Below are positions 1 through 64,000 of a stretch of 64,000 bases of DNA, piece after piece. Origin of the DNA: an uncultured Gemmataceae bacterium (GTDB lineage Bacteria > Planctomycetota > Planctomycetia > Gemmatales > Gemmataceae); contig CAVVPN010000003.1 of NCBI GenBank assembly GCA_963750165.1, forward strand, positions 3,328,001 to 3,392,000, in the 5' to 3' direction. The position numbers and the translations under genes were made by a program. A model generated the notes under the pieces. It was given only the letters and a program-made list of their open reading frames with translations, was not told where the DNA came from and searched no databases. The first letter of the stretch is position 1; each line of letters opens with the position of its first letter.

Positions 1-1481
1 CGACAGCGCCGCCCTGACCTGCGAGCAGATGCGCCAGGCTGGCCTGCAGAACGTCGAGTTGCTGCGCTGCGGTGACTCCAATCCCTATGCCTACGGCGAA
101 TGGCTCGGCGCCCCCGGCAAGCCAACCGTCTTCCTGTACGCGCATCATGACGTGCAGCCGGTCAACGACGTTGGCGACGAGAAGTGGCAGTCCGATCCGT
201 GGGTGCTGACGGAGCGCGACGGCCGGCTCTACGGCCGTGGTGCCGCCGACGACAAGGGCGCCATCCCCGCTCAGCTCGGCGCCATCGCGGCGTACCTGCA
301 GACGCAGGGCAGTCTGCCCGTCAACGTCAAGGTGCTGGTCGAGGGCGAGGAGGAGTCCGGTTCAACGAACCTGGGCAAATTCTTTCAGGAGCAGAAGCAG
401 CGGCTGCAGTCCGACGTGATTGTCGTGTGTGACACGGAGAACATTGACACCGGTTTGCCGAGCCTCACGTACTCGCTGCGTGGCTTCGTGGGGATGCGGG
501 TGGACGTGGAGAGCGCCACCAAGGCGAATCACAGCGGCATGGCTGGCGGCGTGCTCGCCGACGCGGCCCTGGCGCTGAACGTGATCCTGGCGCGGCTGTA
601 CTGGAAGAACGGCAAGATTCCCGTCCCCGGTCTCTACGACAAGGTGCGGGCGGTGACGGCGGCCGAACGGCGGGCGATCAAAAAGATGCCCGGCGATGAG
701 GCCCGCTGGCGCGGACTGTGGTGTGCTCCCGGATGTCGGCTTCGCCACGAAGAAGGGCACCAACCCCTACGAGCAAACCTGGCGGCTGCCGGCCCTCACG
801 GTCACTGTGCTGGAGGCCAGTTCGTTCAAGACCCCGTCCAACCAGGTGTTGCCGCGGGCGTCCGCCCTCGTCAGCTGCCGCATCGTGCCGGATCAGGAGC
901 CGGACGAGGTCTACGAGCAGTTGAAGACGTTCTTGACGGCGGACCCGCCGTGGGGCGTCCGGGTGACGGTCAAACCAGCCGGCCTGGCCAAATGGTGGAT
1001 GACCGATCCGAAAGGGCCGGCGTTCGAGGCGGCGCTGGCGGCGCTGAAGACGGGCTTCGGCCACAAGCCGGTGGCCATCGGCTGTGGCGGCAGCATCCCC
1101 TTCGTCGGCCCGCTGGCGGAGCTGTTTGGCGGCGCCCCGGCGCTGCTGCTGGGCATTGAGGATCCGAAGACCAACGCCCACTCGACCAACGAGAGCCTGC
1201 ACGCCGACGATTTCCGCAAGCTCACCGCGTCGCTGGCGCGGCTGTTCGAGAATATCGGCAAATTGCCGGACGGCAGGGTGAAGGCCGAGGCCGCACCGAC
1301 CAGTCCCGAACCCGCACCGCCTGCCGTGGTCGAGGTGAGTCCGAGTGTCCCCCTCACCCCAGACCCCGCTCCCTCTCCCCCTGAAGGGGGCGAGGGGAGC
1401 AAGACCGAAACCCCGTCACCCGTGACTGCCGTCGCCACCAGCGAGGGGGGACCGGGTGGGGCCGATGGTGCCCAGCAGTGA
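1..1481 (+). CDS. M20/M25/M40 family metallo-dipeptidase, 5'-truncated by window edge, apparent frameshift near 712
   Basis: ORF 29..1159 has HHDVQP, GRGAADDKG, EGEEESGS and HSG motifs. ORF 696..1481 continues with GCGGSIPFV and NAHSTNE. The frame is open to the window start. Confidence 0.9.
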
Positions 1482-2213
1482 GGTCAACGGATTGTCCTGC
1501 GGGTAACTATGGCCGAGGTGCTGGCGATAGCCCTCCGCGAAGGCGACGCCCCAGGCCCGGCCGCGGTGAGCGTTCCAGGCGCGGAGCGTCTCCAAATAAT
1601 GGTCCATGCCGTGGTGCCGCAACAGCCATTCGCGCTGGCTGGCGTGGGCGGCCATCATGTGGACCTTGCGCTCCATGACGCCGCTGATGTCGATGCAGAA
1701 CCCGGGCTTGATTTCCTGGCCGAAAATGTCCTTGCCCTCAATGGCGTCGCAGTAGTACAGGTGCGGCATCACGCCCAGGGCCGGCGGCAGACCGCGGTCG
1801 AGCAGGTAGTTCGGCACCGGCGCCGCGAACACCGCAGCGCGGACGACGTGGCTGGTCATCTCGTGGTCGAGCAGATAATCCTGCGGGCTGTGCGTGAACA
1901 CGATCCGCGGCCGCACCTCGCGCAGCAGTCGGGTCACCCGCGCCAGGTTGAGCTCGTTGTACGTGATGAGCAGGTCGCGCGCCTCCAGGCAGTGGTAGCG
2001 GCCGCCCACCAGGGCCGCGGCCTTCGCGCCCTCGGCGCGGCGGATGAGGCTGATTTCGTGCGGCGGCAGCTCCGCGGAGCCGCAGTCGCCCGGCGTCATG
2101 CTGGCGATGTGGATGTGCCAGCCGTGCTCCTCGTGCAACCGCAGCAGGGCGCCGGCGCACAGGAACTCGGCGTCGTCGGGGTGGGCCATCACGGCCAGGG
2201 CCACGTCAGACAT
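1416..2213 (-). CDS. PIG-L/LmbE family N-acetylglucosaminyl deacetylase
   Basis: AHPDDAE, DYLLDHE and HASQ motifs. Start placed at MSDVAL (2213). Confidence 0.9.
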   Translation of the reverse strand: MSDVALAVMAHPDDAEFLCAGALLRLHEEHGWHIHIASMTPGDCGSAELPPHEISLIRRAEGAKAAALVGGRYHCLEARDLLITYNELNLARVTRLLREVRPRIVFTHSPQDYLLDHEMTSHVVRAAVFAAPVPNYLLDRGLPPALGVMPHLYYCDAIEGKDIFGQEIKPGFCIDISGVMERKVHMMAAHASQREWLLRHHGMDHYLETLRAWNAHRGRAWGVAFAEGYRQHLGHSYPQDNPLTSLLGTIGPTRSPLAGGDGSHG

Positions 2214-2233
2214 GGTACGCTCCCTCGAAGAGG

Positions 2234-2334
2234 ATTTCACCGCAGAGAACGCAGAGAGCGCAGCGAAAAGACAAAAGAATTTTATTTCATTCTTTGTCTT
2301 TTCGCTGCGCACTCTGTGTTCTCTGTGGTGAAAT
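2234..2334. repeat. Long intergenic hairpin with 9-nt periodic arms (CGCAGAGA[A/G])
   Basis: ATTTCACCGCAGAGAACGCAGAG...CTCTGTGTTCTCTGTGGTGAAAT inverted repeat. Same architecture at 15382 and 62388. Confidence 0.85.
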
Positions 2335-2344
2335 TTTTCAACGC

Positions 2345-3010
2345 TCAACTTTTCCGGCGCAGGCGCTCCGCTCGCAACTGTACTTTTTTGATCTCGTCGG
2401 CCAGTTCCGTCAGCAGCCGCTCGCGCGGCAGGGCGGCGAAGTAGCCGGCGTCCAGCGGTTCGCCCACCGCCACCGCCAGCGTCCCGCGCTCCGCCGGCAG
2501 GAACAGCGGCGCCAGCGTCGGCAGTTTCTGCGTCCGCGGCCACGCCTGGAACGCCCCGGCGATGCCCACCGGCACAATGGGCGCCCGCGTCCGCTTGATG
2601 AGCAGCTGCACCCCCGGCTTCAGCTCCTGCACCTTACCGTCCGGCGTCCGCGTGCCCTCCGGGAACACCACCACCGCCTGGCCGTGCTCCAGTTCGTGCA
2701 GAATGGTCTTGATGCCCTCCTTGCCGACGCCGTGGTGGTCGATGGGTACGGCGTTCAGCCAGCCGAGCACCGTCCACAGCAGGGGGCGCTCCGACAGCGT
2801 CTTGCGGGCCAGGAAGGACAGATGGCGGTGCGTGGACAGGCCGACGAGGAGGGGGTCAAGGAAGCTCTGGTGATTGGCGACCAGCAGCGCGGGGCCGGTG
2901 CGCGGGATGTGCTGGCGGCCCGCCGTGCGCAGGCTGAAGCCAAGGGTAAAAGCGCTCATGCTGACCCAGTAGGTGGCTTCGTAGAAGCAGGGACCGAACC
3001 AGCTTTGCAT
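2345..3010 (-). CDS. plsC: 1-acyl-sn-glycerol-3-phosphate (lysophospholipid) acyltransferase
   Basis: NHQSFLD and FPEGTRT motifs; lies downstream of cmk. Confidence 0.9.
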   Translation of the reverse strand: MQSWFGPCFYEATYWVSMSAFTLGFSLRTAGRQHIPRTGPALLVANHQSFLDPLLVGLSTHRHLSFLARKTLSERPLLWTVLGWLNAVPIDHHGVGKEGIKTILHELEHGQAVVVFPEGTRTPDGKVQELKPGVQLLIKRTRAPIVPVGIAGAFQAWPRTQKLPTLAPLFLPAERGTLAVAVGEPLDAGYFAALPRERLLTELADEIKKVQLRAERLRRKS

Positions 3011-3651
3011 CGCACTTCGCGTTCCATAACGTCCACGACCTGGGCCAGCGTCAGGTGTGTGGTGTCGAGTCGGATGGCGTCGGCGGCGGCCCGCATCGGC
3101 GCGAGATCGCGCGCGGCGTCGCGGGCGTCGCGTTCCTGCTGCGCCCGCAGCAAGTCGTCCAGCGCCACGGTTTCGCCGCGGGCCGCCAGGTCGCGCTGGC
3201 GGCGGCGGGCGCGCTCGATTGGCTCAGCGACGAGGAAGAATTTACAGGCGGCGTCCGGAAAAACAATTGTGCCCTGATCGCGGCCCTCGGTCACCAGGTC
3301 GCGGCCCACCGCGGCGGCGCGCTGCAACTCGACCAGCCGGCGGCGCACTACCGGGCTATCGGCCACGGCTCGCGAGGCGGCGGTGACCTCGCTGGAGCGG
3401 ATCAGGCCCGTCACGTCCTCGCCGTCCAGCAGCATCCGGCCCGGCGGCATCTCCAGCGCCAGCCCCGTTAGCAATTCGGTGAGGACAGCCTCGTCGTGCA
3501 GGTCGGCGCCGCGGCGCAGGCCGGCCAGGGTCACGGCGCGGTACATGGCGCCGGTGTCCAGGAACGCGAAGCCCAGGCGCTCCGCCAGGGCGCGGGCGGT
3601 GCTGCTCTTGCCGGCGCCCGCGGGTCCATCAATGGTCACGATCATAGTCAT
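2956..3651 (-). CDS. cmk: (d)CMP kinase
   Basis: IDGPAGAGKSS, LDTGAMYRAV and EGRDQGT motifs. Confidence 0.97.
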   Translation of the reverse strand: MTMIVTIDGPAGAGKSSTARALAERLGFAFLDTGAMYRAVTLAGLRRGADLHDEAVLTELLTGLALEMPPGRMLLDGEDVTGLIRSSEVTAASRAVADSPVVRRRLVELQRAAAVGRDLVTEGRDQGTIVFPDAACKFFLVAEPIERARRRQRDLAARGETVALDDLLRAQQERDARDAARDLAPMRAAADAIRLDTTHLTLAQVVDVMEREVRCKAGSVPASTKPPTGSA

Positions 3652-3980
3652 TCGAGCGGTTCACGCACGGTTTGCGCACAAGTGGCGGCGGGCACGGGCT
3701 GACCTCCAGCGGCCTGCGCTGCCACAGCAAGGGGGCCAAGGGGGCCAAGGGGGCCAACTTTTTCATACGTCGAGATTCGAGCCTGGGAGCGGCTCGCGCA
3801 GTTTGCTGGACGGTTCGGGAGCACGGGCCTGCCGTTCCTGGTCCACACCACTGCGAACCGCGCCAGTCATCAGTCATTATTGCAGATTGCGAATGGGTGT
3901 AGCGGAAGTCGCCAGACTTCCGAGCAGCACCGGACGGAAGTCTGGCGACTTCCGCTACACCCAACTGCGAACCGCTCCAG
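3652..3980. mobile_element. Composite MITE-like/REP cluster with GAGCGGTTC...GAACCGC ends
   Basis: 3727-3866 matches the reverse complement of 37039-37164. Perfect hairpin at 3895-3962. End motif ACTGCGAACCGC[G/T]CCAG occurs twice. Confidence 0.65.
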
Positions 3981-4036
3981 TCATTGGCGAACAAGGTTCG
4001 AGTAGGGGGCTTTTCACCCGGCGCTCAACCCTGTTT

Positions 4037-4066
4037 ACTAATGACTAATGACGAATGACGAATGAC
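4037..4066. repeat. Heptamer tandem repeat (AATGAC[T/G])x4
   Basis: ACTAATGACTAATGACGAATGACGAATGAC. Confidence 0.75.
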
Positions 4067-4073
4067 TTCCTGG

Positions 4074-4775
4074 TTATTGCACCTCCACCCGCAGCGGGCA
4101 GCCAGAGCGGATCACGCTGGTGCGAAGGGTTTCGCCGAAGGACGAAATGATGCCGTAGGTGACCGTGCCGAGCGGCACATCGCGGACGACCGCCTGCATG
4201 TTGGGCGCGATTCGGGCCCTCTCGATGCCATTGACAGTCAGTACAATCGTCTCGGGACGGCGGTTCGTCACCACCAGGGAACCGCTGTTGATGACATCGA
4301 GGATCACCGGCGGTTGACCGACCGACGACGGATACTTCGAGATCGACTGCTGCACCGTCTGTTTCAGGTCCGCAATCTGGCGCTGCAACTCCGCCATCTG
4401 ATCCCGGGTTTCCGACGGGTACAGGGAGATGCGTTTGTCGCTGAAGCGCAGCGCCTCCAGATCAACCCGCATGCGCTCCATGTCCGATTTCAACTGTTTC
4501 AACGACAGTTCGAGCGCGGCAATCCGGCCGTTGGCAGCCTCGGCCTTCAGGTTCATGTTCGTGCGCAGATCCTTCATGTCGTCCTTGACGGCCTTGAAGG
4601 CGTCCGCAAGCGTGGCGATCAGTTTCTTCTCGAAATCCTCCATCTTCTTTTCCAGGCTTTTGAACCGGTCATCCTGTGGCGGTGCGCCGTCGAACTGCCC
4701 GCGGGCGGCGCCCGGGACGGCCATCGCGACGGTCAGCAGCGTGGCGACGCCGAGCCACTTCCAGTTGCGCAACAT
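4074..4775 (-). CDS. Secreted coiled-coil hypothetical protein
   Basis: Signal peptide MLRNWKWLGVATLLTVAMAVPGAARG, long heptad region, beta-rich C-terminus; purine-rich RBS upstream. Confidence 0.8.
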   Translation of the reverse strand: MLRNWKWLGVATLLTVAMAVPGAARGQFDGAPPQDDRFKSLEKKMEDFEKKLIATLADAFKAVKDDMKDLRTNMNLKAEAANGRIAALELSLKQLKSDMERMRVDLEALRFSDKRISLYPSETRDQMAELQRQIADLKQTVQQSISKYPSSVGQPPVILDVINSGSLVVTNRRPETIVLTVNGIERARIAPNMQAVVRDVPLGTVTYGIISSFGETLRTSVIRSGCPLRVEVQ

Positions 4776-5123
4776 GGGGGAATCTCCTTGATGTCGGACA
4801 GAGACGCAAGGACTGGTCGGAGCCACCACCCTCGGCCGCCCTTCCGCGTCCGCAGTTGCCTGCTCAGCCGTCACGGCCCGCAGCGCCGGCACAAGCGGCA
4901 GGGCCGCGACCGGGGCGCTGACCGACAGCACCGGCTTGGGGAGAACCACGGAGAACGCTGAGGTGGACGTGCAGGCTCCGGCTCGGCCGTTGGTTGCCTG
5001 TCAAGTTGGATTTGAGGTGCCGGCCCGGCCGGGAGCGCGGCCGCCTCCGCACTGGTAGTATTGAGCTTAGAAAAAGCACCATCACTTCGCAAGACAAATC
5101 CGGCAAACTCCGCCGGCAGCCCG

Positions 5124-5193
5124 CGGCGAGCGGCGCGGCGTCAGGCCGCCGGTGCTTCGGAATACCGGCGGCCTGACGCCGCGCCGCTCGCCG
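5124..5193. repeat. ~70-bp REP-like palindrome, family A (copies at 6381, 56317; diverged copy at 60746)
   Basis: GGCGAGCGGCGCGGCGTCAG[G/C]CCGCCGGT...ACCGGCGG[C/G]CTGACGCCGCGCCGCTCGCC. Confidence 0.9.
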
Positions 5194-5326
5194 GATCATG
5201 GCGCAAGTCCCCTCCGGTGGCTCGTTACCCTCCTGAAGATTACTGCGAGTGTCCGCTGGCGTGGGGCCTCGCTGTGACAGGAGGTCCGGCGGGGCCCCAA
5301 CTTTCGCCACTCAACGTAGCGCAATC

Positions 5327-5355
5327 AAAAAGCCCACGGCATCTCTGCCGTGGGC
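5327..5355 (-). terminator. Rho-independent terminator of the TIGR03000 gene
   Basis: Minus strand reads GCCCACGGC-AGAGAT-GCCGTGGGC-TTTTT, just past the stop at 5383. Confidence 0.75.
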
Positions 5356-5382
5356 CGTGCGGTTGCAGGGGGTTGCCGATCA

Positions 5383-6111
5383 TTAGCGCGACGCGGTGCG
5401 CGTCAACGCCGGTTCGGCGAACTCGACGCGGACCTGCTGGCCGGCGGTGAGGATCGCCCGCGCCGTCTCCGTGTAGGTCTTGCCGTTGCGCACCACCTCG
5501 GCGCGGAGGTTGTAGAAGTACTGCTTGCCCGCATCCAGTCGCGGCGTCTTGAACGAACGCTTGTCGGACGTGAGTGGGCAGCGGACGTTATCGACGTAGA
5601 GCTTCGCGTCGGCCGGCAAATGCACGACGACCTCCGCCGGCCGGGCGCCGGTCCTGACCTCATCCTTGCGATTTTCCAGCTTCTTGAGCCGCTGGTCCAC
5701 GTCGCTCAGCAGGTCCACGATGCGCTTCATCGTGGCCGCATCCTGGGCACTCGCTCCCCCGACGGCCTGCGGTTGCGCCTGCGCGTAACTGGCCACCGCG
5801 ACCGGGTAGGAGTAAACCACCGATCCGCCGTAGCAGCCATAGCAGCCATAGCAGCCGTAGCAGCCGTAGCAGCCGCTGTAATATGCGGGGTAGTAGTAGC
5901 CGCCCCAGCAACCGCTGCAACCGTAGCAACCGTAGCAACCGTAGCAGCCGTAGCAGCCGAAGGCGTAGCCGCCGCCCCAGCAGCCGTGGCAACCGTAGCA
6001 GCCATAGCAGCCCCAACAACCGTGACAGCCCCAGCAGCCGTAGCAACCGTGCCCCCAGGACGGCGAGGTGGTCCCCGCCGCCAACATCGTCGCCAACACC
6101 ACGCTATACAT
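5383..6111 (-). CDS. TIGR03000 domain-containing protein with (Gly-Cys-X) repeats
   Basis: MYSVVLATML leader, 19 GCX triplets, C-terminal VVVHLPADAKLYVD...RSFKTPRL...YFYNLRAEVVR domain. Confidence 0.9.
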   Translation of the reverse strand: MYSVVLATMLAAGTTSPSWGHGCYGCWGCHGCWGCYGCYGCHGCWGGGYAFGCYGCYGCYGCYGCSGCWGGYYYPAYYSGCYGCYGCYGCYGCYGGSVVYSYPVAVASYAQAQPQAVGGASAQDAATMKRIVDLLSDVDQRLKKLENRKDEVRTGARPAEVVVHLPADAKLYVDNVRCPLTSDKRSFKTPRLDAGKQYFYNLRAEVVRNGKTYTETARAILTAGQQVRVEFAEPALTRTASR

Positions 6112-6380
6112 GCTTCTTGACCCTCCGTTACCAGAACGAGCCCGACCGCGCTGGCAGTACGGGCGAATTTGAGGTACACGTCCCCGAGGTTTAACCCACG
6201 TGAGCAAGTTGCAGAAGCTGTTCCCGGTTTGGGGAAAAGACAGACTTTTCCGGACAGGTTACCTCGAATTTACATTAAGAAGGGAAACAATGGGAGTCAA
6301 AGGCAAAATAGTTAAAATGGGCAAAAAGAGGGAGGGAGTCGTGCCGGTCGTGCGGCCGATGAGGTGGGGGGAAAAACCGC

Positions 6381-6448
6381 GGCGAGCGGCGCGGCGTCAG
6401 CCCGCCGGTACTTCGGAGCACCGGCGGGCTGACGCCGCGCCGCTCGCC
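6381..6448. repeat. REP-like palindrome, family A
   Basis: Near-identical to 5124-5193. Confidence 0.9.
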
Positions 6449-6457
6449 AAATCCGAC

Positions 6458-6583
6458 TTGAGCGGTTCCCAGTCGCGTGGACCACAAGTCGTGGGACGGC
6501 TCTCCAGAGCCGTCGGGAGAACGCTGACGGCTCTGGAGAGCCGTCCCACGACTTGTGCGCTACCCAAACGCGAACCGCTCCAG
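6458..6583. mobile_element. MITE-like element with GAGCGGTTC/GAACCGCTC ends enclosing a hairpin
   Basis: Inverted ends shared with the 3652-3980 and 37039 elements; internal palindrome GTCGTGGGACGGCTCTCCAGAGCCGTC...GACGGCTCTGGAGAGCCGTCCCACGAC. Confidence 0.65.
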
Positions 6584-6600
6584 GTGTAAACCCTGTGAGT

Positions 6601-8091
6601 TTAGCGCAAATACTTGCGGCGCAGGTCGCGCATGCGCTGAAGGGCCGGCCGGGCCTGGCCCGCGGCGTCCACCAGACCGCAGTGCGGGAACTGATGCGGC
6701 TCCGCGTCGAGCAGGTTGGCCCACTGCACGCCGCGGACGTAGGGCTTGCACAGCGCCAGCGAACCGAACGCCGTCAGCCAGTCGGCCTGCGTGTCCGGCG
6801 CGAAGCCGTCGCGCCAGAAGCCGCCGCCGGGGTTCATCTCGGCGTCCGCGTTCGGGTCCGGCGCCATGTCCGCTGGGTAGCCCAGCGTGACCTGTAACGG
6901 CACGCCCAGCAGCGCGTACAGGTCCAGCAACCGCGACAGCTCCAGCAGGTCCCGGCAGTAGCTGCCGCGCGGCGTCACGCCCATGACCACTTCCAGGTCG
7001 AGCGCCGCCAGGCTCAGCCCGGAGCGGATGAGGGTGTCGGCGAAGGCGAACGGTGTGTGCGTGCGTTCGCGCGGCGTCAGGTACTCGCCCCACGGCTGCG
7101 CCACGCCGACGATCACGTCAATGTCCGGATCGACTTGCCGGGCCGCCTCCGCCAGGCGCACCGTCAGCCAGAGCAGTTCGTCCTCGCCCAGGTTCAGCAG
7201 GTCGGACCAGTTGCTGGCGGCGGCCAGCTGCCAGGTGGTCACGCGGCCCTGGTAGCGCTTGACCGTCTGCTCCACAAAGTCGCACATGAAGCTGGCCAGG
7301 CTGGACAGGTCGCCCTCCCACAGCCACAACCAGTCGGGCAGCCGCGCGGCCGAGAAGTCGATCAGGGGGCCGCCGATCACCGGCTTGCGGTGTCGCTCGG
7401 CCCACTGCAGCAGGGCGTCGTGCGCCGCCCAGTGGTAGTCGGCCTCGGCCGGCTCGATGTCGCTCCAGGAAAACGGAATGGTGACGGCGTTACAGGCCTC
7501 CAGCAGCGGATCGACCAGCTCGTCCGGCGGCGGCGTGGCACCGAGGCGAACGCTGAGCGTGGTGTCGAGGCGCGGCTGGCGCTGGCGGCGCACCAGAAAG
7601 ACCTGGTTGACGTACGCCTGCACAAGCTGCTCTGCCGCGCGGTAGCTCTGTTCCAGGGCGGTCTGTGCGTGCTGCTGGGACTCCGGAGCGGGCATGGCGG
7701 TGATGGCCTTGCCGAAGCTGAAGGTGGCGTCGCGGATCAGGTGGTGCAGGGCCGCGGGCATTTGCAGACCGCCCTGCAACCAGTCCGCCGCCTGGCCGCG
7801 CACCTGGTTGACCTTGCCGCGGGCCAGTTCGATGGCCAGGTAGTAGGGCTGCAGTCGTTCGATGACGGTGGCGGTGCTGCTCATGAGCAGGCCGGCGCCG
7901 GCGATCTGCCAGGGGGCCGTCAGGTAGCCGCTCTCATCGACGCGACGGCTGGCCTCCAGCTTCACCGGATCGATCTCGACCAGCGTGGCGAAGGGCATGC
8001 CGTCCTGTCCGCCGGCCATGCTGGCGCGCTCCAGTTCCTGGACGGCCTCCAGGGGGAGTCCGGACGGAAGCAGGAAGGTCAGTTTGCCCAT
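6601..8091 (-). CDS. GH10/GH-A-like TIM-barrel protein, probably non-catalytic
   Basis: FSWSDIEP, VEQTVKRYQG and QADWL segments resemble GH10; no signal peptide. Confidence 0.7.
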   Translation of the reverse strand: MGKLTFLLPSGLPLEAVQELERASMAGGQDGMPFATLVEIDPVKLEASRRVDESGYLTAPWQIAGAGLLMSSTATVIERLQPYYLAIELARGKVNQVRGQAADWLQGGLQMPAALHHLIRDATFSFGKAITAMPAPESQQHAQTALEQSYRAAEQLVQAYVNQVFLVRRQRQPRLDTTLSVRLGATPPPDELVDPLLEACNAVTIPFSWSDIEPAEADYHWAAHDALLQWAERHRKPVIGGPLIDFSAARLPDWLWLWEGDLSSLASFMCDFVEQTVKRYQGRVTTWQLAAASNWSDLLNLGEDELLWLTVRLAEAARQVDPDIDVIVGVAQPWGEYLTPRERTHTPFAFADTLIRSGLSLAALDLEVVMGVTPRGSYCRDLLELSRLLDLYALLGVPLQVTLGYPADMAPDPNADAEMNPGGGFWRDGFAPDTQADWLTAFGSLALCKPYVRGVQWANLLDAEPHQFPHCGLVDAAGQARPALQRMRDLRRKYLR

Positions 8092-8312
8092 GAGGTTGTC
8101 CGTTGTCCGAAAGGTTGGGCGTCTTCATCCTGCGGCTGCCGCCTGGCGGAGGAGCGCTACAAAGGTGCGCGACCAGGCCACGGCGATGTTGTCGTCCAAC
8201 AAATCTATGCTGTTAATTTAACCAGCGCGGGCGATTTGAACACGCCGAAAAATCGGAAAACTGGCGCAGGCGGGAAAAAACCTGGGTGGGGGGAGCGGCG
8301 GTAGCGGGCGGG

Positions 8313-9151
8313 TCAGCGCGCCACGATGGCGATGCCGTGGCGATCCGCCAGGGCGACGGTATCGGCCTGATCGATGACGATGGTCTTGCCCGCCTCGATG
8401 GCCAGGACGGTGGCGCCGGCCTGGTGCATGGCCTCGATGGTGGCGACGCCGACGGTCGGCACGTCGAAGCGCATGTCCTGCTGCGGCTTGGCGACCTTGA
8501 CGACGACGAAGCCGCCGCGCGGGCACAGCCGGCCGGCGCGCAAAATGGCCTGGTCGGTGCCCTCGATGGCCTCGACCGCCAGGGCCGCCTTCTCCTTGAC
8601 GGCGACGCTCTGGCCGACATCGAGCCGGCCCATCTCGCGGGCCAGTTCCCAACCGAAGTCCACGTCCGCCAGCTCACGCGCCCCCGGGCGCGGCGCGTCA
8701 ACACTCCCGTTTGCACGAGCAACTCCGGGCAAAAGTCCAGGGCCGAGGCGAACTGCACTCCATCCCTGGCGAACTCCTTGATGATGCCGAGCAGCAGGCT
8801 ATCGTCACGGTTGTCGCGGCGGCCGCGGCCGTACCAGAAACGCAGTGTCCGCAGGTCCGGGATGTAGTGCAGCCAGCGCCAGGGCGTGTTCATGACGACC
8901 TTGTGAATCTTGCCGGCCATGACCGCCTGGCGACAGCCGCCGCGCTTGAAGCAGCGGATCATCGCTCCGAGCCGGGCCAGGCCGACCCACTCGAAGCGCT
9001 CCACCAAACCGGCCAGCTCCGGCGGCGCCAGGTTGCGGATGCCGGCGCACACGACTGGCAGGCCCAGCTGCCGCGCCTTCTCGGCGAACAGCACCGGGAA
9101 GCGGCCGGCGCCGGCGAGCAGGCCCACGGGTTGGGTGGAGCGCGAAACCAT
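8313..9151 (-). CDS. lpxI: UDP-2,3-diacylglucosamine diphosphatase LpxI, apparent frameshift near 8685
   Basis: GLLAGAGRFP N-terminus; DVGQSV, AVEAIEGTD and DMRFDVPTVG in the second frame; follows lpxD. Confidence 0.92.
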
Positions 9152-9164
9152 GAATGAAAGCCCG

Positions 9165-10196
9165 TTACGCGGCGTCCTCCTGCTGCCCGAGACTGAGGTG
9201 CTGCTTGATGGCGTGAACGTCCTTGCGAATCTCGGGCAGCTTTTCCAGCGTCATGAGAATGCGTTTCTGCTCGCGCTCCGGGGTGGCCGGCGAGCCGAGC
9301 ACGCGCAGGCCGTCGGGCACGTCCTTGGTGACGCCCGCCTGGCCGCCGACGACGGCGCCGGTGCCGATGTGGACGTGGCTGACGACGCCGACCTGACCGG
9401 CGAGCACGACGTAATCGCCCGTGCTGCACGAACCGGCCATGCCCACCTGGCTGACGAACAGATTGTGCCGGCCGACGCGGCAGTTGTGGCCGACCTGCAC
9501 CAGGTTGTCGATCTTGGTGCCGGTGCCGACGCGCGTCGCCTGAAAGGTGCCGCGGTCGATGGTCGTGCAGGCGCCGACCTCCACATCATCGCCGATCTCG
9601 ACGAAACCGAGTTGCGGCACCTTGACGTGGCGACCGTCCTGGAAGCGGTAGCCGAAGCCGTCCGCCCCGAGCACCGCGTTGCCGTGGACGATGACCCGGT
9701 GGCCGAGCACGGTATCGTCGTACAGGACGACGTTGGCGTACAGGAGCACATCATCGCCGAGGCGGCAGTTGCGGCCGACGACGACACCGGGGTAAATGCG
9801 GCAGCGGGCGCCGATGACGGTGCCCGCGCCGACGACGGCGAATGGGTAAATGCTGGCGTCGGGGCCGACGCGGGCGCTGGGGTGGACCTCGGCGCGCGCA
9901 TCGATGCCGTGCGGTTGCGCCTCGGCGTGGCCCTGCATGTGGCGGACGATGGCCACGAAGGCCATGAGCGGATCCTGCACGCGGATGAGGGTGCGGTCGG
10001 GGGCGGTGACGCCGGGCGGGGCCACGACGCAGCAGGCGCGGCAGTCGTCGAGGCGGCGGGCGTGGACTTCGTGGTCCAGGAAGGTGATGTCGCCGGCGCC
10101 GGCCTCGTCGAGGCAGCGGGCGGCACGGACGACCTGGGTGCCATCGCCGAGGACCTGTCCGTGTACGAGGTCGGCCAACTCGCGAACCGTAATCAC
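9165..10196 (-). CDS. lpxD: UDP-3-O-(3-hydroxyacyl)glucosamine N-acyltransferase
   Basis: Hexapeptide repeats, [13 protein letters not shown] and [11 protein letters not shown]. Confidence 0.97.
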
Positions 10197-10314
10197 GTGA
10201 CTGTCCTTTCTTCCCTGAAAGACGGGCACCGCCCAGGCCGGCGCCGAAATCGGCCGCGATCATAGCCACCGACCCTGGATCGGGCAATGCGAGTTTGTCG
10301 CGCGCGGAACGGCG

Positions 10315-11069
10315 TCACCACGGCGTCATACCGCCGTTGACGCAGAGTGTCTGGCCGGTCACGAACGACGCCTCTTCGCTGGCGAAGTAGAGCACGGCGT
10401 TGGCCACATCCTGCGGCACCCCCCAGCGGCCCGCCGGGATCAGCCGCAAATACTCGTCCTTGGCCTCCTGCGGATCCTTTTCATGGCGCTCCACGGGGAT
10501 CCAGCCCGGCGCCACCATGTTCACGGTGATGCCGAACGGCGCCAGCTCGCGCGCCATGCTCCGCGACCAGCCCGTCTGCCCGCCCTTGGCCGCCACGTAT
10601 GCCGAGAACGGCGCCACACTGCGGTGGAACACTTCACTGGTGATATTAATGATGCGGCCCCAGCGTCGCTGCTTCATCGCCGCCAGGCTGCGGCGTGTCA
10701 GCAGGTAGGGGCTCTTGACGAAGAAATCCGTCATCGCCTGATAAAACGCCCAGTCGTACTCCTCGATGGGCCGGAGCGGTTGTTCGCAGGTGGCGTTGGG
10801 CACCAGGATGTCCACGGGTCCGAGTTTCTGCTCGGCCTCGGTGAACAGCAGGTCCACGCCCGCCTCGGTGGTGGCGTCGCTGCGGACCAGGATAGCGCCC
10901 ACGCCGGCCGCCTGGAACTCGGCGAAGGTGTGCTCGGCGCGGGCCTGGTTGTTGCAGTAGTTCAGCGCCACGCGCGCCCGGCCTTGCCGAGCGTCAGGGC
11001 GATGACCTTGCCCAGACCGGTGCTGCTGCCGGTGACGACGGCGACGTGGTTTTTCAGCGAAAACGGCAT
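10315..11069 (-). CDS. SDR family oxidoreductase (FabG-like), apparent frameshift near 10978
   Basis: VTGSSTGLG in ORF 10962..11288; YVAAKGG, NMVAPG and VTGQTLCVNGG in ORF 10315..11109. Confidence 0.9.
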
Positions 11070-11110
11070 ACGCACTCCTCGTGGGGGTCTCCTGGTCCGA
11101 GCCGCGCATT

Positions 11111-11171
11111 CCGCCTGAAGAGAGCGTCCAGCTTTTCCAACACCTGAAAGCTGGACGCTCTCTTCAGGCGG
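11111..11171. repeat. REP-like palindrome
   Basis: CCGCCTGAAGAGAGCGTCCAGCTTT...AAAGCTGGACGCTCTCTTCAGGCGG. Confidence 0.8.
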
Positions 11172-11194
11172 TACTACGAACCAGGACCGGGGCG

Positions 11195-11758
11195 TCATTT
11201 CGCGTTGAGGGACACGATGATTATGCCGAAGATGATGCACCAACCGACCAGCCCGAGGGCGCCGAGCGCGGTGCCGACGATGCCGCAAATGCGGCCGGCG
11301 TTGGTGGAGCCTTCGCCGTCAGGGTCCATGCGGCCGGCGCGGATCTCGGTCAGGTCCGTGTTGCCCATCACCCAGGCGATCGGCCCCATGATGATCGAGG
11401 CCACCGTCCCGACGCCGTAACACCAGCCGAAGACCGCCGCGGCCACGATGCTGATGATGCCCAGCGTGAGCACGGCACTGCCGCGGTGCGGCATCAGGTC
11501 GCGGCGCGGTCCGGAGTCGCCGTAGCCGCCACGGTCGCGGTCCCAGTCCCGATCACGGTCGCGGCGGCTGTCGCGGTCGTCGGTCCAGCGGTCGTCGGAG
11601 TAGCGTCCGGGGGAGCCGGCGGGTGCGGTGGGCGCCGGGCCGCCGACCCGGGCGGTGAAGGTGGCGCCGCAGGTGGGGCACTGCACGTCCTGGCCGATCA
11701 GGCCCTCCGGCACCTGCAGTTTGCGCTTGCAACTGGGGCAGCTGATGATCTCTTGCAT
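11195..11758 (-). CDS. Zinc-ribbon + DUF4190-like membrane protein
   Basis: CPSC...CPTC, an R/D-rich linker, PHRGSAVLTLGI and AGRICGIVG. Confidence 0.85.
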   Translation of the reverse strand: MQEIISCPSCKRKLQVPEGLIGQDVQCPTCGATFTARVGGPAPTAPAGSPGRYSDDRWTDDRDSRRDRDRDWDRDRGGYGDSGPRRDLMPHRGSAVLTLGIISIVAAAVFGWCYGVGTVASIIMGPIAWVMGNTDLTEIRAGRMDPDGEGSTNAGRICGIVGTALGALGLVGWCIIFGIIIVSLNAK

Positions 11759-12142
11759 GCGTCCTCACTTGCCTCGCGTCCGGGGTTCACAGGTCGTCGA
11801 AGAGGACGCCGTTATTTCCGGAAGGGCTCGCCGGCAACCAGCCAGGAGAAGCCCCCCCTCTCCCTGATGTTCGTTGACCGAATGGTTTTGTTTGACCGGG
11901 GCCGAAAAGCCAACGAGTTATCCAGAGTGTATCCGTGGTTTTCACCGCTGAGAAGGGCCGGCCGCCGGTTTCTTGCCCGACTGCCGCCGCGGCGGCACCT
12001 TGTTTCGGCGCGCGGCGCGGTTAGAATAATCCTTCGTCCCTGACCAACCCGGGCGCCGGTCTCCACAGCACACGGACGTGTGTTCCGCCGCCCGGACGCG
12101 AAGCATTCCCAGACCTCGCCCTCTCTTCGACCCCCAGCGCGC

Positions 12143-15100
12143 ATGCACCGCGAAATCTCGCACACCGATTCGGCGTTCGCCCCGCAGCGCAACCTGGCGC
12201 TGTACCTGCTCACCGGCCTGCTCGGCCTGCTGATCGCCATCGACGGCTGGCCGCGGCTCGTCGAACTGTTCGGCTGGCGCGGCCTACCGACCTGGCCCAA
12301 TCAGATCGCCGGCTATCCCATCGCGCTGATCGCCGCGGTCATCGGCGGCGCTCGCATCCTGTTCACGTCGCTGGAGGGGCTGCTGGAAGGCCGCGTCGGC
12401 GCCGACCTGGCGCTGGCCATCGCCTGCATCGCCGCCCTGCTGCTCAACGACGAGAAGACCAACGAGGGCGCGTTGATCGCTGCGGAGATCGTCTTCATCG
12501 GCCTGTTCGGCGAGTGTCTGGAGGCGTTCACCTTCGACCGGACACAGCGGGCCATCCGCCGCATTCTGGAGGTGTGCCCGCGCCGCTGCTGGCTGCTGCG
12601 CGACGGTCAGGAGGTCCGCGTTCTGACTCAGGAACTGAAGGGCGGCGATGTGGTCGTGGTCAAGCCGGGGGCACGGGTGCCGGCCGATGGCGTGGTCCGC
12701 GACGGCCGTTCCGCCGTGGACGTGAGCGCCCTGACCGGCGAGAGCACGCCCGTGGACAAGGTGGCCGGCGACGAGGTGCTGGCCGGCTCGCTCAACCAGT
12801 TCGGGGCGCTGACCATCCGCTGCGACCGCGTCGGTGAGCAAACCGTCGTCGGCCGTGTGGTCGAGTTGACGGCGCGGGCGCTGAAGGACAAGGCCAGCAT
12901 TGAACGCACCGCCGACCGGCTGGCGCGCTACTTCCTGCCGGCGGTGCTGGGGCTGGCGCTGGTGACGTTCCTGGGGGCGCTGATCCTGGGCGGCGGCAAC
13001 CGCGACGAGGACTCGCTGCGCAACGCGGCCATGCCGGCGCTGGCGGTGCTGGTGGTGGCCTGCCCGTGCGCCCTGATCCTGGCGACGCCGGCCGCCATTA
13101 TTGCGGCGCTGGGCCGGCTGGCCGGTACGGGCGTGCTCATCAAGGGCGGTGCCGCGCTGGAGCGGCTGGCCGGCGTGACCGCGTTCGCCTTCGACAAGAC
13201 CGGCACGCTCACCGAAGGCAAGCTGACGCTCGGCGATGTCCACGGCCTGGCCGGCGTCAGTCCCGACGAACTGCTGCGCGTCGCCGCCGCCGCGGAGCAG
13301 CGCAGCGAACACCTGCTGGCCCGCCTCATCCTGCAGGAGGCCGCCGTCCGCAAGCTGGAGCCGGCGCCGCTGGAGGATTTTCAGGCTCACGCAGGCGCCG
13401 GCGTCACCGCCCACGTCGCCGGCCAGACGGTGGTTGTCGGCACACGACGGCTGCTGGAGGAGCAGGGGGTCGCGCTGCCGCCGGAAGCGCTGGCGCTGCT
13501 GGAGCAGCTGGACGCAAGCGGACAGACGGCCTTGCTCGTGGCCCGCGACGGCGTGGTGCTCGGCGCCATCGGCGCCCGTGACGAGGTGCGCGAGGACGCC
13601 GCCGTGGTCCTGGATGAGCTGCGGGCGCTGGGCATCAGTCAGATCGCGCTGCTGACCGGCGACCGGGCCGCCGTCGCCCGTGCCGTCGCTGCGAAGTTGA
13701 AGATCGACGACGTTCACGCGGAACTGCTGCCCCAGCAAAAGGCGGAACTGGTCGAAAAACTGGGGCAACGCGTGGCGATGGTCGGCGACGGCATCAACGA
13801 CGCCCCGGCGCTGGCCCGCGCTGACGTGGGCCTGGCCATCGGCGGCGGCACCGATGTGGCCGCGGAGGCGGGCGACCTGGTGCTCATGGGCGCCCCGCTG
13901 CGGCCGCTGCCGTTGCTGGTGCGGCTGTCGCGTGAGACGGTCAAGATCATCCGTCAGAACATTCTCTGGTTCGCGTTCGGCGTCAACGCGGTCGGCATTC
14001 TGTTGACGGCCTGGCTGTGGCCGCTGCTGCTGCCGAAGGACTGGCACAATCGGGCGCCCATCGCGGCGGTGCTGTACCATCAACTCGGCTCGCTGGCGGT
14101 GCTGCTGAATTCGATGCGGCTGCTGCGCTTCGAGCGCGGCGCCAGTCCGGGGCTGGAGCGCACCCGCGGCGTCTTCAAGCGCATCGACGCCTGGATGGAA
14201 ACGTATCTCAACGTAGACGACTTCTTCCACTGGGTCAGCCACGCCTGGCCGCGGTTGGCGGCGGTCGGCGTCGTGCTGCTGCTGGTCGGCTACGCCCTGA
14301 GCGGGTTGACGATGATCCAGCCCGACGAGCAGGGCATCCGTCGCCGCTTCGGCCGGCCGGTTGAGGATCTGGGGCCGGGGCTGTACTGGTGCTGGCCGTG
14401 GCCGGTCGAGGACGTGGTGCGTGAGCGCGTGGACCGCATTCGCACGGTCGAGATCGGCTTCCGCCTGGACCCGAAGAGCGGCCAGAAGGGAAGCACAGTA
14501 TTTTCCTGGTCGTCCTCGCACGGCGACGACGGCATCAAGCGCATCGCCGACGAGGCGGTGATGATTACCGGCGACGGCAACCTGGTGGAAGTGCAGGCGA
14601 GTGTGCGCTACCGCATTGTCGATCTGCACACGACGGCCTTCCAGGTCAACGAGGTGGACGAGATCGTGCGGGCCGCGGCGGAGGCGGTGCTGCGCGGCAT
14701 GGTGGCGGGCCGACCGTTCGCCGAACTGCTGACGCAGCAGCGCGGGGCGTTTCAGCGGGACGTGCTGGCGCGGCTGAAGGAGCGCTGCCGGGAGTACAAG
14801 CTCGGCATCGAACTGGACGGCTTTTCGCTGCACGATTTGCACCCGCCGCAGGAGGTGGTGCTGTCGTACTACGAGGTGACGCGGGCGATGGAGACGCGCG
14901 ACCGGCTCATCAACGAGGCCCAGGCGGACGCGCTGCGCAGCGTTCGCACCGCGGAGGCGCAAAAGACGAAGCTGGTGTTGATGGCCCAGGCGGAGCGCAA
15001 CGAGGCCATCCGCCAGGCGGAGGCGAACTACGCCACGTTCGCGCAGCGCAGCCAGGCCCGCAAGCGGCTGGGCTTCGACTACGAATGGGCCGAGTTCCTG

Positions 15101-15373
15101 GGTGCGGTCGATGGGCTGCTCGACGGCACCGACCCGGCCGCGGTGTGCGACCGCTACTGTGCCCGGCGCGCGCAGGCGCTGCAAACCCACGCGGCGCTGA
15201 TGGACTTCCGGCTGTACTGGGAGACGCTGAGCCGGTCGCTGACGGGCCGTGACCTGGTGCTGATCGACGCGGCAAAAATCACGGGCCGGCGGCAGCTGAT
15301 GTTCCTGGACCCGGAGCAATGGCGCATCCCGGTGCCGATCCTGATCCAGCCGGATCGCGAGACGTCGAGGTAG
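12143..15373 (+). CDS. P1B-type cation-transporting ATPase fused to a C-terminal HflK-like SPFH domain
   Basis: TGES, ACPCAL, DKTGT, TGD and [10 protein letters not shown] motifs, then an extra TM helix and an SPFH domain (RRRFGR...[10 protein letters not shown]...[19 protein letters not shown]...HPPQEV). Confidence 0.93.
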
Positions 15374-15381
15374 AAATAATA

Positions 15382-15494
15382 TCACCACAAAGACACAAAG
15401 AGCACAAAGGAAAAGGCAAGGATAAAGAAATTGATTTAATCAATCCATTTTTTGCTTTGATTTCTCCTTTGTGCTCTTTGTGTCTTTGTGGTGA
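15382..15494. repeat. Intergenic hairpin with 9-nt periodic arms (CACAAAGA[C/G])
   Basis: TCACCACAAAGACACAAAGAGCACAAAG...CTTTGTGCTCTTTGTGTCTTTGTGGTGA. Confidence 0.85.
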
Positions 15495-15522
15495 ATTCCT
15501 CTTCTCCTGTGAGGGTTCACCG

Positions 15523-16536
15523 ATGCGGATTTTCTGGTGCCTGCTCGCCGTGGTGCTGGGGCTGGTGGTGCTGTCGCAGTGCTACTTCACGGTCGATCCG
15601 ACCGAGTTCGTTTACGTGACGCAGTTCGGCGCCCCGGTGGCGGTCTACGACGGCGGCGCCCGCGACAGCGACGCCGGCCTGCACTGGCGCTGGCCGTGGC
15701 CGGTGCAGTCGGTGCAGCGCCTCGACCGCCGCCTGCAATACTTCGACCTGCCCGCCGCGGAACTGCTCACCAAGGACGCCGCCGGCGCCATCGACAAGAC
15801 GCTGACCGTCAAGGCGTACGTCTGCTGGCGCATCGTCGGCAAGGACACCGACGAGAACGGCGTCGATCGCTTCATCCGCCGCATGGGCAACGCCAAACAG
15901 GCCGAGGCGACGCTCGGCAAACGCCTCAACGGCGAACTCGGCGCCGTCATCGGCCAGATGCGCATGGACGACCTCATCAGCACCGACAGCGCCCGCGTGG
16001 AAACCAACCTGAAAGACCTGCGCGACCGCCTGCTCGGCAGTCTCCAGTCGCCGGCCCAGACCGAGTATGGCATCGAACTGGTCGATATTCGGCTGCGGCG
16101 CTTCAACCATCCGGCCCAGGTGCGCGAGGCGATCTTCGAGCGCATCCGCAGCGACCGCAACAAGCGCGTCGAGGAGTACCGCACGGAGGGCAAGCGCCTG
16201 GCCGACAACATTCGCAGCAACGCCAAGAAGAAGGTCGATGACCTGCTCGCCCAGGCGAAGTCCGAGGCCCGCATCCTCAAGGGCGAGGCGGAGGTCGAGG
16301 CCGACCGGCTGCGCAACCTGGCCAACCTGCAGGATCCCGAGTTTTACGTCTTCCTGAAGAAGCTGGAGAAGATGCAGAGCATCCTCGGCGAGAACAAGAC
16401 CCTGCTGCTGCTCTCGACGCACCGGCCCATCTTCGACCTGCTGTTCGCGCCGCCGCGGCCCGGGTTGAACGGCCCCGTCATGCCGCAGCAGCCGCCCGCT
16501 CCGCCGGCGCAGCCGAAGAAGGAGGGCGGCGCATGA
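15523..16536 (+). CDS. hflC: HflC-like SPFH protein
   Basis: N-terminal TM, YVTQFGAP, DRRLQYFD, ELLTKD, IFERIRSDR and DPEFYVFLKKLE. Confidence 0.85.
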   Translation: MRIFWCLLAVVLGLVVLSQCYFTVDPTEFVYVTQFGAPVAVYDGGARDSDAGLHWRWPWPVQSVQRLDRRLQYFDLPAAELLTKDAAGAIDKTLTVKAYVCWRIVGKDTDENGVDRFIRRMGNAKQAEATLGKRLNGELGAVIGQMRMDDLISTDSARVETNLKDLRDRLLGSLQSPAQTEYGIELVDIRLRRFNHPAQVREAIFERIRSDRNKRVEEYRTEGKRLADNIRSNAKKKVDDLLAQAKSEARILKGEAEVEADRLRNLANLQDPEFYVFLKKLEKMQSILGENKTLLLLSTHRPIFDLLFAPPRPGLNGPVMPQQPPAPPAQPKKEGGA

Positions 16537-17579
16537 AATACGTGCTGTATGGGCTGCTGGCGTTATTGCTGCTGTCGCTGCTGACGGGCGTGACGCAGGT
16601 GCAACCGGGCGAGCGCACGGTCATCTGGCGCTGCGGCCGGCTGCTGGACGAGAAGCCGGGGCCGGGCCTGTACGTCGGCCTGCCGTGGGGCCTTGACCGT
16701 GTGGAGCGCGTGCCCATCGAACTGGTGCGGCGCGTGACGGTTGGCTACGAGCCGCGGCTGACGGACGAGGACGGCGTGACGATGCCCACCGGCCAGATGC
16801 TGACCGGCGATCACAACCTGGTGAACGTGCAGGTGGTGCTCGACTACAACGTCATTGAGGCGGAGGTGGAGCAGTTCGTGGTGCAGCAGGACGGCGTGGA
16901 CGCCCTGGTCAACCGGGCGGCGGAGACGGCCCTGGCGGAGTGGGTCGCCGGCCGCACCGTCGATGAGGTGCTGCTGCACGGCAAGCGAACGCTGCCGCCC
17001 TGGCTGGTGCAGCAGACGCAGCAGCGCATCGGCCCCTATCGGCTGGGCATCCGCATCCAGGGCGCTTACGTGACGCACCTGTATCCGCCGGCGGACGTGA
17101 AGCCGTACTTCGACGAGGTGACGCGAGCGCAGACGGAGATGCAGACGGACATCGTCAAGGCAGAGCAGGCCGCGAGCAGCCTCTGGCGCACGGCCGAGGC
17201 GGAGAAGTACGACATTGACATTCAGGTGACCTCGTACCGGCGCGAGCAGCAGCTGCTGGCGGCGGCGGATGTCGAGACGTTCGAGAAGCGGCTGGCCGCG
17301 TACCGCACGTTTCAGCGGAGCGACCCGGCGCTGGCCTGGTGCGCGGGCGGCGTCGCCGGGCTGGCGGCGCCCGGCGGCGGCGGACCGCTGGCCGGCGCCG
17401 CGGCGCTGGCGCACGGCGGCGGCGCCGGCAGCCGGTATCTCAACGCGCTGTGGTGGGACGAGATGAGCCGGCTGTACGGTCGGCTGCGGACCACCGGCCG
17501 CATTGATTTGCTGGACAATTACCTGAGCGGCGCGGGCCTGACGATCACGCAGGTGCCGACGCTGCCGAAGCGCAAGTGA
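16533..17579 (+). CDS. hflK: HflK-like SPFH protein
   Basis: PGLYVGLPWG, MLTGDHNLVNVQ and YPPADVKPYFDEV; ATGA overlap with hflC. Confidence 0.8.
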   Translation: MKYVLYGLLALLLLSLLTGVTQVQPGERTVIWRCGRLLDEKPGPGLYVGLPWGLDRVERVPIELVRRVTVGYEPRLTDEDGVTMPTGQMLTGDHNLVNVQVVLDYNVIEAEVEQFVVQQDGVDALVNRAAETALAEWVAGRTVDEVLLHGKRTLPPWLVQQTQQRIGPYRLGIRIQGAYVTHLYPPADVKPYFDEVTRAQTEMQTDIVKAEQAASSLWRTAEAEKYDIDIQVTSYRREQQLLAAADVETFEKRLAAYRTFQRSDPALAWCAGGVAGLAAPGGGGPLAGAAALAHGGGAGSRYLNALWWDEMSRLYGRLRTTGRIDLLDNYLSGAGLTITQVPTLPKRK

Positions 17580-17609
17580 GTCGCCCGTCTCCCAACTGAA
17601 GGAGGTCGT

Positions 17610-18047
17610 ATGCGGAAGGTATCGGCCTGTATGGTGGCGGTCTGTCTGGTGGCGCTGGCCGCGGTCGCCTGGGGCAGCCCCCAGGACGCATCGAAGATCG
17701 ACGGGACGTGGACGGTCGTCGGGGGCTCCTCCGACGGCCAAAAAATCCCCGAGCAAAGCCTCAAGGAAACCCCGGTCACGATGGAACTCAAGAACGGCAA
17801 ATACACCCTCTTCGTGGCGGGGAAAAAGTTGGAGGCGGGAACGTATCGCCTCGACATCAACAAGAAGCCGGCCACCATTGACCTGAGCCTCACCGCGGGC
17901 GCCGACAAGGGCAAGACCCTGCTTGGCATTTTCAAGCTGGCAAGCGGCCAGCTGACCATCGCCATGAGCAAGGCCGGCGTCAAGCTGCGGCCCAAAAACT
18001 TCGAGCCCGCCGACGGGATCGACACGTTGGAACTGAAGCGGAAGTGA
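17610..18047 (+). CDS. TIGR03067 domain-containing secreted protein
   Basis: Signal peptide, IDGTWTVV, GTYRLD..KKPATIDL and GIFKL. Confidence 0.85.
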   Translation: MRKVSACMVAVCLVALAAVAWGSPQDASKIDGTWTVVGGSSDGQKIPEQSLKETPVTMELKNGKYTLFVAGKKLEAGTYRLDINKKPATIDLSLTAGADKGKTLLGIFKLASGQLTIAMSKAGVKLRPKNFEPADGIDTLELKRK

Positions 18048-18101
18048 GTGATTGTTGTTGATGCGTTTCCGTTTCGCGCAGCCTTCTTGCCCTGTCTCCC
18101 G

Positions 18102-18497
18102 TCACTGAGCCGTTGCCACGGGCGTCGGGTACAGGTAGATCTCCTCCGCGAAAATATCGCCGATGCGTTGGCCGGGAAACCGCGTGGGCGTCCGAACGGG
18201 GTAACGCCGCAGCAGCGCCAGGGCGTCCTGCGCCAGCGGGTCGTCTGCCCCGATCAATTTCACCCGCATGAGGTCGAACCACGGATCCCGGAGTTCATCG
18301 GCGATCCTCCCGACTTCTTCGTACCCCACGTCGAAATTGTCGTCCGTGATCTGGTCCGACGCGACGTAGAGCCAGGGTTGGCTCGCTTCCTCATCCTTGA
18401 GCCAGAAAGCGACCTGGACGGGGGCGTACTTGTTAAACTCACGAAGAAACCTGGCGCCGGCGTCGATCTGCGGTTCTACCAATGTGACCTGACCCAT
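18102..18497 (-). CDS. Hypothetical protein, partner of the upstream HEPN-like gene (putative antitoxin)
   Basis: Overlaps the stop of the HEPN-like gene; AFWL...WLYVAS...Y pattern. Confidence 0.7.
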   Translation of the reverse strand: MGQVTLVEPQIDAGARFLREFNKYAPVQVAFWLKDEEASQPWLYVASDQITDDNFDVGYEEVGRIADELRDPWFDLMRVKLIGADDPLAQDALALLRRYPVRTPTRFPGQRIGDIFAEEIYLYPTPVATAQ

Positions 18498-18614
18498 TGC
18501 ATCACCCCGTTTGGTTGGTTCGTGATTGTGTTATAGAGTTTCTTGGCTCGTTGATGCGTCGTGGTACGGTAACGGGACTGTTCACTCCAGTCCTTGACAA
18601 CCTGCCAGTGCTTA

Positions 18615-20001
18615 GGCAACGTTTCAAAATTAATCCGCAGTTCCCTTCTACAATAACCCTGGCCCAACCGGGGGCCTGGTTTGGAAGGGAGGCAGAGCCG
18701 TGGACATCCACCAATGCCAATGCCCTCACTGCCGACAAGGTGCGGACCACCCCGAACGCGCCCTCCATTACCGGCTCAACCTTCTCCTGAGCCGGTTGGA
18801 TGAGCACCAACGCCGGTGGTTGGCAGCCTGGGAGTCCCAGAAGGTCGGCCGCGGCGGCGACCGCCTACTGTCCCTCATCACCGGCCTGAACGTGGAAACC
18901 ATCCGGCGCGGTCGCCGGGAACTCGAGGACTCCCTGCGGGACTGCCCCCCGGATCGCATCCGCCGGCCCGGGGCAGGACGGCCCGCTGTGAAAAAAAAGT
19001 GCCGGGCCTCATGAACGCTTTGAGGCAGCTGGTTGAGGAGCAGACCGCCGGCAGCCCGCAAACCTGTCAGAAGTGGGTGCGCCACAGCGTCGCCTACCTG
19101 AGCACGCGGTTGCAAGGCCAAGGCTTCGCCGTCAGCCCCGCCACGGTCTATCGCCTGTTGGACGACCTGGGCTATTCGCTCAAGGCCAACCGCAAGCGCT
19201 TCACCGGCCCGCCTCACCCAGACCGGGACCGGCAGTTCGCGTACATCGCCGGGCAGCGGCGCCGCTTCGCCATCCTCGGCCAGCCGGTGATCAGCGTGGA
19301 CAGCAAGAAAAAGGAGTTGATCGGCAACTTCAAGAATGCAGGGCGGCAGTGGTGCCGGCGCGCGACGGAGGTCAACGCCCACGACTTCCTGGACGACGCC
19401 TTGGGCCGGGCCGTCCCCTACGGGGTCTACGACGTGCGCCAGGACCGCGGCCATGTCTACGTGGGGTTGTCCGCCGACACCGCGGCGTTCGCGGGGGACG
19501 TGATCGGCCGGTGGTGGCGCGGCGAGGGACGGCTGTGGTACCCGCAGGCCGACGAGTTGCTGATCCTGTGCGACGCGGGCGGGAGCAACAGTTGCCGCGT
19601 GCGGTTGTGGAAACAGCGCCTCCAGGAGGAGTTGGCCGACCGCTGGGGGCTGTGGGTGACGGTGTGCCATTACCCGCGGGGGGCGTCGAAGTGGAACCCG
19701 GTGGAGCACCGGCTGTTCAGCCGCATCAGCGTCAACTGGGCGGGGGAGCCGCTGCGAACCGTGGAGACGCTGTTGGCCTGCATCCGGGGCACGGAGACGG
19801 ACGCCGGTTGGGCGGTACGTGCGACGTTGCTGGACGCGGAGTACGCGAAGGGGGTCAAGGTGCCGGACGCAGAAATGCAGACGTGGCGCCTCCAAAGGCA
19901 TGCCGTCTGCCCCAGTTGGAATTACACCATCAAGCCACGTTGGACAATATTCTAACATCAGCACCCAGGTGTAAGCTGCGGACTAATTTTGAACGGCTGC
20001 C
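18615..20001 (+). mobile_element. ISAzo13-family insertion sequence (1387 bp)
   Basis: TIRs GGCAACGTTTCAAAATTAATCCGCAG / GGCAGCCGTTCAAAATTAGTCCGCAG (22/26 identical); TTA duplication at 18612-18614 and 20002-20004. Confidence 0.95.
18700..19955 (+). CDS. ISAzo13-family (Rhodopirellula-type) DDE transposase, -1 frameshift at A8G (18991-18999)
   Basis: ORF A has LDEHQRR...RIRRPGAGRP. ORF B has HPDRDRQF, ISVDSKKKELIGNFKN, CDAGGSN and SKWNPVEHRLF. Confidence 0.93.
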
Positions 20002-20542
20002 TTACGGAAAGCCGCGTTCGCGGCTTCAAGCGCGGCCCGATCGGGTTCCAGGCCGGCGAGTTTGACCAGGTCGAGGAGATTGTGCGTCCAGCACTTTTCC
20101 GAGAACCTGCGATCCTCGAAAACCACCTCGTTGGTGACGGCCACACGTGCCAGGACGCACGCCTTGAGCCCACACTCGACGGCATAGCCGGCCACATAGT
20201 ACGCCGCCGACCAGCAGTGGGCGTCGAGCATGGCCTTGGCGTCCACCAGCCAGCGGTCCGCGAGCATTTGCCATTGCAACCGGTTCACCGCGCTGACCTC
20301 CCTGTCAAATCGCGATCGACAACCGCGGATTCCTGTTGACAGGAGACGCGGCCTCCGCGTCGGCGCCCAGAGAAGTTCTGGGCGGGTCGGCGCGGACTGC
20401 GCACAGGTCGGCAGTTCGTCCGCCACCCAGCGCTCGCCCCGAAATCTCCCCATTTCCTTTGCTACCAACCCGACAATTCGGTAATTTAGAGAAGAGGAAA
20501 GATGCCCGCCATCTGCCTGCCGTGGTGTTCCTGGAGAGCTTG

Positions 20543-23497
20543 ATGATGCGCTGCCGGAAGTTGATGGCCACCAGTGTGCCGTTCTGCCTGGCACTACTGC
20601 TGACCCTGGGCCTGCTGCCGACCGCGGCATGGGCACAGGGGGACAAGCAATCGGCCCAGCCGTCGCCGGCGGCTGTGCAGTTCTTCGAGACGAAAATCCG
20701 CCCCATCCTGGCCGCGAACTGTTTCGGCTGCCACGGCCCCAAGAAGCAGCGCGGCGACCTGCGCCTGGACTCGCGGGCCGCCATGCTCGAGGGTGGCGAT
20801 CAAGGCCCCGTGCTGGTGCCTGGCAACCCGGACAAGAGCCTCATTATCAAGGCCGTCCGCTACGACGACAAGCACCTGAAAATGCCGCCGGACAGGAAGC
20901 TGCCGCGCGAGCACGTCGCCGACCTGACGCAGTGGGTCAAGCTGGGCGCCCCCTGGCCCGGTGACACGAAAGTCGCCGGCAACCCACCGCGCAAGGGCGA
21001 GTTCAAGATCACCGACAAGGACCGTCAACACTGGTCCTTCCGCCCGCTCCAGCGTCCGAAGACGCCGGCCGTCAAGAACGCCAAATGGGTGACCAATCCC
21101 ATCGACGCCTTTATCCTGCACGGCCTGGAGGCGAAGGGCCTGCGACCGAACCCGCCGGCGTCGAAGCGCGAACTGCTCCGCCGCGTCTACTACGACCTGA
21201 CCGGCCTGCCGCCGACGCCCGCCGAGGTGGAGGCGTTCGTCAATGACAAATCACCGGACGCTTATGAGAAGGTGGTGGACCGCCTGCTGGCGTCGCCGCA
21301 CTACGGCGAGAAGTGGGCGCGCTCCTGGCTGGACCTGGTGCGCTTCGCCGAGACCAACAGTTACGAGCGCGATAACCCCAAGCCGCACGCCTGGCGCTAC
21401 CGCGATTACGTCATCCGCGCCTTCAACGAGGACAAACCCTATGACCGCTTCGTCAAGGAGCAGCTGGCCGGCGACGAGCTGGCCCCCGACAACGCGGACG
21501 CGCTGATCGCCACGGGTTACTATCGCCTCGGCATCTGGGACGACGAACCGTCCGATCCGCTGCAGGCGCGCTTCGACGGCCTGGACGATCTCGTCGCCAC
21601 CACCGGCCAGGTCTTCCTCGGCCTGACGATGGACTGCGCCCGCTGCCACAACCACAAGATCGACCCGATTTCGCAGAAGGACTACTATCGCTTTTTGAGC
21701 TTCTTCCACAACGTCAACCACTACCGCGGCGGCGGCCCGACCGACCTGCGGCCGATCCTCACGCCGGATCGGAAGAGCGCCTACGACCAGCAGGTCAAGG
21801 AACTGCTGGCGAAGCGCGACAAGGTGCAGGCGGAACTCTCGGCGATCGAGAAGGAACTGCGTGTCGCCCTGTTGAAGACTGGCAAGGGCGCCGCCCAGGG
21901 TTTCGACCTGGACGATTTGACGTACCGATATTACCGCGACAGCTGGACGAAGTTGCCGGACTTCACCGCCCTCAAGCCGGAGGACACGGGCAAACTGCCG
22001 CGCAACCTTTTCGACCTGGGACCGCGCACGCGCGACGAGGCGTTTGGCTTCGTCTACGAGGGCGTGCTGATCGTGCCCGAGGCCGGCAAATACACCTTCT
22101 ACCTCGACTCCGACGACGGCGCGCGGCTGACCGTGAACGGCAAGCAGGTGATCCTGTACGACGGCATTCACGGCGAGGGCATGGAGAAGACCGCGACGGT
22201 GACGCTACCGAAGGGCCGGCTGCCGATCAAGCTGGAATATTTTCAGAACCAGTTCGGCTTCGGCCTGACGGTGGGCTGGTCCGGTCCCGGCTTCGGCCGC
22301 CGTTACCTGTCGGTGTCGGCGCGGCAGGCGGCGGGCGATCTGCGGCAGTTGATGGCCAGGGAGGGGCCGAGTCTGCTCGGCAAGGAGCGCGTGGCGGCGT
22401 ACAACAAGCTGAAAAAATCGCTGGAGGCGTTGAAGAAAAAGCAGGTGCCGGCGGAGATGGCGCTGTGCGTGAGCGAACCGGGGCCGACGCCGCCGGAGAC
22501 GCGCGTCATGATCCGCGGCAACCCGCACGCGCCCGGCGACGTGGTGACGCCCGGCTTCCCCGAGGTGCTGACGACCGCCGCGCCGATCATTTCCGCACCG
22601 AAGCCGGGCGCCCGCAGCAGCGGCCGCCGGCTGGCGCTGGCGAACTGGATTGCGTCGAAGGACAACCCGCTGACGGCGCGCGTCCTGGTCAACCGCGTCT
22701 GGCAGAATCATTTCGGCCGCGGCATCGTGCGCTCGACGAACGACTTCGGCTACCAGGGCGCGAAGCCGACGCACCCCGAGCTGCTGAACTGGCTGGCGGC
22801 GGAGCTGATCGACGGCGGCTGGCGGCTGAAGCGGCTGCACCGCACGATTCTGCTGAGCAGTGCTTACCGCATGTCGTCGCGGCCGCAGGAAAAGGCGCTG
22901 GCCGCGGACCCGGCCAACGATGCTTTCTGGCGTTTCGACATGCGCCGCCTGACCGCGGAGGAAATCCGCGATTCCATTCTGGCCGTCAGCGGCAACCTCA
23001 ATGGGAAGATGTTCGGCCCTGGCATTTACCCGGAAATCCCGAAGGAAGTGCTGGCCGGGCAGTCGGTGCCGGGCCGCGGCTGGCCGAAGTCGTCGCCGGA
23101 GGAGGCGGCGCGGCGGAGCGTCTACATCCACGTGAAGCGGTCGCTGATCTACCCGATCCTGGAGACGTTCGACGTGGCGGAGACGGATCGCTCCGTGCCG
23201 GTGCGTTTCTCAACAACGCAACCGCTGCAGGCGCTGACGATGCTCAACGGCGACTTCCTGAACAAGCAAGCCGTCCTCTTCGCCGACCGCCTGCGCCGCG
23301 AGGCGAAGGACGTGCCCGCCCAGGTGCGGCGCGGGTTGTATCTGGCGACGCAGCGACCGCCGACCGCCGCGGAGGTGCAGCGCGGCGTGGACCTGATCGC
23401 CGCGCTGCGGCGCGAGGACGGCCTGTCCGAGACGGCGGCGCTGAACGGCTTCTGTCTGGTGGTGTTGAATTTGAACGAGTTCATGTATCTGGATTGA
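20543..23497 (+). CDS. Planctomycete cytochrome c + DUF1549 + PA14 + DUF1553 protein
   Basis: CFGCH and CARCH motifs, HYGEKWARSWLD, PA14-like YTFYLDSDDGARL, PTHPELLNWLA and LNLNEFMYLD. Confidence 0.93.
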   Translation: MMRCRKLMATSVPFCLALLLTLGLLPTAAWAQGDKQSAQPSPAAVQFFETKIRPILAANCFGCHGPKKQRGDLRLDSRAAMLEGGDQGPVLVPGNPDKSLIIKAVRYDDKHLKMPPDRKLPREHVADLTQWVKLGAPWPGDTKVAGNPPRKGEFKITDKDRQHWSFRPLQRPKTPAVKNAKWVTNPIDAFILHGLEAKGLRPNPPASKRELLRRVYYDLTGLPPTPAEVEAFVNDKSPDAYEKVVDRLLASPHYGEKWARSWLDLVRFAETNSYERDNPKPHAWRYRDYVIRAFNEDKPYDRFVKEQLAGDELAPDNADALIATGYYRLGIWDDEPSDPLQARFDGLDDLVATTGQVFLGLTMDCARCHNHKIDPISQKDYYRFLSFFHNVNHYRGGGPTDLRPILTPDRKSAYDQQVKELLAKRDKVQAELSAIEKELRVALLKTGKGAAQGFDLDDLTYRYYRDSWTKLPDFTALKPEDTGKLPRNLFDLGPRTRDEAFGFVYEGVLIVPEAGKYTFYLDSDDGARLTVNGKQVILYDGIHGEGMEKTATVTLPKGRLPIKLEYFQNQFGFGLTVGWSGPGFGRRYLSVSARQAAGDLRQLMAREGPSLLGKERVAAYNKLKKSLEALKKKQVPAEMALCVSEPGPTPPETRVMIRGNPHAPGDVVTPGFPEVLTTAAPIISAPKPGARSSGRRLALANWIASKDNPLTARVLVNRVWQNHFGRGIVRSTNDFGYQGAKPTHPELLNWLAAELIDGGWRLKRLHRTILLSSAYRMSSRPQEKALAADPANDAFWRFDMRRLTAEEIRDSILAVSGNLNGKMFGPGIYPEIPKEVLAGQSVPGRGWPKSSPEEAARRSVYIHVKRSLIYPILETFDVAETDRSVPVRFSTTQPLQALTMLNGDFLNKQAVLFADRLRREAKDVPAQVRRGLYLATQRPPTAAEVQRGVDLIAALRREDGLSETAALNGFCLVVLNLNEFMYLD

Positions 23498-23512
23498 CAT
23501 TAACCCTTCTTT

Positions 23513-23571
23513 CGTGGGGCAGACATTCCTGTCTGCCATTGAGGTTGACAGACAGGAATGTTTGCCCCACG
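23513..23571. repeat. REP-like palindrome
   Basis: CGTGGGGCAGACATTCCTGTCTG...CAGACAGGAATGTTTGCCCCACG. Confidence 0.85.
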
Positions 23572-23617
23572 ACAAGAGCGCTAAGCCGCAAGCGGCAGAA
23601 ACAAGGAACTTCACCCC

Positions 23618-25078
23618 ATGAGCGCATCCCCCCCCGACCCGAAGCAACCGCACGGCACCTTCTGCCGCCGCACCCGCCGCGAGTTCCTCTGGGAGGCCGG
23701 CGCCGGCTTCACCGGCCTGGCGCTGTCCGCGCTGCTGGCGAAGGACGCCGCGGCCACTCCGCAATCCACCAACCCGCTGGCGCCGCGGGCGCCGCACTTC
23801 GCGCCGAAGGCCACGAGCGTGATCTTCCTGTTCATGTACGGCGGCCCCAGCCAGGTCGATACCTTCGACTACAAGCCGCGGTTGTACCAGCTGGACGGCC
23901 GCACCATCCAGGTGCAGACGCACGGCCGCGGCGGCCACCGCAATCAGGGCCGCGTCGTCGGGCCGAAGTGGCGATTCCGCCAGTACGGCCAGAGCGGCAA
24001 GCACGTCAGCGACCTGTTCCCGCACCTGTCCGGCTGCGTCGATGACATCGCCTTCCTCCACAGTATGACCGCGGACTCGCCGATCCACGGCTCGGCCATG
24101 CTGCAGATGAACAGCGGCAAGATCCTGTCCGGCAGCCCGTGTGTGGGCTCGTGGGTCAACTATGGCCTGGGCAGCGAGAACCAGAATTTGCCGGGCTTCG
24201 CGGTCATGCTCGACCCGACCGGCGGCCCCATCAGCGGCGCCAAGAACTGGTCGAGCGGCTACATGCCGGCCAGCTACCAGGGCGTGATCCTGCGCGGCGG
24301 CGCTCACCCGATCCTCGACCTGGACCGGCCGCAGGGCACGCCCGCCGCGGCCCAGCGCCGCCTGCTCGACACGCTCAACCAGTACAACAGCGCTCACCAG
24401 CTGCCGCGTGCCGACAACAGCAACCTGGCGGCCCGCATCGCCAGCTACGAGCTGGCCTTCCGCATGCAATCGCACGCCCACGAGGCGGTGAACCTGGCCC
24501 AGGAGACGGAGGAGACCAAAAACCTCTACGGCGTCAACCAGGCGCAAACGGCGGACTTTGGCACGCGCTGCCTGCTGGCGCGGCGCCTGGTGGAGCGCGG
24601 CGTGCGCTTCGTCCAGCTGTATTCCGGTGGCGCCCACAATGACGACAACTGGGACGCGCACGGCAACCTGGTGTTGAACCACACCCGCCACGCCGGCCGC
24701 ACCGACAGGCCGATTGCGGCGCTGCTGAAGGACCTGAAGCGGCGCGGCCTGCTGGACACGACGCTGGTGATCTGGGGCGGCGAGTTCGGCCGGCAGCCGA
24801 CGGCCGAATACGCGACCGGCACGGGCCGTGACCACAACGCCTACGGCTTCACGATGTGGTGCGCCGGCGGCGGCATCAAGGGCGGTGTCAGCGTCGGCGC
24901 CACGGACGAGCTGGGCGCCGCCGCGGTGGAGCACCGCTTCCACGTCAAGCACCTGCACGCGACCATCCTGACGCTGATGGGCCTGGACCCGATGCGGCTG
25001 ACGTATTTTTACGGCGGCCTGGATCAGCGGCTGGTCGGTGTCGAGGGGGCGGAGCCGATTCGCCAGATCATGGCTTGA
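23618..25078 (+). CDS. DUF1501 domain-containing protein (Tat signal)
   Basis: TRREFL, GGPSQVDTFDYKP, LVERGVRFVQL, GGEFGRQP and GRDHN. Confidence 0.95.
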   Translation: MSASPPDPKQPHGTFCRRTRREFLWEAGAGFTGLALSALLAKDAAATPQSTNPLAPRAPHFAPKATSVIFLFMYGGPSQVDTFDYKPRLYQLDGRTIQVQTHGRGGHRNQGRVVGPKWRFRQYGQSGKHVSDLFPHLSGCVDDIAFLHSMTADSPIHGSAMLQMNSGKILSGSPCVGSWVNYGLGSENQNLPGFAVMLDPTGGPISGAKNWSSGYMPASYQGVILRGGAHPILDLDRPQGTPAAAQRRLLDTLNQYNSAHQLPRADNSNLAARIASYELAFRMQSHAHEAVNLAQETEETKNLYGVNQAQTADFGTRCLLARRLVERGVRFVQLYSGGAHNDDNWDAHGNLVLNHTRHAGRTDRPIAALLKDLKRRGLLDTTLVIWGGEFGRQPTAEYATGTGRDHNAYGFTMWCAGGGIKGGVSVGATDELGAAAVEHRFHVKHLHATILTLMGLDPMRLTYFYGGLDQRLVGVEGAEPIRQIMA

Positions 25079-25208
25079 ATCCCGGAACGTTGAAGAGGCT
25101 TCGATGCTCGATGCATCGCCATGGCGCTCAGACCAGGCGCTGTTGCGATGCACTGTGCCAGGGTCCGCGCCGTGAACGATCGTGAGAAACCCCTGAGAGG
25201 ATTGTGCC

Positions 25209-27776
25209 ATGCTGCCGTCAAAGTGCCGACTCTCTCGCAAGCTCCTGTTGCCGCCCGTGGCGCTGCTCGCCGCGGCGCTGGCCTGGCAGGCTTACGCCAG
25301 GGTAACCGCGCCCACGCGGCCGGCTCCGGTCGCCACGGATCGCCCGTCTGAACTGGAAGCACTGGCCAACGTCTACACCGTAGCGGACGGCACCGTCCTG
25401 CGCAAGTCACCGGCCGGCGGCAAGAAGGCCGGCGCCGAGACGCCAGGCAATGTGGACTCCCTCGACCTGCCCGCCGCGTATCTGCGTGCCGAGCAGCTCG
25501 GCAAACAGACGCAGGGCCGCGTCTTCAAGGCGACGATCACGCCGCACTGGTTCGCCAACAACACGCGCTTCTGGTATCGCAACGACCTCAAGGGCGGCAA
25601 GAAGGAGTTTATCCTCGTCGATGCCATCAAGGGCACGCGCGGCCCGGCATTCGATCACCAGAAACTCGCGGCGGCGCTGTCCAAGGCGGCCGGCATCGAC
25701 TCCAAGGCGGACCGGCTGCCCTTTGACGCCATCGAATTCGTGCAGGACGGCGGCGCGGTGTGCTTCAATGCGGCCGGCGGCAACTGGCAGTGCGATCTGA
25801 CTTCGTATGTATGCAGCCCCACGGAGAAGACGCCGCAGGTGGAAGCCCCCGAGGAGTTGCCGCCGCCCGCGGTGGAGGAGGATCGCTGGGGCCACGACGC
25901 GCCGGCCGATGATGAACTGTCGCCCGAAGAGTCGCCGCAAAAGGGCAAGGGCAAGAAACAACCGGGCAAGGTACTTGCCACCGAGGCGAAGTCGCCGGAC
26001 GGGAAATTTCTGGCCTTCATCAAAAACCGCAACGTGGTGCTGCGCGACGCGGACGGCAAGGAGACGCAGGTGACGCAGAACGGCGTCGAGGGCAACCCCT
26101 ACGGCGCCCTGGCGTGGTCGCCCGACGGTAAGGCGCTGCTGGCGTTCCGCATCGAACCCGGTGACAACAAGCCGGTGTACCTCATCGAAACCAGCCCGAA
26201 GGATCAACTCCGCGCCAAATTCCGCGAGCGCGTTTACCCGCAGCCCGGGGATAAGTTCGCGGTTTATGAAATGTACGCCATCAACCTGGCGGACAGGACG
26301 CCGGTCAAGGTGGCCGTGGACCGGTTTGATAGTTTCAAGGGCCAGCCGCGGCTACGCTGGAAGAAGGATGGCCGTCACGCCCTCTACGAACAGATGGACC
26401 GCGGCTACCAGCGCTTCCGCTTCATCGAGGTGGACGCCCACACCGGCAAGGCCCGCAACATCATCGACGAGAAAACCCAGACGTTTATCGATCATTACAC
26501 GTTTCACTACCTGCAATATTTGCCCGACACGGAAGAAGTGCTGTACGTCTCGGAAATGGACGGCTGGAAACACATTTATTTGTATGATGTCAAGGCCGGG
26601 AAACTCAAACAGCAAATCACGAAGGGCGCGTGGGTGGTGCGCGGCATCGACCGGGTGGACGTGCAGAAGCGGCAAATCTGGTTCCGCGGCAGTGGCAAGA
26701 ACGCCGGGCAAGATCCGTACCTGGTGCATTACTATCGTGTGAACTGCGACGGCGGCGGCCTGGTGGCGCTGACCGACGGCAACGGCCATCATGTTCCCCA
26801 GGGAGCGGGGAAGTTCGCCCAGCAGGGCTTGAAGTTCTCCCCGGACAGGAAATACATCATCGACACCTATTCGCGCGTGGACATGGCCCCCGTCCACGAA
26901 CTGCGGCGCGTTGCGGACGGTGCGTTGGTTTGCGTCCTGGAGAAGGCGGACGTGAGCGCCCTGGAGGCGACCGGCTGGCGCTACCCCGAGGTGTTCCAAA
27001 CGAAGGGCCGCGACGGCAAGACGGACATCTGGGGCATTGTGTGCCGGCCGCAGAAGATGGACCCCAACAAGAAATACCCGGTGATCGAATACATCTACGC
27101 CGGGCCGCACAGCCATCATGTGCCGAAGTCGTTCAGCGCCTATCGGCAGATGGCGGCGCTGGCGGAGTTGGGGTTCATTGTGGTGCAGATTGATGGCATG
27201 GGCACTGCCTGGCGGTCGCGGGCGTTTCATGACGTGTGCTGGAAAAACCTCGCCGACGCCGGCTTCCCGGATCGTATTCTGTGGATTCAGGCGCTGGCCA
27301 AACGCTACGGCTACGTGGACGTGACGCGCGTGGGCATCTACGGCACCTCGGCCGGCGGCCAGAACGCGCTGGGGGCGCTGCTGTTCCACCCCGACTTCTA
27401 CAAGGTCGCCGTCTCCGCGTGCGGTTGCCACGATAACCGCATCGACAAGTGGAGCTGGAACGAAGCCTGGATGGGGCTGCTCGGCAAACATTATGTGGAG
27501 CAATCCAACGTCACCAACGCCCACAAACTCCAGGGCAACCTATTACTCATCCTCGGCGAACTGGACACCAACGTGCCGCCGGAATCGACCTACCGTGTGG
27601 TGGACGCGCTCGTCCGCGCCGGCAAGGATTTTGACCTGCTGGTGGTGCCGGGATTGGGGCACTCCAGCGGCGGCCAGTATGGCGGCCGTCGCCGCGACGA
27701 TTTCTTTGTGCGCCACCTGCTTGGCGTCGAACCGCCCAACCGCAACGCCGCCCGTGCAAAAGGCGGGGCGGAGTGA
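25209..27776 (+). CDS. S9B dipeptidyl-peptidase IV family protein
   Basis: Beta-propeller region, GTSAGG nucleophile elbow, DTNV and GLGH. Confidence 0.93.
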   Translation: MLPSKCRLSRKLLLPPVALLAAALAWQAYARVTAPTRPAPVATDRPSELEALANVYTVADGTVLRKSPAGGKKAGAETPGNVDSLDLPAAYLRAEQLGKQTQGRVFKATITPHWFANNTRFWYRNDLKGGKKEFILVDAIKGTRGPAFDHQKLAAALSKAAGIDSKADRLPFDAIEFVQDGGAVCFNAAGGNWQCDLTSYVCSPTEKTPQVEAPEELPPPAVEEDRWGHDAPADDELSPEESPQKGKGKKQPGKVLATEAKSPDGKFLAFIKNRNVVLRDADGKETQVTQNGVEGNPYGALAWSPDGKALLAFRIEPGDNKPVYLIETSPKDQLRAKFRERVYPQPGDKFAVYEMYAINLADRTPVKVAVDRFDSFKGQPRLRWKKDGRHALYEQMDRGYQRFRFIEVDAHTGKARNIIDEKTQTFIDHYTFHYLQYLPDTEEVLYVSEMDGWKHIYLYDVKAGKLKQQITKGAWVVRGIDRVDVQKRQIWFRGSGKNAGQDPYLVHYYRVNCDGGGLVALTDGNGHHVPQGAGKFAQQGLKFSPDRKYIIDTYSRVDMAPVHELRRVADGALVCVLEKADVSALEATGWRYPEVFQTKGRDGKTDIWGIVCRPQKMDPNKKYPVIEYIYAGPHSHHVPKSFSAYRQMAALAELGFIVVQIDGMGTAWRSRAFHDVCWKNLADAGFPDRILWIQALAKRYGYVDVTRVGIYGTSAGGQNALGALLFHPDFYKVAVSACGCHDNRIDKWSWNEAWMGLLGKHYVEQSNVTNAHKLQGNLLLILGELDTNVPPESTYRVVDALVRAGKDFDLLVVPGLGHSSGGQYGGRRRDDFFVRHLLGVEPPNRNAARAKGGAE

Positions 27777-27831
27777 CGGGCCGGAACTGGGAGCATTGGC
27801 ATCGCTGGTCGCCTGGTGGCGCCGGTTGTCC

Positions 27832-27886
27832 GCGCAAGGGAGCCAAGGGAGCCAAGGGAGCCATCTTTTTCACACGTCGAGATCGG
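27832..27886. repeat. Partial copy of the dispersed (AAGGG[G/A]GCC)x3-TTTTTCA[C/T]ACGTCGAGAT element
   Basis: Matches 3727-3778 and the reverse complement of 37128-37164. Confidence 0.8.
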
Positions 27887-27917
27887 GCACCCTTCCATCA
27901 CGCCGGAGTAATTCGTC

Positions 27918-30900
27918 ATGATCGGTCGTTGGATTCAACCTGTCCTGCTGGCCACGTTCCTGGTGCTGGTGAGCGGGACGCTGCACGGCGAAGGGCCCGG
28001 TCCCTCCGCCCGGCAAGAGCCAAAGGTGAAGGGCGGTGAACAGAAGCCTGCGGTAGCACAGCCCAAGGGCAAGACGCCGCCCGTCCCGGATTTGCGCGAA
28101 CTGCTGGCGACGCCGCGCAGCGAGTTCGCCGTCGTGGTCCGCCGCTTCGACGCCGATCACGGCAACCTCAATCGCCTGTATTCCATCCAGGCCTCACCCA
28201 CCCGACACGCCCGGCTCAGACGCTTTTACGCCGACTGGCTCGACGCGCTGCGGAAACTAAACCCCGCGGCGCTGAGCAAGGAAGGGCGCACGGATCACGA
28301 AACCCTGCAAAAAACCATAGAAGCCGACCTGATGCGCCTGAACCAGCAGGCGCGTGTCCAGGCCGAGATCGTCCCGCTGGTGCCGTTCGCCGCGACGGTC
28401 ATTCACCTGGAAGAGTCGCGCCGCCGGTTGGAAAAGGTGGACGGCGCCAAAGCCGCCGGGCAATTGACGGCGCTGAAGAAACAAATTGGGCAAACACAGT
28501 GGTTGATCGAGACGGGCCTCAACGTCAACAAGTCGCTTCTCACCCGCGCCGCCGATACGACCGCAGCATTACGCGCCGCGCTGAAAAACTGGCACAACTT
28601 CTATGATAGCTACGACCCCGTGTTCAGCTGGTGGGTGAGCCTGCCGTACAAAGACGCTGACCAATCCCTGCAAAGCTATGTTAGTTTCCTGCGTGAGCAG
28701 GCGAACCAGGCCGGGGACGACCCGGTGACCTACGCCCCGGGCGCGGCCGGCCCGCTCAAGGTCAACGTCAAGCTGCCGCCGAAGGCCGCCGACGTGCCGA
28801 ACCTGAAGGAAATGCTGGCCGCGCCGCAGAGTGAGCTGGCCGTGGTGCTCCAGCGCTTTCAGAAGGACCGTGGCAGTCTGGGCGGCAAGCTGACGAAGCT
28901 CCCCGGGTTTCCAAAGGGGCCGGTGTCGCCAGAGCGCGCCGCCCGTCTGAAGAAGTTTTACGGCGACTGGCTCGCGGCGCTGCCGAAACTGGACTTCGAC
29001 AAACTCAGCCGCGAAGGTCAGGTCGATTACCTGCTGCTCAAAAACCATCTCGAACGCGAATTGCGCCGGCTGGACCTGCCGCCCCCGAAGGCGGCGGCGA
29101 AGAAGGATAACAGCGGCATTACTGGTCGGCCCATCGGCCGCGAAGCGCTGCTGCTGGAGCTGGCTGGCGAGATGATCCCGTACACGCCGGAAGAGCTGAT
29201 CGCGCTGGCCAACGCGGAGTTCGCCTGGTGCGACCGCGAAATGCTCAAGGCGTCGCGCGACCTCGGCTTCGGCAACGACTGGCGCAAGGCGCTGGAGAAG
29301 GTCAAAACGCTGCACGTGCAACCGGGTCAGCAACCCGAGTTGATCCGCTTCCTGGCGTTCGAGGCCATCGACTATTTGAAAAAGCACGACCTGGTGACGG
29401 TGCCGCCGCTGGCTGCGGAGACGTGGCGCATGGAAATGATGTCGCCGCAGCGGCAACTGGTGAATCCGTTCTTCACCGGCGGCGAAACCATCAGCGTGGC
29501 GTTCCCGACCAGCACCATGTCGCACGAAGCCAAGCTGCAAAGTATGCGCGGCAACAACAAACATTTCAGCCGCGCGACCGTGCATCACGAATTGATCCCG
29601 GGACATCATTTGCAGCTGTTCATGAACGCCCGAACCAACACGCACCGGCGGCAGTTCGGCACGCCGTTCTGGGTGGAGGGCTGGGCGCTGTACTGGGAGT
29701 TCGTGCTGTACGACCACGGCTTTCCCAAGACCGCCGAGGACCGCGTCGGCTTTTTGTTCTGGCGCATGCACCGCTGCGCCCGCATCATCTTTTCGCTGGA
29801 ATATCATCTGGGCAAGAAGTCGCCGCAGGAGTGCATTGATTTTCTGGTGGAGCGCGTCGGCCACGAGCGCGACAACGCCACCGCGGAGGTGCGCCGCTCC
29901 TTCCAGGGCAATTACGGCCCGCTCTACCAGGCAGCGTACATGCTCGGCGGGTTGCAAATCCGGGCGCTGCGCAAGGAACTCGTGGACAGCGGCAAGATGA
30001 CGGAGCGCGATTTCCACGACCGCATCTTGCAGGCGGGGAACATGCCCATCGCAATGGTCCGCGCCTGTTGACGGACGAGAAGCTCGGCCGCGACTACGCG
30101 CCGAACTGGAAGTTCTACGGCCCCAACCCGGGCGGGGCCGGCGGTGCTCAGGCGGAGAACGGTGATGACACCGCCGCGCGCGGCCCCGCTCAGAAAGCGT
30201 TTGACAAACTACAGGAAGAACACTTCGAAGCCAACCAGAAGTTGCAGAGTGGCCTGGAAACTGACAGTCCAGAATGGCAGGGCTACTGTAGAAAGTACAT
30301 CGACAAATACCTCGCTCACGCCCAACAATTTCCCCGGGATAGTAGCGCCGTTGGTGCCTTGCTCGAGGTCGTTTCGCTCTCGGGGGAGGTTGACCGTCAG
30401 TTGCAAAAACAAACTCTGGCCCGGTTACGCCGCGATTACCTCAAGACGCTCCTGGTCATCCCTTCCTTACGAAATCTCGGCCTCGGGCAGAGCCAGCTTG
30501 CGCATGAACTCTTGCGTGAGATCGGCGAAACCAACGAAAGTAAGCGGGTCCGTGCGTTGGCGTGGCGCGCCCTCATCAATGGGCGTTCGTTTTACGTGGA
30601 TAGTCAAAAGCCGCTGCTGGCCAAAGCCAAGGCGCGCACGAACAATCCGGAAGCAGTGGCCGACTGGGAAGCCAGGATTGCGAAGTGGGAGCGGGACATT
30701 GCCGAGGCCAAGGCAAAACTCCGTGCCCCCGAGTTGGCCGGCGCACTGGCCGACGTTTCGGTGGGGGCGAAGGTTCCCGGGACGCAGGCCATCAGTTTGA
30801 CCGGCAAGAAAGTGTCCCTGGCCGACCACAAAGGAAAGGTGATCGTCCTTGATTTCTGGCACACGCACTGCGGCCCGTGCCTGCGGATGATTCCTGCAAC

Positions 30901-31200
30901 CAATGCGCTGGTGCGCGAGATGAAAGGCCGGCCCTTCGCAGCCATCGCCATCAGCGCGGATGAGCGCAGGGAAGTGGTCCTGAAGTTCCAGGAGAAAACG
31001 GCGCTGCTCGGCGAACAGTGGTGGGCAGGGCACGGCGCCGCGCCCTGGAAATCTGGGACGTCAACGGGTATCCGACGGTGTACGTTATTGATCATGAAGG
31101 CATCATCCGGCACCGGCAAACCGGCTATGACCCAAAAACGGACAGGCTTGCAGAGTTGGTCCGAGCGTTGGTCAAAAAGGCGGAAGCATCTACAAGATGA
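27918..31200 (+). CDS. DUF885 protein probably fused to a TlpA/redoxin domain (apparent frameshifts near 30066 and 31041)
   Basis: HHELIPGHHLQ, EGWALYWE and YQAAYMLGG. The next frame continues LTDEKLGRDYAPNWKFYG into DFWHTHCGPC; a third frame gives WDVNGYPTVYVIDHEGIIR. Confidence 0.75.
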
Positions 31201-31447
31201 CGAGAAGCTGAAAAGGATCGGGTCAAGCAGCACGGTCGAGCCGATGAGTTCTGTTGTTCAGCAACGAGAGGAAAAGGGGGCGCAACTCGATTCGGCGTCA
31301 AACAAATGAGAGCGGCCGAACCAGGTGTTGCACGTGACGGGTCAACTGAGGTTGCGATGACAGCATTGAGTCGAGCGGCCCGCACGTGAACTGGGGTGTT
31401 CGGCCCAGAGGTGGCGGGTCAAGCGTTGCTGTCCAGAAGTGAGGTGA

Positions 31448-33787
31448 ATGGTGGAACGAGGTAATCGCTACGTCTGGCGAAAGCTTAATAGCATTGCCTT
31501 CTGCCAGAAGGCCGTTATCCTCTGCGTCTCGGTTTATTTCTTCGTCGTCTTGGTTTACGTATTCTTTTCCGTCCTCCCAGTGGCCGCCAAGATCCACCTC
31601 CCCGCCGAACCCTTCGCAATTTTCGCCGGGCTGCTGCTCATCGTCGGACTGATTAGCACCGTGTTCGTCTTCCAGCTCGCGACCGAGGTCCATGGCGTCG
31701 GCCTGGGGGTTCTCCTGGGCTTTTTGACGCTCGTCCCCGTCCTGGGGCTCATCGTCCTGCTGGTCATCAACGGGAAAGCGACCGCATTCCTGAAGAGGCA
31801 TGGTATCCGCGTCGGCTTTTTTGGGGCAGACATGTTGGCGTTCGAGGGGGAGGGGAGGCGGCCGGACGGCGGTGGGGGCGTGAAGGCAGTCTACGACGGG
31901 GGACAAACCGAGGAACCCCAGGCCACGGCCGCCAGCCTGTTGCCCCCCATCGCCGCTCCCTTACCCAGGGACGACAACCCGTTCGCCGGACTCATCGCGG
32001 CGCCCCCACCCGCCCGGAACAATAGGTCTTCGGCCTTGCCCACGGAGCAACCGCGCCGTTGGCCCGACGAGGTCCGGGATGAGGAAGCCGGCGAGCGGCC
32101 GCGCCGCCGCCGGCCCGTTCCCGCGTCTACAGGGAACAGTGCCTTGTGGTGGATTTTACCGACGGTCTGCGGCGTGCTGCTTCTGGTCGGCGCTTTGGCG
32201 ACGGTTGTCCTCGTGGTGGTGAATCAGGCAACCAGCGAACGGCTCGATGAGCGCGAAGCACAATTATTCAAGGACCCTCAGGAACAAGAACGGGGTTTCA
32301 GGGACCTTCAGGAACAAGAACGCGCCCGCATGCTTCAGGAGCAGGCACTTCAGCAGGCCAGGCAGGAGCAGGCATTTCAGCAGGCCACGCAGGGGCCGCA
32401 CGTGGAAGTGCAGTTGAACATGAACGACTTCCAGCGAATGAATCCTCTGGTCGGCCAGATCGTGGAGATCCAAGGGCGAATTGACCTGCTCACCACCCAG
32501 GGGAAAAAAGTACGCCTGGTTGAAGGAGAACCGGTCGCCGGCCTCGTTGCCGTGCTGGCGACCGATTTGACGCGCGACTTCATCGCGGATCGCGTGGCGG
32601 CCGAGAACAAATATCGGTGCGACGAGGTCCCGCCGCACCGGCTCATCGTGCATGGGTCGGTGACGGCCGTCCACCCGCAACACTTTGTCGTGGTGCTGGC
32701 GGGCGCGGAAGGCGGCGTCAAGGTCGAGCCGCTGCCGCCGGTCCGCGAGCAGTGGCACGACCAGTGGCGGCGCGGCAAGGTGTACGACCCGGTCGAAGGG
32801 AGTCTGAAACTCACGTCCCAGTTGACTGGTGAAGATGACCGCCTTAAAAAGGGCCCGCACTTGCGTAAAGTATTTCTAGTCCGCCTGGAAGCGGGGCTAG
32901 ATTACACGATACGGATGAACGGCCGCGATCCTGTTGGATTCGATCCGATCCTGGTACTTGAGGATGGCGCGGGCAAAAAGTTGGACAGCAACGACAACGC
33001 CCCTGGCGAGAACACGCTCGACGCGCGTATCGATTTCGCTTGCGCGAAAAGCGGCGTTTACCGAGTCATTGCCACCACCCGGGGCCCTAACTCGACGGGT
33101 GATTTTACCTTGCTCATTTCTGGAAAAGCGGGGAAGAAGGGGGCACCGAACGATGACAAGAAATCGTCGCGGCCCGACCAGTGGGAACGGGGAAAAATCT
33201 ACGAACTTGTTGGCGGCGCCCCGTTGCTCCTCACCTCCCGGTTGGGTGCGGGCGAGGAACGCGTGTTTTTGGTACGGCTGAACGCAGGCTACCATTACAC
33301 GATGCACTTGAACCGGCAATCGCCGCCACCCTTCGACCCCTTATTGCGCCTGGTCGATGCGAACAACAAAGAACTGGGCCGCGCCTCACCCATTGAGTTC
33401 CTCTGTCCGCAAGACGGCGTTTTTCAGGTTGTGGCCGCGAGCACCGGCGTGAACGGGACGGGGGATTTCACGCTGTTCATCCTCCGGAAGAAAGAAAAAA
33501 TCAAGGTCAAGGAACCCGAGGCGGACAAGCTGCCGGCGGCGGACGCTCCGCGCGTCACGGTCAAGAGCAAGAAAGCGATCTACGGCATCGCGTTGTCACC
33601 TTCGGGTTCTTTGCTCTCCTGGAACAGCGCCCGTGTGTGGAATGTGGAGATGGGCCAAACCCTGATGGTCTTCCGGTTGCCCCCCGGGGCACTCCAGGCG
33701 GTCTCTCTGTCCGGCAACGGAAGGGTGCTGGCCGTTTCTTGTCGCGATCAAACGATTCGGGTTTGGGACGTGCCGCAGGCAAAATGA
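31448..33787 (+). CDS. Mosaic membrane protein (TM helices, Q/E-rich coil, OB-fold-like region, two PPC-like domains, WD40 remnants)
   Basis: Two copies of VFLVRL.AG..YT..[M/L]N...FDP.L.L.D...GV[Y/F].V.A....TGDFTL; C-terminal DQTIRVWD. Confidence 0.65.
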   Translation: MVERGNRYVWRKLNSIAFCQKAVILCVSVYFFVVLVYVFFSVLPVAAKIHLPAEPFAIFAGLLLIVGLISTVFVFQLATEVHGVGLGVLLGFLTLVPVLGLIVLLVINGKATAFLKRHGIRVGFFGADMLAFEGEGRRPDGGGGVKAVYDGGQTEEPQATAASLLPPIAAPLPRDDNPFAGLIAAPPPARNNRSSALPTEQPRRWPDEVRDEEAGERPRRRRPVPASTGNSALWWILPTVCGVLLLVGALATVVLVVVNQATSERLDEREAQLFKDPQEQERGFRDLQEQERARMLQEQALQQARQEQAFQQATQGPHVEVQLNMNDFQRMNPLVGQIVEIQGRIDLLTTQGKKVRLVEGEPVAGLVAVLATDLTRDFIADRVAAENKYRCDEVPPHRLIVHGSVTAVHPQHFVVVLAGAEGGVKVEPLPPVREQWHDQWRRGKVYDPVEGSLKLTSQLTGEDDRLKKGPHLRKVFLVRLEAGLDYTIRMNGRDPVGFDPILVLEDGAGKKLDSNDNAPGENTLDARIDFACAKSGVYRVIATTRGPNSTGDFTLLISGKAGKKGAPNDDKKSSRPDQWERGKIYELVGGAPLLLTSRLGAGEERVFLVRLNAGYHYTMHLNRQSPPPFDPLLRLVDANNKELGRASPIEFLCPQDGVFQVVAASTGVNGTGDFTLFILRKKEKIKVKEPEADKLPAADAPRVTVKSKKAIYGIALSPSGSLLSWNSARVWNVEMGQTLMVFRLPPGALQAVSLSGNGRVLAVSCRDQTIRVWDVPQAK

Positions 33788-33944
33788 TTGTCAGACCAAC
33801 CAATGATTTTGTTAAACCCGGGGAGAAAAAGGGCCCATTCAAGGTTAAAACTCCGATTGACGGGCTGCTTCGTGGAGTTCAAGGTATCTTTCGCGTGCGT
33901 CGGCGGCCGGGCCCAAGCGGACGCGATCCCGGGAGGGCGATCCG

Positions 33945-34826
33945 ATGGCGATCGAGCGGGAGGCGCTGCGCGACTGGCACCGGCTGTTCGGCCTGCTGCT
34001 GACCGACTTCTTCAGCGGCTCGCCCTTCGTGGTCGAGGTTGAGCGCGACCTGTCGGTGCAGCAGCAATTGCTCGACGTGCTGATCGTGCGCCGGGGCCGC
34101 GGGCGCTTCGCCGGCCGACTGCCCGACGGCCTGGACGGATTGCGGCTCCACAACCTGCTTACCTTCAAGTCGCACCACGAGGCGCTGGACGCCTGGGCCA
34201 TCAAGGAACTGATTCACCACTACGTGGCCTACCGCAAATTCGTCAGCCCCGCGCCGTCCGCGCTGCTGCCGGAAGACCAGTTCGGCCTGTACGCGGTGGC
34301 CGCCCGCTTCCCCCACAACCTGGCGCAACAAGTACCCTGGCAGCGGGTGCAAAGAGGCGTATATGATTGCCTGTGGGGGACGGACACGATCCGCGTGTTG
34401 GTGGCGGGCGAACTGGCGCGTGAGCCGCACAACGCCCCGCTGCACCTGTTCAGCGCCGCGCCGGAGTTGGTCGCGTTCGGCGGCGCCGCCTACCAACGGC
34501 ACTCGGAGCAGACCAGCCGGTTGCTCAATCAACTGTTCGAGAGGTTTCAAGGGGAGGGCTTCGCCGTGTCGTACACGATGGAGGATTTCAACCGGCAGTA
34601 CATCATGGAGCACTTCCAGAAGTTGACTCCGGAGGAACAAGAGAAAGTGTTGCAGGCGATGCCGCCGGAACAGCGCCTGGCGGGCCTGCCGCCGGAACAG
34701 CGCCTGGCGGGCCTGCCGCCGGAACAGCGCCTGGCGGGCCTGTCCGAGGAGCAGATCCGGCAATACCTGGAACGGTTGACACCCAAGCCTTCCGCCGCCC
34801 CGCGCAAGCCGCGGCGGAAGAAGTAA
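33945..34826 (+). CDS. Rpn-like PD-(D/E)XK family protein with C-terminal PPEQRLAGL repeats
   Basis: ERDLS.QQQLLDVLIVR...NLLTFKS core, followed by SYTMEDF and the tandem repeats. Confidence 0.7.
   Translation: MAIEREALRDWHRLFGLLLTDFFSGSPFVVEVERDLSVQQQLLDVLIVRRGRGRFAGRLPDGLDGLRLHNLLTFKSHHEALDAWAIKELIHHYVAYRKFVSPAPSALLPEDQFGLYAVAARFPHNLAQQVPWQRVQRGVYDCLWGTDTIRVLVAGELAREPHNAPLHLFSAAPELVAFGGAAYQRHSEQTSRLLNQLFERFQGEGFAVSYTMEDFNRQYIMEHFQKLTPEEQEKVLQAMPPEQRLAGLPPEQRLAGLPPEQRLAGLSEEQIRQYLERLTPKPSAAPRKPRRKK
34661..34741 (+). repeat. Perfect 27-bp tandem repeat x3 (coding)
   Basis: GCCGCCGGAACAGCGCCTGGCGGGCCT x3. Confidence 0.97.
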
Positions 34827-34870
34827 CGAGCGGTCATCAGGTTGTACACGTTCGTCGAGGCGGTTGAGGC

Positions 34871-35827
34871 TTGAGCGACAACATGAAGGCGGCGCTGCGT
34901 GAAATCCAGGTCATCGACTCGCACACCGGCGGCGAGCCGACGCGCGTGGTCATCGCCGGCGGCCCCGACTTGCCGGCGCTGCCGCTGCGGGAACGGCTGG
35001 CCCTGCTCCGCACCGAACACGACACCATCCGCTCCGCCGTGGTCAACGAGCCGCGCGGCTCGGACACCGTCGTCGGTGCCCTGCTGTGTCCGCCCACCGA
35101 TCCCACCTGTGCCGCGGGCGTCATCTTCTTCAACAACGTCGGCTACCTGGGCATGTGCGGCCACGGCACCATCGGCCTGCTCGTGACCCTGGCGCACCTG
35201 GGCCGCGTCCAGCCCGGCACGCACCGCATTGAAACCCCGGTCGGCGTCGTCAGCGCCCGCCTCCACGACGCCAGCACCGTCACCGTCCGCAACGTCGCCA
35301 GCTACCGCCACGCGGCTTGGGTTGCGGTGGAGGTGCCGGGCCACGGCCGCGTGGTCGGCGATGTCGCCTGGGGCGGCAACTGGTTTTTCCTGGTCAGCGA
35401 CCACGGCCAGGAATTGACGCTGAAGAACGTGGAGCAGTTGACCGAGTTCACGTGGCGCGTCCGCCAGGCGCTGACCGCGCAGCACATCACCGGTGCAGAC
35501 GGGCAGGAGATCGACCACATCGAACTGTTCGGCCCGTCGGCGGTCGCGGACAGCCGCAATTTCGTGCTGTGTCCCGGCAAGGCGTACGACCGTTCGCCGT
35601 GCGGCACCGGCACCAGCGCCAGGCTCGCCTGCCTCGTGGCCGACGGTAAACTGCGGCCCGGCGACACGTGGCGGCAGGAGAGCATCGTCGGCAGCGTCTT
35701 CGAGGGCGGCGTCGAAATCGTCGATGGCCGCGTGTACCCGAGCATCACCGGCACCGCGTTCGTCACCGCCGAGGCCCGGCTGCTGTTCGATCCGGCCGAC
35801 CCGTTCCGTCTGGGGATTCGGGCATGA
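34871..35827 (+). CDS. Proline racemase family, probable 4-hydroxyproline 2-epimerase
   Basis: [18 protein letters not shown] and [11 protein letters not shown]; both catalytic Cys present. Confidence 0.93.
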
Positions 35828-36996
35828 GCGCCGTGCCAGACGCGGTCATCATCGGCGGTGGCATCGTCGGCGCCGCCTGCGCCCTGGAACTGGCCCGCGC
35901 CGGCCTGCGTGTGACCGTGGTCGAGGCGGGCGTCCTCGGCGGCGGCGCCACCGCGGCGGGCATGGGCCACATCGTCGTCATGGACGACTCCGAGGCGCAG
36001 TTCGCGCTGACACGCTATTCGCAACAACTGTGGGACGAGGCCGCGGCGGAGTTGCCGGCCGACGTGGAGTTTTCCCGCTGCGGCACACTCTGGGTGGCGG
36101 CGGACGCGGACGAACTGCAGGAGGTGCGGCGCAAGCAGCAGTTCTACACGGCCCGCGGTGTGGCGGTAGAGGTGCTCGATGCGCGGCAGCTGGCAGAGGC
36201 CGAACCGCAGTTGGGGCCGGGGCTGGCGGGCGGTCTGCGCGTGCCGGGTGACAGCGTGATTTACCCGCCGTGTGCCGCCCGCCATTTCCTCGACCGGGCC
36301 GCGGCGCTCGGGGCGGTGGTGCGCGAGCGGGCGCCGGTGGCCGCCGTCCGCCACGGTGCTGTGCGGTTGCGCGACGGCTCGGAACTGGCCGTGGGCCTGG
36401 TCGTGAACGCCGCCGGCACCTGGGCGCCCGAGCTGACACCCGGCGTGGAGGTTCGCAAGCGCAAGGGTCATCTCGTCATCACCGACCGCTACCCAGGCTT
36501 TGTACGCCATCAATTGGTGGAGCTGGGCTACCTGAAAAGTGCGCATGCCGTGACGGCCGATTCCGTGGCGTTCAACGTGCAGCCGCGGCCCAACGGCCAG
36601 CTGCTGATCGGCTCATCGCGGCAGTTCGGGGCGGAGGGTTCCGCGGTCGAGCCAGCCATGCTCGGCCGCATGCTCGCCCGCGCCGTGGCGTACCTGCCGG
36701 GGCTGGGCCGCTTGACGGCGCTGCGGGCCTGGACGGGCTTTCGCGCCGCCACGCCGGACAAGCTGCCGCTCATCGGCCCCTGTCCCGGCGTGGACGGCCT
36801 GTACCTGGCGACGGGGCACGAGGGGCTGGGCATCACCACGTCGCTGGGCACCGCCCGGCTGCTGGCGGACCAGATTTTGCAGCGCACGCCAGCGATTCCG
36901 TGGGAGCCGTACCGGGCCGGCCGCACGGCGGAGGCGGCCGCGCCTGAAACAGGCTCTTGTGGAAAGGACACCGGATCGGTACGTTCTCTCGGATAA
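35824..36996 (+). CDS. FAD-dependent D-amino-acid oxidase family (D-hydroxyproline dehydrogenase subunit-like)
   Basis: [26 protein letters not shown] and [12 protein letters not shown] overlap with the epimerase. Confidence 0.88.
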
Positions 36997-37038
36997 GATC
37001 GCCGCAGACCGTTCGAGGAGATCGTTGGGATGTCCGAA

Positions 37039-37164
37039 CTCGAGCGGTTCGCAGTTGCATGGACCACGAACAGCAGGCCGGCACTGGCGAGCCGTCCTGC
37101 CAGCGGCGCGCACCGTTCCCAGGCGCCGAATCTCGGCGTGTGAAAAAGATGGCCCCCTTTGCGC
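37039..37164 (-). mobile_element. Copy of the MITE-like element at 3727-3866, inverted
   Basis: About 125 bp of alignable sequence, with the CTCGAGCGGTTCGCAGT end. Confidence 0.7.
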
Positions 37165-37340
37165 ATCCCGCTGACGTATTACCTGGCGCTGCCGGAGATG
37201 GACCTGGGAGCGGACCGCGGCGGAGCCGGAGGACCGCTTCCAGACCCGCTGGGATGTGCTGCAGAGGGTGTTCGAGGACGCCCCGCAGAAGTTGACGCGG
37301 TGGACGCCGGTCTTCAACTCGTGCTCCTCGGTCTCCCGCA

Positions 37341-39832
<2,492 letters not shown>

Positions 39833-40048
39833 GAGCCCCTGCAGCGGTATTCGTGCGTGTACACACTATCGGAATTGAGATGTTACGACAACTGCGGCGT
39901 GGATGCCAGTGAGAAAAGAATGAGAGTGCGCAGCGGGACGAAGGTTAAAGACTGGTCCGGTGTGAGGCTCGTGCCAACCTGTGCCACTCGGCCTGTCCCG
40001 GGGGCTGCTCGCCCAATCACACCACCGAGTACATGGATACTCTTGCCG

Positions 40049-40501
40049 TCAGGAACGATTCGCCCCTTCAGAGGAATCTGGCCGAGGCGCAGCCCCACCT
40101 TGATCCTTGGCCGGCTCTGCGTACCCGCCCCCCTCGCGTAGCTGCCGGATCTCCTCCCAGGCGCCCTGGTGAAAGCGGGCGATGAAGTCACGGATGACGG
40201 CGAGTTCCTGGGTGCTGTACCCGGCGCACAGGTCGGCCAGCGCCCGCGCGATCGACTGGAACAGCGGCCCGATTTCCCGTTCAATCCGCTCGGGAACCGG
40301 CACGACGACGACGCGCACAACACGATCATCGCCGGCAACGCGGCCAACCCCAACAAGGGCCCCGATGTCAACGGCACGTTCACCACGCAGGGCTTCAACC
40401 TCATCGGCGTGCAGGACACCGCCACCTCCAGCTTCGCCAACGGCGTGAACCACAACGCCCAGATCCTCGGCTCCGGCGAAGCCTTCTCCAAGCGCGCTTG
40501 A
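40049..40501. pseudogene. Joined fragments: MarR C-terminal half (minus strand) and adhesin/choice-of-anchor-like fragment (plus strand)
   Basis: Minus: RVVVVPVPERI...YSTQELAVIRDF. Plus: HNTIIAGN..PDVNGTFTTQGFNLIG. Junction near 40315. Confidence 0.6.
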
Positions 40502-40533
40502 AAGTAGGTGCCGCTCGCCAAAGCATTTAAGCG

Positions 40534-40598
40534 GAACAGGGGACGCGGCTCAATCATACGATTGTGAAAATCGTATGATTGAGCCGCGTCCCCTGTTC
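40534..40598. repeat. REP-like perfect palindrome
   Basis: GAACAGGGGACGCGGCTCAATCATACGATT-GTGAA-AATCGTATGATTGAGCCGCGTCCCCTGTTC. Confidence 0.85.
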
Positions 40599-40643
40599 GC
40601 CCTCCCGAAAGCATGGCACCCGGCATTGGCTCGTGTTCGTCGG

Positions 40644-41390
40644 TCAGTCCCACCAAACTTGTAAAATCTCACGATTGGCGTCGGGGCCGCCGAAGCAGCC
40701 GAGCATCCGACCAACCATTTCCCCCTCGATGAAGTGCATCTCGTCCGCCGCCCAGTCCTTCGTGACCTCCTGCCAGCGTTCGCGCTTCCCCGCGTCCGTC
40801 AAAATGAATAGCGTGTCCACGTTCCAGGTGCTCTCGATGTCGCGGAGCTTGATGAGGTCGGTTCGCAGCGGGGAAAGCGGCGGCCCGTGGTCGGTGGGCA
40901 AGTAAAACGCCCGGTCCATGACGGCGCCGTGCCACAGGTGACGGTGCTTCAGCAAATCGCGAATGACCACGAACGGGTCAAAGCCGTTGAAGCCGCCTTC
41001 CAGCATCAGCATGAATTGCAACTTCTCGGCGCGCGACAGGTACTGGTCCGGCTGATTCCAGAGGAACACCTGCCAGGCGTCCACGTCCTTTTCCTCGGGC
41101 AGTTCCACCGTCATGGCCTTCACCTTCGCGATCATGGAGTTCGGCGGCGCCGGGTAGGTTTCCCTCTCGCCGACATCGGACAGCATTGTTTTCATCTCGT
41201 CGATCAGGGCCAGGAAATCGCCGCTGGAGCGCAAACCGTCGGCCATGTCCAGGGCCATCTCCACCGTCAGCGCCGCCCCCATCCGTTCGTGTTCGGTCTT
41301 GACGGCCGCCAGTTCTTGCTTGAGCCGGGCGTTCTCCTCGAGCAAGCGCTGAAGCGCTTCCTGACCGCCGTGTTCGTTGTGGTCTGGCAT
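40644..41390 (-). CDS. Hypothetical protein ending in VWWD
   Basis: RBS GGGAGAG before the ATG; N-terminal coil; LIKLRDI..WNVDTLFIL core. Confidence 0.7.
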   Translation of the reverse strand: MPDHNEHGGQEALQRLLEENARLKQELAAVKTEHERMGAALTVEMALDMADGLRSSGDFLALIDEMKTMLSDVGERETYPAPPNSMIAKVKAMTVELPEEKDVDAWQVFLWNQPDQYLSRAEKLQFMLMLEGGFNGFDPFVVIRDLLKHRHLWHGAVMDRAFYLPTDHGPPLSPLRTDLIKLRDIESTWNVDTLFILTDAGKRERWQEVTKDWAADEMHFIEGEMVGRMLGCFGGPDANREILQVWWD

Positions 41391-41546
41391 GATTCTCTCC
41401 CGTTCGAGTCCCCCTGAAGCCAGAATACCGCGTCGATCCCCATCTGGCAAAGCACCTACCCGGGCCGGGCGGCGCGTTACTCGGAAGACGTGAAACTTCC
41501 CCATTACCGTCCACGGCCGCCTGTTCGTTGTCCACCCACCCTGGAT

Positions 41547-42017
41547 TCAGGGTGTCGTTGTCGCGGCGCCGTCCTCGCGAACCTGCTGCATGATGAAGGC
41601 GACCAGAACCACCAGCCTCGACGAGGGGTTCGAGACCATCCAGCGGAAATGGCCCTCCAAGGCATTCTTGTTCTCGTAAAGGTGCTCGGTCTGGGTCGGG
41701 ATGCTTTCCCAACTTCCCCGCGAATACCAGCGCTGAATCGGATAACCAACTTCAGACAACTGGTACACTCCCAGGTCAGACGGTGGCCCGTCATGCCCCA
41801 CCCTGCGCAAGAGCAATTGGAAAGCCGGTGGAGACTCGTCCGGCCTCGGCAACGGGACCAAGTCCAAGGCGGCAGCCCCACTGGTGACGTTCGCTATCGC
41901 TTCTGCGGCCCGGGATGCGCAATCGCGCAACTCATCGGCGACTCGTGGTGCGCCAACCTTGGCCTGGGTGATGGCATCGCGAAGCAACTGTTCGTAGTCC
42001 ACTGCCGACGTAGTCAT
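41547..42017 (-). CDS. Hypothetical protein translationally coupled to the EEP nuclease gene
   Basis: ATGA overlap with the upstream gene; 156-aa ORF. Confidence 0.75.
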   Translation of the reverse strand: MTTSAVDYEQLLRDAITQAKVGAPRVADELRDCASRAAEAIANVTSGAAALDLVPLPRPDESPPAFQLLLRRVGHDGPPSDLGVYQLSEVGYPIQRWYSRGSWESIPTQTEHLYENKNALEGHFRWMVSNPSSRLVVLVAFIMQQVREDGAATTTP

Positions 42018-43024
42018 TTTGCAGCCCCCGAGAGAATGACCCTTCCAACGATGGGAAGATGATCCGAGATTCCGGGTTGTTCGGCCACCTCGAACGGCCG
42101 AAGAATTCCATCCGGCGACCTCATGGCGGCTGTGACGGCCACCCGAGTGTTTGCCTCATCAAGGTAAGGGGGCGGGGCACAAAGGAGGCCGCCTGAAACG
42201 ATCAAGTGATCGAACGTGCGCCAGCCGAGATCCTTGTTGTAAAAAGTCCCCGCCAGGCCCGGACTCGGTGCCCCGCCTCCGTACGCCACCTGCTCACCGA
42301 GGTATCGCCATGCGGCATTATACAGACGCACCCGCCTCTGATTATGATCACGCCAGTGAGTTGGCTGACGTCCCGAGTCGTGGTCTCGGGCCGCCGAAAG
42401 GTTCGCCTCGAACTCGAACATGTCCGCGGTCGGCTCTTCATTCAGATCCCCGAGGATGACGGTGTGGCGATCCAAAGAAACGCGCGCCGTTTTCGGTTGC
42501 AGGAATGAATAAGTGTCATCCCGGAGGTAATCGGCCAGTTTCTGCCTCGTTGATCGGGAACGGAGCTTGCCGAACGAGGTCCAATGGCACGCCACGAACC
42601 GAATGATCTGGCCCGCCTGAGTGTACCGGATCGGGATCATCGGTCGCGTTTCTTCCGAAACGGCCAAATCCTCGAACGGCAACAGCGGGGGGTCGGTTGA
42701 GAACCCGATTCCTTTGCGGTAGATGACCGCAACCTGGAACCCGTCATCGTGCGGGTAAGTAGGGGCAACCGCAACAGCGAAGGTGGGCGACATGCGACCA
42801 GCCAACTCGGACGCCGCCTCCCGGGTCACCTCGCAGACCGCCAACAGGTCCGGGAAGCCGCCCGCGAACAATTCCTGGAGCGCCGCCAGTATGCGGTCTC
42901 GCTTGGCCTCAAAGTCCTCAGCCCGCTTCGGCCACCTGGGCTCACTCGCATGGCCCGCATCGAAATGAGCGAAATCGTGCAGGTTCCACCAACAGAACGA
43001 GATCGCGGTTTGTTGTCCGGCCAT
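42014..43024 (-). CDS. Endonuclease/exonuclease/phosphatase (EEP, DNase I-like) family protein
   Basis: WWNL, LAVCEV, CHWTS, ILGDLNEEP, FDHLIVS and SDHLPI catalytic motifs. Confidence 0.9.
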   Translation of the reverse strand: MAGQQTAISFCWWNLHDFAHFDAGHASEPRWPKRAEDFEAKRDRILAALQELFAGGFPDLLAVCEVTREAASELAGRMSPTFAVAVAPTYPHDDGFQVAVIYRKGIGFSTDPPLLPFEDLAVSEETRPMIPIRYTQAGQIIRFVACHWTSFGKLRSRSTRQKLADYLRDDTYSFLQPKTARVSLDRHTVILGDLNEEPTADMFEFEANLSAARDHDSGRQPTHWRDHNQRRVRLYNAAWRYLGEQVAYGGGAPSPGLAGTFYNKDLGWRTFDHLIVSGGLLCAPPPYLDEANTRVAVTAAMRSPDGILRPFEVAEQPGISDHLPIVGRVILSGAAK

Positions 43025-43164
43025 TCGGTCCCCCTTACGGAGGCCATCAACCAATGACGCCCGGGCCATACTATTGGCCCGCATCTGAACTGGCACGACA
43101 TGTTGATTTGGTGGTTCAACGGTGGCTATGTCCACAGGCCTGAGTCGCACACCTCTCGCTACCG

Positions 43165-45174
43165 TCAGCCTTTCTTCCCCGGCCGCCGTTGCGCACTCTT
43201 TCGCCCCGGCCGATACCCCTTCACCTTCCCCGCATTCGGCACCGTATGCACGTGGTCGCCGCGCACCGCCGCGTTCGCCTGCTCCTGCCGCGCCCGCAGC
43301 GCCTCCTGCGGCGGTTGCGCCGGGATCAGCCCCTCGCAACCGCCGATCAACTCCGCCCGCCCCGCCTGCAGCAGCGCCTGCCGCACCTCAAAATAATTCT
43401 CCGGCTTGAAGAACTGCAGCAGCGCCCGCTGCAGCTTGCGGTCCTTCAGCTGCCGGGCAATGTACACCTCCTGCTTCGTGAACGGGTCGATGCCCGTGTA
43501 ATACATGCACGTCGCGATGTCGAACGGCGCCGGGATGAAGTCCTGCACCTGGTCCGGCCGGTAGCCGTTGCGCTTCAGGAACAGCGCCAGGTCGATCATC
43601 GCGTGCAGGTCCGACCCCGGGTGGCTGGCGATGAAGTACGGCACCAGGTACTGCTTCGGCTTGCCTGCCGCGGCGCTCGCCGCCTGGAAGTCCGCGGCGA
43701 AGGTGCCGAAATTGTCGATCGGCGGCTTCTTCATCGCCTGCAGCACCAGCGGGTCGGTGTGCTCCGGCGCCACCTTCAAATGGCCGCCGACGTGGTGCGC
43801 CGCCAGCTCGCGCATGTACTCCGGCGACAGCTGCGCCAGGTCCATGCGGATGCCGCTGGCGACCAGCACCTTGCGGATGCCGGGCTCCGTGCGGGCGCGG
43901 CGCATCAGCTCCACCAGCGGGCCGTGGTCCGTGCCCAGCAGCTTGCAAATCGTCGGGTGGACGCACGACAGCCGCTTGCACTTCGCCTCCACCTCCGGCC
44001 GCGTGCACTTCATCTGATACATGTTCGCGGTCGGGCCGCCGATGTCGCTGATGACGCCGGCGAACTCCGGGTCCGCCGCCAGCTTGCGCACCTCGCGCAG
44101 CACCGACTCCTGCGACCGCGACTGCATCACGCGCCCCTGGTGCGCCGTGATCGAGCAGAACGTGCAGCCGCCGAAACAGCCGCGCATGATCGTCACCGAA
44201 TCTTTAATCATCTCGTAGGCGGGGATCGGTTCCATGTATGCCGGGTGCGGCCGCCGGGTGTACGGCAGGTCGTAAATGCGGTCCATCTCCGCGTCGCTCA
44301 GCGGCAGCGCCGGCGGGTTGACCACCACCGCCTGCCGCTCGTGAAACTGCACCAGCGTCTTCGCGTTGTACGGGTTCGTGTTGACGTGGATTTGCCGCGT
44401 CGCCTCGACGAAGGCCCATTTGTCGGACTTCACTTGCTCAAAAGTAGGGAGTTGTATTGTGTCCGATTGATCGGTTCGCGAAACGATAAAGCCTTCCGAC
44501 TCCTTCGCGCCCAGCACATACGCCACGCCGCGCAGGTCGCGCAGCTCGCGCACCGTCTGCCCCGCCGCCAACCGTTGCGCGATCGCCACGATGGTCGCCT
44601 CGCCCATGCCGTAAACGACCAGGTCCGCCTTGCTGTCCAGCAGGATCGAGCGGCGCACCGTGTCGCTCCAGTAGTCGTAATGCGCCAGCCGCCGCAGCGA
44701 CGCCTCGACGCCGCCCGCCACCACCGGCACGCCCGGGAACGCCTCCCGCGCCCGGTGGCAGTACGGCAGCGTCGCCCGGTCGGGCCGCAGGCCGATGCGG
44801 CCGCCCGGCGAATAGGCGTCGTCGTTGCGCACCTTCTTGTTCGCGGTGTAGTGATTGATGAGCGAATCCATGTTGCCGGCGCTGACGCCGAAGAACAACC
44901 GCGGCCGGCCGAACTGCCGCCACGGTTCGCACGAGTGCCAGTCCGGCTGGCTCAACACTGCCACGCGGAAGCCTGCCGCCTCCAGCACGCGCGTCAGCAG
45001 CGCCATCGCGAAACTGGGGTGATCGACGTAGGCGTCGCCGGTCACGAACACCACGTCCACGGCGTCCCAGCCGCGCGCCGCCATCTCGGCGCACGACGTG
45101 GGCGCCAGCGGGGCGGCGTACTTCTCCTGCCACAGCGGCAACGACAGCCGCCGGCTCGAAGGCACAGGGTTCAT
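43165..45174 (-). CDS. YgiQ (UPF0313) family radical SAM protein
   Basis: GDAYVDHPSF, RGCFGGCTFC, GGPTANMY and YFIASHPGS. Confidence 0.95.
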   Translation of the reverse strand: MNPVPSSRRLSLPLWQEKYAAPLAPTSCAEMAARGWDAVDVVFVTGDAYVDHPSFAMALLTRVLEAAGFRVAVLSQPDWHSCEPWRQFGRPRLFFGVSAGNMDSLINHYTANKKVRNDDAYSPGGRIGLRPDRATLPYCHRAREAFPGVPVVAGGVEASLRRLAHYDYWSDTVRRSILLDSKADLVVYGMGEATIVAIAQRLAAGQTVRELRDLRGVAYVLGAKESEGFIVSRTDQSDTIQLPTFEQVKSDKWAFVEATRQIHVNTNPYNAKTLVQFHERQAVVVNPPALPLSDAEMDRIYDLPYTRRPHPAYMEPIPAYEMIKDSVTIMRGCFGGCTFCSITAHQGRVMQSRSQESVLREVRKLAADPEFAGVISDIGGPTANMYQMKCTRPEVEAKCKRLSCVHPTICKLLGTDHGPLVELMRRARTEPGIRKVLVASGIRMDLAQLSPEYMRELAAHHVGGHLKVAPEHTDPLVLQAMKKPPIDNFGTFAADFQAASAAAGKPKQYLVPYFIASHPGSDLHAMIDLALFLKRNGYRPDQVQDFIPAPFDIATCMYYTGIDPFTKQEVYIARQLKDRKLQRALLQFFKPENYFEVRQALLQAGRAELIGGCEGLIPAQPPQEALRARQEQANAAVRGDHVHTVPNAGKVKGYRPGRKSAQRRPGKKG

Positions 45175-45338
45175 GGCATCGTCCGTGGTACGGTATCTGG
45201 GTGTATCGACTGCCCTATTATAGCGGAGCCGCGGGGCCCTTGCGGCCTGCCGGCCGGGAACGGTCTTTTTTGCCCCCAACCCTTTTCCCTGCGGTGTCCG
45301 GCGCCAAAATGCGCTTTACCTATCAGGGGACCACCGCC

Positions 45339-45974
45339 ATGACCGAAGCCAATGAGTTTACGCGGGAGTTGCTCGGGCGCGCCGTCGAGGGCGACCAGCA
45401 CGCCCTGGCCGAGTTGTTGACGCCGCACCGCGGCCGCCTGAAGCGCATGGTGCAGCTGCGGCTCAACCCGCGCTTGCAGGGCCGTGTCGATGCCTCCGAC
45501 GTGATCCAGGACGCCCTGCTGGAAGCCAGCCAGCGCCTGCGGGAGTACCAGGACGGCCCCGGCATGCCGTTTTTCCTCTGGCTGCGCCACCTGGCGGGGC
45601 AGAAGTTGATCGACGTCCACCGCCGGCACCTCGGCGCGCAGAAGCGCGACGCCGGCCTGGAGGTGTCGCTGCACCGCGGGGCCTGGCCGGTGGCCAGCAG
45701 CGCCTCGCTGGCCGAGCAACTGCTCGGCCGGCTCACCTCGCCGTCGCAGGCCGCCGTCAAGGCCGAGTTGCGCCTGCGCGTCCAGGAGGCCCTCAACCAG
45801 CTGGAACCGCTCGACCGGGAGGTGCTGGCCCTGCGCCACTTCGAGCAGCTTAGCACCGCCGAGACCGCGGCGGCCCTGGGCATCGGCAAGTCGGCCGCCA
45901 GCAGCCGGTACGTGCGCGCCCTCAAACGGCTTAAGGACGTGCTGGCGGGCATTCCGGGCCTGCTCGGAGATTAG
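45339..45974 (+). CDS. ECF sigma-70 factor, planctomycete kinase-associated type
   Basis: RVDASDVIQD, WLR...HRRHLGAQKRDA, TSPSQAA and region 4 EVLALRHFEQLS. Confidence 0.93.
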   Translation: MTEANEFTRELLGRAVEGDQHALAELLTPHRGRLKRMVQLRLNPRLQGRVDASDVIQDALLEASQRLREYQDGPGMPFFLWLRHLAGQKLIDVHRRHLGAQKRDAGLEVSLHRGAWPVASSASLAEQLLGRLTSPSQAAVKAELRLRVQEALNQLEPLDREVLALRHFEQLSTAETAAALGIGKSAASSRYVRALKRLKDVLAGIPGLLGD

Positions 45975-45984
45975 CGCGGTTTTA

Positions 45985-46029
45985 GCCCCGAAGGGGCGGC
46001 AGTCAATAGCCAGGCCCGTCAGGGCCTGG
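45985..46029. repeat. REP-like element, family B (GCCCCGAAGGGGC...)
   Basis: Shares GCCCCGAAGGGGCGG..AGCC with 53517-53585. Confidence 0.7.
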
Positions 46030-46046
46030 AAACCTGCAAGGGAGCC

Positions 46047-49000
46047 ATGACCATGAGCGACGCCGACCCGTGCGCGGACCTGGTGGACCGGCTGGCGGAA
46101 GAATTCCTCACCCGGTTCCGCCGCGGCGAGCGCCCTGCCGTGCAGGACTACGCCGCGCAGTACCCGGAGTGTGCCGACCGGATCCGCGACCTGTTCCCGG
46201 CCCTGGTCGTGCTGGAGCAAGCCGCGCCCGCCTCCGACCCCGAACCCGTCAGCCCGGCCACCGCCCCGGCGGCCGCCCCCGCCGCCGGTCAGCCGGAGCA
46301 ACTGGGGGACTATCGCATCCTGCGGGAGATCGGCCGCGGCGGCATGGGGGTGGTGTACGAGGCGGAGCAGCAGTCGCTGGGCCGGCGCATCGCGCTGAAA
46401 GTGTTGCCCGGCCCGGCCGCCCAGGACGCCCGGCTGCTGGCGCGCTTCCGCCGCGAGTCGCGGGCCGCCGCCCAGCTGCACCACACCAACATCGTGCCCG
46501 TCTACGAGGTCGGCCAGCAGGGCGGCCAGTGCTACTACGCCATGCAGTTCATCCGCGGTCAGGCCCTCGACGACGTGATCCGCGAGTTGCAGCACCTCCG
46601 GGCCGGCAGCGGGCACCAACCCGCCCCGGAAACGGCGGCGGCGCTGCCGGACCGTTCGGAACTGTCGTCGGTGGCGTCGAACTTCCGCCGCTACTGCCAC
46701 AACGTGGCTCGACTGGGTTTACAGGCCGCCGAGGCGCTGGCCTACGCCCACGGCCGCGGTATCGTCCACCGCGACATCAAACCGGCCAACCTGCTGCTCG
46801 ACACCATCGGCGTCCTGTGGGTCAGCGACTTCGGCCTGGTCAAGACACAGGACCCCGCCCTGACCGAGACCGGCGATCTCGTCGGCACGCTGCGCTACAT
46901 GGCACCGGAGCGCTTCAAGGGTGAGTGCGATGCCCGGGCGGATGTCTACGCCCTGGGCTTGACGCTGTACGAACTGCTGGCGCTGCGGCCGGCCTTCGAC
47001 GCCCCGGATCGCCTGCACCTGATCGAGCAGATCGGCCGCCAGGAGCCGGCCCGATTGCGCACCCTGGACCCGCGTATCCCCCGTGACCTGGAGACCATCC
47101 TCATGAAGACGATCGAGAAAGACCCGCGGCGGCGCTACCCCAGTGCGGACGAGCTGGCCGCGGACCTGCGCCGCTACCTGGCGGACGAGCCGATCAAGGC
47201 GCGGCGCACCGGCCCGCTGGAGCGGCTGGGGCGCTGGGGCCGGCGCAACCCGGTGGTGGCCGGCCTGAGCGCCGCGGTGGTGCTGGTGGCGGCGCTGGGC
47301 TTCGCGGGCGTGTTCGGGCAGATGCAGGTGGCGTGGGCCCACGCCGCCGACGCCGAGCAGAAGGAGAAGGAGGCCCAAAAGGAGCGCGACGAGGTCAAGG
47401 CGCTCAACGAGAAATTGCGGGCCGCGCAGGATCAGCTGCGGCGCACGCTGTACGCGGCACAGATCAACCTGGCGCAACATGCCTGGGATAAGGGCGGCGT
47501 CCGGCGGGTGCGGGAACTCCTGGAGCAACACCGCCCCAAGGAGGGGGAGAGCGACCTGCGCGGCTTTGAATGGTACTACCTCTACCGCCTGAGCCATACG
47601 CAGCCCGTCGCCCTCATCGAGGGTCACACCGATGCCGTCCAGGGTGTCGCCTACAGCCCCGACGGCAAGCGCCTGGCCAGCGCCTCGGCGGACAGGACGG
47701 TCAAGGTCTGGGATGCCCAGACCGGCCAGGAACTCTTTACCTTGAAGGGACACAAAAACGCCGTCCGGGCCGTGGTCTTCAGCCCGGACGGCAAACGCCT
47801 GGCCAGCGCGGGTGGTCCTTCTGGCAAGCAAGATGGGGAAGTAAAGGTGTGGGATGCCCAGACCGGCCAGGAACTGCTCACCCTCAAGGGGCACTCGTGG
47901 ATCGGCAACACCGTGGCCTTCAGCCCGGACGGCAAACGCCTGGCGACGACCGGCAATCCCGATGGCAAACAAGCCACGATAACGGTATGGGACGCGCAGA
48001 CCGGCCAGCAGCTCCTGGCCCTCAAGCACAACAACAAAGACCTGGTGTGCAGCGTGGCGTTCAGCAGCGACGGCAAGCGCCTTGCCACTGTCGGCGGGAC
48101 CCCTTCTGGTACGGGGCCGAAACCTGTCGGCGAAGTGAAGGTGTGGGATGCCCAGACCGGCCAGGAGCTCCTCACCTTCAAGAGTCTCACCACCAGGATG
48201 CGCAGTGTGGCCTTCAGTCCAGACGGCAAACACCTGGCCACCACCCCCGGCCTTGAACATTTTGCCGAGGTGTGGGATGCCCAGACCGGCAACCAGTTAT
48301 TCACGCTCAAAGGACACGCCGACCGTGTCTACCACGTCGCCTACAGCCCCGACGGCAAGCAGATCGCCACCGCTTCGGCGGACTGGACGGTCAAGTTGTG
48401 GGACGCCCAGACCGGCCAGGAACTGCGCACTTTTAAGGGACATAACGGTGCCGTCGAGGGTCTGGCCTTCAGCCCGGATAGCGAACGCCTGGCCAGTGCT
48501 TCTTCTGACCAGTCGGTGATGGTGTGGATCGCGAAGGCGGCGCAGCAGGTCCGCACTCTCAAGCACGATTCTGTGGAGACATTCAGCCGGGACGGCATGC
48601 GCCTTGTCACCAAGGGAAATGGGCTAACCGTGTGGGATTTGCAGACCGGGCAGAAACTCCTGGCTCTCCAAAACAATGGCATGATGATGCTGACCGTTAG
48701 CCCGGACGGCAAGCACCTGGCTGCCGCCAACGCATTTGGTGGTGGATTTGCAAAGCGGGAGGGTGATGTGGACGTGTGGGACGTGCTGACTGGTCAGAAA
48801 CTCTACACCCTCAAGGGCGACCAGGTCGATGGCAAGAATTTCAGCAGTACCACCATCGCCTTCAGCGAGGACAGTTCGCGCCTGGCCCGCGGAACTTCAA
48901 AAGAGTTGACGGTATTTGACGTGAAAACCGGCCAGGTACTTCGCGCCATCAAGGGTGGCGTCTACATGCCGGCGTTCAGCCCGGACGGCAAGCGCCTGGC

Positions 49001-49580
49001 CGGCTTGGATGTATCGGACAGGCCCAAGGGGACGGTGAAGGTGTGGGATGCCCAGACCGGTAAGGAACTCCTTGCTATCAAGGTGCGCGGCGGCACGTTG
49101 TACCGTGTGGCGTACAGTCCGGATGGCAAGCGCCTGGCCAGCAAGAGTGGGTTTAAATTGGGGGGCTTCGGGGAGGTGAAAGTGTGGGATGCCCAGACGG
49201 GCCTGGAACTCTTTACCCTGAACGGGCGCTTCAGGATCGACAGCAAAGTAGCCTTCAGTCCGGACGGCAAGCGCCTGGCCATCAACGGGAAAGTGTGGGA
49301 TGCCCAGACTGGCCAGGAACTCCTCACCCTCAGGGGGCACATCGGCGCGGTCAACACCATGGTCTTCAGCCCGGACGGCCAGCGCCTGGCCACCGCCGCG
49401 TCCGATGCCACCGTGAAGGTGTGGGACGCCCAGACCGGCCAGGAGCTGCTCACCTTTGAAGGTCACAGCGGGGCGGTCAATGGCGTGGCGTTCAGCCCCG
49501 ACGGTCACCGCCTGGCCGCCGGTTCCAGCGACGGCACCGTGAGGATTTGGGACGCCACGCCGCTGCCAGGGAAGCGTTGA
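46047..49580 (+). CDS. Hanks-type Ser/Thr protein kinase with TM helix, coil and WD40 beta-propellers
   Basis: [22 protein letters not shown] and GTLRYMAPE; about 14 repeats of FSPDGKRLA...[12 protein letters not shown]. Confidence 0.96.
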
Positions 49581-49790
49581 CCGCCAGGCGAACCGGTGCG
49601 GCTCTCGGCGGCGAGCGGTCCACGCTCGCCGCCGTTTTTTACCGAATCCGGGTTCCAGGGCCGGCGGCGGGGCGGGCAGGGCGGGGCGCCTGGGAAATCG
49701 GTATTGTCCCCGGGAGGCTGGGTTGTGGTATGATGTGGCCCCGGCCGGCAACGGATGTCGGTCGTACCCGAACCGCAGGTGAGAAGGATC

Positions 49791-50057
49791 ATGGGCAAGA
49801 AATCGACCTGTCCGATCAGCCGCGCCGACTTCCGCGGCTCCGCCAAACCGGTCAAGATCAACATCGGCGGCAACGAGATGATCGCCGAGGTCAAGGAGTT
49901 CTCGACCGGCTCGCTGGGCTGGTACCTGAACGGCAAGACGACCATCGAGGTCAACGGCACGCCGGTGTCCGTCCAGATCGGCGTCAACCTGACCATCGTC
50001 GGCAGCAAGGAGCTGCCCAAGGACAAGGATGACAAGGACGACACCGCCGCCGCCTGA
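49791..50057 (+). CDS. Small hypothetical beta-rich protein
   Basis: Strong GC3 bias and [25 protein letters not shown] core. Confidence 0.85.
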
Positions 50058-50078
50058 CCGACCATCCGCCGGCCGCCC

Positions 50079-50135
50079 CGTGGTGCAGGCGGCCCGCCTG
50101 CACCACCGCCGTGCAGGCGGGCCGCCTGCACCACG
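50079..50135. repeat. REP-like element (GTGCAGGCGG..CGCCTGCAC doublet)
   Basis: Two inverted copies of the unit, each itself a hairpin. Confidence 0.8.
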
Positions 50136-50157
50136 AAAGGCAGAAAGACCCGCACCG

Positions 50158-51402
50158 ATGAGACGACTCCTGTTGACGCTGCCCGTGCTGCTAACCGTCG
50201 CGCTCGGCCTCGCCGGCGGCCAGGACCAGCCGCCGCCGAAGAAGAAACGCGGCCCCGTCCAGCTGACCGAGGCGGCGCTGGCCATCCACCGCGACGCCCT
50301 CGTCTTCGACGGCCACAACGACCTGCCGTACCAGTTGCGCGAGCAGAAGGACCTGTTCTTCCGCCGCCTCGACCTGACCCAGCACCAGAAGACGCTGCAC
50401 ACGGACATCCCGCGGCTGCGCAAGGGCAACGTCGGGGCGCAGTTCTGGTCCGCCTACGTCGAGGCGGAGACCGCCCACGACGGCACCGCCGTCCGCAAGA
50501 CGCTCGAACAGATCGACATCATCCACCGCCTGGTGCGCCAGTACCCCGACACCTTTGAGCTGGCGCTCACCGCCGACGACATCGTCCGCATCCGCAAACA
50601 GGGCAAGATCGCGTCGCTGATTGGCGTCGAGGGCGGCCACTCCATCGACAACTCGCTCGGCGTGCTGCGCATGCTGTACGCGCTCGGCACCCGCTACATG
50701 ACGCTGACGCACTCCGAGACGCTGGACTGGGCCGACTCCGCGACCGACAAGGCGAAGAACAACGGCCTGTCGGAGTTCGGCGAACAGGTGGTGCTGGAGA
50801 TGAACCGCCTGGGCATGCTGGTGGACATTTCGCACGTCTCGGCGGAGACGATGCGGCACGCGCTGAAGGTGACGAAGGCGCCGGTGATCGCGTCGCACTC
50901 GTCGGCGTTCGCGCTGGCGAACCACCCGCGCAACGTGCCGGACGACGTGCTCAAACTGGTGACGAAGAACGGCGGCGTCATCATGGTCAACTTCTACTCC
51001 GGCTTCATCACGCCGGAGGGGGCGCGGGCCATGAAGGACATGTTCCAGGTCGGCCGCAAACTGCGCAAGCAATACCCCAACGAGAAGGAGTTCCAGGAGG
51101 CGTTCGGCCAGTGGCGAAAGGCGCACCCGTTCCCGACCGGTGGCGTGCATGACGTGGTCGATCACATCGAGCACATCATCAAGGTGGCGGGCATCGATCA
51201 CGTCGGCCTCGGCTCGGACTACGACGGCATCAACAGTGCGCCGCGGCAGCTGGAAGACGTGTCGTGCTACCCGTACATCACACAGGAGCTGCTGAACCGC
51301 GGCTACAACCGCGAGCAGATTCACAAGGTACTCGGCGGCAACGTGCTGCGGGCGCTGCGGCAGGCGGAGGCGGTGGCACGCGATCTGCAAAAAGTTAAAT
51401 GA
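50158..51402 (+). CDS. Membrane dipeptidase (peptidase M19)
   Basis: DGHND, GVEGGH, TLTH, DISH, SHS and GLGSDYDG. Confidence 0.96.
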
Positions 51403-51480
51403 ACCTCGTGGCGGCGCCAGCGGGATTGGGTATACTGCGGATATTTGGCGACCCTGCTCATCCCCGCTCGGAGTTGTCTC

Positions 51481-52079
51481 GTGATCGACCCGCTGGAAGC
51501 CAATCCGTTCAAACTTCCCTCGGCCGCCCCGCTCGGAACCTACCGGCCGCTGCCGTCGTGGCTGGCGCGGCGGCTGCTGCGTCGGGACGAGCAAGTCACC
51601 TGGGTGCGCGGCCCACGCTGGAACCCGGGGCTGGAGCGTTACATCACCCACCCCGGGTTGTTCCTCTTCGCCCTGGCCCTGGCCGCGCTCTGTCTGGGGG
51701 CTGGCTGGTTGCACGCCGCGGCGAACCGCACTCGCTTCCCGGAGGCGGCGATCCTGGTCGCCGCCGCCGTCTTCTTCGGGGCCGTGCTGATTCTGGCTTA
51801 CGCCAACGCCTACTTCACCCGCCTGGTTGTGACCAACTTCCGCCTGATGATCGTGCAGGGCTACGAGCTGTGCAAGATCTGGAACATCCACGATCTGCCG
51901 CTGTCGCTGCGCCACTACGGCCGCGCGCCGGCGGCGGTGGCGAGAGCTGGACCGTCAACCTGGACGCCCTGCAATCCATGCTCGGCGGCGGCACGGATCA
52001 GTTCGTCGATTCCAAAAAAGTCCTGGCGCTCGGCAAGCAACTGGATCAGATCAAGGCCCGCGAGCAGGACCGTTCCTGA
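51481..52079 (+). CDS. Membrane hypothetical protein (bacterial PH-like domain), apparent frameshift near 51930
   Basis: Two TM helices, RLVVTNFRLMIVQG; C-terminus lies in the frame of ORF 51399..52079. Confidence 0.65.
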
Positions 52080-52171
52080 TGCCGGCGGAGTTCCCCGGGC
52101 CCTTTACCGGCGCGCGTCCGAAATGATACACTGACAATATCGTTTCTTGCGCCTCCTCAAGGGCCCATCTC

Positions 52172-53482
52172 ATGCACACGCTGCGCAGCCTGGCGGTTTT
52201 GACGCTTCTGATGGCGGCCCCCGCGGTCGGGCGAGCTGGCCTGTATTATTCCGGCGAGGTCCTGGCGGAACTGCCGTCGCAGTGGCGTGGCTACCTGCTC
52301 GACCAGCGCACGCTGCGGCAGATCGCGGTCAAGCCGGCCGGCGGCACGAGCGCCAGCACGGCCCGCGTCCACTACCGCGCCGAGGCGGCGAAGCTCGAAG
52401 CGGCGGCCAAGAAAGGCAAGCTCAGCGCCGACCAGCTGGCGGACCTCGGCGCCCTGTACGTTCGCCTGGGCGAAGCGGGCAAGGCGGTGGCGCTGCTCCG
52501 CGAGGCGCAGCGGTCGCATCCGAAGCATTTCGCCATCAACGCCAACCTCGGCACCGCCTGGCAACTGCACGGCGACCTGGCGCAGGCGGCGCTGGCGCTG
52601 CAGCAGGCGGTGAAGCTGGCCCCCGGCAAGTTCCAGCAGGCGGAGGAGTATCACCTCAAGCTGGTCCGGCTCCGGCTCAAGAGCAAGAAGGCCGACGCGC
52701 TGGACAATCTGTTCGGCGTGCGCTACGTGGACGACATGGGCGGCTACACGCCGGGCAAGCTGGCGGCGGCGGAGAAGAAGAAGCTGCCGGCAGCGTCGAT
52801 CGCAGTGGTGCAGCAGCTGGGTCTGTGGCTGCCGGCGGACGGTCGCTTGCTGTGGCAACTGGCGGAACTGGCGAACGCCCACGGCGACGTGCGCACAGCA
52901 GCGGCCATGTTCGACGGCTGTGTGACGCAGTTCAACCTGGGCGCCGCGGAATTGCGCAAGCACCGCCAAATAACGCGCGCCGCCGCGGACGAGCTGGCGA
53001 AGGACAGCACGGCGGGCCACGAGAATCCGAACCACGTCGCGGGTCTGCCGGCGCGCTCGCGGCGGCCGCTGGTGAACAAGATCGACCCGAGCACGCTGCC
53101 GCCCATCGATCCCAAGGGCGTCAACGCCCTGCCCTGGGCAGTGCTGGCCGACACCAGCATCGACAAGCAGGCGAAGCCGACCTTCCCGAAGTACCTGCGC
53201 GAGCTGGAGGGCAAGCTGGTGACGCTCACCGGCTTCATGCAGCCGCTGGGCGACAACACCCAGGAGTGCCGTACTTTCTTGCTGATCGAATACCCCGTCG
53301 GCTGCTGGTTCTGCGAGATGCCGGAGCTGACCGGCATGATTTACGTCGAGCTGCCGCGGGGCAAAACCGTCACCTACGCGCGCGACCTGCGGCGCGTCAC
53401 GGGCCGCCTGGCCCTAAACGCCACCGACCCCGAGGAGTTTCTGTACACGCTCCGGGAAGCCAGGGTCGCGGAAGTGGATTGA
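52172..53482 (+). CDS. TPR-repeat protein with C-terminal DUF3299-like domain
   Basis: Signal peptide, TPR-like ADLGALYVRLGE/NLGTAWQ, LEGKLVTLTGFMQP and GCWFC. Confidence 0.75.
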   Translation: MHTLRSLAVLTLLMAAPAVGRAGLYYSGEVLAELPSQWRGYLLDQRTLRQIAVKPAGGTSASTARVHYRAEAAKLEAAAKKGKLSADQLADLGALYVRLGEAGKAVALLREAQRSHPKHFAINANLGTAWQLHGDLAQAALALQQAVKLAPGKFQQAEEYHLKLVRLRLKSKKADALDNLFGVRYVDDMGGYTPGKLAAAEKKKLPAASIAVVQQLGLWLPADGRLLWQLAELANAHGDVRTAAAMFDGCVTQFNLGAAELRKHRQITRAAADELAKDSTAGHENPNHVAGLPARSRRPLVNKIDPSTLPPIDPKGVNALPWAVLADTSIDKQAKPTFPKYLRELEGKLVTLTGFMQPLGDNTQECRTFLLIEYPVGCWFCEMPELTGMIYVELPRGKTVTYARDLRRVTGRLALNATDPEEFLYTLREARVAEVD

Positions 53483-53516
53483 ACGGGGCTTGAGGGTTAC
53501 GGTTCGAGATGTCTTT

Positions 53517-53585
53517 GCCCCGAAGGGGCGGAACAACTTAGCCCAGGGCAACGCCCTGGGCTAAGTTGTCCCGCCCCTTGGGGGC
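53517..53585. repeat. REP-like palindrome, family B
   Basis: GCCCCGAAGGGGCGG.ACAACTTAGCCCAGGGC-AAC-GCCCTGGGCTAAGTTGT.CCGCCCCTTGGGGGC. Confidence 0.85.
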
Positions 53586-53625
53586 GAAGAACCTCACTTC
53601 GCCTGGCGTAAACAAGGAGTCCGAG

Positions 53626-55398
53626 ATGGCCTTAACCCAACAGCAAATCGAGCAGCAAAAGCAACAGGCGGAGGAGTTGCTGTTCGCCGGCCCGCAGACG
53701 TTGGGCTTCGCCAAAAGCCTGTTCTTCGGCCACTTCAACGCGCCGCTGCTGTTCCCCTACCCGCAACTGCCCGCGGCGGAACAGGCGGTCGTGGACGCGG
53801 CTGTCGCCGAGGTGCGCCGCTTCGCCGACGAGCACATCGACGCCGCCGCCATCGACCGCAACGCCGACATCCCGCCCGAGGTCGTTCACGGCCTCGCCGA
53901 GCTGGGCGTCCTCGGCATGACGGCACCGCGCGAGTACGGCGGCCGCGGCTTCTCGCAGATGGGCTACTGCAAGATCATGGAGGTCATCGGCGGCCACGAC
54001 AGCTCCACCGCCGTCTTCGTCAACGCGCACCACTCCATCGGCATTCGCGCCCTGCTGCTGTTTGGCACGCCGGAGCAGAAGGCAAAATGGCTGCCGGACC
54101 TGGTCAGCGGCAAGAAACTCGCGGCGTTCGCCCTGACCGAGCCGGAGGCCGGCTCCGACGCCGCCAACGTGCAGACCACCGCCACGCCCAGCGCCGACGG
54201 CAAGACGTTCCTGCTCAACGGCACCAAGCGCTACATCACCAACGGTGCCATCGCCCAGGTGTTGACCGTCATGGCGCGGACCCCCATCCCTGGGAGCAGC
54301 GAGACGAAGATCACCGCGTTTCTGGTGACGCCGGACATGCCCGGCTTCGAGGTGTTGGAAGCGCGGATGCCGAAGGTCGGCATTCGCGGCACCGCGACCG
54401 GCCGGCTGGCGTTCCATGACATGCCGGTGCCGGCGGAGAACATTTTGGGCCAGATGGGCAAGGGCCTGCGCGTGGCGTTGACGGTACTGGACTTCGGCCG
54501 CACCACCTTCGGCGCCAGCTGCACCGGCGCGGCCAGGATCTGCCTGCGTGCCGCCGTCAAGCACGCCAACCACCGCGAGCAGTTCAAGCAGAAGCTCGGC
54601 GACTTCGAGCTGGTCAAGAAGAAGATCGCCTACATGGCGGCGCACGCCTTCGCGATGGAGGCAACCACGACGCTGTGCGCGTCATTCATCGACCGCGGCG
54701 CCGAGGATTACATGCTGGAAACGGCCATGCTCAAGGTGTGGTCCACCGAGGCACTGTGGCAGATCGTCAACGACACCATTCAGATTTACGGCGGTCAGGC
54801 GTTCTTCACCGACGAGCCCTACGAGCGCATGATGCGTGACGCCCGGCTGAACCAGATCGGCGAGGGCGCTAACGACGTGCTGCGGGCGTTCATCGCCCTG
54901 GTGGGCCTGCGCGGCGTCGGCGAGCACTTGCAGGGCGTGCTGTCGGCGATCAAGCATCCGCTCAAGGGCCTGGGCACGCTCTGGCAGTTCGGCCGTGAAC
55001 AGGTGCAGTCGTGGCTGTCGGTGCCGGAGGTGCCGGTGCAGAGCGCCGCGCTGCGGCACGAGGCCCGCGAACTGGGCAAGCGCGTCCGCGACTTCGGCGC
55101 CGCCGTGCAGACGCTGCTGCGGCAGTATCGCGAGGCCGTGCTGGAACGGCAGTACCAGCAGGAGCGTGTCGCCGAGGCGGCTTGTGAACTGTATGCCTCC
55201 AGCTGCACGCTCAGCCGGCTCGACCACCTGCTGACGCACGGCAACGGCCACGCGCAGGAACTGGAACGCGACGTGAGCGCCGGCCGTTACTTCCTGCGAA
55301 TTTCCAACCGCCGCATTCAGCAGCAGCTGGCCGCACTGGCCGACAACGACGACGCCCAGACGACCCCGGCCGCTGACGTGGCGCTGAAGGGATATTGA
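53626..55398 (+). CDS. Acyl-CoA dehydrogenase (ACAD9/VLCAD-like)
   Basis: AFALTEPEAGSD, NGTKRYITNG, QIYGGQAF and IGEGANDVLR. Confidence 0.95.
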   Translation: MALTQQQIEQQKQQAEELLFAGPQTLGFAKSLFFGHFNAPLLFPYPQLPAAEQAVVDAAVAEVRRFADEHIDAAAIDRNADIPPEVVHGLAELGVLGMTAPREYGGRGFSQMGYCKIMEVIGGHDSSTAVFVNAHHSIGIRALLLFGTPEQKAKWLPDLVSGKKLAAFALTEPEAGSDAANVQTTATPSADGKTFLLNGTKRYITNGAIAQVLTVMARTPIPGSSETKITAFLVTPDMPGFEVLEARMPKVGIRGTATGRLAFHDMPVPAENILGQMGKGLRVALTVLDFGRTTFGASCTGAARICLRAAVKHANHREQFKQKLGDFELVKKKIAYMAAHAFAMEATTTLCASFIDRGAEDYMLETAMLKVWSTEALWQIVNDTIQIYGGQAFFTDEPYERMMRDARLNQIGEGANDVLRAFIALVGLRGVGEHLQGVLSAIKHPLKGLGTLWQFGREQVQSWLSVPEVPVQSAALRHEARELGKRVRDFGAAVQTLLRQYREAVLERQYQQERVAEAACELYASSCTLSRLDHLLTHGNGHAQELERDVSAGRYFLRISNRRIQQQLAALADNDDAQTTPAADVALKGY

Positions 55399-55400
55399 GA

Positions 55401-55454
55401 ATTGCAGATTGAAAGACAGCAGGGTTCTGGTCTTTCAATCTGCAATCTGCAATC
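55401..55454. terminator. Hairpin with heptamer repeats between convergent genes (possible bidirectional terminator)
   Basis: ATTGCAGATTGAAAGAC...GTCTTTCAATCTGCAATCTGCAATC. Confidence 0.6.
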
Positions 55455-55457
55455 GTA

Positions 55458-56096
55458 TTAGGCCAGGTGGACCGCGAGTGCCCGGCGGCGATGATACCAC
55501 CAGCCACCGCCGACCGTCACCAGGCCGAGGACCGCCAGCACGAATGCGGACGGCTCCGGCACCGACGAAACCGTGATGGTCGCCACAGCGCCGAGGCTGC
55601 CCACGGTGCCGGAGGTCGGGTTGCCCGGCGGCACGTACGGCCCCACTGTCACCGTGTAGGTGTGGTTGCCGATCGTCTGGGTCTGGGTCACCGGCGACGT
55701 GGGCGTCTCGACCAGTTGGGCGGAGCCCTGGGACAACGTGCCGTTAAACTGGCCGGAGAAGTACATCTGGTTGGACTTGCCCGACGCGAAGTCCGTGACG
55801 TACAGCGTCAGGGTGAAGCCCACGTTCTGAAAGACGGCCGGGTTCTTGGCGATGTCGGTGGTGGGCGAGGCCCAGGTGGTGATGTTGGTGGCGATCAGGG
55901 TCGTGTTGCCCTCCGCCTTGGCCGGCGACTCGTTGCTCAGGGTGATCTTCCCCAGCGTCGGGTCGTTGGTGGAATACAGGGTTGTCTTGTCGGGCGTGAA
56001 GTTAAACTCGGCGATGTAGTCGGCGCGGGCCAGGCTGCCCGTGCTCAGGCAGACGGCGACGGCGAGCGCGAACAGGCGCAACGCGGCGTATTTCAT
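55458..56096 (-). CDS. PEP-CTERM sorting domain protein
   Basis: Signal peptide; VPEPSAFVLAVLGL...WWYHRRR C-terminus. Confidence 0.93.
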   Translation of the reverse strand: MKYAALRLFALAVAVCLSTGSLARADYIAEFNFTPDKTTLYSTNDPTLGKITLSNESPAKAEGNTTLIATNITTWASPTTDIAKNPAVFQNVGFTLTLYVTDFASGKSNQMYFSGQFNGTLSQGSAQLVETPTSPVTQTQTIGNHTYTVTVGPYVPPGNPTSGTVGSLGAVATITVSSVPEPSAFVLAVLGLVTVGGGWWYHRRRALAVHLA

Positions 56097-56316
56097 ACAC
56101 CAGGCTCCTTTCCAATCCGTTGAGCGAGAGACCAGCAGCGGTTCAGTTTTGACAGCCGACGCCCGGCTGCCGCACACCCAATCACGACCAGACAACGCCG
56201 GCCTGCGCCGCGGGCCGCGGGCCGCCGGGACCGTTTCCCGAAAGCGGGCGGCATACTAAGGCAGTTGGCTCGGAGTGTCAAGCCAGACTAAAAACGGCGG
56301 TGCGTCTCTGGAATTT

Positions 56317-56387
56317 GGCGCGCGGCGCGGCGTCAGCCCGCCGGTGCTCCGTAGTACCGGCGGGCTGACGCCGCGCCGCGCCGCGCC
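56317..56387. repeat. REP-like palindrome, family A
   Basis: Matches 6381-6448. Confidence 0.88.
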
Positions 56388-56391
56388 AGGG

Positions 56392-57492
56392 TCACTTCAG
56401 CGAAATCACATGGTTGCTGAGGCGCTCGAAGCCCGCGTCGGTGACCAGGTAATTGTTCTCGATTCGCAGGCCGCCAACGTGGGGCACGTACAGCCCCGGC
56501 TCCAGCGTCACCACGTCGCCGGCCAGCAGCGCTCGCTCGGAGTGCCGCACAAAAAACGGCGATTCCGGGTGCATCAGCCCCAGGCCGTGGCCGGCGTGGT
56601 GCGGGAAATACTCCGCCATGCCCGCCTGTTCAAAGACGCCGCGCACCGCGTCATACACTTCCTGGCACGCCGTCTCGGCCCGCAGTTGTGCCTCGCCGGC
56701 CGCCATCGCCGCGGTACACAGCTCGAACAGCCGGTGCTGCTCCGCGGTCGGGGCGCCGCCGACGACCAGCGTGTTCGTGAAGTCGCTGCGGTAGCCGCCG
56801 ATCACCACGGAATAATCCAGGATGAACATGTCACCGGACTGCAAGACGCGTTGCGTCGGCGGGCCGCCGCGCCGTGCCGGCCCCGTGCATACCGCGAAGT
56901 CGCCGTAGACGATGACCGGGTGCCCCGCCGCCGCCGTGCAGGCGCTCTGGACACCGCGGTACACGTCCAGTTCCGTCATGCCGCCATGCACGTGCGTCCG
57001 CGCCCAGGCGTGGCCCGCGTCGGTCGCATGCATGCAGCGGCGCAGCAGGTCGATTTCATCGGCGTCCTTTTGCCGCCGCAGGTGGGTCAACACCTCGGTG
57101 ATGAGCCGGCCGATTTCCCTACCGGGGTAGTCGTCCGCGACAAACGTACCGGCCTCCATCAGGGCGCAAACCTCGTCGTTCAGAGCCAGTTGTCGAGGCT
57201 CGTGGCCGGGCGATTGGCCGTCGTACCAGTTCACCACCTCGCGCACATCCACGTGCGCCTCCTTCACGGAGGCCGGCAGGCGGTTGTCGTGGATGAGCGT
57301 GGCATGGCCGTCGCGGCGCAGCAACAGGTAGCCGCCAAAGCCGCCGCCCAGGCTGAACGGATCGACGTAAAAATTCGCCAGGTACATCAGGTGGATGGGT
57401 TGGCCGATCAGGACGCGGTCCTCGGTGAGGAACGACGCCTCCTGCCAGAAGCGTTGGCGGCGCTGGTGGCAACCCTCGGCGCTGAGGAGCAT
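56392..57492 (-). CDS. Xaa-Pro peptidase family (M24)
   Basis: YRSDFTNT, HHAGHGLGLMHPE, LEPGLY and GLRIEN. Confidence 0.93.
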   Translation of the reverse strand: MLLSAEGCHQRRQRFWQEASFLTEDRVLIGQPIHLMYLANFYVDPFSLGGGFGGYLLLRRDGHATLIHDNRLPASVKEAHVDVREVVNWYDGQSPGHEPRQLALNDEVCALMEAGTFVADDYPGREIGRLITEVLTHLRRQKDADEIDLLRRCMHATDAGHAWARTHVHGGMTELDVYRGVQSACTAAAGHPVIVYGDFAVCTGPARRGGPPTQRVLQSGDMFILDYSVVIGGYRSDFTNTLVVGGAPTAEQHRLFELCTAAMAAGEAQLRAETACQEVYDAVRGVFEQAGMAEYFPHHAGHGLGLMHPESPFFVRHSERALLAGDVVTLEPGLYVPHVGGLRIENNYLVTDAGFERLSNHVISLK

Positions 57493-57611
57493 GTTGTGCA
57501 GACCTCCGAAAAGCGGTTGCGTCGGTGGGGACGCGGTCCCGATGTGGAAACCCGGCGTCGCCTCTTATAGAACACTACCATGCCGACGGTCCCGACGACA
57601 GGGGAGGGCTC

Positions 57612-58331
57612 GTGTCCCTAGCGCTACTGGACAAGCGGGAAACCCGCATTCGACGCATGTTCGATAACATCGCGCCGAGTTACGACCTGCTCAACCACCT
57701 GTTGAGCCTGAACATCGACCACTACTGGCGCTGGCGGACCACCCGGCTAGCGCCGCCGACAGGCGACGGCCCCATCCTCGACCTGTGTACAGGGACCGGC
57801 GACCTGGCGCTGGCCTACGACCGCGCCGCCGCTGGCCGGGTGCCCATCATCGGAGCGGATTTTTCGTCGGCAATGCTGGCGCGGGCGGCCGTCAAGGTGC
57901 GGCAGCGGCGGGCGGTCGGGCGCATCCGCTTGCTGGAAGCGGATGCTCAGCGGCTGCCGTTCCCGGACGACACGTTTCAGATCACGACGGTGGCGTTCGG
58001 TCTGCGCAACGTCACCGACACCGACCGCGGCCTGGCGGAGATGGTGCGGGTGACACGGCCTGGCGGCCGGGTGGCGATCCTGGAGTTCGCGCGGCCGCGC
58101 GGCCGGCTGCTGGGACGGTTGTATCAGTTCTACTTCCGCCGGGTGCTGCCGGTCATCGGCCAGACAATCTCGCGCAGCAAGGACAATGCGTATCGCTATC
58201 TGCCGGCCAGCGTGCAGGAGTTCCCCGACGGCGAGGTGCTGGCGGAGCGACTGCGGCGGCACCGGCTGCGCGACGTGCGCTGGTGGCCGCTGACGTTCGG
58301 GGCGGCGGCGGTGTACGTTGGGGTGAAATAA
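57612..58331 (+). CDS. ubiE: Demethylmenaquinone/ubiquinone methyltransferase
   Basis: MFDNIAPSYDLLNHLLS, LDLCTGTGD, AFGLRNV and AYRYLPASV. Confidence 0.93.
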   Translation: MSLALLDKRETRIRRMFDNIAPSYDLLNHLLSLNIDHYWRWRTTRLAPPTGDGPILDLCTGTGDLALAYDRAAAGRVPIIGADFSSAMLARAAVKVRQRRAVGRIRLLEADAQRLPFPDDTFQITTVAFGLRNVTDTDRGLAEMVRVTRPGGRVAILEFARPRGRLLGRLYQFYFRRVLPVIGQTISRSKDNAYRYLPASVQEFPDGEVLAERLRRHRLRDVRWWPLTFGAAAVYVGVK

Positions 58332-58408
58332 TTGCGGCACGGCGGTCGCCGGCTGGGTATGATGCTGGTTGGTATGGAGGCAACTTTTCCCCAACGGGAG
58401 ACCATCCC

Positions 58409-58909
58409 ATGAACGCGCTCCGAGTCTCCGCGCCGGCAACGGTGGTTATCGGCCTGATCGCCGTGGCCCTGTCCACGAGCCCGCTGCGGGCACAGCCCCC
58501 GGGCCAAACCCTCCCCCTCAAAGCGCAGGCGGCGCTGGCGGAAAAGCAGGTCGCCATCAAGCGCACCGCCGTCAAGATCGCCGACGTGTACCGGGTCATC
58601 GCCGAGGCCAAGCTGAAGGCGCTGAAGGCCAGGGCGGACGCCGCCAGGGCGCAGGTCGCGATCGCCAAACTCCATCTGGAGAACACGGAGCAGCTGCAGA
58701 AGCAGGCCATCGTCTCTGCGCGTGAGGTCCAGGAGTTTCGGGCCAAGCTTAACGTGGCCAGCGCCGCGGCGGTGGACGCCGAATCCCAGGTCGAGGTCGG
58801 CGCCGCGGAGGTCCTGCTGGAGACCGCCCGCCGCGAGTTGGCACAGGCAGAACTGGCGGAGGCGGAACTGCGCCTCCAGCTGCTGCAAGACCAGGCGAAG
58901 GCGAAATAA
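58409..58909 (+). CDS. Secreted all-helical coiled-coil protein (efflux adaptor hairpin-like)
   Basis: Signal peptide; Ala-rich heptads; LQKQAIVSAREV turn resembling membrane-fusion-protein hairpins. Confidence 0.65.
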   Translation: MNALRVSAPATVVIGLIAVALSTSPLRAQPPGQTLPLKAQAALAEKQVAIKRTAVKIADVYRVIAEAKLKALKARADAARAQVAIAKLHLENTEQLQKQAIVSAREVQEFRAKLNVASAAAVDAESQVEVGAAEVLLETARRELAQAELAEAELRLQLLQDQAKAK

Positions 58910-58943
58910 CCGTGAGCCCCAACCAGGCGGAGGCGGGAAACCC

Positions 58944-59699
58944 ATGCGCAACCAATGGCGCTGTGCGGTGTGTGCGTTAGTGTTCGCCGGGTGGCTGACC
59001 GGCTCGTCCGCACAGGGGCAGCAACCTGCCACGGTTGTCGTCCGCTCCGTGAAGCCCATGGGCGACGGGAAGGCCATGTCGCGCGCCTGGATCATGCCCC
59101 ACGGACTGACTTGGGAGGACTACGAGCGCATCAAAAAACTCGACGGGGTGGTCGGCGTGCTGCCGCTGCGCATCTTTCCGCAGGAAGTACACCACGAAGC
59201 CAAAGCGAGCAACGCCCGTCTCGTCGCCACCACGGAGGGCTACGCGAAATTCCATGACGTGCCGCTGGCCGCCGGCCGGTTCCTCAACCAGATGGACGAG
59301 GGCGACGACCAGCGCATCCGCACCGTGGTCGTGCTCGGGGTGCAGCTGGCAGCGGAGTTGTTTCCCAAGGGGAATGCCGTCGGCCAATCCATCATGCTGA
59401 ACAAGGAACAGTATGTCGTGGTGGGCGTCGTCCGCAACCGCCTGCCGCGCAAGCCCGGCGCCAACCAACTGGCCGAGGACTACAACCGCGACGTGTACAT
59501 GCCCATCAAGACGTGCCAGGTACGCTACGGCGATAAAATCACCATCCGCCAGGGCGGCGCCAGAACCGGGGAACAGGTGCAGCTGCACCAAATCCTCGTC
59601 AACGTTCGCCAGGGACGGGCGGAGGCCGTGGCTAAAGTGGCCCGCGAACTGCTGGGCAAACATCACAATAAAAAGGACTGGGACGTGTCCGTGCGTTAA
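58944..59699 (+). CDS. Stand-alone MacB-like periplasmic core domain protein
   Basis: GLTWEDYERI, GRFL..D....VVVLG.QLAAELFP..NAVGQ and VYMPI; no FtsX TM domain. Confidence 0.75.
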   Translation: MRNQWRCAVCALVFAGWLTGSSAQGQQPATVVVRSVKPMGDGKAMSRAWIMPHGLTWEDYERIKKLDGVVGVLPLRIFPQEVHHEAKASNARLVATTEGYAKFHDVPLAAGRFLNQMDEGDDQRIRTVVVLGVQLAAELFPKGNAVGQSIMLNKEQYVVVGVVRNRLPRKPGANQLAEDYNRDVYMPIKTCQVRYGDKITIRQGGARTGEQVQLHQILVNVRQGRAEAVAKVARELLGKHHNKKDWDVSVR

Positions 59700-59740
59700 C
59701 GTGTCACTCCGATCTCGATTCCTTTCCCCAAGGAGAGCCC

Positions 59741-60736
59741 ATGTTCCGACGACTCGCAACGTTCGCTCTGGTGGCGGGCTGTCTACCGCTGCTGACCGGC
59801 TGCATCGACATGACGCAGACCATCACCCTGAACCCGGACGGCAAGGGCAAGGTGGTGTACGACGCCACCGTCTCGCCCCTGCTGGCGGGCGGCGGCCTGC
59901 TGAAGATGGGCGGGCCCAACGCCAAGGAGAAGACGCCGGAGGAAATGCTTCAGGAATTCGCCAAGGGCATGCTGGAGAAAAAGGGCGTGACGGCCTGGAA
60001 GGACGTGTCGGTCAAGTGGACCAACGAGGGCAAGCTGCACTTCGTCGGCACCGCCTACTTCGAGAACCTCGACGACCTGGAAGGGGTCGGCGGTGACAAC
60101 AAGCCTGGCGGCGGCGGCCCTCCCGGAGGCGGCCAGTCGGTCGGGCAGTTCACGATCACGAAGGAGAAAAATATCTGGAAGATCACGGGCAAGAAGGCCG
60201 GGAACCCGGTCGGCCCGGTCATCAACCCGAACCCCAACCCCAACCAGCCGATGTTCGATCCGACCAAGGCGACGCCCAAGGAGTGGGACGACATGGTGCT
60301 GAAAATGCGCATCGGCTACCAGTCGATGAAGCCGTTCCTGGTCATGATGCTGAGCGACCTGAAGGTGAAAACGGTGTACCGGCTGCCCGGTGAGGTGACG
60401 GAGGCCAAGGGTTTCAAGAAGGCGGGCGCCGGGGTGGTGGCGCACACGATGGACGGTGAAAAGATCATGGAGGGCTTCAAGAAGTTCATGACGCAGGACG
60501 CCGTCGCCTGGAAGCGGATGATGCAACAGATGAATAACCAGCCGGTCAACCCGCAAGTGCTGATGGAGAAATTGGGGTTCCCGGCGGAAATGATGGAGCC
60601 GAGCCTGACGCTGCGCGTGGAGGGCAAGGATCAGTTCGACTACGCCAAGGAGGTGCAGGGGGCCCGGACGCAGTACCCGCGGCTGCGCGAACAGCTGAAG
60701 CTGGACGCCGGCGTGAAACTGCCTGGGGAGCAGTAA
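59741..60736 (+). CDS. Hypothetical lipoprotein
   Basis: Lipobox LTGC followed by ITLNPDGKGK. Confidence 0.85.
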   Translation: MFRRLATFALVAGCLPLLTGCIDMTQTITLNPDGKGKVVYDATVSPLLAGGGLLKMGGPNAKEKTPEEMLQEFAKGMLEKKGVTAWKDVSVKWTNEGKLHFVGTAYFENLDDLEGVGGDNKPGGGGPPGGGQSVGQFTITKEKNIWKITGKKAGNPVGPVINPNPNPNQPMFDPTKATPKEWDDMVLKMRIGYQSMKPFLVMMLSDLKVKTVYRLPGEVTEAKGFKKAGAGVVAHTMDGEKIMEGFKKFMTQDAVAWKRMMQQMNNQPVNPQVLMEKLGFPAEMMEPSLTLRVEGKDQFDYAKEVQGARTQYPRLREQLKLDAGVKLPGEQ

Positions 60737-60745
60737 CCCAACGGG

Positions 60746-60814
60746 CCGGCGAGCGGGGACGCGTCAGCGCCCCGTGACGGGAGCACGGGGCGCTGACGCG
60801 ACCCCGCTCGCCGG
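60746..60814. repeat. REP-like palindrome, diverged family A
   Basis: CCGGCGAGCGGGG.CGCGTCAGCGCCCCGTG...CACGGGGCGCTGACGCG.CCCCGCTCGCCGG. Confidence 0.8.
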
Positions 60815-60826
60815 AGGAGGGCGGTC

Positions 60827-61078
60827 ATGACCCAGGTGAAAGCGGTCGCCGACTGGATGGCGGAACGCGGCCTGACGCTGGCCCAGCTGGTCACGGCGGC
60901 GGCGCTGGACGAGCGCGTCGTCACGGCCATCGCCCAGGGCCGCTACACCCCCAGCCCGGAGCAGCGCCGCCGTCTGGCCGCGGCCCTGGGGGTGAGTCCC
61001 GAACAGGTGGCGTGGGGCCATCAGGTGGAGGTGGCGCACGTGTACGGCCACGGCCCACAATTCGGCCGCAGCCCATGA
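60827..61078 (+). CDS. XRE-type HTH protein (paralog 1)
   Basis: RGLTLAQLV...AIAQGRYTPS...LAAALGVS; GGAGG RBS. Confidence 0.85.
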   Translation: MTQVKAVADWMAERGLTLAQLVTAAALDERVVTAIAQGRYTPSPEQRRRLAAALGVSPEQVAWGHQVEVAHVYGHGPQFGRSP

Positions 61079-61088
61079 GGATGAAGCG

Positions 61089-61328
61089 ATGGCAGACACA
61101 CTCCGAAGCGTCGATCAGCTGTGCGTCGAGCACGGCCTGGACGCGCGCCAGTTGGCGGAGCGCGCCGGGCTGGACGAGCAGCGCGTCGCGGCCATCGTGC
61201 TGGGCCGCTGGACGCCGAGCCCGCAGGAGCGCGACGCCATCGCCGGCGTGTTCGGCCTGACGCGCGACCAGATTATTTGGGGGCACAAGACGCCCATTCA
61301 GCACCTGTACGGACAGGGGCCGGCGTGA
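61089..61328 (+). CDS. XRE-type HTH protein (paralog 2)
   Basis: QLAERAGLDE..VAAIVLGRWTPSP; similar to 60827..61078. Confidence 0.85.
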   Translation: MADTLRSVDQLCVEHGLDARQLAERAGLDEQRVAAIVLGRWTPSPQERDAIAGVFGLTRDQIIWGHKTPIQHLYGQGPA

Positions 61329-61356
61329 GGGGCCGGGATCGGAAACGGACGGAGCA

Positions 61357-62370
61357 GTGATGGAGACGGATCAAGAACATTTGCTCATCCGCGCCACCCG
61401 CGGTGAATCCGTGGAGCGGCCGCCGGTGTGGGCCATGCGCCAGGCCGGCCGCTGGGATCCTGAGTTCAACCGCGTCCGCGCCGGACTGCCGTTCTACGAG
61501 TTCTCCGAAAACGTCGAGTTGGCCGCCGAGGCGTCACTGCTGCCGCGGCGCTTCGGTGTCGATGCGATCATCCTCTTTTACGACATCACCACGCTGACCG
61601 TGGCGATGGGCCAGCCGTTCACGCTGCGGCCTGCCATCGGCCCGGTGCCGGACTGGCCGGTGCGCGCGCTGACCGACGTGGACCGCCTCGCCGTGGAACC
61701 CGACCCCGAGCGCTTCCGCCACGTCCGCGACCTGCTCCAGCAGGTCCGCGCCGCACTGCACGGCGAACTGCCGGTGATCGTCTTCGCCGGGGCGCCGTTC
61801 ACCCTGGCGACCTACAGCATCGGCACCGGCAAGAACCTCGCCGCCACGCGCCGCTTCGCCGCCGAGCAACCGCTCGTCTGGGGCCGCCTGCTCGACAAGT
61901 TGACCACCGCAACCGTTCACTTCCTGCGTGTCCTGGTGCGCGAGGGCGCCCAGGTGTATCAGCTCTTCGACTCCTGGGCGGGCATGCTGGCGCCGGAAGA
62001 GTACCAGCGCTGGGCGCAACCGCAGCACACGGCCGTCTTCGCCGGCGTGACCGGTGTGCCGCGCATCCTGTTCGTCAAGGAGTGTCCCTACCTCGATCGC
62101 ATGACGCAAACCGGCGCCGACGTGATTAGCCTCGGCGTGACGCACGACCTGGCGGCGGCCCGGCAGCAGTATCCGCGGCTGTCGTTCCAGGGCAACGTCG
62201 ATGAGGCACTGCTGCGCACGGGCACACCGGAGCAGGTGGCGGAGGCGACGCGGCGCTGCGTTCTGCAGGGCGGCGGCCGGCGCCACATCGTCAACCTCAG
62301 CCACGGCCTCGACCGGGCCACGCCGGTCGCCAACTTCGAGGCGTATGTGCGCGCCGCCCGCGGCGGCTGA
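61357..62370 (+). CDS. hemE: Uroporphyrinogen decarboxylase
   Basis: PVWAMRQAGR, FAGAPFTLATY, QLFDSWAG, QGNVD and NLSHG. Confidence 0.93.
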   Translation: MMETDQEHLLIRATRGESVERPPVWAMRQAGRWDPEFNRVRAGLPFYEFSENVELAAEASLLPRRFGVDAIILFYDITTLTVAMGQPFTLRPAIGPVPDWPVRALTDVDRLAVEPDPERFRHVRDLLQQVRAALHGELPVIVFAGAPFTLATYSIGTGKNLAATRRFAAEQPLVWGRLLDKLTTATVHFLRVLVREGAQVYQLFDSWAGMLAPEEYQRWAQPQHTAVFAGVTGVPRILFVKECPYLDRMTQTGADVISLGVTHDLAAARQQYPRLSFQGNVDEALLRTGTPEQVAEATRRCVLQGGGRRHIVNLSHGLDRATPVANFEAYVRAARGG

Positions 62371-62387
62371 GAGCCAGGCGTCGAAGA

Positions 62388-62525
62388 GGAACTACGGATC
62401 ACACGGATCACACGGATAAAGGACACCGAGCGATGGGTTCCCTGGGGAGCCCAGAAAATGCTCATCCTCTCTGGCTCCTTCTATTCATCTTTTTAATCCG
62501 TGTTGTCCGTGTGATCCGTGGTTCC
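62388..62525. repeat. Intergenic hairpin with 9-nt periodic arms (CACGGATCA)
   Basis: GGAACTACGGATCACACGGATCACACGGAT...ATCCGTGTTGTCCGTGTGATCCGTGGTTCC. Confidence 0.85.
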
Positions 62526-62556
62526 TGTTTTCGCTTCGCTTGAAAGGGGTGGCGAG

Positions 62557-63861
62557 GTGCTGAACAAGCCGGGGGCGGGGCCGCCGCGGGTGCTGTGCGA
62601 GGCGCGCGGCGTCTGGCACGAATTCAAGCTGCCGCACGGCAAGCCGCTGTGCGTGCTGGAGGACGTGAACGTCACCGTCCGCGCCGACGAGGTGGTGGCG
62701 CTGCTGGGCCCGTCGGGCTGCGGCAAATCGACCATCCTGCGCATCCTGGCCGGACTGATCCGGCCGACGCGCGGCGAGGTGCTGTACCACGGTCAACCGC
62801 TGACGGGCCTGAACCCGGGCACGGCGGTGGTGTTCCAGAGTTTCGCGCTGCTGCCGTGGATGACGGTGGCGGAAAACGTCGAGGCGGTGCTGCGGGCGGC
62901 GGGGGTGGCACCGGCGGCGGAGCAGGCGCAGCGGGCGATCAACCTGGTGGGGCTGGGCGGCTTCGAGGCGTCGTATCCGCGCGAACTGTCCGGTGGCATG
63001 AAGCAGCGCGTCGGCATGGCGCGGGCGCTGGCGGTGGACCCGGAAATCCTGCTCATGGACGAACCGTTCAGCCAGGTGGACGCGCTCACCGCGGAGAGCC
63101 TGCGAGCGGAGGTGCTCGACATCTGGGGCACCGTCGGCCGCAATCCCTCCGCGATTTTACTGGTCAGCCACGACATCAAGGAAGTGGCGTTCATGGCCGA
63201 CCGCATCGTCATCCTGAGCGCCAACCCCGGCCGCGTCCGCACGGTCGTCGAGAACCCGCTGCCGCGGCCGCGCGACTACCGCTCGCCGCAACTGCTCGCG
63301 CTGGTCGATCACCTGCACGAGATCATCACCGGCCACGAACTGCCCGATCAGCCGCCCACCGCACCGGCAGAGTTTGAGGCGCTGCCCGAGGCGGGGGTCG
63401 GCGAGATCATCGGCCTGCTGGAATACCTGGACGCCCGCAGCGGCCGCGAGAACGTCTTCCGCATCGCCGCGGAACTGCACCGGCCGTTCGGCGGCATGAT
63501 CGCCGTGGCCAAGGCCGCCGAGATGCTGGATTTCGTGGACACGCCGCGGCAGCTGGTGGTGCTGGACCCGCCGGGCCAGCGCTTCGTGCGGGCGGCGCCG
63601 GAGGAGCGGCCGGCGCTGTGGCGCGAGCAACTGCTGCGTCTGCGGCTGTTCCGCGAACTGCACGAGGCGCTGAAGCGAGAGGGTGACGAGGGGCTGACAC
63701 GGCACTTCGTGCTGGAGACGATCATCCTGCGACTACCGCAGGAGAATTACGAGCGGACGTTTGAGACGCTGGTCCGCTGGGGGCGCTACGGCGAGTTGTT
63801 CGTCTACGATGAGGCGACGGAGCGCCTGACGCTGTCGAAGGAGGGGGCCGCGGTTGTGTGA
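62557..63861 (+). CDS. Nitrate/sulfonate/bicarbonate ABC transporter ATP-binding protein with C-terminal AAA-associated domain
   Basis: [24 protein letters not shown] and SHD; C-terminal [11 protein letters not shown]. Confidence 0.93.
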
Positions 63862-64000
63862 GGCAACCGGCCCCACCTCCCCGTTGCCGGAAAACGTGCC
63901 GGCGAGTGCTGCCGCTTGCGGCCTGGCAGCCCTGACTGCTTTCGTTACGATGGCAGAGCAGGCTGGGACGACCCGGCCCTGGATGTGTACGAGCAATACC

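Follow-up and report, generated by a model that had tools for sequence, protein, structure and literature searches.

The window analysed here, a 64,000-nucleotide stretch of DNA from an uncultured Gemmataceae bacterium, encodes a P1B-type metal ATPase fused in one frame to an HflK-type SPFH subunit (K1), followed by the genes for an HflC-type subunit (C) and a second HflK-type subunit (K2) (Table 1). We propose that these subunits would form an SPFH ring in the periplasm that surrounds metal exporters, holds the exported ion and hands it on, a reading to which we assign a probability of about 50%. HflK and HflC assemble into a large membrane cage that encloses FtsH; to our knowledge, cargo other than FtsH has mostly not been identified for bacterial SPFH cages. 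In the present case the gene itself specifies the cargo, with metal transporters of three unrelated kinds occupying the same K1 position. Because the cargo is encoded in the fusion gene, a direct test of the role of the cage becomes possible. The arrangement suggests, too, how the Zur-bound hmtA locus of Pseudomonas aeruginosa might be explained, and it points to a P1B metal-site signature outside the classes compared.

Table 1. Features of the locus (positions in the window)
Feature	Position	Strand	Description
Fusion gene: P1B-ATPase + HflK-type SPFH subunit (K1)	12143..15373	+	1076 aa
P1B-ATPase part, aa 1-662	12143..14128	+	eight modelled membrane helices; A, P, N domains; no HMA; MHRxxxH conserved
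CPC of M4 (C307, C309)	13061..13069	+	invariant in 142/142 fusions
H646 of M6 (HQxGS)	14078..14080	+	invariant in 142/142; aligned with the CopA MxxSS methionine
Linker helices aa 669-700 and extra membrane helix aa 702-719	14147..14299	+	from the model; topology inferred
SPFH domain (aa 724-930); long helices (aa 903-1033)	14312..15241	+	nearest solved relative E. coli HflK
WxxxH (W789, H793) in K1-specific insertion	14507..14521	+	invariant in 142/142; low model confidence
H900 of DxHPP	14840..14842	+	position of E. coli HflK R243; His in 30/32 K1, 0/28 K2, 0/14 canonical HflK
Intergenic palindrome, 45-nt arms	15382..15494	.	member of the genome's repeat family
HflC-type SPFH subunit (C)	15523..16536	+	337 aa; one N-terminal membrane helix
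Second HflK-type SPFH subunit (K2)	16533..17579	+	348 aa; ATGA-coupled to C

Pump and SPFH subunit share one conserved frame

The preliminary description had reported a single 1076-aa open reading frame with a complete P1B-ATPase, a further membrane helix, an SPFH domain and a coiled coil, and this is borne out by the open frame, by Pfam and by a single-chain model (pTM 0.66). Three Pfam domains score above their cut-offs in this one frame (E1-E2_ATPase, aa 146-327; Hydrolase, aa 346-561; Band_7, aa 724-930), the catalytic motifs TGES, CPC, DKTGT and GDGIND are intact in the translation, and the fusion reaches 543 bits against the heavy-metal P-type ATPase model TIGR01525 of NCBIfam (cut-off 346). 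As also described, the pump has no N-terminal metal-binding domain, in that Pfam finds none of HMA type; a short N-terminal histidine motif is kept, with H2 in 137/142 and H7 in 128/142 homologues. The two parts are joined by a linker of 61-98 residues, whose helices are likely amphipathic, and the extra helix would, judging from the model, place the SPFH part in the periplasm. A GTG start at 12080, giving 1097 aa, was dropped as the aligned homologues start at MHR.

Could the fusion be an artefact of sequencing or of read-through, or a non-functional accident of recent origin? Apparent frameshifts do lie near the locus in the same assembly (~8200-9150 and ~10300-11300), and in one relative (locus L313) the frame breaks at the linker. 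Conservation across homologous sequences nevertheless already refutes this reading, to which we give next to no weight. The best 120 listed homologues (the query and 119 others) all carry the same three Pfam domains, so the fusion is neither chance nor an assembly slip, and the catalytic residues do not vary in 142 sequences. In counts that come from related genomes and are not independent samples, the fusion is typical of the family, with a frame of at least 1000 aa in 89 of the 110 genomes having the gene; the other 21 comprise 13 cut at contig ends and 8 with frameshifts or stops. Across the relatives compared, no frame has a clean stop at the linker between the ATPase and SPFH parts.

The 120 matches listed by a profile search for longer proteins hold only pump fusions and their fragments. 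Beyond the family, the fusion occurs in other phyla, under names from Abditibacteriales, Sumerlaeota and Thermoanaerobaculia. The survey of synteny further showed that the three genes are mostly kept or lost together. They are single-copy and near-universal in the family; in 10/20 family loci they are not all adjacent, and 9/10 genomes with a split operon still keep all three subunits. One 97%-complete genome has no match to C, and searches of 4 near-complete genomes gave no match to K1/K2, to C or to this pump type.

The metal site differs from the P1B classes compared

With its A, P and N domains, TGES, DKTGT and GDGxND motifs, eight modelled membrane helices and a CPx motif in M4, the pump part is a P1B-type ATPase. 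It shares the common fold and the catalytic motifs with CopA (7r0g, 3rfu), ZntA (4umv) and the P1B-4 pump 7qbz (Foldseek E to 5e-44); the TM-score with CopA 7r0g, which also has CPC in M4, is 0.83. Unlike these solved pumps, it lacks a soluble N-terminal metal domain, and a C-terminal SPFH domain is present in none of them.

The CPC motif, N615 of M5 and H646 of M6 together give the metal-site signature CPC / N / HQxGS, which matches no P1B class compared. CopA chains carry YN in M5 and MxxSS in M6 where the fusion has VN and HQLGS, which sets it apart from P1B-1. Databases name the fusion a Cu+-exporting ATPase because it narrowly passes TIGR01511 (402, cut-off 397), but the site itself differs, and we rejected the name for want of the CopA M5/M6 signature. 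A separate CopA-type pump is encoded elsewhere in the genome. The P1B-2 Zn/Cd pumps (ZntA) are marked by a lysine in M5 and DxG in M6, a signature seen in the pump of locus L275; the fusion has neither, and scores far under the ZntA model cut-offs while passing the broad TIGR01512. The P1B-4 signature is SPC with HEG[T/S]. For P1B-6, bioRxiv 2020.01.10.902569 gives D[Y/F]SCA with HNxxT. With CPC in all 142 fusions, the pump fits neither of these two classes, and the M6 histidine is common to them in kind only. Nothing on pump motifs was found in PMC3221041 and PMC11672702.

Three kinds of metal transporter occupy the K1 position

The K1-C-K2 trio (hmtA-locus type) is a group defined here and not a curated family. 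Its marks, namely a long K1 with an N-terminal transporter, C, K2, a histidine before PP and a WxxxH insertion, are all present at the locus. In other trios, the K1 position holds a CDF domain (PF01545) or an SO_0444-family Cu/Zn efflux permease (PF03773). Among the best 150 representatives, we counted 55 pump, 30 CDF, 14 permease, 9 decayed-CDF-like, 37 short and 5 unclassified partners, and every identified partner of K1 is a transition-metal transporter. Both HxxxD motifs are kept in 25 of the 29 CDF partners checked, and NF033936 scores above its cut-off in 2/2 permease partners tested.

An unfused form, with the gene order K1-C-K2-pump, was found in 76 of 80 proteobacterial loci (of the rest, 3 are cut at contig ends and 1 is frameshifted). 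The separate pump has CPC and the M6 histidine in 73/73 cases, and fused and separate pumps form two separate groups. The N-terminal domain of the unfused K1 is probably a decayed CDF. Structural comparison matches it to SLC30A10 (Z 12.4, rmsd 3.6, 171 aligned) and ZnT3 (Z 11.7, rmsd 4.4, 202 aligned), with a ferritin-like row close (Z 10.1); in Foldseek, CDF entries take the top rows, but with E of at least 0.11, and hhalign gives 0.9%. Canonical CDF proteins have six helices and two HxxxD motifs, and HxxxD is found in 0/79 of these domains. A complex prediction for the separate pump and the unfused K1 N-terminus (P. fluorescens, L144), for which controls were not folded, scored 0.21 against a mark of 0.32 and is given weight in neither direction.

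This unfused arrangement has already been published, without a mechanism, for P. aeruginosa. Its hmtA locus, PA2439-PA2434, comprises three SPFH genes and a P1B pump, HmtA (PA2435) (PMC4542158, PMC8531726 and PMC13086221); our match to it is one of gene order and annotation. In PA14 the SPFH genes are named PaFlo5-7, and in standard assays their deletion had only slight effects on phenotype; none of the paper's sections is on a metal assay. The main text never mentions an ATPase, while Fig. 1 or the tables may show the pump gene (PMC13086221). The hmtA-type operons of other Pseudomonas and of enterobacteria have CPC, the M6 histidine and WxxxH, as in the fusion trio. The difference lies in the pump, which there is a separate gene beside a K1 with a probably decayed CDF, and here is the N-terminus of K1 itself.

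Two histidines mark K1

All three SPFH proteins contain PF01145 and show the helix, SPFH domain and long helices of the HflK/HflC branch of the SPFH/Band 7 proteins. Among solved structures, the K1 profile matches HflK best (E 5e-54). Relative to E. coli HflK, K1 carries the WxxxH insertion and a histidine at the R243 position. Whichever of the four partner types K1 carries, H900 is retained. WxxxH793 is found in 20/22 non-permease K1 and in none of 28 K2 or 14 canonical HflK; it is missing from 10/10 permease-fused K1, and is thus dispensable in some versions. K2 has neither histidine mark and no cargo domain. The loop around WxxxH (aa 782-794) has a pLDDT below 50 in the single-chain model, and H793 and H900 may form one site at the SPFH2 tip. 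In the tree, K1 departs from a single clade by 3 changes.

Relation to the canonical FtsH cage

Canonical HflK/HflC make a 24-subunit cage that binds FtsH, and the E. coli HflK/HflC-FtsH cage (PDB 7vhp, 7vhq, 7wi3, 9cz1, 9cz2, 9paw) is the closest known system. K1 and K2 are HflK-like, C is HflC-like, and the predicted layout of one helix, an SPFH domain and long helices is the same. The trio departs from it in having three subunits for two, in a cargo that is covalent and a transporter, and in lying outside the hfq-hflX operon; in place of the canonical two-gene unfused hflK-hflC layout there are three genes, the first one fused. Against TIGR01933 (hflK; cut-off 159), K1 scores 134 and K2 97, both below, and C passes TIGR01932 by 0.5 bit (134.9, cut-off 134.4, scored on a longer frame from 15319). 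A canonical HflK/HflC pair taken for comparison scores 299 and 253, and some fused K1 of other genomes pass TIGR01933.

On this sequence evidence, the trio cage likely encloses metal transporters rather than FtsH, because elsewhere the same trio is fused to metal transporters of two unrelated kinds. The words "rather than FtsH" can be no firmer than likely, because neither this genome nor any of the 10/10 relatives examined yielded another HflK/C-type set, and K1 keeps two of the three FtsH-contact residues. Alternatively, the trio would be the lineage's FtsH modulator, the fusion serving to bring pump and FtsH together so that the pump's turnover is regulated, or simply riding along, which we consider improbable. 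Besides being the only such set, the trio occurs in one copy in nearly all genomes of the family. The genome encodes two full FtsH proteins with a periplasmic loop, both outside the window, where ftsH is indeed absent as first described. The contact residues in E. coli HflK are R141, E142 and R185 (PMC13220708); the corresponding positions read R, T, R in K1 and R, R, N in K2. The E. coli set is, however, missing from other canonical-type HflK too, and R185 does not discriminate because it is common in all K types. In a free tree, canonical HflK form their own clade (96/80) and the window K1 falls outside, in a set of 29 K1 and 2 K2, while an AU test that grouped it with canonical HflK gave p 0.050, not clearly rejected. 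Further against an FtsH modulator, 10 genomes contain both the trio and canonical hflKC, as does P. aeruginosa (PMC13086221), an HflK-like match is missing from 173/301 of the phylum's genomes, and no FtsH lay beside trio genes in the loci checked, split-operon loci included.

Proposed mechanism and competing readings

By likeness to HflK/HflC, the fused K1, C and K2 would co-assemble into a periplasm-facing SPFH ring with several pumps inside and K2 acting as a spacer without cargo. With six pumps, 8 helices each would give 48 helices, as in four FtsH hexamers; twelve pumps would double this load. The pump is predicted to export metal into the walled chamber, the ion presumably being divalent (Zn, Co or Mn rather than Cu+); the conserved H793 and H900 would hold the ion and then pass it on, with metal hand-over to periplasmic proteins as the putative purpose. 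Of the first interpretation, the genomic half holds and can be widened: the fusion is conserved, metal transporters of three unrelated types turn up with the trio, and in other genomes the trio is found alongside canonical hflKC. The physical half, a hetero-oligomeric cage with the pump inside and an ion microdomain, is a prediction. More tentatively, we picture a "metal antechamber", a three-subunit cage in which K1 is a socket for three unrelated metal exporters and the histidines capture the ion in a ~20-nm chamber and load it onto a downstream carrier or metalloproteins of the periplasm; in the Pseudomonas form, the decayed CDF would serve as an adaptor for the separate pump. If true, this would be a periplasmic metal compartment made of SPFH proteins.

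Some parts of this scheme have precedents. The human stomatin dome, which encloses AQP1 and UT-B (PMC12407830), is likewise an SPFH oligomer with transporter cargo, but it is eukaryotic, has one subunit type and holds passive, non-covalent channel cargo without metal. Mycobacterial CtpC, which needs the scaffold partner PacL1 (PMC9374683), and ferrosome FezB (bioRxiv 2020.01.10.902569) resemble the fusion as P1B pumps with dedicated membrane partners; in the accessible parts of these sources the partners are not described as SPFH proteins. FezB has a histidine motif, HNxxT, in M6, a helix whose histidine is also found in the separate pumps, and differs in M4 (D[Y/F]SCA, against CPC in the fusion). 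No paper on an SPFH-transporter fusion turned up in a literature search whose reach excluded most subscription papers, supplements and figures.

A ring or patch that only clusters, stabilises or shields the transporter, as a lipid microdomain or chaperone, with chamber and histidines taking no part in metal movement, would fit all the genomic evidence equally well. Stomatin has been described as a fence around its cargo, CtpC depends on its scaffold, and permease-fused K1 does without WxxxH. We still hold such a pure scaffold to be rather unlikely, since H900 is present with all four partner types and missing in K2 and canonical HflK, and since a general scaffold would not need all identified partners to be transition-metal transporters. 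The same cage might also work in the opposite direction, gathering scarce periplasmic Zn or Cu to feed an importing pump, as proposed for HmtA. This we judge quite unlikely. HmtA is called an atypical importer of Zn/Cu and Zn shortage induces its locus (PMC4542158, PMC11761036), Zur binds the PA2439 promoter (PMC8531726), and a Paraburkholderia trio locus adjoins a Zn ABC importer. Against import, the other K1 partners belong to named efflux families, a review describes all P1B pumps as exporters (PMC10654040), and Zn did not repress hmtA mRNA. The HmtA data may, moreover, not carry over to the fusion because fused and separate pumps group apart. Taken by itself, induction of hmtA-type loci in Zn shortage is more simply fitted by import than by export.

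Surroundings of the locus

Upstream of the locus, neither a promoter of sigma-70-like type nor an AT-rich Zur/Fur-like palindrome was found, only G+C-rich hairpins, and an Rfam scan of 10000-19000 gave no match. No neighbour gene is conserved family-wide: the largest real clusters cover 3/21 loci, and larger ones were discounted as opposite-strand shadows of core genes. Matches in the ESM Atlas were limited to unnamed clusters or to proteins of the same kind. A 405-aa start of C at 15319 was dropped because it overlaps the end of the fusion and passes through the repeat. The ATGA coupling first ascribed to the partner genes holds for the overlap of C and K2 but not for the fusion and C, which are 149 nt apart; this gap holds the repeated palindrome, which probably lies outside the system.

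Gene organization of the locus

The P1B-ATPase and the HflK-type SPFH subunit, claimed in the preliminary description to share a single frame, do form one frame of 1076 aa. The HMM scan proposed there detected E1-E2_ATPase, Hydrolase and Band_7 domains, and the protein also scores above the cut-off of TIGR01525, the heavy-metal P-type ATPase model. We refer to the subunit type of the SPFH part as K1, which together with an HflC-type (C) and a second HflK-type subunit (K2) forms the K1-C-K2 trio. The ATGA coupling holds for the overlap of C and K2 but not for the fusion and C, which are separated by 149 nt. This gap contains a palindrome with 90 genome matches on both strands (40 of 74 candidates scored), presumably a REP- or MITE-like intergenic repeat.

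Features of the locus, in window positions
Feature	Positions	Strand	Remark
Two genes apparently split by frameshifts	8213-9151; 10315-11288	-	
P1B-ATPase-SPFH fusion	12143-15373	+	
Two additional helices of the fusion (aa 978-1033)	15074-15241		past the HflK-like long helix
Palindrome	15382-15494		45-nt arms, 87% complementary, purine/pyrimidine-skewed
C, hflC-like	15523-16536		3' of fusion
K2, hflK-like	16533-17579		3' of C
Ala/Gly-rich insert of K2	17330-17430		close to the C-terminus
TIGR03067 protein gene	17610-18047		3' of K2; not a conserved neighbour
ISAzo13-like transposase between two small genes	18102-20274		past the TIGR03067 gene

Names of homologues indicate Gemmataceae (Planctomycetota). 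Five Band_7 genes are present in the genome (9.6 Mb, 93% complete): the trio and two others that we take to be stomatin-like. The genome also carries two full FtsH genes, both far from the trio, and encodes a separate CopA-type pump. The apparently frameshift-split genes, presumably an LpxI-like gene and a short-chain dehydrogenase gene, suggest indel errors in the assembly. The window's K2 sits on a long tree branch, and the small genes flanking the transposase are, we assume, akin to a HEPN toxin-antitoxin pair.

Architecture and metal site of the fusion

An AlphaFold2 model with 142 homologues as input (mean pLDDT 87.4, pTM 0.66) displayed eight pump membrane helices, the last ending at residue 662, followed by two linker helices (669-700) and an extra hydrophobic helix (702-719); the SPFH domain comes next, then long helices up to residue 1033. 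The two additional helices are perhaps part of a cage cap. P1B pumps have a cytoplasmic C-terminal end, so with the extra helix the SPFH part would be periplasmic, as in HflK. The charges flanking this helix do not decide the topology.

The pump part matches the CopA and ZntA structures, and the best match of the SPFH profile is HflK. Residues C307, C309, N615, H646 and N656 are invariant in 142/142 fusions. Compared with CopA, VN replaces YN and HQxGS replaces MxxSS, a site that gives no support to the database name 'Cu+-exporting'. By sequence, the pump could be assigned to none of the P1B subgroups compared. A histidine in M6 favours divalent ions in P1B-4 and P1B-6 pumps, and by analogy the fusion would transport a divalent ion.

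Conservation of the fusion and the trio

All three Pfam domains are present in the 120 best homologues listed, and 110 of 120 family genomes have a match. Retention of the fusion in relatives was borne out: a strong K1 hit was obtained in 110 genomes, the window's own included, and in 89 of them it lies in a frame of at least 1000 aa. The remaining 21 comprise 13 contig-end cuts and 8 frameshifts or stops, among them L313, broken at the linker, and L296, interrupted by stops. Divergent fusions bear the names of Abditibacteriales, Sumerlaeota, Thermoanaerobaculia and also Planctomycetota (taxon for 4/10 clusters). The fusion is real and conserved, an artefact having almost no probability, and it is uncharacterised within the papers searchable here: our literature search found none on an SPFH-transporter fusion, and the available part of a survey of prokaryotic SPFH proteins (PMC2636767) does not contain the word 'ATPase'.

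Adjacency of the three genes varies. Among 20 family loci selected for long contigs, K1-C-K2 lie together in 10, K1-C only in 3, and the fusion is alone in 7. Nine of the 10 split-locus genomes retain C and K2 orthologues elsewhere, while C went unmatched in one, G370 (97% complete); no FtsH was found in the fetched loci of the split cases and no canonical hflK-hflC pair in their genomes. In four K-negative genomes (96-100% complete, three genera), C was not found by a search without a positive control of its own, and the M6 histidine motif occurred in 0/7 readable pump hits (of 10). As far as sequence comparison goes, K1, C and K2 show co-retention, which is not proof of binding.

Other transporters on K1

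A phylum-wide search (HflK-like match in 128/301 genomes) and plasmid searches led to trios with other N-terminal domains on K1. Among 40 genome stretches picked from the phylum table and 5 plasmid regions, K1 carried a pump in 10 (including the window and two contig-cut fusions), a CDF transporter in 5, a PF03773 permease in 10 and an unnamed multi-helix domain in 7. Both permease fusions tested score above the cut-off of NF033936 (SO_0444 Cu/Zn efflux). With a K1 profile built from 25 domains, E values of 1e-30 or better were obtained for 4108 representatives. The best 150, a few of them profile input rows, divide into 55 with a pump, 30 with a CDF domain, 14 with a permease and 9 with the unnamed domain, plus 37 short and 5 unclassified proteins; no fourth transporter family occurs among them. 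Pfam agreed with the pump, CDF or permease label in 10/10 representatives checked. Both HxxxD motifs are kept in 25/29 CDF partners checked, leaving out one row whose two matches are the same stretch.

In Pseudomonas and enterobacteria, the unnamed-domain K1 is followed by a separate pump gene: 76 of the best 80 of 563 loci, which are close kin, have the order K1-C-K2-pump, and the other four are 3 contig-end cuts and 1 frameshifted locus. The separate pump has CPC and HN[L/M]ST in 73/73, and the pump tree splits into a fused and a separate group (SH-aLRT 87 and 100). The unnamed domain (model pLDDT 87) is probably a decayed CDF: its best structure matches are CDF membrane domains (Z 12.4 and 11.7; next 10.1), with a weak match by Foldseek, no match in profile comparison and HxxxD in none of 79 rows. 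From its gene order, P. aeruginosa PA2434-2439, reported as hmtA plus three hflK/C-like genes (PMC4542158), would belong to this type.

Histidine marks of K1

We compared 74 aligned HflK-type domains (32 K1, 28 K2, 14 canonical HflK). A histidine at the position of E. coli R243 occurs in 30/32 K1, covering all four partner types, and in no K2 (0/28) or canonical HflK (0/14). A WxxxH insertion is found in 20/22 non-permease K1 and in 0/10 permease K1, 0/28 K2 and 0/14 canonical HflK. Proteobacterial K1 have it in 73/73, their K2 and C in none. Among the representatives, in a count biased by the motif being held in the profile, it appears in 54/55 pump, 29/30 CDF, 8/9 unnamed-domain and 0/14 permease proteins. 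The marks of the window protein, W789, H793 and H900, are invariant in 142/142. Strand order in the model, in which the loop is poorly predicted, would place both the insertion and H900 at the membrane-distal SPFH2 tip.

Proposed mechanism and alternatives

E. coli HflK/C forms a cage of 24 alternating subunits with up to four FtsH hexamers inside, each FtsH subunit contributing two helices (PMC12048511), and stomatin is reported to enclose AQP1 and UT-B (PMC12407830). The fusion trio would act as a cargo-holding SPFH cage, a kind already known. We propose a metal-holding chamber around exporters, with a probability of about 0.5. K-type and C subunits would alternate in a ring, K1 supplying the pump and K2 taking up the leftover K places. 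The E. coli ring interior amounts to 48 helices (four FtsH hexamers); six pumps would bring 48 and twelve 96, a load that, on arithmetic and inference only, would explain a K2 without cargo. The three partner families are all classed as exporters, as are P1B pumps in a review (PMC10654040), so the pump would discharge its ion beneath the cage, and histidines of K1 would retain it there for hand-over. An unlikely alternative is that the trio serves as a scaffold only.

A pump that imports, with a collecting cage, appears more doubtful than a scaffold, given those exporter assignments. Its appeal lies in P. aeruginosa, where a znuA mutant showed a 5.6- to 14-fold rise of PA2434-2439 (PMC4542158), which also rose in Zn-depleted proteomes (PMC11761036), and where Zur shifted the PA2439 promoter although Zn gave no repression of hmtA mRNA (PMC8531726). 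Induction by Zn shortage is easier to reconcile with supplying periplasmic clients than with detoxification; it also fits import. Deletion of PaFlo5-7, the SPFH genes of this locus, in a 2026 study reduced biofilm by ~20% and slightly lowered virulence in larvae (PMC13086221); its main text lacks 'ATPase' and 'copper', and its listed sections include no metal assay.

The SPFH proteins of PA2434-2439 were interpreted as FtsH partners in PMC11761036, and modulation of FtsH is for the fusion trio the least probable of these functional readings. In its favour, the trio is the sole HflK/C-type set found in the window's genome, and K1 retains two of the three E. coli HflK residues that, when changed together, reduce binding to FtsH (PMC13220708). 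Against it, canonical HflK forms its own clade (96/80), and a trio and a canonical pair share 10 genomes, chosen for extra hits and with a pump fusion in G107 only. Moreover, 173/301 genomes of the phylum lack any HflK-like match; the absence of a canonical pair therefore does not call for a substitute. The window's K1 belongs to a starred group made up of 29 K1 and 2 K2. Forcing it into the canonical clade costs 41 log units, but an AU p of 0.050 falls short of a clear rejection; K1 overall requires 3 changes on the tree. As a canonical HflK/C modulator, the fusion system fails on two tests, the cut-off and the gene unit.

Additional loci

On a Vibrio plasmid, nhaA is coupled to a two-gene hflK-hflC pair, and on a Roseibium plasmid it lies close to such a pair; in Rhizobium a Na+/H+ antiporter gene is located 3' of the pump gene (L048:6788-10157; L047:83-8874; L091:13640-15268); two-subunit cages, too, may have transporter clients. 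The P. fluorescens C subunit (L144:9446-9560) carries a His-rich, likely cytoplasmic N-terminus ahead of its membrane helix, unlike the window's C. A Paraburkholderia four-gene unit (L092:1-13492) adjoins a zinc ABC importer, a GTP-binding protein and a PCu(A)C copper chaperone.
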